A DNA stretch of 63,181 nt, the filler included, from Rhabdomonas costata (Eukaryota): the NCBI GenBank assembly GCA_019059605.1. It is 51 parts of 51 records of this genome, joined end to end, with 100 filler letters (N's around TTAATTAATTAA, not from the genome) between each part and the next. Parts side by side here need not be neighbours in the genome. Positions count along the whole stretch, not along the records: positions 23,579 to 24,719 come from JAHMHO010026577.1; 50 more parts are not named here. The stretch is one strand, 5' to 3'. The notes under the pieces are model-generated. The model did no database searches and had not been told where the DNA came from. It worked only from the letters and a program-made list of their open reading frames with translations. Each line of letters begins with the position of its first letter. Positions within the stretch are counted from its first letter, which is position 1. A program made the translations under genes and the position numbers. Positions 1 to 63,181 of the stretch are shown here, in pieces.

Positions 1-856
1 TGTGGTGTGGAAGAAGATGTGAAGTTATAGCCGACGATTTTTATAGCGATGTGTTACAATTTGATGATGACACATTGTTTTGACCTGTTACTTCAGTGAT
101 GCATCATCATCTCCTTTAAAATACCTCGGTAGATGATGATGCCTCACTGAAGTAACAGGTCAAAGCAATGTGTCACCATCAAATTGTAACACATCGCTAT
201 AAAAATCGTCGGCTATAACTTCACTTCTTCTTCCGCACCAAACTCTGGACAAATGGCTCGTCATGCAATTGGACGCAACATTACCTCTCCGTAAGTATCA
301 TCCAGTGAACCTTTTTAATCCGTCACACCATGTGGAAAGTCCTCAAAGTGTACTCGCAAAGCATCAAGATACCACTCTGTGTGCCCTTGAAATGCGGACT
401 GCACAGATCTTTTATCCGCTCTCCTCTGTAACTCTATGAAACGCTCCGCCATACCGTCTCCCCAAGCTCTGGCTTCGGTGGAAACATCCACCACCTGTGG
501 TTCCACGTCTCTGGCCGATGCTCTGTAAACTGTTTGCCATCTTCCGGCCATACACTCTATGAGCTGTCTTTGCTCACCTCCTCCAGATCTGGCTCTGTAA
601 GGGTGTGTTAATGCTCTGGTTTGGGTGTTACAACTTCGTCCTCTTCTGGAAGCTTTGCATATGTGAACGATTCGCCATCCGCTTCCAGGTAAAACTCTGA
701 TACTGATCAACACATCCTGACCCACACATAATATGTAAGGTCCCACCAGAAAACACCGGATGGTATCCGTATTTCAGGTAGAATGGGCTTAACTATCTAC
801 TGGCAACAGGTTCACATCCAAGTCGTGCATTGATACGAAACAATCAGCGTATTTAT

Positions 857-1085
857 CACATGCTTTATGGTCTCGTTGGTAGTTTCGGCTTGTCCGTTGG
901 TCTGCGGATGTTACGGCGATAATACTATGCTATTGGTGTCCAGGAATACCATAAGACATCTCAAGAACACTGACATGAAGATAGTATCTCTATCGCTTAA
1001 AATACTCCTCGGTAAACCGTGGTGTCCCACCACCTCCAACCAGAACAACTCTGCATTCATTTTGTTATGGAAAGGCACCTTTCTC
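857..1085 (-). pseudogene. Decayed Ty3/Gypsy integrase core fragment
   Basis: LFWLEVVGHHGLPRSILSDRDTIFMSVF...LSP*HPQTNGQAETTNETI matches the integrase consensus HGLP..IVSDRD..F...YHPQTDGQ.ER.N; TAA at 911-913 replaces the Tyr. Confidence 0.85.
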
Positions 1086-1141
1086 TTGATGTTATTGAAC
1101 TTGTAATTGCGCGTGATCATAGCGGCCGTCATGGACACTCA

Positions 1142-1241
1142 NNNNNNNNNNNNNNNNNNNNNNNNNNNNNNNNNNNNNNNNNNNNTTAATTAATTAANNN
1201 NNNNNNNNNNNNNNNNNNNNNNNNNNNNNNNNNNNNNNNNN
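1142..1241. other. Artificial contig spacer (first of 50, recurring about every 1241 nt)
   Basis: 44 N + TTAATTAATTAA (stops in all six frames) + 44 N, identical throughout; flanking sequences are unrelated. Confidence 0.99.
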
Positions 1242-3829
1242 TGTTTTAAAGGGAAAATTGTCACGCCATGAAACTGTGTGCTTTATGAAAATGTTTTCGT
1301 TGCGTCTTTCGACCTGATTTCCGAGGAATCCTTCACAAAATTTCCTGGTTATCGTCAGTAAAAACAACTCAGCGCGACAAGCCGCACCGCTTCGTTCAAT
1401 GGTGATTGTGCAAACGTGGTTCCATTTCATTCTAAGTGTACCGATGTTGCCTTTGATGTAGAAGATCGGACATATGTTCAATCACAAATCTACAACGATC
1501 CTTGAAACCGTTGAAATAGTTCTGTGTAATCACAACAATTTCCAAAAGAGCTTCACCATTGAATACACGTTGGTCTCAGTGGCTTGGTGTCTACGTAAAT
1601 GTGTACTAATTGCATTGGATTGCGTGTTTTCACGTTCAACAACAGCACACCTATATCCACCTCGAGCTTGCTCTGACCACCACCGCACTCTCTGAACCGT
1701 TTGATTTAATTAGTGCGGTTGTTATAAAGCACAGCGACACTCAAAATGGTGAGTTAAAGTATCTCATTGAATACAGCTCCATTACTTTTTGGTTTTACGA
1801 AGCTGTATTTGCCGGCGGAGCGACAGAAACGACCTTGGGTGCGCTCTGTACTTCCTGTGTAACTCCTGGGCTCATTTAAACTTATTACTCAAACTCAACG
1901 TTTCGCCACCATTTCACCTGCTTGTCTCTCTCAAACACTTAAATTAAATGAACCTCAAGTGCAGGTCGTCAACAAAATGACAACCTCTAAATATCATGGC
2001 TTCCAGTGTAAACTGACGTATTTCAAAATATTAGCTTACACAATCTCCTCAAATGTTGTACTCAAAAGTGTCGGAAAAGAACTACGTCTTCACGTAGGAT
2101 GCAAAAGCGTCTCACGTATCGAACGTTTGAGTGTCTGCCACTGTGCCTATGGCGTACAATCCCATTTCTCGGAAGACTTCTAATGTGATTGCAATCTGGT
2201 AGTTCAGACGCCAGTTTATATTTTCTACTCCACAGAGATTATCAAATACAGTAAATTTTATTGATTACCGTTGCTTGGATGAACTCGTTTGTGCAATTTC
2301 ATCAGTGCTACTGTATCTCTACCTGAACCATCTGGGCTATTATTACTCTCTGCCAACTTGCGAAGAATTCTTGCCATCACTNNNNNNNNNNNNNNNNNNN
2401 NNNNNNNNNNNNNNNNNNNNNNNNNTTAATTAATTAANNNNNNNNNNNNNNNNNNNNNNNNNNNNNNNNNNNNNNNNNNNNGTTGCAACCAACTCCACAC
2501 TTTTGTCGCATGACGTTTTGCCTTGCGTAGCATTGTTCCACACTCCCTTGCGCAAAGGGCTCAGTGCCGAGGAAACCCTGGCACAGCTCACGGAAGGGCA
2601 CGAGACCGCGAAGAAGCTGAAAGCGCTCTTGGAACAGTCGCTACCAGAGGCTATGCTGCCATTTCTGAAGCAAATGGGGCGCAGGCCCACGCTTGAGGAG
2701 ATAGTTCTCCTTACGGACGTGCCCTTTGCCGCGGTGATGCGTCAAATTACCTTTCGATCTCACCCGGTGTGCCGTGTGCGCATAGGTTGTTAAAAATTCT
2801 TCTAGAAAGATGGAGGTCCTTTTTGGATGGCAGTTTGATCGGCGGTGTCTGATCGGCACCCATTTGTTTTTTCCGTATCGGTCCTGAAGTCGTTCCCCTT
2901 TTTATCGTCAAGCACCCCGAACGTAGTTTCTAACCTACATTAGGGTGGTGGCTGCCTTCGCAGGATGAAGCTCCGGAGGACGTTCTGGAGGAGATTGCGG
3001 TGGATCACCGCGCTTCGCAAGTGCATAGCACTGCGACCAGGCTGGTTAAGGAGAGGGGCTGTGGGGTCATACTCACCCCCTTATCGGCCACCCAGCTTTG
3101 TTGTGACGCTGGTCGTTGCGTGGCGGTGACCGAGTCTGCCGGGCGGCTCCTTGTCGGGCCCGGTCCAGTAGTGACGTGGTTCCAGGAGCGGGTGCGTTTT
3201 CCTTGCTGTTTATCTTTTGAGGTCACTTTTGAAATCACCCATGTTGCTGGTTTTAAGTGGAAATCGTGGGCCGCTGAAAAACGAGGTACCAGAAGTGAGG
3301 GGGGTGGAATGTGGGAGACAGACCTATCCACGAAAAGCGAACAGCAACAACAACAACAAAAACAAAGCTTCGTCAGTGTTCCAAACCTGCTGGGTTGTCC
3401 TCAATTGTTCTCCGTTCTCCTAATGAAGGAAGAGAAGTTTGCTGAGCTTGAGGACGGGAGTCCACGGGGCAGCAGCAGTGGGCTCTCGTCTCCTCGAAGT
3501 GCTCTGAAGAAGCCGAGGAACGCGCCTGCTAGCTGCCCCAAAGATATCCTGACCACTGGCAGCTCTCCTTTCTCCTCGGTGTTGACGGAATCTTGGCAAT
3601 CGCTTTACTCCCCCACAACAACNNNNNNNNNNNNNNNNNNNNNNNNNNNNNNNNNNNNNNNNNNNNTTAATTAATTAANNNNNNNNNNNNNNNNNNNNNN
3701 NNNNNNNNNNNNNNNNNNNNNNGTTGGTGCATACGTTGAACAAGAGCCACACCCGTGGGAAAAAGTGAAGTTCTTCTACGGTCCCATTTTCCTATTGGGC
3801 AAGGGACGGAGAGTGGAGTAGGAAGACAC

Positions 3830-4668
3830 CTTCACAGCCTGGGGCCCACCCAGGGGGATCCCGTCAGCAGTAAAAGCGCGGAGCCAGACATGGTACTGCC
3901 CCGCCAAATCTGCGGAGTGATAAGCCACAGCGAAGCCCTCTGCCCAGGCCACCACAGAGGGGGACATGCCCAGGCTGCCGTCCTGCGTCACATCGGGAGA
4001 GGAGGAGTTATTGCTAGAATACCTCGATTTAGAAGGCGGAGAGACAGTGATTGGAGCTAATCTCATTTGGCCCTCTATTTTGTTGGATTCACCGCCAATT
4101 ACAAACGAAAGAGATGCAGAATTTGGTGGAATAAGGCCCGCTTAAAGGGAGTACCTCGGGCAGTTCGGGGTTCCCTCCACGAGTCCACGAGTCTCTTTTT
4201 CTACGTCCGATTTTCACCATGACGGCTTCGTTCACGTGATGCGTTCAGGGAGTTGTTCACCCCCACCGGGGGTGAAGATGGTTGCGGGTTTCAGATTTGG
4301 CGGATTCGTGTTCACGTTCACGTTCAGGTGGTTTTCGAATGAGGTACGGGACCCCTCGCACTCTGCTCACTCCCTTCAGGAGATGCACTGCCCTTTCATT
4401 TCGAGCTTTGTCAGTGGTTGCTTGTGCACGTTGTACTATTGATTCGCAAAAGTGAAGCGAGAACAGCATTCTGCTTGTGAACATGCCGTAGAATCTGCAG
4501 CGCTGATTGTAAAGGTTGGCAGAGGGGCGCACTCCATGCCCTGACCGCTTGCCACGGTGCAATTCATGATTCGCCCCAGAACACGCTTGCCGTCACCCGA
4601 GCTGAATATCACCACGACGTTGGGGTCCCATGGCTGAGTCGAGGTCCGCGAGACCACGCTGGGGCCCG
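3830..4668 (-). CDS. Partial spliced gene, beta-rich repeat protein, probably extracellular
   Basis: Exon 3830-3982 (AG...GT bounded) encodes DGSLGMSPSVVAWAEGFAVAYHSADLAGQYHVWLRAFTADGIPLGGPQAVK; a second exon starting at 4668 encodes a similar unit (GPSVVS...VVVIFSSGDGKRVLGRIMN). Confidence 0.45.
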
Positions 4669-4971
4669 CTGGAAAAACCCACATAACTCAGTACATAAAT
4701 GGGATACATCATGATTGCCAGTTTTCCAGTATATTATCACCTCCCTCGTAACCCGCACCACCCCACCCGTCTTTCCTTCGATGGCATCGGCTGCGGCAGA
4801 ATCGGTGCAGGACTTCTCGAGGACACAGGAATCCGGTCGTCAGCACCGGCGAGCACCCCAACCNNNNNNNNNNNNNNNNNNNNNNNNNNNNNNNNNNNNN
4901 NNNNNNNTTAATTAATTAANNNNNNNNNNNNNNNNNNNNNNNNNNNNNNNNNNNNNNNNNNNNGGTGGGGG

Positions 4972-6104
4972 GTGAACGCAGTCGCCATTTCTCCCGATGG
5001 CAGCCGTGTTGTCAGCGGAAGTGACGACAAGACTATCAGGGTGTGGAATCTTGGGACAGGAGAGCAGGAAAGAACTCTTCGTGGGCACGCTGGTTTCGTG
5101 TATTCCGTTGCCGTCACTCCCGATGGCACCTGCATTGTCAGTGCGAGTGATGACAAGATGATTATAGTTTGGAGTGTGGGGACAGGAAAGGTGAAGACAG
5201 TTCTGTCTGGGCATTATAGCGCGGTGCACTCTGTTGCCGTGACTCCCGATGGCACCCGCGTTGTCAGTGGAAGTGATGACAGGAAAATCAAGGTCTGGAA
5301 TCTGGAGAGTGGGAGGGAGGAAAAATGTCTAACTGGGCACACTCGCGGGGTGACCTCCGTTGCTGTCACTCCCGATGGCGCTGGCGTTGTCAGCGCAAGC
5401 AACGGCAGAACGATTAGGGTGTGGAACCTGGAGACAGCAACGGGGGAAAGCATCCTTGTTGGGCACACTGGTCCAGTCAAGTCCGTCGTGATTACGTTCG
5501 ATGGCACCCGCGTCGTCACAGGAAGTGATGACAAGACGATTAAAGTATGGGCTCTGGGTAAAGGAAGGAAGGAAAGAACTTTTGCTGGACACTGTCGTGG
5601 CGTGAATTCAATTACCGTTACTCCCGATGACTTCTGGATTGTCAGTGGAAGTGATGACAAGACAGTTAAGGTATGGAATCTGGAGACCGGGAGAGAGGAA
5701 AGAACACTTGCTAGCCACACTGGTTTCGTGAGGTCAGTTTTCGTTGCTGCGGATGGAAGCCTCGTGGTCAGCGGAAGTGATGACAAGACGATTAAGGTGT
5801 GGAGTCTGTTGACTGGAAAGGAGGAAAGAACTCTTGCCGGACACAGTTGTGAGGTCAGATCGGTTGCCATCACTCCGGACGGAACCCGCGTTGTGAGTGG
5901 AAGTGATGACAAATCGATAAAGGTGTGGTACCTGGAGACCAGAAAGGACGAAAGAGCTCTTGCTGGGCACACTTCTTTCGTAACATCCGTTGCCGTCACC
6001 CCCGATGGCACCCGCATTGTTAGTGGAAGTGGTGATCGTTCTATCAAGGTTTGGAATTTGGGCACGGCGAAGGAGGAGAAAGCTCTTGTTGGACATGCTC
6101 AAAC
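4972..6104 (+). CDS. WD40-repeat protein fragment, about 9 highly similar 42-aa repeats, open at both ends
   Basis: Uninterrupted ORF across the contig with repeats GH...V.SVAVTPDGTRVVSGSDDKTIKVWNLETG.EERTL. Confidence 0.95.
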
Positions 6105-6267
6105 NNNNNNNNNNNNNNNNNNNNNNNNNNNNNNNNNNNNNNNNNNNNTTAATTAATTAANNNNNNNNNNNNNNNNNNNNNNNNNNNNNNNNNNNNNNNN
6201 NNNNGGTGGGGTTGGATGAAGCTTTCCTTCTTTTCTTGTTTCCTTGTTTCCTTCTTTGGTGGGTTAG

Positions 6268-6559
6268 CTCGGACTCGCTGCCGCTGCACGGCTTTGCGGA
6301 AAATGGGCGGCCGCTGTGTGTGGCGCTGCTGCTGTCCGCCCGTGCGAACCCCGCCGACACCAACGGCGGAAATCGGACCCCGCTGCAGTTGGCGGAGCAG
6401 AAGGCCTGCGGGGCGTGCATGGCGGCATACCGGTGGGTACCGGGCACCGAGCGCTACATTGTCGAAGTCCCGCGGCCCCAGAGCTGCTCGTGCCCCCCGG
6501 CGCTGCAAGGGCTGTGGCCGTGCTTGCGCCTCCTGTACAAGGCGCGGGCGGACCAGGAG
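6268..6559 (+). CDS. Exon of an ankyrin-repeat protein
   Basis: Pyrimidine tract + AG before, GTATGC after; encodes LPLHGFAENGRPLCVALLLSARANPADTNGGNRTPLQLAEQK, matching the ankyrin consensus. Confidence 0.7.
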
Positions 6560-9284
6560 GTATGCGTGTCGCGCGCGCATGCGTGTGGGGTGTGTGAATT
6601 CGTTCGCTCCGATGTCTCTACCCCTCGCAGTTTCCTGCAGCCGGCAGCGCCCTTCGAGGTGCTAGTGCAGCAGGTCTGTAGCGTCCATTGCGAAGCGCTC
6701 CACAGCTGCGCGTGGGTTGGAACATCGACTGCTCTGTCATCTTCATGGGTTCTTTGAAGGGGGTGTTTTCCCCCGCACCTTGAGTGCGCGTCACTCCCGA
6801 CCTGACAACGTCTCCATCTTCCTGTCTTCCTTTTTGTAACTGCTGTACTCCTTAGCCCAAGCCGTACTTTGTATCATCTGTGCCAGCCCCTGTCCATGGC
6901 TAGGGGGGAGGGCTGCCCTTCACCCTTCACCATCACGCCTGAGTGAGATCAGCATGTCCAATGTCCCATGTTCCTGGCTGGTGGACCGGTGAATGGGCAC
7001 CAGGAACACAGCTTGAGATGGATGGGGATATCCCTCTGAGCATTCTTCACTTTCGGTGCCCCAGCTAGCCCCGTGAGCGAAGGGATTGACGGCTGGAATG
7101 AATTCGCTGGGTGCCCCCGTAGCGGACCTTGAGCCCCCCCATACGGGATATGCCTCAAGCACCAGTGTTGGACGGGTGAGGTTCGCGGGTGGAGGGGGCG
7201 AGGATGTGCGCAATCGAGGTTCAGCATCTTACTCCCTCACCTCGTCTTTCTCCCAGCTGGTTGCTGTTAAGCAATGGAAGTTTTGCTCAAACGGGGACAC
7301 CTACTCAGCTCCGCGTCCGTGTCTTCGTGCTCTACCACCCACACCNNNNNNNNNNNNNNNNNNNNNNNNNNNNNNNNNNNNNNNNNNNNTTAATTAATTA
7401 ANNNNNNNNNNNNNNNNNNNNNNNNNNNNNNNNNNNNNNNNNNNNGGTGGGGTGTACTTGGGCTGATGATGGCGATTGCCGTGCCGGGGGGACAAAGATC
7501 CCCGCCACGGCAATCGCCATCATCAGCCCAAGTACAACCCAGAAGGACACAGCCTTTGGAAGTAACCTCCGCAGCGGCATCTTTCTACGACACCGCAGAC
7601 ATGACCCGGCGGCAGCGGTGAAATGGCAGTCGAGAAGAAGGGCAAGCCCTGCCTCTCCCCTCCCCCTAAAAGGGGTCTATGAGTGAGTAAAAGAAGCAAC
7701 CCAAGGAAGCGGAACAATGGAGGAGGGCACTAAATTGAAAAAGAAGAGCAATCCCTGGAGCAGACAGCATGGTGTCAATAGCAATAGAATCACTGTGAAA
7801 CTTCACGGGGTCTGGAAAATCTCTCTGTGTGTGGGGTAAAGAGAAGTCACATCGCTTCCAAAAAATGGCACGAGCGCATCAGTGCGGTAGGGTCCCGGGC
7901 CGTCGCGAGGCCGTGCTGTTTCCATAATTTACAAGCCTCTTCGGCCACGCTGTGACATAGTGAGAATAGTATTTCAGGGAGATCTCAGAAGGGCACGTCT
8001 TCACAACACCATCAACTATCAACTGCATTTCGACCACGCACCACGTTCAGGAAAAACCACACCTATCACACCAATCTCTTTCAGACGGTGCCTCCGCAGT
8101 ATTCAAATTTGGTAAGCATAATTCCAGTGGGCATCATAAGAAAACGGAATTCGAACACGCGCTACAACAAGCACAGGTGACACACACTGCTGCACAGAAG
8201 GACGGCGCAGGTGTCTGCACAGGGCATCAATAATCTCGCGAGGTCCGTCGAACGCATCACCACCACCACCCACCCGGCTCTTGCTACCGTTGCCTTGCCA
8301 TTCGCAAGGCAGGACCGCAGGGGGAGGGGAGGGTGGTGGGGCGATCTAAGCCAGAGCCTCGCACACAGAAATAGGCACGCAAGCACTGAGCAGGGACCAC
8401 TGCCGGTGGGCAACCCTCCGCGGGTGGCCTACCACTTCCCCCCACACACCTCAGCACTCCAACTCCAAACCACACAGCAGAGGCACCGGTACAACAAAGG
8501 CGAAGGGGAACAGCGCGATCACCACAGAAATGCGGGCAAACCGCAGCCGATGCAAGACCTCCCACACACCCCAAACACACACAACANNNNNNNNNNNNNN
8601 NNNNNNNNNNNNNNNNNNNNNNNNNNNNNNTTAATTAATTAANNNNNNNNNNNNNNNNNNNNNNNNNNNNNNNNNNNNNNNNNNNNGTTTTGTTTGCTTC
8701 CCGCTGCAGAAGCATTCTGCCATTCTTTGCTTCTCATATGTCACTCACGTGAAAGAACACTGCTTGTGTTGTGCTGTGACGCTCTTTGCTACTGCGATGT
8801 GCAGGTACTGTTTTGCTGACAATAAAGTCGCCTTTGTTTTATGGTTTTCGCGTGCGCGCGTGTGGAAACCTGTGTGAAAAAACCACGTTTGATTGAAAGG
8901 AGATGGGGCGCCAAGCTCGGATTTGAGCCGATGCCTCGGGTCCCTTGGTGAACTCTTGATTCAGTGAGGTTGAGCTGCATGTGTCTGGAATCTGCTGGGC
9001 GGTCTCTAGCTGCGTGTGCAACAACGAGAGAATGCGAGTGAACGTCCCTAGTTACCCAGCTTGATAAAAGTTCGCTTAAAGCCAAAGGAACGGGAAACAC
9101 CCAATACCAAAGAAGGGAAATTCCGGCAAAGCATACAGTTTTCAACAACTGAGTCTACAACTTGAGTGAAGCAAAGAGGCCTTCAGGGGACCTTCAAGGA
9201 AAGCAACTCAACTCTTGACTTGCTGGTAAGGCCATTTCAGCACATAAAAAAGGGCCAGGGAGGATCCAGCACTCCAGCCCATAC

Positions 9285-9827
9285 CGTGCCGTGGCCGGGT
9301 CAAAGGCCAGGTTCTGCAGCATGGCCGCCTGCAGCCCCAGGACCTCCGGGCTGTGACCCAGCGCCAGGCTTGACCGCAGGCTCTCCAGACCCAGCAAGGG
9401 CGCGCCGCACGACATCATCACGGCCGCCGCGGAGTCGCTGGCTGTGAGGCTAAGCAGCACACCAAGCAGCCTGCGCAGTAGTTCTTGGGGGCGTGGGGCG
9501 GAGGCTGGGAGCAGCCCAAGCAGAGTTGCCAGGCCCCCCTCGAGCTCCATGAACGAAGCCTGACAGGGAACAGGTGGTTGCCGTACAACGAGTGAGTTCC
9601 CGGCTTTCTCGGCCTTAGTCACGGACCGACAAACGGAAAGCAGTCAACGGTTCTTAAATGACTGGAAGCTAGGGGAAGTTGTGTAATTGTGGCACAACAA
9701 AGCAAGGGAGCGATGGCTATAGCGAAAGGGGGAGACGAGGAAAGAGGTAGCTGGTCCTCACACCACGGCGGGCTCATCCACCAGAAGCTGCCATAGCGCA
9801 CCGCAGAGGTGTACCGCCAGAACATCG
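9285..9827 (-). CDS. Two exons of an Armadillo-like helical repeat protein
   Basis: Exon 9285-9559 (AG...GTATGG) encodes FMELEGGLATLLGLL...LLGVLLSLT...AAMLQNLAFD; the upstream exon encodes HLCGALWQLLVD. Confidence 0.55.
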
Positions 9828-11220
9828 NNNNNNNNNNNNNNNNNNNNNNNNNNNNNNNNNNNNNNNNNNNNTTAATTAATTAANNNNNNNNNNNNNNNNN
9901 NNNNNNNNNNNNNNNNNNNNNNNNNNNGGGCTTAGGGATTTCAGGATGTGGGGATTTCTGAGTCGAAGGGTTCACGTGATGGATGTGGTGATGTGCATGA
10001 CTGTACTGCCTTGATGTGTGATGGTGATGCCTTGCGTGTTTCTGGGGCCTTGGGTTTGAGGGTGTGAGGAATTCGAGGGGGTAGGGTGCATTTCTGTGAG
10101 GATTGAGAGTGAGAAGGAGTGTAAAGTGCATTCCTATCGCAGATGCCTTCATCCTTCCTGACTCCGGGATGCCTCGATGCTCTCGACATCCCTCCGTACC
10201 TGATGCTTTACTCCGATTCTTACGTTCCTTGACTCGGGGACACTTACTACTACGGCATGTCGCTAACGCACCATGCCTTCGTTCTTTCATGCTTCTGTCT
10301 TTGTTGCTTCAGTGAGGATTTACGGGATGTAGGGGCATTTTGTGTTCTTTGCTGGTCGTGAGATCCTTGCGTCTCTCACTCCCTATGAATGATGGTTCAC
10401 TCGTTCCCCGGTACCCGGTCCACTCGTTCACCTTACCCTGAGTTCTCTTCCTCCGGCCTCGCCCGGTCGGATCTCCACGTACCGCCTTATGGCGGGGAGT
10501 GGAGAGGAGAGACACGTATAGAAGAGTAAAGAGAGGGAGGGGCGACAACGTACCCCCAACAGCGACAAGCTGACACCAGGAAACCTGCAATGAGCAGTAA
10601 CTTCAGGTGTACTGCCCCCTTCGCAAAGCCTATCCAAAGTTGAGAGCAGAGAGAGCCCCAAAAGGGCACATCATACCCGACTGCAACCCTACTCCCTCGG
10701 CACCATCCCCAACGGGGACTCCGTATGCTCCACCATTTCCACCAGCCGGCGCGGGGAAAGAATATCAAAAAATTTGGACTCCTTTTCCTGCAGTGTGACG
10801 AGGAACTGAGCCACGGCATCCTCACTGGTCATCTCTAACAGAACATGCTCCGCCAATGGCACCATGGTGCCAGAAAACGCACCCGAGCCTCGCAGGGAGG
10901 GCCGCTGGAATAGTTTCTGCGTGGGAGAGTACGACAGAGAGTGCGAAGTGAAGGTCCCCGCGAGAGTAAGTGCGGATGCAAGCCACAGGTGCAAACCACC
11001 AAAACACACAAAGAGCAGCACCAGCACCAGGGAGATGGTCGCCTGCAGTAAATGAATGCACAAACCACNNNNNNNNNNNNNNNNNNNNNNNNNNNNNNNN
11101 NNNNNNNNNNNNTTAATTAATTAANNNNNNNNNNNNNNNNNNNNNNNNNNNNNNNNNNNNNNNNNNNNGGTTTTTGGTTAAACAATTTAAAAAAAAAGCG
11201 CTGGTGCCTTTTGGGGCCGG

Positions 11221-11650
11221 GAGCCCCTCCCTTTTATCTAGTACATTTTCGGGACCCCCTCCCAATTGGTGCATTTTACCCGGGGTAGCTGGTGTCTGCT
11301 TTTTGGGGCCGAGGGTGGATGGGGTAGGTGGCGCGAAGCCGTAGGCGAGTGACTCTGCGCGGCGAAGCGGCGCAGAGTCAAAAAAAAATATGAAAACAAC
11401 TTCTCCCCTTACACAAATGTAAGAAAAGAAATCTGCCGAGGGTAAGCAAAAGAGTCTCTGATTTCTCTTCCTTTCTGGTTGTTTAATGGGTGTACGGGTA
11501 CACCCTCACTTTCTCTTGCCTCGACATTTGAAATCTCACTCCTTTCCGCGTCTAAAAGCATATGAAATCACAAGAAAACCCGGGGTCTGTAAAGTGCACA
11601 AACTGGAGGGGGTCTCCGAAATGCACTAGATAGGGGGGTCCCCATAATGC
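11221..11650. mobile_element. Candidate MITE-like element with imperfect inverted ends
   Basis: 11221-11280 and 11589-11640 are imperfect inverted repeats (ATCTAGTRCATTT..GACCCCCTCC..GTGCAYTTTAC); a related motif recurs at 26682-26770. Confidence 0.5.
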
Positions 11651-13056
11651 ATGCACAATTTTAAAAAAACATTCGGCACCGCTCCACATTTCTCCCCGAA
11701 AACGTTTCTGGACACACCACAGGGAAAAACAGTGAATAAGCCGCCAAGGCGAGAGCAAGGCCGTCGGGGGCAAAGCTTTGAAGTCCGTAGTACATTGCGG
11801 AGATGGGAAGCCCTGCACAAACCCGCACCCCACACACGGAGGAAACACAGACGAACGTTCGTGGCGGATTCTGGGGTCTTCAGGTTCGATCGTTTTCGGC
11901 CTAATCAGCGTACAGCCAAGCTAGGTTACCACCGCTTTCGTCTGTATTATTCGAAGAGAGAACTTTAAGATGCGAGATATTTCGGCATTTTACGGAAATT
12001 TCCAGTAGCAATGTATGCTATGTTCAGATATTTGGTTTTGCTTGTCCTGGTCACAAGGATACTAAGACCCGTTATGCAATTCAGAGAATTCAGTCCGTAA
12101 TGTTTCGAGCTGAAGTCTTTTTGGCTAGTAGTTATACCCCTGGGGTTGGGTGGCCCATGCTGTCCCTTCGTAAATGCGCAAGATTGTAAGCTCTTGGATT
12201 TAGGTGTCGCGTGCTGTATTGAAAATTGCCGCTGTTAACACGCAGTTATTTCCCTTTCGAAAGGGACATAACTGCGTGTTAACAGCGGCAATTTTCAATA
12301 CACAAACACNNNNNNNNNNNNNNNNNNNNNNNNNNNNNNNNNNNNNNNNNNNNTTAATTAATTAANNNNNNNNNNNNNNNNNNNNNNNNNNNNNNNNNNN
12401 NNNNNNNNNTTTGTGGGGGGTTCCGAAAAACGCGTTTTTATCCTGATTTAAGGGTTTTTTGAGGCTCTGGGGACGGATTTTGGGGGCAAAATGCCTTGAA
12501 AAGGGGGCTGTGCTGTTTGCTGAAAGACGCATGCACGTGCAGATGAGGCGGACGCTGTTGACGTCACTTTTTTCTCCTGTTTTTGACAGCTTTGCATCTG
12601 AAACAATAAATGAATCAATGGCTCTTGGTGTGAAGCGCTCTTTCAGTGAACTTGTTGGGTCCGAGTTACAAAACGGCCAAAAGGATGGGGGTATGCCGAG
12701 GGGAGGCTTTTTTATTTTGACCTGATAGTCGACCCGATAAATTTTCGATCGCATCTGACATCCATTGCCATTTAGTGTGGCGGATGAAACAAAAATAGCA
12801 CCCCATCAGGAACTCCCGCAACTGCAAGAATTCCACGAGAACTCATCTGTGATGTTACGTTGAGTCCAGGTTGGACGACCCCAACAGGAACAAGTGTCCA
12901 CAGATTTTGGTTGGGTTTTCTTTTGATTTTTTCTTCTACTGGCGGAAATCGGAACAGGGCGTGCCCACACAAACGGGGTGCCAATAGTAAGCCTTAGACA
13001 CGAAGAAATATATTTACATTTGTTTCGACACAAATAAACACAATCCCAAGACCAAA

Positions 13057-13347
13057 ATGTTCAGAAAATACCCGACAACAGGTATGGGTGCTGCGCACCG
13101 GCCCCGAGTTACACGTTCGGACACCATGCATTCGCATTCGTTTTCTTTTGATTACTCAGGAACTTCACCAGCCTTGTTCGAGGACTCGGACCTGGTTCTC
13201 GTGGTTGGAGACGCTGACTTTGTGTTTTTTGTGAAGCTTTGTGAATTGATTCCAGGAATCAGGATCATTGCCACCACTTTGGATTCGCAGGTCGGCCAGC
13301 TTTTTTCTCTCACGCGGCTCTTTTCTTCTCACTCAGATGAGGGTTAA
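13057..13347 (+). CDS. 5' exons of a BMT5/DUF2431-like rRNA methyltransferase
   Basis: Exons 13057-13081 and 13160-13290 (78-nt GT-AG intron) give MFRKYPTTGTSPALFEDSDLVLVVGDADFVFFVKLCELIPGIRIIATTLDSQ, resembling the LLVGEGDFSF...ATS.DS motif; possible micro-exon 13337-13347. Confidence 0.6.
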   Translation: MFRKYPTTGMGAAHRPRVTRSDTMHSHSFSFDYSGTSPALFEDSDLVLVVGDADFVFFVKLCELIPGIRIIATTLDSQVGQLFSLTRLFSSHSDEG

Positions 13348-16132
13348 GTGAGCCAATAAAACAAAAGCGAAAATGCCTTTTGATCGTAAAATTTGTTCAA
13401 TTCATTTTCACACACAAAATGGCAATGACTCTTTGTCGAGAAGAGCCGGGCACACACACAGGATTGATTGCATTGGGTTGGATTGCGTCGCACGAAGCGC
13501 GGGTTGAGCAGAGTTCTTTACATGGGGTTAGGTGGCGACGCAACCCCAACNNNNNNNNNNNNNNNNNNNNNNNNNNNNNNNNNNNNNNNNNNNNTTAATT
13601 AATTAANNNNNNNNNNNNNNNNNNNNNNNNNNNNNNNNNNNNNNNNNNNNGGGGTGGTGTTCAAATGTAAGCAGGAACAGCTGCTCCCATCAGGAATGAT
13701 CATGGCTTATAACTTATTCAATTCCCCATTGCCATTGCCCTGCCACAATATTGTTGATACGGCGAAAGAACTGTTTGTTGTGAAAGTGAACGTGTATGCC
13801 TCGATCGGGTCGCAAAGGTGAGTTATGGTGGATCAGCGGCCCTCCCACGTTATTATCATTTCAAAGATGTACACAAATGCAAGCAGCAGTCTACTCAACC
13901 TGCCCCAATGGAATTGCAACTTTGGTCGGATTACCGATCCTCTAAGTGCTGTTCACGTGATTTTGCAGGTAGGGATCGGGAATTGCTGGTGCTTTCTGGT
14001 ACGTTTTTGTGGGTACAGCGGACCGTAGCTTTCCCTGTAAGGCACCTTCCCTTCAGCCGTCCCTTCTGTGGTGAGGTCCCCAGGGGTGGTTCTGCGGAAG
14101 GGGAGCCGTGGCTGCCGATGGAAGAGGGGCTCCGGCAGAGGCTAAGGAAGCTTGCCCCACGGTGGGGCCAGGGCCACGCCAAGGCAATTGAGGCCCAGGG
14201 CTGCGCCTCGTCATGGTTCCTGGGTTTGTTCTGTCCTTCCCCTGCATCCACTTCCCCCGTTCCAAAATACCCAAGTGGCATGTGTTGTTCCGCCCCATCC
14301 TCATAGCGCAGGGTATTGGTTCCGCTGGTTTGGGATTATGGGTAGAGCCATGTAATGCGATGGAAGGTGAATTGCCAAAGGAGTGAGGACGTTCTCCAGC
14401 TCATGCACGGAATCTCCCAGGAAGGAAAAGAACAGCCCCCCAAGGATGTACACCAAAAAGAGCACATTCACCACCTCACCCCCTTTATATTGCGGTGGTT
14501 GGTTAACTGCCCGTAATCTAACCGCCTCCAAACTGTATCCGAATCACCGAAAGCAAAGGGTTCTTGTTCTCCTTTACAATTGAATTCTGCCTGGTATTTC
14601 ATGATTTGTTTTGGCGTGTATGCGGATGTTTTTATTGTCCCCTGTCCCGGACCTCTTTGGGAAATTTCCTCCTGCTTTTTATCTCGCCCTCAACTCCAGT
14701 GTTGTGCAGGTTCAGTCGGATTGATCTGCCGATATTTGGTAATGTTTTTTGAATTTTAAGAGATTCTTAGACGATGTTCGCACACCCCCCCNNNNNNNNN
14801 NNNNNNNNNNNNNNNNNNNNNNNNNNNNNNNNNNNTTAATTAATTAANNNNNNNNNNNNNNNNNNNNNNNNNNNNNNNNNNNNNNNNNNNNTGTTTGTGT
14901 TACGGGTTGCCGCACACGGGTGCGCAGTTTAGATTCTTCGTCCCGGGACTCGAAAACCTCCACAATGGTCTCGAACTTCAATTACGGGCAGCCATCCGAA
15001 ACCGTCCTTCTCGTTGCACGTTTTTTGCCTCGTGGCGTTCCTTATGGCCTTGTTCCTCTTTCCTCTTTGAACGAACTCGTGCAACTCAACTTTGTGTTTT
15101 CTTTCTTTTTTTTTGGTTTCTTTCCTCCTTCCTCTGAACTAAGCGGAGGCTGGAGCTTGAGCGCTTTTACCCTTTCCCGAACTCCCTCATTTGGCCACGT
15201 GAGCTCTCTGATTCCTCTGCCAAATGCAGGTGGAGCCCTACTCTCAAGGCATCGGGGTGACCTCGCCGGACATCCCTGGGGTCCAGGCCGCCTGGGAAGA
15301 GCCCCGCACCACCACCTCCAAGCTGATGCCCGCCCACGTGAGGAAGGTTTCGAAGGTTTCGACAAGAAGCAGCGCCGCCTCGTCTGCACGCTCCGCTGGC
15401 GCAGGTCCCTTTGCACCGCTTTCTATATTTCCATGAATTGAGTTTCCCTCTTTTTCTTCTTTACTGCAGTACTCTCGCTACATGCCTGGCTGCTTTTTTC
15501 TTCGGCTGTGATTTATGTCCTCCGCTCTGAGGATCACAACAGTGAGTGCGTGCAAAATTATCTCGAGGATTCCGAAATTGGGGGCAAGGTGGATAATGGA
15601 TTCCTTCGGGATTTAGCAAAATTATTTCTTTTGTCTGGATGCCCAGAGGGAGCTTTTGACAACAATAAGACGAGACATCGGCGACATCGGGACCCCGTGC
15701 TGTGGAAAGAACATGCGTTGCATCTTCCTGCTTAGGTTTAGCAGTGCTGAGGCTTTACTGAGACTCGCTTTCGATGAGTTTCCCAGTGTATTCTTGCAGT
15801 GTGACGGAGGGTACGGAATAACTTCCTCTCCTTGCGAGAAGACTTTCTTCTTTTTTCTCAATGAAAAACAACGGATCACGAACGTCGGGGCAATGATTTG
15901 ATGTGATTTCTTTTTCCTTTGGGTCGTGCTCAGCGGCAGCGGGTACCTGTCTTGGGGTGTCCAAACTTCCGGGAAGCGCCTCTTCCTCCCCGCGGAGCAG
16001 CCGACGTCCCGGAAGTTTGGACACCCCAAAACNNNNNNNNNNNNNNNNNNNNNNNNNNNNNNNNNNNNNNNNNNNNTTAATTAATTAANNNNNNNNNNNN
16101 NNNNNNNNNNNNNNNNNNNNNNNNNNNNNNNN

Positions 16133-16649
16133 TCCAACATCCAAACTACATTGTAGTCCCACGTCTGTGCACACAGCCGCCTCTTCAACGTTTCTACAAA
16201 CTCTTTCCAGTCTGTAAACACTTGACCTGGCGCAACAATTCCTCTGTAATGTGCACCCAGGGCGCCTGTAGCATAAATGATCGCAACTTGATCTGGAAGC
16301 CTGCGAAAGTCCTTCAGCTCTTCCACCGACACAAGCCACGGTAGGAAATTAGCTGGATTCCCATCGTACTTCTGGAACTCTGGGTCTTTCTCCTGCAATT
16401 TCTGCAATGCTCCCAGCGCCTCTGGAACTGTGGAATCTGGAGCTCCCACTCCACTCTGTAAACCTTCCGCTGAGGTTGTGTAAGATCGTCATTGGCCCGC
16501 TGGTGCTGCTCCATGCTCTGGAAAAAGGATACCATTTGGGTAAGAAAAGTCTGCTCCATCTGTGGTGTGGGGGATGCGCTCGGCTTTGGAGGTGGCGGAT
16601 TTACTGACATCAAATCGGAACCCACCTCTGGAATTGGGCTGAACTCCAC
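16133..16649 (-). pseudogene. Ty3/Gypsy gag N-terminal region, frameshifted
   Basis: YDGNPANFLPWLVSVEE...VAIIYATGAL...TDWKEFVETLKRRL fits the retrotransposon gag pattern; lies downstream of an LTR+PBS in the same orientation; frameshift near 16445. Confidence 0.8.
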
Positions 16650-16988
16650 TCAGGGTGGGGAATGAGATGAACTCGACCCCTCTGAAATCAACCGTCCCCT
16701 GAACTCTTTGGACTCTGTAGCCTGCTTCCGAACTCTGAAACTTGCCCTCACTCTGTAGGTGGTTATTCCACACAGGCCCTTCTGGCCGAATATGAAAATT
16801 CGAAGTTGGATTCTTTTCATAGTGCACCCTGGAATCAATCTGCACCAAGTGTCACTGGATTCCTTCGCTACCCACTCTGCCCAAATTATGTCGTACACTT
16901 CCTATGTTACCACGTGCCACAAAGTGATACGTGGAACTCCAACACTGAGCTGCGCTCCTCGTGCCGCAAAGGGCTTTCTCGACTTATT

Positions 16989-17236
16989 CCTCTGTTACCA
17001 CGTATCACACTCCAACGATATTGCGGGAACACTTACGTGGCTCCTACCTCTGGAGGTGGTGATGCCTTTGGATCCTGCTCGCGTTGGACTGTATCCCGAC
17101 CTTGCTTGCACAAGGTGTGCGCTGCCTCGACTTACCTAGGTGACTCGCACATAGACCGTGTCTTCCCTTCACTTCCCGGGGGTCGCTGTGGAGCTGCTTT
17201 CCTCGAGCGTCGCCTTTCTGAAATGGGGGGGGGCGG
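16989..17236 (-). mobile_element. Partial 5' LTR plus initiator tRNA-Met primer-binding site
   Basis: Homologous to 28170-28425 (shared TGTATCCCGACCTTGCTTGCACAAGGTG). Minus strand reads ...TGTGATA-cg-TGGTAACAGAGG, followed by gag. Confidence 0.8.
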
Positions 17237-17373
17237 ACCACTTGTGCAAGCAAGGTCGGGATACAAACCAACANNNNNNNNNNNNNNNNNNNNNNNNNNN
17301 NNNNNNNNNNNNNNNNNTTAATTAATTAANNNNNNNNNNNNNNNNNNNNNNNNNNNNNNNNNNNNNNNNNNNN

Positions 17374-17677
17374 GTGTGGGTGGGAGTCACCAGTTCGGCA
17401 ACGGTCTCTGGTACCCGTTCATTGACACTTACTCCTTCAGTTTCCTCGAGTCCGTCATCGACTCCAACGCTGTCTCCCACGGTGACCCCTACACCTACTC
17501 CAACACCCACACCTACTCCGACCTTGTCTCCCACACTCACCCCGACTGAATCTGCAAGTATTTCACTTTCTTCCGACGCGACACAATCGCAGACGCTCTC
17601 GGACTCCCTCAGCGTGTCCTCTACCGACTCCTCTAGTGCATACCCGACGTTCACGGCTACAGGGTCCTTGAGCAACG
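17374..17677 (+). CDS. Exon of a Ser/Thr/Pro-rich mucin-like surface protein
   Basis: Open frame TLTPSVSSSPSSTPTLSPTVTPTPTPTPTP... ending at a GTATCT donor. Confidence 0.65.
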
Positions 17678-20086
17678 GTATCTGCTTTCCCACCCTCGGT
17701 GGCTTTTACTCCGTTTTTTTTGGGGGGGATACTCCGTTTTTGCCGGCTTAGGTGTGGTTTTGATGTCCTTGTTGTATGGTGGCTGGGTCATCTTCCTTAA
17801 TCGGCATTTTCTTTCTTTCACTGATTTCCAAATTAAAGTATCATGTGTGATGCTGCTCTTCAGAGCTCTCGATTTCCCAATCATCGAGTTCGAGTCTTTC
17901 AGCGACCCTTTCGAGTACTTTCTCAAGCTCCCACACCGCCTCAAGTGTGTGTGCTCGTCTCTCTCTCTTCTCTTCCGTCATCTCAAGTTTCGCCACGGAA
18001 CGAGATTCCGGTTAGTCCTCCCTTTCTCTTTCCCTAGCTTCTCCTTCTACAGTAAACGCTTTGTACTTTTTTCGCCCATCCTCAGGGTCTTGTTTTATTC
18101 ACCCCCGCCTCTGCCATCTGCATGCTGCGTTCTGCATAAGCGCCTTGGATCTGGACTGTTCCTGTCAGGTATTTTGAGGAAAAAAAGGCAACTTATGTCC
18201 CCCAACGGTCCCCAACCAGCACCTGTTGGCCACAGGGGAAGTCTTGCTAGGGGGTGGGGCTAGAGTTGTCTTCACCATCACCCCTGAGCAAGGCAAGCGC
18301 GCTGCACCATTCATTCGGATTGAGCCAATTTTGGTGCCTGACCTAACAGTATCCGTACCAGGTGTTACCCTTCACAGCCAACTCGGTGGTGTCTGTGTGT
18401 ACGTGCGTGTTTGAACCCAATCTATGGGGGAAGCTATTCACACAGTACACGGTCGAGAACAGCGGCTCCCGTACCCGTTACCACGGACCGTCAGCTGAAA
18501 GGCCCTAAACACCCNNNNNNNNNNNNNNNNNNNNNNNNNNNNNNNNNNNNNNNNNNNNTTAATTAATTAANNNNNNNNNNNNNNNNNNNNNNNNNNNNNN
18601 NNNNNNNNNNNNNNGTTTTTTTGTTAGTAATTGGAGCACCGCCCCCCCCTCCCCTTGGGGATGAACAAGCTCCACCCCATTCCACGACCCAAAGGCTGAG
18701 GCATCCACCCTCTTCTGTTCTTCTGTCTGAGCAACACTTTCGTCGTGTAAATCGTTCGTTTTGTCTGGCCCTGCGGCTGTGCTGTCTGTAAATAGCTGTA
18801 GTGATTGCTTCACCTCATCCCCCCTTGTTTTCACTGACCGCCACATACGAGCAGGTGCTGAGTAGGTGTAGGGGGAGAAAACGTTCGAACGTTCTGCAGA
18901 CCCTGAGTCGCTCTCTGGCAATGCCAGTTGGTGGTTACCAGCCGGTCTGGTCTATCTTTTTGGTCATGGGTTTGTGTATGGGTTTCTGTGCGTGATGGCC
19001 CTCGCTGCCTCGTTGCAGTGAGACCTCCGTGGTCTTTCCCCAAAAAGAATGGCCCTGGTCTCACGCAAAAGTAAGCTCCCCTAAAGGGGATGCCTAATTG
19101 GGGGTTCTCTTGTTCTTCTGTTGATGCGACAGCGGCACAGCTTTCGCCAATGCAGGGCTCACCATTGCTCTCTTTTGTTGATAGTTTCGTTTGAATTCCG
19201 ATGGGATGGGGAAGAAGGTGCTCGAAACTGTGAGATATCGTTTATCGTATTCGATTCCACACACCGCTTGACTCCCGCACTTCGTGTGGCCCAGTCTTAA
19301 TAATCAATGAATTCCTAGTGAATTAATGAACTGTTCAAGTGTTCTGCAAGAAGAAAAGAAGGGGAAAGGGCCACAAAAGGGAATGATATGGAGGGCGGGG
19401 CAGATACAGGGTCGGGGATTACGGAGCACAAAAGGAAAGCACTATTTACTGTTTTATAAAACTAATACCATTTTTTACAATTCCAGCTTTCCAGCTTTCA
19501 TAGCTGTGTGTCCAAATTGGATTCATACTTCACCATACCTTGTAAATCCTCATCTCTATTCCTGCATTTTTGTGTGACATCCATACATTCAGTCGTTTGC
19601 CTGAGTTGGGGGGAGACACCAACACATTCAAACCCGGAAAAACGGACATCACTAGTCCCTGTCACATTCAAGTGCTTTCGAAAACTGAATTCTTGTACAT
19701 TATTACTCGTGTCGTTTTCTAGCACAACTTGTTCACATGGTTCCCACACCCACAANNNNNNNNNNNNNNNNNNNNNNNNNNNNNNNNNNNNNNNNNNNNT
19801 TAATTAATTAANNNNNNNNNNNNNNNNNNNNNNNNNNNNNNNNNNNNNNNNNNNNGTGTTTTTTGCATCAGAACACTCGGGTAGAGGGAGGGGGCGTTAA
19901 ACGCACTGCTAAACGTTTTTTTTGGCTTTTGCATATTTTTGGAAGAAATTTTGGAATTGTCGGGGCTGGCTTTGGCAGACAAATGGGACAGGATTATTAG
20001 GTACGAAGGCCAGCGCAGCCAGTCACCAGCCAGTCACCTTCACTACATTTCACGGCTCCAGGGCTTCAAACTCATAAGAGCTCGGA

Positions 20087-20311
20087 CTAGCCAGAGAAAG
20101 CCAGAGAGATGCGAAGGGTATCTCTTGCTTTTGCATCGGAGGGTACCTTAATCCGGAGCGAGCAGGAGCGGCAGTACGCGATCACCCCTCCCTGTAGCAA
20201 CTCGCTCTTGGAGATGCAAAACTGGTCCCCGCAGGGGCAGGCGTAGATATAGACCTCCTCAGCCTCATCAAAGTCCATGTCCTCCAAGTTCACTTCCTCG
20301 TAAACATCCAT
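20087..20311 (-). CDS. DPH3: Diphthamide biosynthesis CSL zinc-finger protein
   Basis: MDVYEEVNLEDMDFDE...YIYACPCGDQFCISKSELLQG..IAYCRSCSLRIKV matches DPH3/Kti11. A possible donor at 20146 means the C-terminus may be spliced; a DPH4 C-terminal domain is not excluded. Confidence 0.88.
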   Translation of the reverse strand: MDVYEEVNLEDMDFDEAEEVYIYACPCGDQFCISKSELLQGGVIAYCRSCSLRIKVPSDAKARDTLRISLAFSG

Positions 20312-21439
20312 CGGTGGGGAAAAGGAGTTTCCGAGAGAGGGCTATGGTCGACCAACAGTTATAATTCAGCTGTGAAGAAAGAGTGCACAGCAAAAGGGCA
20401 TCCAAACCGGTGAGCAGAATGCAGCCCCCGTTGACCAGCCAGAAGTGCCACAACATCATTGGGTTGGCAGAAGCTGCTGGACACCGCTGGGTTAGGGACG
20501 GGGATTGTGGATTGTTGCATCGTCCAACTGAACCAATTCGTGGACATTCAGTGTGAGTCCATGGCGGGACCAGTGCGAAAGCTTCGGTATTAATAAAAAT
20601 AAATCAATTATATTTTTTATTTATATATTATATTTTATTTTATAATTGTATGAATTTTCAGCAATATCTCACCAGACAAACACGTGGAAAATCAGAAGCA
20701 GAATCCCTTCATCTCATCCCACTTGGGCATCTGACTATTAAATAGGGGTCGGATCAAAACTTTTTCCTGTTCTCTATTCACTGAGCATGGCTTTTTGGGA
20801 CCGGAGGCGAAGCTGTAACTTGAGCCAGGGTGGCCGGTTTGGGCCATATTTGGTGGGAAGAATGTTCCCCTTTGGAATTTTTGAGGCCTTTTCAAACGCT
20901 TCGATGTCGGATGCGCTGCGAAACATTCGTAAGGGTAAAAGCCCAGGAGCACGTGAGCTGGTATCGGAATGGGAAGCGTTTGAAAAGGCCCCAAAANNNN
21001 NNNNNNNNNNNNNNNNNNNNNNNNNNNNNNNNNNNNNNNNTTAATTAATTAANNNNNNNNNNNNNNNNNNNNNNNNNNNNNNNNNNNNNNNNNNNNTTTG
21101 TCCCCCACCCTGACTGCTGTGAGTAGCGATCGTTACGCAACAAACTTCGCAAAGAAGGAAGAAACAGCCCACGGCCAATTTTTCGACTCGCAATGGGAGC
21201 TCCGACGTGACCACTGCTCACGAAAACCGCCAGGCGGACAATTTCTTGCATACCGCGAGGGTCCAACGCGATACAAGGATGCGCCAGAACAGGTATTTAT
21301 TCATTGATATAACGATATCATGGACCAGGCTCATGCAAGGCATTGGGAATGGTGTTTGATGTAAAAGGTCTGGTCTTTGGGAATCAAGGAGCGGAGTGAA
21401 GGGGGAGGGTAGTCGGGCGCACGAGGGTGGGGGTCCTAC

Positions 21440-22170
21440 CCTTCGCAGAAGTTTCCGGATGTGCCGCCTCTTGATCAGCATCTTGTTGTCTTCCACAATA
21501 AACAGTGGCCTAAAACGCCAAAACCCCAACGACCGTTCCAGGTGAACGACACATTTAAGAACCAATCATTCCCTGACAACATCAGAACGCACAAGAAAGG
21601 AGATAAAAACTATGCCTGCCTTCGCTCCGTAACGGAAAAGAGAATTTAGGTAAAGTTGGGTGGCTAGTGAAGTGGAAGTTTTCTCAACCGCATAAGTCAG
21701 CGTTCCACTTCCCCGGTCTTTTTGTAGATTATGTCTTTGCGGGGATTTCCACACATATCTTGGTACTTTGTCTGAGAAATTGCGGACCGTGGAGCTCTAC
21801 CCTAATCGGGCTAACAGCCCTTCTTGCGAGATGCCATGGGTTTAACTCAAACGAAACACAACAAAAACTTACTTGGGACCTTCTTTTTTTTTCCAACGAA
21901 GAATGGGCCGAAGCGTTAGCTCGAAAAATAGGGGTCCCCTACCACCCATCGGCTACCGGTATTCTGAATCGCGATCCCAGACGACTGGTGCAAAGAAATT
22001 TTTGTTCTGGCTAGAGTCTAGATGAGCGTGATGGAGGACCCTCTAGAAAAAGATGAGATTGATGCGCCCCGCAGAAACGCCAGAGACCTCATCACTCGCC
22101 CGGCGTCTGTGAAAATCCGGACCTCCCTCTCACGGACGTCCCTGATGATGCTGACGTCGTACTCGATCTC
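21440..22170 (-). CDS. RPB2: RNA polymerase II second-largest subunit, two internal exons (22088-22170, 21440-21509)
   Basis: Splicing a 578-nt GT-AG intron gives [51 protein letters not shown], the conserved RPB2 segment; not shown in the ORF track. Confidence 0.92.
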
Positions 22171-23578
22171 CTGCGAAGCGAGCAACCGAATGCACATGTG
22201 TGCACATGCATGTGAAGAAGAAACCTTACAACAAACCNNNNNNNNNNNNNNNNNNNNNNNNNNNNNNNNNNNNNNNNNNNNTTAATTAATTAANNNNNNN
22301 NNNNNNNNNNNNNNNNNNNNNNNNNNNNNNNNNNNNNGTGGAGTGTGGAATGTGTGGAGTTTCGTGTCTTTGACCCCCGAATTTTTCAGCTGCCGACCCT
22401 TCGCACCTGCTGTGGGAAAGCGAGCTGGCCTCAGCGTCCTCGCGCGGGGCCTACTACCGGAGCAGCCGCGACTGCGATTGTGAATGCGAGGTTGTGGTGG
22501 GGTCGGCTGTTGCGACACGCTCTCCGGAAGCGGAAGAGCCACCCACGATCGCCATTGAGCGCAATGCGTTGGAGGCGAGGTGGGTGACTTCTCTCTTCAT
22601 TTTATGTTTCTTTCCTGGAAGATCCGAAATATGCACTATACTACACTACTATATGCACTATATTACACTGTTGACGCTACCGAACATTGTTATACCTCAT
22701 TCCCAATCGTGAGCCCCTATTAGCGTCCCTTGTTGAAGAGAAAAAACTATATCACCAGATGGACGAGCTGTGATGTGTTAACCAAACTAAATCCTTCACT
22801 AGCACGCCTTTTCCCCCTTCTTTCCGTGTGGTTTCCGGTTCTCAAGGGCACTTTCCTGCTTCCAAGTGAACCAGAAGTCTGTCACGGCATTGTTGTGTTG
22901 TACCATGGCCGGGTCACTAATCACGTGACGAGTGAACCTTTGTGTGCGCTTCCAGGTTTCCTCCCGCTACTGTCGTGAGTTTTGAGCCTTAAACAAACTC
23001 ATTACCCACCAAAAATTCATTTTGTGAGGGTTTTATATTTCACCGTAACCGATCAGCTTTTATCAGGACGGGAAGCAGCTGGTTTTCGTTGAGAAATTGC
23101 ATTTTTGCTGGTGTCTCGACCATTTTATTTTTCCAAAGAGAGAAAGAATAAAGGATTTCGGCATTTCAGGTGATGAGGTTGGAACTGGAGCAGAGATAAT
23201 GTGTGTGAGGAGGAAGAACCGCGTCGAAAGGTTCCCGGTCCCATGTGCCCAAACTCGAACCCGCAGGGGAGAAAGAGAAAAGCGACGAGTGGAAACCCTT
23301 GCGCAGAGCGGCTGCGTGATCTGAGTGGGTATTATGTGTGTGTGTGCGTGCGTGTTTGCAATCGGCACAACCAGTAGTATACTTGGCTCATTCGGCACGG
23401 CCTTGCCTTTTTAGAATCGCAAAGATCCGCAGGCGAGCCGCAGCAGCCTCGCAGTCGTCCCCCTCTTCCACACACACANNNNNNNNNNNNNNNNNNNNNN
23501 NNNNNNNNNNNNNNNNNNNNNNTTAATTAATTAANNNNNNNNNNNNNNNNNNNNNNNNNNNNNNNNNNNNNNNNNNNN

Positions 23579-24718
23579 GGTGTTTTGTATCGTTAAATCA
23601 TTGTTTAATGTTGATACAACATTTTTAATTTTTGCTTCTTCTTTTTCTTTTGCATTATTTAAATAATTTATTATATCATTTAGTTCTGTTTTTATTTTTG
23701 GAAAATATAAAGTTATATATGTTAATAATAAATTATCAAGTTCTTGTTTTGAAGCAGAATATTGTAATCCTAATTCATTATAGATATCAACTAGGAAAAT
23801 CTCATTATTTATCATGTATTCATTATAATCATTTAGGATACGATATTCGTCATTATCTTTTTTAAATCGATTCATAATTTTATTATTTGTTTTTATTTGA
23901 CTTAAATTTTTTTCTAATTTTTCGTAAATAACTAAATCATTAGGTTCAACATCAAATGATAATAATTTATTTTTATAAATCCATTTAAATTCTAATGGTA
24001 TTTTTTCTAATTTACCATTAAACATATAAGATGACCAAATATATTGTCGTGATGGTATTATAAAATTTGTTTTTCCGAATTTTTTATTACTTTTTATTGA
24101 ACAACATATTTTATTTTTAATTGTTTTTATTGTATCATCATTATATATAAATTGATTTTTTACATAATTCTTTTTATATACATTTTCTAATTTTGTATCA
24201 TATATGTTATTATCATTTGATGTATCAAATTCTACATAATTATTTAAAGTTAATCTATCATCATCATCATTCATATTTATAATTGTTTTTATTTTTTGTG
24301 TTGTTTCATCTATTTTTGTATCAATAACATCGATATCTTTTAATATTTCGTCAACATCAATATTTTGTTCTTCATCTTTAATATTAATGTCATCTAAATC
24401 TAAATCATCCATACTTTCAATTTCATCTACATTTCCACCATATTGTTGTTTTTGTTTTGTTAATAAAGACGTTTTTAATGTTACCGGTACATTATTTTTT
24501 AAATCTACTTGATCTTCATCAGTAAATTTAATGTTTTTTATTTTATCAGACAGTTGAGATTCGAATTCATATTTTGTGCTTGTTATTAAATTTTTAGTAT
24601 TTGTATGTTTATCAACCCATTGTTCACTCATTTTTTGTTTTAATTTATTTTTTTCTTCAGAATTATTTTTAATTTTACTAAAAAATAAATTAATATGTTC
24701 AATATTAAAAAATTTTGA
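23579..24718 (-). CDS. Giant-virus (Mimiviridae-like) protein fragment, probably early transcription factor large subunit
   Basis: About 20% GC by eye, intronless, frame open across the whole contig. Motifs DDTIKTIKNKICCSIK, IIPSRQYIWS, DVEPN, NNEIFLVDIYNELG and YFPKI match my recollection of Mimiviridae/Klosneuvirinae VETF-L. Confidence 0.75.
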
Positions 24719-24819
24719 ANNNNNNNNNNNNNNNNNNNNNNNNNNNNNNNNNNNNNNNNNNNNTTAATTAATTAANNNNNNNNNNNNNNNNNNNNNNNNN
24801 NNNNNNNNNNNNNNNNNNN

Positions 24820-25850
24820 ATCTTAGGCGAAGGTCCCACTCTGACCCTCAAGAAGATGTCTCCTTCGGATCCCAACACCACCAACTGGTGGTTTTCAACT
24901 TCTCCTCGCTTTTCTTTAAGTGGGCGGTTGCTGACGACCGATAATTCTGCGTCCGTTCTCTTTTCTCCCCATAAAACTTCGCGCAATTCCCTTCTGCTCT
25001 GGACCAATTCCGGCTCTTCCTTGCTCAGATTTAACGTCCTTTACGATCCGGAACCACTCCTGCCGTCTTCCGCTGACTTCAACATCAAGACTGAGCCAAT
25101 GCGTGCGCTTTCTGCCGAAGGGACTCTGACTCGAACTTCTGCACCCCTCTTCTCTTCCGCGGTCAGAATGACACTTGGCTTTTCCTCTGAGCGCAAGGAC
25201 AAAACACCTTTGGCGCCCTCTGCAGCTGTCTCTGGCGTCACTCTGATTGAGATGGGTTTTTGGGGCTTTTCCAGGCGAGCTCGACTTAAGCTGTTCACGG
25301 GCTCTGAAGGTCTCTTCAAGACTCTTAGCGGAACGGTATTTGAAACACTTGGTCGATATTGCACGTTACTTGCGCTGGCTGGGGTCCTCACTGTGGCTGA
25401 AGTGGGCCTCTTGGGTGGTGCGGGAGTGGCCCTGTCTCCTGCCTCCACTAGTTTGACTGATCCACACTCTTTTGATTCTCTCCCGTCACCTTAGGCACAC
25501 TGCTCTGGACCAAGTCTGCCTTAGCCAACCCGCAGTCTCTGTAGAAATGATTAAAACTTCCGCAATATAAACAGACTCTGGAGGGGATCAACGGCTTCGC
25601 GTCTTCCAAACTTGACCTTGCGAATGGCGACGGCTGACTACTCTTAGTACCTGTAAAGTTGGGATTGACGGTAGAGTCGGGGAATCTTCTCTCCTTGGGA
25701 ACAAGGGAATTCTGGGCCTTCCACTTCGGGATGGTGACGGTGATCGATAATAACCTCGTCCTCTTCCCATGTAACCATGACCTCGAAACACCGACATTCC
25801 TCTGCCTTGATTCGGCCTTCTTTCTGGAGATGGGGTGCGCGGGTACGTTG
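24820..25850 (-). pseudogene. Retroelement gag C-terminus with zinc knuckle, decayed
   Basis: CLYCGSFNHFYRDC (CX2CX4HX4C) preceded by an RG/RS-rich tract in a shifted frame; scattered stops; no introns. Confidence 0.7.
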
Positions 25851-26396
25851 GGCTGATGAAGTGGTGGTGTGGAAAACATCACTGAACTAGCTGGCACTGT
25901 TGCGGCTAGTTCAGTGATGTTTTCCACACCACCACTTCATCAGCCCAACACACCCAAACCNNNNNNNNNNNNNNNNNNNNNNNNNNNNNNNNNNNNNNNN
26001 NNNNTTAATTAATTAANNNNNNNNNNNNNNNNNNNNNNNNNNNNNNNNNNNNNNNNNNNNGTGGGTGTTGGAAATAATGCATGAGCGAAGCCCTGGCGGA
26101 AAAGTAATGTGAGTGAATTATAGTGTTTCAAATCCGGTTGAAATCTTACAGCGACAAGGCTCCCATCTCAGCGTTCAAATGTGGCCAACCATGCGCACAA
26201 GCGCGAGGAAGTTCACCTCCTGCCAAATGGAACACATCCACGACCGATGGACTAATAGCGGTAGATTTGAATACCAGATCAGGACAGATGACCGGGGAGA
26301 CTGAAAATCTTGTATTGGGGTAGGGTGAGTTGGTGGATGGGTAAGTGAGTGTGATTGCAATTGTGTGCGTGTATGCGCGTCTGTATCTCACCAAAC

Positions 26397-26558
26397 CTCC
26401 TTCAATGTCCGCACGGAGGCCACCGCAGAAGCAGAGCGGGAGACGCTAGACTCCATCCGCCATCCCCCCTCCACCAGCACCACGGTGCTGCCATGGATGG
26501 GCTTCAGGTTGAGCTTGGTGGCGAGCTGCACCGCAGTGTCCAGCGCCTCGCGGTACCG
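26397..26558 (-). CDS. Exon of a TROVE-domain TEP1/p80-like protein
   Basis: 162-nt AG...GT exon encoding RYREALDTAVQLATKLNLKPIHGSTVVLV, like TEP1 RYRQALETAVNLSVKHSLPLLPGRTVLV at the TROVE-vWA junction. Confidence 0.75.
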
Positions 26559-27887
26559 CTGCAGCACGCACAAACACATACAGACACATCCCGAGGTGCG
26601 GCAGGCTTCACCACACACCACTCCAAAAGCAGCATCAGATCTCCAACCACAAGCACACACGGACAGCACAGAGAGAAAAGAGCATTATAGGACCCCCCCC
26701 CCGTTTACGGTGCATTTTGCGGACCCAAGGTATAATTGTATTGAGAATGCACTGAGGGGGGGGGGGCTCCGCACCCCTCCGCACTCCTACATGTATGGGC
26801 GATGCATCGACACCTAACCCCATGCGACATCTTCTTGCGACATCTTGTCTTAGGGCGCACGGGCAACGCCACCTAAGCTCCAGCGAGATCATCCATCTTG
26901 TCACAGGAGACGCGGGCATGTCTTCCTAACTCCCCGGGTCTTCTGTCATATCCTAGGGACCCTAACAGGTGGACGAGACGTGCATCCTGTGGGGTCCGGA
27001 AATTGCACGGGAAATGGGGGAGGGATCCATAATGCCTCAGTGCCAAAGAAAAACATAAGCACACAACAAATGAACCACAAACACACAGCCAATTCACGTT
27101 ACCGCAGCCATACGCCACCAGTTCCAGCACCATCACAAATGAAAACACGAAGGCATCAAAAGGTTTTCCACCCCTCCCGTGCAATTTCCGGACCCCACAC
27201 ANNNNNNNNNNNNNNNNNNNNNNNNNNNNNNNNNNNNNNNNNNNNTTAATTAATTAANNNNNNNNNNNNNNNNNNNNNNNNNNNNNNNNNNNNNNNNNNN
27301 NGGGTTGTGTGGTGGCTACCTCCTTCCACGTGACTTCCATTCCATGGGTCAGGCTATACATCAACCAGCTGGGCGAGAAGGCGACATTAGAAATTAGAGA
27401 AGGCAATCAGAGCAGGGCCAGGTGAGAGAGGGAAGGCCAGCAGAAAGACAGTGGGGAAGACCCGGGCGAGGCAGAGAGCCAGACCAAGGGATGGAAGTCA
27501 CGTGGAAGGAGGTAGCCAGCACACGACCCGACCGCATTAGAAATCCACAGGGTGTGTTCCAGGGTTCCGGAGGAAGAAAATTGCATTCTCACCTTTCTTC
27601 CGAGTTTTCATAGGTCAGGAGGATTTCGGGATTTCGTCCTGACTACCCTGGTGCCCTTGAACGCTAAGAACTACGAGAATTACAGAGAGAGGTCATCTAG
27701 GTTTTTGTACATTGCGTGGGCCCTTAATGTTGAATTAAACCTAAAAGGTCGCTCTTTGTTTGAATTTGTGTTGTGTTTCGCCTTTCATCGTGTTTTTGCA
27801 GAGGAGGTGCAGCAGAACCACAGCGGAACCGCAGGCTAGAGCCGCGTAGACCCGAGGCACCAGCAGATGGAGAGTGGTGGAAAAGGG

Positions 27888-28411
27888 TGTGGCTTTAGTG
27901 CGGTGAACACAGGACAGGGTGTGTGCGTGCGGTCGCGTGCCCCTTCCACAGCCTTTCTTTGGTTGGGAGATTGGGGAAAGGCATAAGCGGCGAGACCCAC
28001 CCAGCGAAACCCCTCCGCAGCCCAGAAGGTGTGGGCACCAAGGCCCGGCCAAGAGACCACCCCCCTGTGCCTAAAGCTTCACAAACCACAAGTGAACCCC
28101 ACTGACCTGCAGAGTTGTGCCCCCAGAGGTCGCCAGATTTACGCCGAAGCGGCTTGGTAAATCGAAAAGTGGTTGGCACCCCCGCCACCGTTTCAGAAAG
28201 TCGACGCCCGCTGAGAGCACCAGAGCGACCCCCGGACAAACGGAAGAGACCTCCTCCCCGTTCTAGGTGCCAAGACACCAAGGTAAGCCGAGGCAGCGCC
28301 CACCTTGTGCAAGCAAGGTCGGGATACAGTCCAGCTCGAGTTGTATCCGGAGGCACGACCACCCAAAGATGTAGGAGCCACGTAAGAGTTCCCGCAGCGT
28401 AGTGTGTGACA
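27888..28411 (+). mobile_element. Complete LTR (about 524 bp, TGT...ACA)
   Basis: 3' half is homologous to the LTR at 17003-17236; preceded by a purine-rich tract (27865-27887) and followed by a PBS. The 5' boundary is inferred from the tract. Confidence 0.7.
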
Positions 28412-28413
28412 CT

Positions 28414-28425
28414 TGGTAGCAGAGG
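28414..28425 (+). promoter_or_regulatory. Primer-binding site complementary to initiator tRNA-Met 3' end
   Basis: TGGTAGCAGAGG lies 2 nt after the LTR-terminal CA; it is the complement of CCTCTGCTACCA. Confidence 0.85.
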
Positions 28426-28542
28426 GTTGTTTACGACCCCTANNNNNNNNNNNNNNNNNNNNNNNNNNNNNNNNNNNNNNNNNNNNTTAATTAATTAANN
28501 NNNNNNNNNNNNNNNNNNNNNNNNNNNNNNNNNNNNNNNNNN

Positions 28543-29683
28543 TCGAAGGGGGTAACCCTCCGGGAACTGACGCTGGAAAGATGTTCGCAAATTCTTGGTT
28601 TAACTTCTCGATCTCTGGAGGTGTTGGTAACACCGCACAAGGGGGGCCACAAATGCTGTGGTCCACCTCATTAATTAACTTCTCTACTTCCTTCCTGGGT
28701 GAATCTCACAACTTACTTTTGACATTCCACTTATGCTCCTGAGCCCTATCTATGGCTCGCTGGTCCTGTTTAGTCGGAGTGACATCTTCCACCTCCACTG
28801 TGGAAATAGCACCATCTGGAATCAACTCTGGAAGATACTCATCACCATGTGGAACGGTCACCACCATGGGCTCGCTTTTTTCTGCAACCAAACGACATCC
28901 AGCCGTGTTGACGCCTGGGTCATTTGGGGTGTCGCTTCCATCCTCCACTGCTACTCTGGAACCAGGGGGGCACAACCCCGACACTTTCCGTACTTGAGTG
29001 ATATGTGGAAGCTCTGGAACAACTTCCTTCGGATAGGCTTCCATCATCCCTGTGATTGGGCACGTAATTCTGAAAGAATCCAATGCTTAATGCGCCTGAA
29101 TGTCGTAAATCATTCCGCCTCTCCAAACATTGACAAAACTACGCTTCCAATCTAGCTGTGGCTGTAGCCTTTTCAAAAAAGGATACCCCAGAACCACTGG
29201 AATTGCCGTGTGAATCAATCTCAAAAGCAACTTAATCGGCATGGTAATTTCCCTACAATTCGCACAAATTGTGTCACTGGGAGTCCTTCTGCATTCGCTA
29301 CTCTCTGCGTGAGCCCTTGGTGCAACGGGTACTTCTGCAAACGGAATATCTGCACCAGTTCTTGACTTATAAACGAATCTGAAGCTCCGGAATCTAACAG
29401 CGCTCTTACATGCGTATTCCCAATCCACAAAGGAAGGAACATCAATGGCTGAGGGGGGGGGAGGGTCTGGAAGATCAGAAAGTAACCCCACCCCTTCCCT
29501 TACGTTCCCTGGAATGGCAAGACGAACAACGGAACTGGGGTACTCCATGCCCCTCTCCGAATACTGCTGACCGTTGTCTCTGAAAACCCTCTGAAAGGTC
29601 TTCCGCCACCACACTCCACTCACACAACTCTGTGGAACTCCCTGGCTCCATTGATTACTTCCTAATATTAGGCGAATGTCCTC
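28543..29683 (-). pseudogene. Ty3/Gypsy pol fragment: aspartic protease and linker to the start of RT
   Basis: VRALLDSGASDSFIS...VVLGYPFLKRLQPQLDW (retropepsin), then EFANIFPASVPGGLPPS at the contig edge; contains frameshifts and stops. Confidence 0.9.
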
Positions 29684-29783
29684 NNNNNNNNNNNNNNNNN
29701 NNNNNNNNNNNNNNNNNNNNNNNNNNNTTAATTAATTAANNNNNNNNNNNNNNNNNNNNNNNNNNNNNNNNNNNNNNNNNNNN

Positions 29784-30100
29784 AGTCGATCGCCAGCTCC
29801 ACGAAGGTGATGTTGCGGTCCGCGCGGGCCTGCTCGGAGAGCCTCAGGTGGGGCCACTCCAGCTCGTACAGGTAGGCGTACAGGGCAGCGTAGTGGGCGT
29901 GCTTGCAGACGCTGTACAGCTTCTGAGGAAGAGGCAACTCCAGCAAGTCCACCGCAAAGCGCTCGTGCGGGCGAGGAGGTCGCCAGCCCCAGGGATACCC
30001 TGAAGGCCGGGTGGTGCTCGAAGATGACGAGGCAGCGGTGGCACGGGCGGGACGAGGAGGGCAGGACGGCATGCTCGCAGTCATGGCGGGCCCGGAGGAT
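29784..30100 (-). pseudogene. Possible C-terminal region of a non-LTR retrotransposon ORF
   Basis: GC-rich frameshifted ORF ending LYAYLYELEW...ITFVELAID, resembling an ISW.EL..DF motif I recall from protist LINEs. Confidence 0.35.
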
Positions 30101-33100
30101 GGACACAACATCATCTGCTCGTTTGCTCGTTGGTTGGGGAAGAAAGAAAGAATAGGCAGAGTGCAGAGGGATGGGATGACACTGCCTCTTGACCAAAGCA
30201 GAAGCGTGAAGAATGATATGTGCACAGGAAGGAATGCGGAACCCGCGCCTGACGCTTTCAAACCGTACGGCCAAGAGGACGAGGTTTCTGGCTCACTGCG
30301 ATGTGCATATCAACTGACCTGAATTGGACGCTTTCGGCACGCTGTCATCTAAAAATAAAACGGCGTATCAAAACTTCAAATCTACAATCGAATGCGATAC
30401 ACTTAGTTCTAGGCCCATGGGTGTAGGTAACGTTTTATATTGTTAGGATTTGCAATCCTACACGGTCAAAAAGTTATGGATTCACTTTTAGAGAAGCAGC
30501 GGAAAGGAAAAAAGGATGAAGAGGTGTGGTAATAATTATTAAGTTTTACTTTTTCACCATAATTTTCAACTTCCAAAACGGAAATGGAAGACCAGTGTAA
30601 AAGCGGGTTGCAATGATCTCCGCTGAAAAATAAAATTTTATAAAAGAACCATCAAATTTGTTTTAGTGTGGGTTTGTTTTTTCTTTTGAAAGCTCGCTTT
30701 GGGTCGTCGCACCCCCGGCCCTTAATCACTGCGAGCTTGGTCAATGCCACCGGAAATGGCGGGAATCCGCCAAGGCGGTCTCTAATTCCGCTCGCTAATA
30801 GCGGACTCACAAGAAACAAAGAATACGCGAGTGGAAAGGGTAGGGACCGCGGTGAAACGGCGAAGAAGAGATGCGAACACGTGGAACAAATAAATCAAGC
30901 AAACTAACGAACAAGCAAACAAACNNNNNNNNNNNNNNNNNNNNNNNNNNNNNNNNNNNNNNNNNNNNTTAATTAATTAANNNNNNNNNNNNNNNNNNNN
31001 NNNNNNNNNNNNNNNNNNNNNNNNTTGTTTTTTGAGATCTTACAACTAAGATATATTAGGCTGCGTCTTTGGTCTTTGGAATTACGGGTAAATTTGATGT
31101 GACTGTGTTGGTGAAACGTGATGCGCGTTAAAACAGCCCACAAAAAGTGAAAGTTGAGTGAGTGTGACTGGGAACATGAGCGCAACGAATGTGACCGAGT
31201 GTGACGTCTGGATGGAACAGGAGCGTAGCGAGTGTGACCGACCAACCGTGAAAGGAACAGGAGGAACACGAACGCAGTCAGTGTGACGAGTGTGACCCAG
31301 TGACCGTGACCACCTTAGGGTGGTGGATGGAACTATGCATACCCTCTCACCCTATGTATGTTTGTATCGACGTACCACCCCAACTCTAATGTCAATGTCA
31401 GCATCAAGGCATCAGCAGTGGATGTCAGCCTTCACCTTAGCAACACACTTACACCCATCGTTACTCACTCCATCTTACACTCCCTCTTACTCCTACCACT
31501 GCTCTTACTCCCCAACTCTGTAGCGGTATGAATACGCGTAAGGACACATCAGAGGGAATACCAGCATCAATACCCGCAACATCAGTATCAAGAATACCCG
31601 CAAAAAGAGCAATAACACCAAAAGCATCAGGAAGCATCAAGGCATAAAGGTCACCAACACACAAAGATGCAAGAATAGCAGAGTGAATACGCACAGAGAC
31701 ACCATCAACACCAGGAATAGCGCTAAAAGCAGGAGTCACACACAAGGCCAAGGACACAAGGAAGCAAGAGTCATACATCTGCAGAGGTCTAAACACACGG
31801 CAAGCATCACCATTGCCATCAGAGACACACAAATCACCAACATCTCCATGAACACACACAGGAACAGGATACAGATACAGAGAAGGCATATACACAGAGC
31901 CACTACGAGACACAGAAGCAGACACATAAGCGGAAACGGAGACAGAAGCAGCCACAGAACCTAAACCCTGAGAAGGAAACAATCAGGAAAAAGCCTGCAG
32001 CAAGTACAGCACACACCAATCCTAGCGACCACGACAGCGACACCACAACAGCAATTCCCGCGAGCAGAGAAACGGAACCCAAGCATCTATCCACATCAGC
32101 AACCACAATGCCAAGCACCAATTTCTTTGACACTCATACACACGAACCATGAATACCAAACCAACNNNNNNNNNNNNNNNNNNNNNNNNNNNNNNNNNNN
32201 NNNNNNNNNTTAATTAATTAANNNNNNNNNNNNNNNNNNNNNNNNNNNNNNNNNNNNNNNNNNNNTGGTTGTCATCGACGACGACGCCCCAGAGCTTCCC
32301 TTCGACTGGTCACAGTTCCACTCAGTGAAGCAGGAGACAGTGGACGTCGAGGAGGGTGAGTGCGTGCCGTGGGGGTGGGCGGAGGCGGGTCGGGGGTCAC
32401 CCTCTGTGTCCAGGCTCCAGCTCATGCTATTTTGTTGTGTGCAAGCCTGAAGCATATTCATGAAGAGACTCGAGCATGCCAAAGAGTTTACACGGTCTTC
32501 CCGAAGCGAGTGTGGATGTTTCTCGATGGTAGTAACGACGCTGGCGGAGTTTGGCATTGCCTCAAAATCCACATCTGTTCCTCTGCCCAGCGTGTTTTCA
32601 AGGGATGCGTTGGGGTAGACTTTTCTCGACTTTGACCGTGAACCTGGGCGTTTTTTCACCATAATCTGCAGCCTTGGTCCCCCCTCCACAAGCGCTAACA
32701 AGTCAGTTCAAGATTCTTAACCACGGAAGCAAACAAAACCAGAGACAACCCTCCGAATTATCTCCTCCATCGCCTACAGCTGAAGAGGCGGAGGTGAACT
32801 GGAAGGAGCTCTTTGAGACTAGCTTCGAGAAGTGGGTCAAGAAGAAGTTCCCGCAGTGCCACCGCACGGTATCTGTGGAGGGGGGGTTGCGTGCACGTTT
32901 GCGGCAGAGTCACAGCGGGCGCAACGGCTTTACCCCGGTTTTATCAAACCTGAGGAATGCCCGTGCTTTTAATACATCCCGGCTGACTGCAGATCACATA
33001 GAAATCGAGCACGCACGCAGAGCGCCATAAGGGTAGCACCCCTGGAAGAGACGCCGCAGCGCAGTGGGTGATGGCTATTTTCACCTCTCCTGTGGCAGCT

Positions 33101-35031
33101 GCTTGGGGTGACGAAGGAGGAGCTCCTGCTGACCCCGCGGAACATTCTGGCGGTGCTCTTTCCAGACCTGGGCGCTGAGAGGTCAGTTATCTCATCCTGT
33201 TCCTGCAAGGAAGTTGGTCGAGCAGAGCTGGCGTGTGACTAGTGTACAATGCCTCCCCTCCCTCCCCATCACCGCAATGCCTACCTGCTCCGCTGCCAGA
33301 GCTATTTTCTTTCTAACTTGCTGGGTGCCTCATTTTGAGTGGGGGTGTCTTTGGCTGGTGTCCTATTGACGTGTGCGCATGGGGAGGCAACGGCAACCAC
33401 CCCCACNNNNNNNNNNNNNNNNNNNNNNNNNNNNNNNNNNNNNNNNNNNNTTAATTAATTAANNNNNNNNNNNNNNNNNNNNNNNNNNNNNNNNNNNNNN
33501 NNNNNNGGTTTGTGTTTCTTTCTCTTTTCGTGCTGGTCTGGAACTGGCTATTTACTCTGCGTTGTGTCGCTGAGTCTTTTTATTCGTTTGGTCTCGGATC
33601 TCTGGTTCAATATGTTCCCCGGTAGACTGTTTTCCCGCACTCACGTTCTCTTCTCTTTGCATCTGTGCGGCTGTTGTGTGCGCCGGACTTTGAACACTGG
33701 ACTTGTGTTCTTCTTCCCCGGTAGATGTTTTCCATGTGATGGTTGCGTTCGTCCATATTGACAAAGTCCCAAAGTCCATGATTCTTACAGATCGCTCTTC
33801 CTGTTGGAAACGATGCCCTGTGCTTCTTTCAGTATATATAGTTAGTGCTGCTGTGCGCATGCTCCCGCCTTCCAGCAAACAGTTCTCTGCTAATTTTTTT
33901 CCCTTTTGGTTTCTGGTTGGTCTATTCTTACGCGGCAGTCCATCGACCTCTCCAAGCTCGAGGTCAATGCTCCACGCACCCACCAGATCGACTTTGGGTT
34001 CGGCACGCTCACTGCGGAGCTTCAGCTGGAGCGTCCAGGAAATCCCTTGCTGAGGGGTTGCGGGGGCTAGCCAATTCTTTCCATGAGATTTCTCTCTTTA
34101 TACACACTTCCGACATACTGACGCAGAGTTCTTTCCGCTGACCTAGCTGCGCCCCAGTTTGGGCTGAACGCTTGAGTATTGACCCTTCCCTTTCCTGCAT
34201 CCACAAACGATTTTGTCCCTCGTCTTCCCCGTGGACACACACGCACATACACACACCCACAGGGCTTTTGCCCTACAGCTTCCCGGGGCGCTACTCTCTT
34301 CAGTATATACCCCCTTGACTCACTCTGCGTCGCTTCCTGCATGTTCTTCTTTCTTCTTCTTCTTTATCTTATATACCGCTTCGTCCTCCCTCTCACCTCT
34401 GCTGTTGTGGTGGCGGATGGGACCGCACTCCCGGCAACAAAAGATTCTTGTTTGATGGTGTTGTCCTGTTACTTTTTGCATGCACGCGGGTATTCTCGCT
34501 ATGCCCTCGCACCGCCGCCACTTTGCAACGGTTTTTTTAAGTTTTGGGAATTTGCTTTCATGTCCGTACGGACAAGTAACCCTTTGTGGAGGTATTGCTC
34601 CCTACGTTTCGTTGCCTCGGTCTGCCTTTCTGAATCCCCACACACCTNNNNNNNNNNNNNNNNNNNNNNNNNNNNNNNNNNNNNNNNNNNNTTAATTAAT
34701 TAANNNNNNNNNNNNNNNNNNNNNNNNNNNNNNNNNNNNNNNNNNNNTTTGTTTTGTCTGAACCACTTGCCAAAGCAGTGCAGTTCCGGAAGATGTAACT
34801 GCCGGAACTGCACTGCTTTGGCAAGTGGTTCAGCCAAAAAAAAATTCAGCGGCGCTGGACATAAAAGTAATCTACAATTGAACCTTATTTTATTTTTTGC
34901 CGACCGGATCCTAGTGCAACGATGGAGAAAAATCAGCAGTCAGGCGACCGGCATAGTGCCGCATCATCATGCACAGAGAAAGGTCACGCAGTCCTGCACA
35001 AAAATCGGCACATCAACGTGAAAACGCTCAC

Positions 35032-35859
35032 GGGACAGAGGGCGTGCGCAGATGCCTCCGACAAAACGGTTTCCAGCCTACGCTGGTCCGCCGGAATCCG
35101 GAACGTCATCCGCTTCACGGCAAAGTAATTCTTGTGGTCATCCGAGACCTTCGAAACCACCGTCTTAGGACCCTCAAAAATCTGAGATACAAGGCGAAGA
35201 AGCGCGTGACCCGACTGGACGGAAATAGAAACAAAGAAACGCGAAGAGAAGAATGCGTCCGGCACACCAACATGCAAAGGGTGCGGTATGATTAGCAGGA
35301 GCGGTCAACAGTGAATCGCGGCACTTCGTGGTGGAATAGCACAAAAGCTTAAATAATGAGCACGCCAAGATTCCTTGGAACCAGTCTTCTCAATGGCAAT
35401 CCACAAAATCCCATGCTGCAGAGCAACGAGACCCCAGGTTCATCTTCCGTTTCCCAAAAACCTTGTCTTGCTTTCTTCTTTTACTGGTTACAAATACCAT
35501 TGGAAACGGTCACTACCCCACCCCACACCTTAACTGGGCCAAAGCAATTTCGCAAATGCTCCTTCAATAACCTCCTGTCCAATTGCACCCAACCCCCCGC
35601 CTCAGCCCCAGAAAGAAACGTGGCGACTGACTGAGCTGAGAAGACAGGGAGCGACCTGTGAACGAATCTTGTACACCCGCTCATTCACGGCCACCTCATC
35701 CTTCGCGGCACGGGCCTTGAGCCCCGCAAAGAAGGCTCCGGCAGCCCCCTTCGCCCCACTCAGAGTGATCCCTCCACTTGAGCCGGTGAGGTTCGAGGAC
35801 GAGGACGAAGAATGGCTGCCGCCGGCGGCTGCCGCAGTGTGCTCTGCTGCACTGGCGAC
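35032..35859 (-). CDS. Protein kinase N-lobe, NAK-like (exons 35656-35859 and 35032-35181)
   Basis: In-frame GT-AG splice gives EVAVNERVYKIRSQ-IFEGPKTVVSKVSDDHKNYFAVKRMTF...ETVLSEASAHALCP, with the beta3 Lys and alphaC Glu. Confidence 0.7.
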
Positions 35860-37536
35860 CTTTTGAAGAGAAGAAAACACAAAAACACNNNNNNNNNNNN
35901 NNNNNNNNNNNNNNNNNNNNNNNNNNNNNNNNTTAATTAATTAANNNNNNNNNNNNNNNNNNNNNNNNNNNNNNNNNNNNNNNNNNNNCGGTTTTGGTCG
36001 CACGTGTGTTCTTCTTCTTTTTCTTCTTCTGTGTCAGGTTCTGTCTGCAGCGCATGTGTTAGGAGTAGCGTAGGGTTGGTGTTGTTGGTAGCGTTGGTTG
36101 TAGAGTCGAGGTCGGAGGTGGTGCTATGTTGCGTTGGGTGGCATCGAGGGCATGTCTGAGTGTAGTGAAGCATGACCGAGTAGTGGATATGCACCTCAGG
36201 TAGGAATCGCATCTTGGCATCTGGATTGACGTAGGAATAGAGGTAGGAAGAGGAAGCATGGAAGGTGCAGCATCTGTGGTGGTTATCAGCGTTAAGGTGG
36301 ATGGAATGGTGGCATCTTGCGTAGGAGTGAGGATGATAGGAATAGGCGTAATAATTGTGGAAGGAATAGGTATCATGGTAACGGTAGGTGTAAGGATAGT
36401 CGTAACGGTCAGCGTGGTCAACGTTGGCATCATCATCGTCACTTCAACCATTTCACTTAGATTCAAGTTGTGACTTTGCTCTGACTTTGAAGATGCCTCT
36501 GCCTCTGCCTCTGTAACGGTACCGGTTGACTGAAGCGTAGGAATACACACCAAGCATCACCATCATCAGAGCCACACACCACAAACAGCATTGTGAACAC
36601 ACACAGAAGCAGAAAGATCAGGACACACAGAAGGCGTAGACACAGAGGCAACGGCAACATCAGCAGTAACACACACAGAGTCAAGAACATCACACATAGA
36701 CATCGGGATGTCTAAAGCAACTGGTGACAAGGAACGCACAGATGAAGCAGTAGACGAGACACCAGGATGCAAAACCACAACAGGAAACGCGAACACCATA
36801 GAAGCCACAACAAGAGACGGAGACACAAGAAGCGCACAAAAACTGGAGGCAGAGACATACGCAGCAACAGCAACACAACCAGGGACACCAAAAGCATCCA
36901 ACCACTACCGCAGACGCATCGCATAAACCCAACACACCCTCCTTCACACCCACCACCAACAACAGGTACACTGAGCAGCACACAAACCCACTAGCCAAGC
37001 ATAGATACATACACAACCACGCACCAACCATCCCTCGAGCACACACACCCAATGCACAGTGTACGAGTGAGATGCGACCAGCAAAGACAAAGGGTCCCCA
37101 TGACACGAGCGCATCAGCATCAACATCTANNNNNNNNNNNNNNNNNNNNNNNNNNNNNNNNNNNNNNNNNNNNTTAATTAATTAANNNNNNNNNNNNNNN
37201 NNNNNNNNNNNNNNNNNNNNNNNNNNNNNGGTGCTGCCCGTTCACCCATCCGAAAGAAAAGCTCCAAGGGGCGTTCCCGCGAGAAAAGACCCCAGCCCCC
37301 CAAGGAAGGAGTGTGGAATCGCAGAGACCTGAGCCGCAATGGAGCAATGCAGGTAGCCGCTGGAAAAGAGCAGCTGCGCGACAATGGCCCGGGACCCGTG
37401 GGGCAGAAGGGAGGTTACCAGATGTGGAACGTTCGGTGGTGAGCCGATTTCGGCACCGTTCGCTCCAACGGCACCTCTCGCGAGCACCCAACAGCGCGTG
37501 CGCCAGTCAGTCCCCAGTGGTCACCACCAACCGGTC

Positions 37537-37599
37537 AACCAGTCAACCAGGCAACAGCCAGCGCGCAATGCGCCCAACACACACACACACACACACACA
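37537..37599 (+). repeat. Dispersed repeat ending in (CA)n, copy 1
   Basis: AACCAGTCAACCAGGCAACAGCCAGCGCGCAATGCGCCCAA(CA)n; near-identical copy on the minus strand at 45921-45983. Confidence 0.85.
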
Positions 37600-38062
37600 T
37601 ACACCTGCCTGCAGGCCTGTGTGTTCAGGGTGATCTACCGTCTGCGTAGCGTCGGGGTGTGCGGATTCGGATGGTAGAAGTTGGAGAGGAGCGTCAACCG
37701 CTATGGATTTAACTACTTACGTGGGCGCGATTGAGGTTTTTTTATAGTTTGTAGTTTTTGAGGTTTTTGTGGTTCTTGTCTTCGCACACATCCTTGAACA
37801 CACACATCCGCAGGCATTTCGTCACTCGACTCTCACACACAATGTGACTTCAGTACAAGTGCATTGCTTTGTCCATATTCTTTGCGCTGTGCTTACTTCC
37901 ACTGTGGAGTGTTTCTGTATTCACGCGGTGTGAGGTGCTGGCTCCGTAATTTATTTGTGTAGCTCCAAGCTGCCTTGGTGGCTGAATGGTTGTGGATGGC
38001 CCTGGATTCCCTTTGGACGCAGCTTATAGTTTTGCAGCAGTCCCTTCCATTCTTCCCCACAG

Positions 38063-38141
38063 CTGAGTTGTTTCGTTCGGTGCCGCTGGTGGTCATCTTT
38101 GGGGGAACGGACGTCAACGAGATGTACCATGAGCCCGACAG
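38063..38141 (+). CDS. Exon of a GLT1D1-like GT-B glycosyltransferase
   Basis: AG...GT exon encoding ELFRSVPLVVIFGGTDVNEMYHEPD; compare GLT1D1 IPFGVIFGGTDVNE. Confidence 0.7.
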
Positions 38142-41100
38142 GTTCATTGGTTGATGGTCTTTTCTTAGCTCACTTTTCTTGGCTCACTTTGCCTTTTTTT
38201 TGTACACTTTTTTGTCTCATTGTTGCTAAGAAACGTTTCACATAATGTGAGCAGTTGTATTCCACCTCTCGCTCCCGCTGTCAGAACGCATACCAACGTA
38301 TGCTCCTCACCAAGGTCATCTTGTCAGCAGCGGTGAGACCAGGGACCATGCCCTTGGCTTGTGATTCCAACANNNNNNNNNNNNNNNNNNNNNNNNNNNN
38401 NNNNNNNNNNNNNNNNTTAATTAATTAANNNNNNNNNNNNNNNNNNNNNNNNNNNNNNNNNNNNNNNNNNNNTTGTGTGGTTGTGTGCTAACTTTGTTGT
38501 TAGTATGATGGAAGTCAGGCTGGTTCACGACCCGTACTCTGTGGAGACCCAGGCCGCTCGCAATACCTTCCACAGAGTACGGGTCGTGAACCAGCCTGAC
38601 TTCCATCATACTAACAACAAAGTTAGCACACAAGCACACACAGAAATACTCACTTTCCAAAAAACACGCGCAAGCAAAAAGTCAAAGAGGCTGCCGCCGG
38701 AAAGATGCATAGGTGCAAGGAAGGAAGCAGCTGCGACAGACCTGGGCGTGTGTGCTTGGAATAAGGGCAAGGGTTGTTCTTCTCTACGCTCTCAGAATTG
38801 CTACAATTTCTTTTTCGGACAAACTTGTTGACTGGCCGAATGGCTTGGGGCTTAGAGGACCGCATTAAGGCGGTTCAGCTTAACTTCAGAGAAAGAACCG
38901 TTGTGGCTAATTTTTGGTGGTTGATAAACAACGTCCCAAAACTCCCGGACACCCTAGTACCTACAACCATTACCTCCTCCCCCCTCTCACATCGCCCATG
39001 TTTCCCTCCGCACCGGCGCGCTGTGTGGCTGTGCCTCGGATGAAAGGCAGCAAACAACCAGGACAAGAATGGGTCGGGGCCCAAACAAATGCGCCAATAA
39101 TTGTTTTTGGGAAGAAATTGACCGATGTGATGGCATGAATACTGATTTGTATGAATACGTTGATAAATCGTATCAACGTTTAAATGAATATGAACCAAAT
39201 TGAAGCCTACGATTTACTTAACTATGTTATGCAGCCTTGAGTATATTTCCTGAACCACTTCGCGGAGGATTCCCTGCTGATTCGGTCTCCATCGAGCTCA
39301 GATTATTAGCTGACTATTTCGCAAGTTACTTCTGGTAGAACTGGAAAAAAAAACTGGCGCCAATTCAGTCCTGTTTCAGTTCTTGTCACCTCACTGTTTG
39401 AAAAAGTATTCTTTCCACTGCTTTGACTGCTGATAGAAGAGCGCGGTTTCAACGAGGACCCCACGGAAGGGCTTTCTGCCGGAGGAAAGCCAATTCAAAG
39501 GTCGACAGCGACACGCAAAATGTGACCTAAGTGGCCACAAACGTTGGTGCAAGAGTAGCCACGCAAGCAGGTACAACCACCATTACCGCTCTAAAGCGTA
39601 CAACACACACANNNNNNNNNNNNNNNNNNNNNNNNNNNNNNNNNNNNNNNNNNNNTTAATTAATTAANNNNNNNNNNNNNNNNNNNNNNNNNNNNNNNNN
39701 NNNNNNNNNNNTTTTGTTCTGCGGGGGATGGCGAGGCCCACTAAAACGCACAAGAACAAGAAACAACTGGCATCGAAGAAATTTTTACACTCAGTTTGTT
39801 GGTGGCCAGTTTGAGCGAACCATAGTTCAGATCAAGGTGTTTGGTTTGTACTGGTCTGAGACTTCCAAATAAGACTTCCAAATCACTTTCATATCATTCA
39901 CCATTTATCTTCATCTTTGTGTTTTTATTTGGCTGCTTGCGTTTGCTTCAAAGAGCGAAGCTGCCTCTGCATCTACGATCGCGCTTTTCAGGTTGGGAGT
40001 TCGTACTCGAACTCAAGTGCGGTCATTGGTGTGCTCTCAAGTGTGTTTCTGCTCTTCATTCTGGCCAACGCCTTGAAGCGCCTCATGGATGTGCAGACAA
40101 ATGACCGCATCAGCGAAAAGGACCCCAGGGAGCGTTGAGTTTTGATTATGCTAGAACGCTTTTCGGATGATGTGTCACCCTGCCCATTGTACTTGCACTC
40201 TTCCTCTCCCTGTGAACCTCAGACCTATCTGGGCTGCCAAAGTGTCCTCTGCTTTTTGAAGGTTCCGCAAGACTTTACAACATAGCATGCACAAAAGTAA
40301 CGTACTGTCGACAGAAAGAAAAAAATCACAATGAAAAGCAAAAGAACAGCGCGACCACCCACCAAAAGGAAGCATTGAAATGGAACAGTCCTTTTTCTGG
40401 AACAGAAACACATCGCTGAATCGCCAACCAGGAGCTTGTCCTTGTGTGTGATTTTTATGAGCGTGACTTTCATCTTTGCGAATGGACAAACAGGACGTGA
40501 ATCAGGGGAACGTGCAAGGTGAATCTCCCGTAGTTCTGCTTCGTCCAGGTCTCGGGTGATGTGAGTGAGAAGGAGAAGGACCTTGTCAGTGCGTGCGCCA
40601 CACACCCGCTTGAATAGGATGACACCACATTGGGCACACAACATCGACTGAAAAGATTCCGGCAAGGATCCCAGTGGTTGAAACAGATCTTTGAGGTGGG
40701 CTACCAGGCTGCCATGGTCCAGAGGGTGGATTGCATGGTTTCGACCTAAGTCAAACTGGCAACACGTGTCTTTTTCTGAATATGGGAATATGCGGGCCGA
40801 AGAGCTTGGAAAGAGCTTGGCCTCAAACGACGGACCGAACGACCAAACAGCCNNNNNNNNNNNNNNNNNNNNNNNNNNNNNNNNNNNNNNNNNNNNTTAA
40901 TTAATTAANNNNNNNNNNNNNNNNNNNNNNNNNNNNNNNNNNNNNNNNNNNNGGGGGGTGGGTCAATCGCTTTTCGGTACGAGAGCTCCAACAGAAGATG
41001 ATACACGGGAAAGATGGCGCTTACTTTATGCATTGTTCATACCTATTTCGAAAAACACTCCAAAGGAACAGGTGACGAGTTGTAAGATTTCCGGGTAGAG

Positions 41101-41150
41101 GGACACAACTGCAGAAACTAAGGTATAAAAAAGTATTAAAAACGTTATAC

Positions 41151-41981
41151 CTCATCAGCTCGGTCAACATGGTGGGGTTGTAGCTGACCTTGCGGCCCAT
41201 CACATGGCAGAGGTCGTCGGGGATCAGGTCGGTGTCCAGGATGCGCTGCGCCAGGCCCTGGCTCTGCAGGAACTCTCGCACGTCCTGCGCGGTGAGCTCC
41301 CCCAGCCTGACTCGAGAAACCCCTTTCGGAAGGGCGCGGACGCACCCCTCCTCCACAAACAGCACCTTTGAAAAATGGGAGTGACACGGAATAAGATGTC
41401 GACTTCACAGAAGAGGATCCCAAATGTTCTGAATTGCTGTCATCTGACTTAAATAAATGACGAGGGCCAGGTCAAAGCATACCATTGCGTGTAAACATTT
41501 TTGATTTGCAACATTAGCACAATGCAATGAAAACCGCGGAGACAGAGGCCTACACGGCTGGATGCAAGACACAGAATTAAATGATTGCAGCAACACTGGC
41601 GCGAAAGCGCAATTAGCTCATTGTAAATCCAGACCACGGCTGATTGTATTTGAGTTTCCAAGGCTGGAAACCACTGAGCAACGACGCTGGAGCGTGGGCC
41701 CTGCTGTGGTGTTCCCAGTTTTCTTTTTTGGCGAACTATTGGACCGGTTGAATTTTCGTCTTGGGCACAGCAGAGGTCTTTCATCAATCATAGAGATCTC
41801 CAAGACCCCGCCAAGTGACCTGTAGAAAGGGCTGAGCTCCCTCGCAGGCCCACAGGTGGAGCTGGTCGGTGAGCTCCTGTGAGCGGATGTCCATGTTGTG
41901 GGCGTCGTCGATCACCAGGGCCAGGCAGCGGGCCCGTGCGGTGAAAGCCTGCAGCAGCTGCCTCACCAGGGCCCCAGCGGC
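41151..41981 (-). CDS. STAND NTPase domain of the soluble-adenylyl-cyclase (ADCY10-like) type, two exons
   Basis: Exon 41820-41981 has Walker B LALVIDDAHNMDIRSQEL; exon 41151-41365 has VRLGELT...IPDDLCHVMGRKVSYNPTMLTEL, the GxP-equivalent segment. Confidence 0.7.
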
Positions 41982-44674
41982 CTGCAGGTCTTGGTCCGCC
42001 TCGACAGGCTTTTCTGAGAGTCAATAATACCAAAAACGGAGAGACTAGGAACCATTTGAAGACCTCAAATGTCGTAACTTATACCCCACACACNNNNNNN
42101 NNNNNNNNNNNNNNNNNNNNNNNNNNNNNNNNNNNNNTTAATTAATTAANNNNNNNNNNNNNNNNNNNNNNNNNNNNNNNNNNNNNNNNNNNNGGGGTGT
42201 GGTCACGGCCAATATTTCACTGATCTATTTGTTTTCGAAGTACCGGGAAAAGAATGGTACAGAATGGTGGTTTTGCGGTGGGTTCATGGGTTTGGAGGAA
42301 GATTGAGGAATAGTCAGGTATAAACAATTGCTCAGATCGTTGGTCAAAGTGCCTTTTCCCACCCGCCACCCTCAGTGTGCCATTCCCCGCTATCGAAGAC
42401 AAGACGCCCACCGGAGGGACCGACTGCATCTAGCAACTCGGTGTCATGTGGAGGCTTCCAGGCAGAGGGCCGCCGGTTTTGCTTTGTATGTCAGCCAATG
42501 ACTCAAAAGCCCGCAAAGTACTGCCCACTTTTCGCTGATGGCAAATCACAAAACAGCGAAATTGGGTTGCCCAACGGGGGTCTCTGCCTGCAATCCACGC
42601 ATCAAAAACTCCGGCTGGCATTTCGACGGTGGGCGCACAGCTACGCAACGTTAGTCGGGGGCTGATGAGGGTACCGCTGGCGCTTCGCGCAAACGCCTGT
42701 ATCTGGAAATGCGGTAATGTCTGCGTTGAAACTTACTACTATGTTTTTGGCGAAACGCACATTTATAACAGTGCTTGTAGGTTCCAATCACATTTTCCCT
42801 CTGTTTTCTTAGCGTGCTTAGTCCAACTCACACCTGGTGATTCATCCGACGACTCGTCTTTCTTTTGTTTGCCCCCAAACCTCCGTTAGAATTTTTTATT
42901 ATGTTTTTTTTTGCGTTCTAAACAGGTGTGTGTGCGGGTGGATTTCTTCAGAAACCGATTATATAAATTTGATTGTTAACCTTTCTTTGGGGTCACCCCT
43001 ACCCCAAATCCTCTAAGGCGGTGTGCCGTTCACCCGCCTAGGACCTAATCCGTCACAGCCACCAAGGTCTTCAGGCGACCGTCTTCGCCCAAGCGGGGCG
43101 CACTCTGTGACAGCGTCGGAGCCCTGTGAACCACGCCGTACGCAACGTGCCCTCCGCCATGGGGGTCATGGATAACGTGGCCATTCAAGCACGAGTGTCT
43201 CCGCCAACGCCCAGGACACATGGAGATCCTGCTTTTTTTTTAAAAAAAAAGAAGGTGATTATTTTCCCTCTTCTGCACAATTCTGCGAAACCCCACCTTA
43301 AGTCTTTTACCCAATGTTCTGTAACAAAACCAACNNNNNNNNNNNNNNNNNNNNNNNNNNNNNNNNNNNNNNNNNNNNTTAATTAATTAANNNNNNNNNN
43401 NNNNNNNNNNNNNNNNNNNNNNNNNNNNNNNNNNGGGTTGGTGGTCTCTTATTCGGTAAGGTTTTTTCGGACCGCTGCACTTCCTCGTCCTTCGATGCGC
43501 CCTTCGATGCGCTCTTTCGATGCGCACAAGAATGCTGTGATGCAAATGATCCCCCCAAGCAGTGGTTTTTCCTATCTCTTATTCATTGTATACATGCACT
43601 TCCGATCTTTCCCAAGAGGCACGCGTTGTTCGCCTGCACCTCAATTGATGTGATTTCTTCATATTACCGTTTTTCTCTTCTTGCTGAGTGTTTTGCAGGA
43701 CCGTCGCAGTGCTATGTTACGCTAAGAATGTGTGAAGGAATATCACCTCAGCTGGATTACCCTGCTTCTCAACACTCCCAAGCTCCCACCCTTTTTTATG
43801 CCGGGGGGGGGGTTCCCTGGAGGTTCCCCCGCTTGATGTGTTGGAGCAAGATGACAAAGGCATTGGGACAGTTGTGACGAAACATCGCTGATTGATTTGG
43901 AATCCGTGCAGCTTGGCATGCTGCCAGTTCTTGTGTATCTCAGACACACACAGTCAGTTTTAGAAAAAGGAAAGAGAGAGAGTAGGGCCTTTTCCTTTTT
44001 GAAGTTCACGTTGGTCTCTTCACTTTTTGTTTCCTCTGTGTGTGTGGGTGTGTTTAGCACTGGGCGCGATTGAGAGTGATTTAGAGGGCTTGTGCGGAGC
44101 AAGTACTCTGCCTCTACATTTTAACATTTTGTTCTACGACATGTTCTGATTTGCTCAGGCTTTCCTCTTTGCTTTGAGATGGAGCTGAGTGGTGGTACAA
44201 CATCCGCAGCCGAAAAGCCCACAATTTAAATTCACCTAAAGACAGGAGAAATACAGCTCGAAAGAAGTTGGAGTGCTGAATAGAAACCCACTTTGCATAG
44301 TGGTTTATGAACAATACCTGGGTTTCCATCCTCGTTCACCTTGATGAGTGAAAACGTTTTCCACTGTCAAAATAAATAGAGCGGAAACCCGAATCTATTC
44401 ATTAGTTCTGTGCTTGTGTTTCCGTTTGCTATCGGTGAATATCATTTTTTAAAACCCCACTGAAATTTAAGCCCCAGTTTCACTCGGGAGCAAACACAAG
44501 TTCCCGAAGGAAACTGGGGCTTAAATTTCAGTGGGCTTTTAAAAAATGATATTCACCGATAGCAAACAACAACANNNNNNNNNNNNNNNNNNNNNNNNNN
44601 NNNNNNNNNNNNNNNNNNTTAATTAATTAANNNNNNNNNNNNNNNNNNNNNNNNNNNNNNNNNNNNNNNNNNNN

Positions 44675-45657
44675 GTGTGGTGGGCGAGGACTTCGGGACC
44701 TAACTCAATGCACACCATATGAAAGGTCCCTCGGGTCGTCAGCTCCAGTGGACCAGTGTCAAGATGGAGTATGACGGGGCGGCCTCCAGGCAGATCGGAG
44801 CACAAGATCTCCGTCTTCCCGAGGTGCAGCGGGAGGCCCAGCAGCTGGCACCAGTGGTGGTAGGCGTTGACAAGCACCTGCACATCCTGCAGTGTGGTGG
44901 TGAGGAGGCAGACATCGTCCGCAAAGCTGCTTGAGGCGAGGTACTCACCGTCCAGCTCAACTCCGAGCTGCTGGGAGGCAGCCCAACGATAGAAGGGCTC
45001 GAAGAACACGATCATCAGGTCAGGGCTGGCAGGACAGCCTTGGGCGAGTCCGTTAGCCATACTCCAATTGGAGCCATCTAGTTGGCCGTAACGGAAGTGC
45101 TGCTGCAACCCCGCGTAGAAGTTCTGAAAGGCCCGTATCACCACAGCCGGGATTCCAGCCTCTTTCATCACCCCTAAGAGCGACCACCAGGGGATCGACT
45201 GGAAGCACTTCGTGACATTGAACTTCACTAGCCACAGAGGTTGGCCGCGGCGTCGCTGAAGCTCAATGACGTCAGAGAGGAGCTGACAGAGATGCAGCAT
45301 GCTGGCCTGGGCGCTGAACCACATGGCTTCGGGGCCAAGGTAAGTTCCTTGAAGAGTCTGGGCCAAGCTCTGCGTGATGCTCTTCGCCAAAAGCCTACAG
45401 ACTACGTCCAACACTGTGATGGGATGCTGGTCTTGGGTACGAGAACCACCTGAGGCCTTGGGGATCATCGCGACATAGGCCTTCAGCAACTCCTCTGGCC
45501 AAATGCCCTCGGACTCCACCAGGTTCAAAAGGTCCGCCACGCTTTGCAGAAAGCTATAGTGAAATACTTCCAGACAGCAATGTGGATGGCCAGGAAGCCA
45601 TGAGAGGAGCTGTATCGCATGGCACCGAGCGCCCAGCGGACGCGATCCAAAGTCCAC
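44675..45657 (-). pseudogene. Non-LTR retrotransposon reverse transcriptase, degenerate
   Basis: WPEELLKAYVAMIPK...HPITVL...NVTKCFQSI...GLAQGCPASP...SFADD are LINE RT motifs; the first catalytic Asp is replaced by Asn. Confidence 0.93.
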
Positions 45658-45920
45658 TGGTCATGAGTCGCAGTGGGGAATGTAGTGGAAGAAGCAGGAA
45701 GCCCGAAACGTCTCCATCGAGCTGGGCCATCGACTGTCGCATGCATCCGCCAAACACCGTGTACCCAATATTGGCATCGTCCACCGCTGCAACTGAGCAG
45801 CACTGCGCTCCCGTNNNNNNNNNNNNNNNNNNNNNNNNNNNNNNNNNNNNNNNNNNNNTTAATTAATTAANNNNNNNNNNNNNNNNNNNNNNNNNNNNNN
45901 NNNNNNNNNNNNNNGTGGTT

Positions 45921-45983
45921 TGTGTGTGTGTGTGTGCGTGTCTTGGGCGCATTACGCACTGGCTGTTGCCTGGTTGGCTGGTT
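45921..45983 (-). repeat. Dispersed repeat ending in (CA)n, copy 2
   Basis: Reverse complement of 37537-37599 with a few substitutions. Confidence 0.85.
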
Positions 45984-47798
45984 TGCTTGCTTGGTTGTGT
46001 GTGTGTGTCTCCAATTTTTTTTTGCATCCGTTTCCGGGAAGATACACGCTGCACACGGCTGTTCGGGTGGCAAGCTCTTAAATTGAAATCAAACGCCACA
46101 CTTTGCACCAGTCGAGCCCGGAAACTGCCACCGCCAGCAATTTGCTATAACTATAATAACTATAATCTTGGACTCCAACTTTCGTTTGTGAATGAAAGAA
46201 TAAAGCATGTCTCGTATAGAAAGCAGTCTTGCAACGTGTGAGTCCCAAAGACAGAGTTCTCAGTGACACTTTAACCACAAAATTGGAGAAACAATCATGA
46301 AAGTCGAAGACGGCCAAGTTCGCAGGTGCACTGAGAAGCACACCTGAGCAGTTATAAACGGGAAACTACAAAGCTTCTAAGCAACCAAAAGTCAAATAAT
46401 GACAGGACATCAAGTGGAGAGGAAACACAATTGAAGAGCAGAGAAAAACAGCAACTGGAAGGAGTCAAATCTGCGTCGCCAAAGCTACCCAATAGAGGTT
46501 CGGCGCACGGAGCAGTTTCAGTGCCCGCACACACGTGAGCCTCCCTATCATTTGCCTATCAATTGCAGAAAGGCAAAAAAGAGCCCCAGGCACACGACGT
46601 AAACCACGCAGCGAATAATCCCCCAAAAAACGCGTGACTCATCTGAGTTCTCACCCAGAGCCCGCCTCAAGGATTCATCGGATCTGTGGTCGTACTGCGC
46701 GGCAACGTCAGAACGAAGACCATAATCACCAGCTCGAGGTCGAATTTGGGAGAAGCGGCCCGCCAGACCTCCAGAAGCCTCCGCGGCGTCCATTGGATTT
46801 ATAAATTGAATGCTGCCGTCAACAAAAAACAATCAGACAGCCATGGATGAATCTCCAGGTTCAAGAAACGCCGTTAAGAGCGACTCCAACACAGACAACC
46901 TTGGGAGGTTTACCCCAAAACTGTTTTTTTTACCGTACATACAAAAGACCCCGGGCCTGCTTCGGCTTTGCCCTCAAAGGGTTAGCGGCTATTTTTTTAG
47001 ATAAGATATAATCATCATCGACTCCAACACAGACAACCTTGGGAGGTTTACCCCANNNNNNNNNNNNNNNNNNNNNNNNNNNNNNNNNNNNNNNNNNNNT
47101 TAATTAATTAANNNNNNNNNNNNNNNNNNNNNNNNNNNNNNNNNNNNNNNNNNNNTGGGGTTATTTCTCCGCCTTTGCGGTCATCTCTTGACTTCCGCTG
47201 CGTGCGCACACTAAAAATGCTGGAGCTGTTTGGTGGATGCAAAAGTGGATGGAGCTCCTCCTGCCCCACCGAGGTTTGATGACTCTGTGGGGGGAACTAT
47301 CATGAGGAAGATCAGAAACGTATCATTGGAAGCAGATTTTCGATCTGCCAGGAGAGCCAGAGATGGGACCGGGCATCGTTCTGAACGCGAGAACTCGAGC
47401 TACTGTCCTTTTTCTCCAGATTGATGACCCCCATGATGAAACCCATGTCCCGCGAATTGTTGCAGAGGGTTGACAGATTTTATCCATGGTCTCGACTACT
47501 ACACATTTCTTGCGCAATTTTTTCCTCTCACTTACTGCATGCTGAGTTCTGCCACTAGGTTTTGGCGGGCTACTCTCATCGGCCTTCCTCCCTCCTTGGC
47601 TCACTTTCGGTGGGCGGCGGTGTGGCATTATCAACAATCAACAATGCTCTGACCAGCTCGATGCCAATCCAATCAGTTGACTCGCAAGGCCTCTGTGCAA
47701 GTTGGGAAGGAAACCCTCACGGACCCTCCATTCTTTCTGTCCAGCTGATTTCAAGTTCCAATCTCACTTGCGTTGGCGATTTACCTCTCACCTCTCAG

Positions 47799-48163
47799 AG
47801 CTGTTTGACCACATCCTGAGCTTCCAGGAGGGACTGCATGACGATCTGGTGATCATGCGCGCCCTTCGAGCCGACCGCGCCGCTCGTCGGCTGACCCCCC
47901 GGGAGCTCCTGGGGGGCTCTGTATTCGCTGACCAGCTGTGCCGCTCCATCGCCGCGATGGTGGGCCCCGAGGAAGTGGACGAGGAGATCTTGCGGCAGCG
48001 GCAGCGGGAGCTGGAGCGGGACATTGGGTTGGTTCGCGTGTGGAACTTCCGTGGGATAGGGCTCGGCCTCACCCATTCCGTCGTGGAGCAAAGGTTGGCA
48101 CCGGCCTTGGCAGACGCCGGGCTGAGCCCAGCGCTGTTTCCCAGCAGTGCTGCCATGAAGTAA
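47799..48163 (+). CDS. Terminal exon of a hypothetical protein
   Basis: Acceptor CTCTCAG, GC3-rich open frame ELFDHILSFQEGLHDDL...AAMK-stop; no family recognised. Confidence 0.5.
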
Positions 48164-50200
48164 CCCTCCCCCCTGCTCCCCATTCCCCATCTCTGTACAG
48201 GCCTTTCTATGGCACCAACCTGCCAAGCCATGATACCACCCTTGAGACAGAAACCGTGACACTCAACCCCTCACAACAGCAGGAAACACACCCANNNNNN
48301 NNNNNNNNNNNNNNNNNNNNNNNNNNNNNNNNNNNNNNTTAATTAATTAANNNNNNNNNNNNNNNNNNNNNNNNNNNNNNNNNNNNNNNNNNNNTTTGTT
48401 TGGTGTTTGTGTGCCGTGGGAGAACCCTGAGAACTCGGACTGGTTTGACATCGCCCTGGCGCAGGAGCAAGACGAGACCAGTGTGGCTGTGTCTTCACGT
48501 GAAGGTGTGGGAATGAGTGTGGGTGTGTGCATGTGTGTGCCTTTAGAAGGAAAAGTGGGGTTTGTTCAAAGATGAGGTAGGTCATGCCAATTTTTCCTCT
48601 TCACGTCACAGGGGAGAGTTCCTTTTTTTAACAGTGAATGGAAAATGTAGATGTTGCTTGCTTGGGAAACTGAGGCAAACTCCACCCAATACATTTTCCA
48701 ATACATTGGAGAATCATGAGAACTGAATCAGGACCCAATTAGACTTTTCTCAATTCTTTTGCGAGTGCCAAAGGTATAACCCGTGGTGACACCCGAGAGC
48801 TTTCATGTCGAGTTTTCCGGTGAGTTCTCAGAAAAGATCAGTCGTCACCGCCACACCGCCATTTATAGGGTTGCAAGATTTCTCATGAACCACGATAAAG
48901 GCGTAAACCAGTTTGCCAAATAAAACATACCCAACGCAAAGTCAGCAGTGTGGGAGCGTTTCCAACCTCGCAACCCCAGAGGTCTTTAATCGAGCCCCAT
49001 CTGTACCCACATCGCAAAACCAAGTCCCCTCATGACAGATACGATACAAGCAACTATCGTTAACTGCCCCAACCCCAGTCGTCCGTGTACGTGTTTTGTG
49101 GACATGCGAACGTGTGGCTGTGGTGGCTCTTGGATGCTACAGCGTCCAACCACGAGGCCTTTTTGGCGGGCAGCACTTCTCCCTCAGGTAGGCTCACCTT
49201 TTTCTCCCTCCGCCCCAACAATTCCTTCCGTGTACATGGACCCCTCATCCTGCAACCCCTCATCGTCAGTGTATTTTTTAAGGGCGGATGTGCAAAGAAG
49301 AAACGTGGAGGTGCTGGTTGCTGGGCTGGCCGGATATTTACCTTAACCCTAACCCGAACACTGACCCTCGCTCTCTCCCTCTCCTTTTGTTTGTGTTCCT
49401 GCCTGCTCGATTGAGCAGAACTCTGGACATATGGTGCTGTATCTTCGTTGCGTTACAATAAATGCCGCTAGCCGGATTCATTTCCCCGCAGCAGCGGATG
49501 GATCCTGCTAGCGGCATTTATTGTAACCCAACACCNNNNNNNNNNNNNNNNNNNNNNNNNNNNNNNNNNNNNNNNNNNNTTAATTAATTAANNNNNNNNN
49601 NNNNNNNNNNNNNNNNNNNNNNNNNNNNNNNNNNNTGTTTGCCTCGCCCTGAGAACAAGACGTTCTCAGGGCGAGGCGAACACCAAGCATTTTCAATTCA
49701 AATATGAGTTTCTCGGACGCGAAAGCTTTGTGGGGCTGTGATTGGTTAAGGGATGGCCAAAGGTGGACCCTTGGGGCATTGGGATTTTTTGTACAGTATA
49801 CGTCAACGGCTATTGGCCGCTGGTCGGCTGGTGGACGACATTGGCCAGCCGAATTCTCCGGAGAGAAGGTTTTTTCATGTTTTTTGTTTGATCATTTGCG
49901 TGAACTTCGGCAGGTTTATTCCGAAACACTTTGCACTGTAACTTCTACAGGACTTCGGATCCTGTCTCTGCCCATGCCACGAAGAAAAAGACCTTCCGAA
50001 AAAATATCCACCACAGCACACTGTGTGCATGCAAAACGAGAATGTGCCTGTTGACCATCACAGCACCGTTGTGTACCGTGGAATTCTTTGCTTTATAAAT
50101 AAGGACTTTTTAACCTTCGGAAAGCGAGTTGTTTGGGATTCCTGAAATGCGTGATGCGTTCATGAGTGTTGGTGATTTTTTCATTTCCGTTTTTCCCAAG

Positions 50201-50776
50201 GTTGCCGAAGTCAGCTGTTGAGGAGAAGAGATTTTTTCGCTTGTACGAGGATTTGTTTCTGGAACTATCCAGGAACGAGCCGAGGAGTGTCACTGTAGAT
50301 CTTTGTGGATCAACTCGTCCGGAAGTGAAAGCCAGCTTGTTGAAGGCTTTGATCACAGGGCAAGGCCACTTTCCCTGCCGGAAGTTAATTTTTGCCCATC
50401 GCCACAGGAAAGCCCGCCTTGAGGAGCTAATCCGGGGTATATGTGTCCTCAGTGGCTCCCAGCAAGAGTTTTGTCCAGTGCTGCTCAAACTGGATCTTTT
50501 TGAGCAACAGCTCGAGGTCGATGCCGTGGATCGGATGTTTACTCAGTTGGCAGCTTGCACCGCATTTTCCAAGGTTGACTTGGACCTTCGTCACTCAGGG
50601 TTTTGCCCCTCCTCCCTGAAGACCTTGACGGCCTTCATCGCCCCTTTGACGGCTTTGTCGCTCAAAGCGAATGGATTGGAGGTGGGAGGTCCTGGTATAA
50701 ACCAGCTTGTAGAGTTTTGCGGGCTATCGGCGCCAGGTTTGCTTGAGCTGGTTTATACCAGGACCTCCCACCCCCC
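50201..50776 (+). CDS. Exon of an RNI-like leucine-rich-repeat protein
   Basis: Pyrimidine tract + AG, then an open frame with LLKLDL, DLDLRHSGF and LTALSLKANGL. Confidence 0.6.

Positions 50777-63181: not shown

Follow-up and report, generated by a model that had tools for sequence, protein, structure and literature searches.

One contig of the Rhabdomonas costata assembly examined here is likely a genome fragment of an uncultivated Mimiviridae-type (Imitervirales) virus, coding for part of a homologue of VETF-l, the large subunit of the poxvirus early transcription factor VETF, and present as separate DNA in the same amplification as the eukaryote's own DNA. The stretch of DNA that was analysed (63,181 bases, hereafter the window) is made up of 51 contigs of 1139-1145 bp each, joined by N/TTAATTAATTAA spacers. 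What surrounds any one contig is therefore a set of other contigs from a single fragmented assembly, and not adjacent DNA. The contig in question, at 23579..24719, is the only viral one among the 51, and our verdict is that it is real but unremarkable, a stray piece of giant-virus DNA within a sample of amplified eukaryote DNA. The gene family is of a known kind, similar finds from sorted cells are already in print in the parts of the literature cited below, and what is new is the sequence of this particular lineage.

Composition and integrity of the viral contig

The contig at 23579..24719 (1141 bp, with artificial N/TTAATTAATTAA spacers at both sides) has a GC content of 0.19, compared with 0.41-0.61 across the other 50 contigs, which makes it the only strongly AT-rich one, as a preliminary description of this DNA had noted. 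The low GC content extends along the entire contig, with values of 0.14-0.24 throughout when taken per 200 bp, so that there is no host-like flank. On the minus strand, an open frame of 380 codons (23579..24718, protein P0001) crosses the whole contig without a stop and is truncated by both contig ends. The probability of meeting no stop over 380 codons is 4e-20, no open frame longer than 134 codons arose when the contig was shuffled 1000 times with its composition preserved, and the remaining frames of the contig are all at most 90 aa long. Asparagine, lysine, isoleucine and aspartate together account for 46.6% of the residues of P0001. A QYGG motif lies at residues 92-95 (24434-24445, minus strand), and 42% of the 40 residues directly after it are aspartate or glutamate; both glycines of the motif, G94 and G95, fall in columns with a conservation of 90% or more across the protein family described below. 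The intact N/K/I/D-rich frame running end to end and the QYGG motif ahead of an acidic tract, both read from the DNA in the preliminary description, are thus as stated there.

The structural model of the fragment (pLDDT 80, pTM 0.77) divides P0001 into three parts, all encoded on the minus strand. A helical N-terminal part (residues 1-67; 24518..24718) consists of four model helices, with pLDDT mostly 76-94. It is followed by a linker that is predicted to be disordered (residues 68-121; 24356..24517; pLDDT <50), which contains the QYGG motif and in which the acidic tract begins, and by an alpha/beta module (residues 122-380; 23579..24355) that is the best conserved part of the protein. Within this module, residues 182-318 of the model bear a weak, non-significant resemblance to ubiquitin-like proteins; with Z at most 3.9, it is too weak for a ubiquitin-like fold to be claimed.

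An alternative is that such a gene is part of the eukaryote's genome, as an endogenous element derived from giant-virus DNA that was recently integrated. Integration of giant-virus DNA is known in protist and algal genomes, and an intact gene suits a recent insertion as well as it suits a free virus. However, the AT-richness holds all along the contig and is shared by none of the other contigs, no junction or host-like flank occurs on it, and there are no signs of decay. Among 50 family alignment columns with a consensus of at least 80%, P0001 keeps 43 (family median 90%, 5th percentile 77%), and the gene therefore looks functional. Together with the open frame, this agrees with the lack of decay that had been put forward earlier. 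We consider an endogenous origin very unlikely.

The protein family and its placement

Searches with P0001 against longer proteins gave 143 matches at E <= 1e-3. The best two are proteins of 1876 aa (E 3.3e-75) and 1869 aa (E 8.8e-74) with 43-44% identity and 100% query cover, and the best matches are all 1.8-2.0 kaa long. P0001 aligns with residues 71-460 of the metagenomic protein P0002 and with residues 72-494 of Hokovirus_4_66; an alignment to residues ~70-460 of relatives of ~1900 aa places it in the second fifth of the protein. Source names among the matches include 'VETF early transcription factor large subunit [uncultured virus]' and Hokovirus, with a descriptive name attached to one of ten close relatives. 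When the P0001 model was compared with BFVD, it matched a Moumouvirus Monve 'Putative early transcription factor large subunit' (E 1.7e-25) and mimivirus R326, which is labelled uncharacterised (E 8.5e-10). A Pfam search with P0001 at E <= 10 did not detect PF04441, the poxvirus VETF large subunit model, and returned only a sub-threshold match to Dabb; the ESM Atlas gave no usable match for P0001. The assignment of P0001 to a giant-virus gene of Mimiviridae type, labelled VETF large subunit in databases, is supported.

Mimivirus R326 (442 aa) and R327, found as BFVD entries Q5UQR5 and Q5UQR4, are both labelled uncharacterised, and both match the model of the fragment. They look like pieces of a gene that forms one frame of ~1900-2090 aa in relatives, for example at 9107-15376 of locus L027, which is located on a contig of 1,259,197 bp.

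Compared with the Mimiviridae-type VETF-L proteins as a group (Hokovirus_4_66, Gaeavirus A0A3G5A329, Moumouvirus Monve H2EE59, mimivirus R326/R327 and GVMAG proteins), P0001 is collinear over all 380 residues and shows the same features, namely a QxGG motif, an acidic linker and a conserved alpha/beta module. The best metagenomic members are 43-47% identical to it, and Hokovirus 35-39%. P0001 differs from these proteins in that none is closer than ~47% over the fragment, and only ~20% of the gene is present.

Several genomic features of the relatives are those of giant viruses. An alignment-based search of IMG/VR yielded 106 relatives, whereas scanning the IMG/VR viral contigs with the single protein P0001 yielded no match. 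Of these relatives, 79 loci were kept, with GVMAG names for 41 of the 79, and the first 30 of the 79 have GC contents of 0.19-0.39. In both of the relatives' records that were searched with an NCLDV capsid model, 5-6 matches were found. These data bear directly on a non-viral reading, in which the contig would carry an AT-rich cellular or organellar gene of the eukaryote. Organelle DNA can indeed be AT-rich, but nothing else speaks for such an origin: matches that bear a descriptive or organism name are exclusively viral, the rest being 'hypothetical protein' entries or nameless sequences from metagenomes; the relatives' records just mentioned contain NCLDV capsid genes; and at E <= 1e-3 the family has merely 202 representatives among 1.84 billion proteins (best identity 47%). 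A cellular or organellar gene is therefore extremely improbable, and the concern raised earlier that the best matches might turn out to be cellular did not materialise.

The viral gene can be placed further with a quick maximum-likelihood tree (76 rows, 258 columns, LG+G4, SH-aLRT support only), the rows of which are all 75 of alignment A2 plus the L027 open reading frame. P0001 groups with three metagenomic proteins, P0002, P0003 and P0122 (SH-aLRT 97), and the highest identity to P0001 in the tree set is 53% over 254 conserved columns. The L027 frame belongs to a separate starred clade of 11 rows, outside of which P0001 lies. Hokovirus, the only named klosneuvirus anchor, is found elsewhere in the tree, in which the deep branches are unsupported. 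The preliminary description had pointed to a VETF large subunit of Mimiviridae/Klosneuvirinae type. Its Mimiviridae-type part stands (E 3e-75), while a klosneuvirus placement does not follow from the position of Hokovirus, for which there is no strong support either way.

A near-length search for the same virus returned eight matches, which were all short of full length and did not exceed 49% identity. With the best near-length match being partial and at 49%, the virus that encodes P0001 appears, as far as can be judged from sequence, to represent an undescribed lineage, like very many metagenomic giant viruses. This is in line with the earlier suggestion of a possibly undescribed virus, given that the collections searched hold no close relative (best ~47% over the fragment).

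Structural test of the VETF-l assignment

The similarity between this giant-virus family and VETF-l is too remote for HMMs. PF04441 detected none of 24 family members, even at E <= 5, the matches to other models being scattered and due to chance, and Pfam searches with four full-length members gave nothing at E <= 0.01. A profile search of PDB sequences with family alignment A1 remained at chance level (E >= 1.1) and included no vaccinia chain; single-sequence searches of PDB sequences with the whole of P0235, a family member that naturally occurs as an N-terminal piece of 1100 aa, and with its residues 890-1045 returned no match. At the level of structure, the model of P0001 has no match in the PDB by Foldseek at E <= 1e-3, and none at Z >= 5 among 48161 representative chains compared with VIA. 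Since no solved structure corresponds to the fold of the fragment itself, the link to VETF-l rests on parts of the protein that lie outside the window.

These parts are covered by P0235, which was folded with a pLDDT of 77. All 19 of the Foldseek matches of the P0235 model to the PDB at E <= 1e-3 are TBP. VIA alignments with TBP reach Z 9-10.7, with up to 181/181 residues superposed at an rmsd of ~3.5 Å, and they cover model residues 506-854, which are predicted to adopt the canonical two-lobed fold of TBP-like domains, interrupted by long insertions. In the VIA comparison with 48161 chains, five reach Z >= 8, namely three TBPs, 6rfl_K and 8p0j_H. The match to 6rfl_K, from the complete vaccinia RNA polymerase complex, has Z 8.6 with 90/91 residues aligned at 28% identity and covers P0235 residues 901-1034; 8p0j_H comes from the vaccinia intermediate pre-initiation complex and gives Z 8.5. 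A further chain K, 8rqk_K, aligns with Z 8.9 (98/99 residues, 26% identity) within model residues 901-1036. The domain at 901-1036 carries conserved CQNSG and PCCF motifs.

What chain K represents can be gathered from the literature. One passage of PMC12917281 describes a TBP-like domain in VETF-l, which forms a TBP/TFIIB-like pair with Rap94, and illustrates VETF-l from 6RFL; a passage of PMC12618233 describes VETF as mostly mobile in the complete complex and VETF-l as contacting tRNA. From these passages we infer that chain K of 6RFL and 8RQK is VETF-l, of which it would be the ordered piece. An A7L-type factor (NCVOG0261) is present in five of six NCLDV families according to a passage of PMC3493329. 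Taken together, the predicted folds provide a structural argument for calling the Mimiviridae-type proteins 'VETF large subunit', a label for which the P0235 fold is independent, partial support, and the models indicate that the ~1900-aa Mimiviridae-type family is very probably the giant-virus counterpart of VETF-l. Pfam holds no model that detects this family of ~1900-aa Mimiviridae-type 'VETF large subunit' proteins.

Within the modelled architecture, the fragment in the window is the module that directly precedes the TBP-like domain. It stops ~20-35 residues short of that domain, and the TBP-like fold was accordingly found for P0235 only; in full-length relatives, long helices after the alpha/beta module lead into the TBP-like domain.

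The P0235 model resembles vaccinia VETF-l (A7, 710 aa) in having a TBP-like fold followed by a domain that superposes on chain K, the putative VETF-l chain, at 26-28% identity. There are also differences. The giant-virus protein is ~2.7 times longer than vaccinia VETF-l, and the likeness is invisible to PF04441 and to PDB sequence searches. The TBP-like domain of P0235 can be aligned over the full length of the canonical TBP core, but that of vaccinia is described as atypical, with an extended hinge, in a passage of PMC12917281. In addition, the N-terminal module in the window is without counterpart among solved structures. Another long non-pox homologue is ASFV G1340L (1340 aa by name), which a passage of PMC11579359 presents as a VETFl homologue that is packaged with the polymerase. 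Among weak BFVD matches of the P0001 model are three proteins of 1240-1426 aa (E 0.015-0.07, probability 0.92-1.0), one of which is a protein of an abalone asfa-like virus.

The function of the complete protein can be proposed by analogy with vaccinia. The contig would encode the N-terminal module of a VETF-l homologue of ~1900 aa, comprising the helical part, the acidic disordered linker and the alpha/beta domain. The full-length homologue would be expected to pair with a D6-type helicase subunit, and its TBP-like domain, starting just downstream of the fragment, may bind and bend early promoters. In this way the homologue could recruit the virus's own RNA polymerase, which would be packaged in the particle.

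Source of the viral DNA

The viral contig starts with a 10-nt G/T-only tail (23579..23588, plus strand) that is probably an amplification primer; the frame's three final residues, QNT, are encoded by it. Relatives have ENE at this position, so that QNT probably derives from the primer and not from the virus. At the 5' end, 31 of the 51 contigs carry a run made up solely of G and T that is 8 nt or longer and usually measures 10-11 nt, and at the 3' end 34 carry the complementary C/A-only run; as a control, the reversed arrangement of G/T and C/A end runs occurs on none of the 51. Examples in the window are located at 1-10, 7446-7455 and 8561-8586. The contig-end tails are the residue of a degenerate G/T whole-genome-amplification primer that was left in the assembly. 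Degenerate G/T primers are used in some single-cell kits. Primer tails left in an assembly can add false codons at contig ends. The viral contig, which has the tail at one end only, thus shares with the host contigs the G/T tail that the preliminary description had pointed out. The presence of the tail indicates that the viral fragment and the DNA of the eukaryote were amplified in the same kind of way, and consequently it is not due to a later mix-up of assemblies.

We propose that the viral DNA was not part of the host's DNA but was present separately when the DNA of the eukaryote underwent primer-based whole-genome amplification. That it was separate from host DNA we infer from composition alone. 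The source may have been an infecting, ingested or attached virus, and the tail and composition fit viral DNA that was present alongside the cell, through infection, in a food vacuole or as an attached particle. Free viral DNA or cross-library carry-over would fit the tail and composition equally well. This raises the possibility of a contaminant without any biological tie to the eukaryote, either as viral DNA or a virus particle that was free in the sorted droplet or as bleed from another library made with the same kit, amplified or sequenced alongside. Such a source is suggested by the fact that the viral contig is alone among 51 and by the abundance of such giant viruses in metagenomes, as reflected in the family representatives and IMG/VR relatives counted above; moreover, a tail at one end indicates just the same kind of primer. 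Nothing speaks directly against it, and the tail, as evidence for the same kind of amplification, argues only against a later assembly mix-up. We regard a contaminant as rather unlikely. A genome piece of an uncultivated Mimiviridae-type virus, amplified together with the eukaryote's DNA, remains our preferred explanation.

A real infection of the source eukaryote, by a member of a clade known only from three metagenomic proteins, is a more specific proposition and, in our view, an unlikely one. If true, it would provide the first host link for this clade. Host links are scarce for the thousands of giant-virus lineages that are represented solely in metagenomes, and single amplified cells are one of the few routes towards them. 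One fragment of 1.1 kb is insufficient for a host link; it does flag the assembly for further screening for viral contigs. Passages of PMC6789865 and PMC6792449, on ChoanoVirus and related work, report that giant viruses were obtained along with sorted cells of wild protists. Those finds are of the same kind as the present one, Mimiviridae-type DNA in amplified eukaryote DNA. As described in those passages, however, they comprise near-complete genomes and an identified host, as opposed to the single 1.1-kb fragment in this case.

The other contigs of the window are mostly without recognisable genes in Pfam and Rfam searches. Among frames of at least 130 aa, 60 of 62 were submitted to Pfam (the two omitted being the P0001 frame and the antisense of the WD40 frame), and three of the 60 had matches, to WD40, RVT_1 and CPH/Cul7. 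For frames of 85-129 aa, of which 150 of 167 were submitted, there was a single match, to LRR, and Rfam gave 0 matches on the window. This picture fits a gene-poor eukaryote genome, and the host genome appears to be large, gene-poor and retroelement-bearing; none of these matches points to a euglenozoan in particular. The RVT_1 match (E 2e-19) identifies the reverse-transcriptase frame of a retroelement at 44677-45660 on the minus strand, the relatives of which, with up to 62-70% identity, are nearly all on short metagenome contigs, plus the EukProt entry 'RCo006024'; its Atlas neighbours are all eukaryotic, and the frame may offer a lead to the lineage of the host. The leucine-rich repeat (E 2.7e-8) and the CPH/Cul7-type domain (E 1.6e-10) are both on the minus strand, at 57084-57377 and 58486-58932, respectively. 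Finally, a contig-long frame on the plus strand at 4966-6102, which carries no taxonomic signal, contains nine WD40 repeats with a very regular period of 42 residues.
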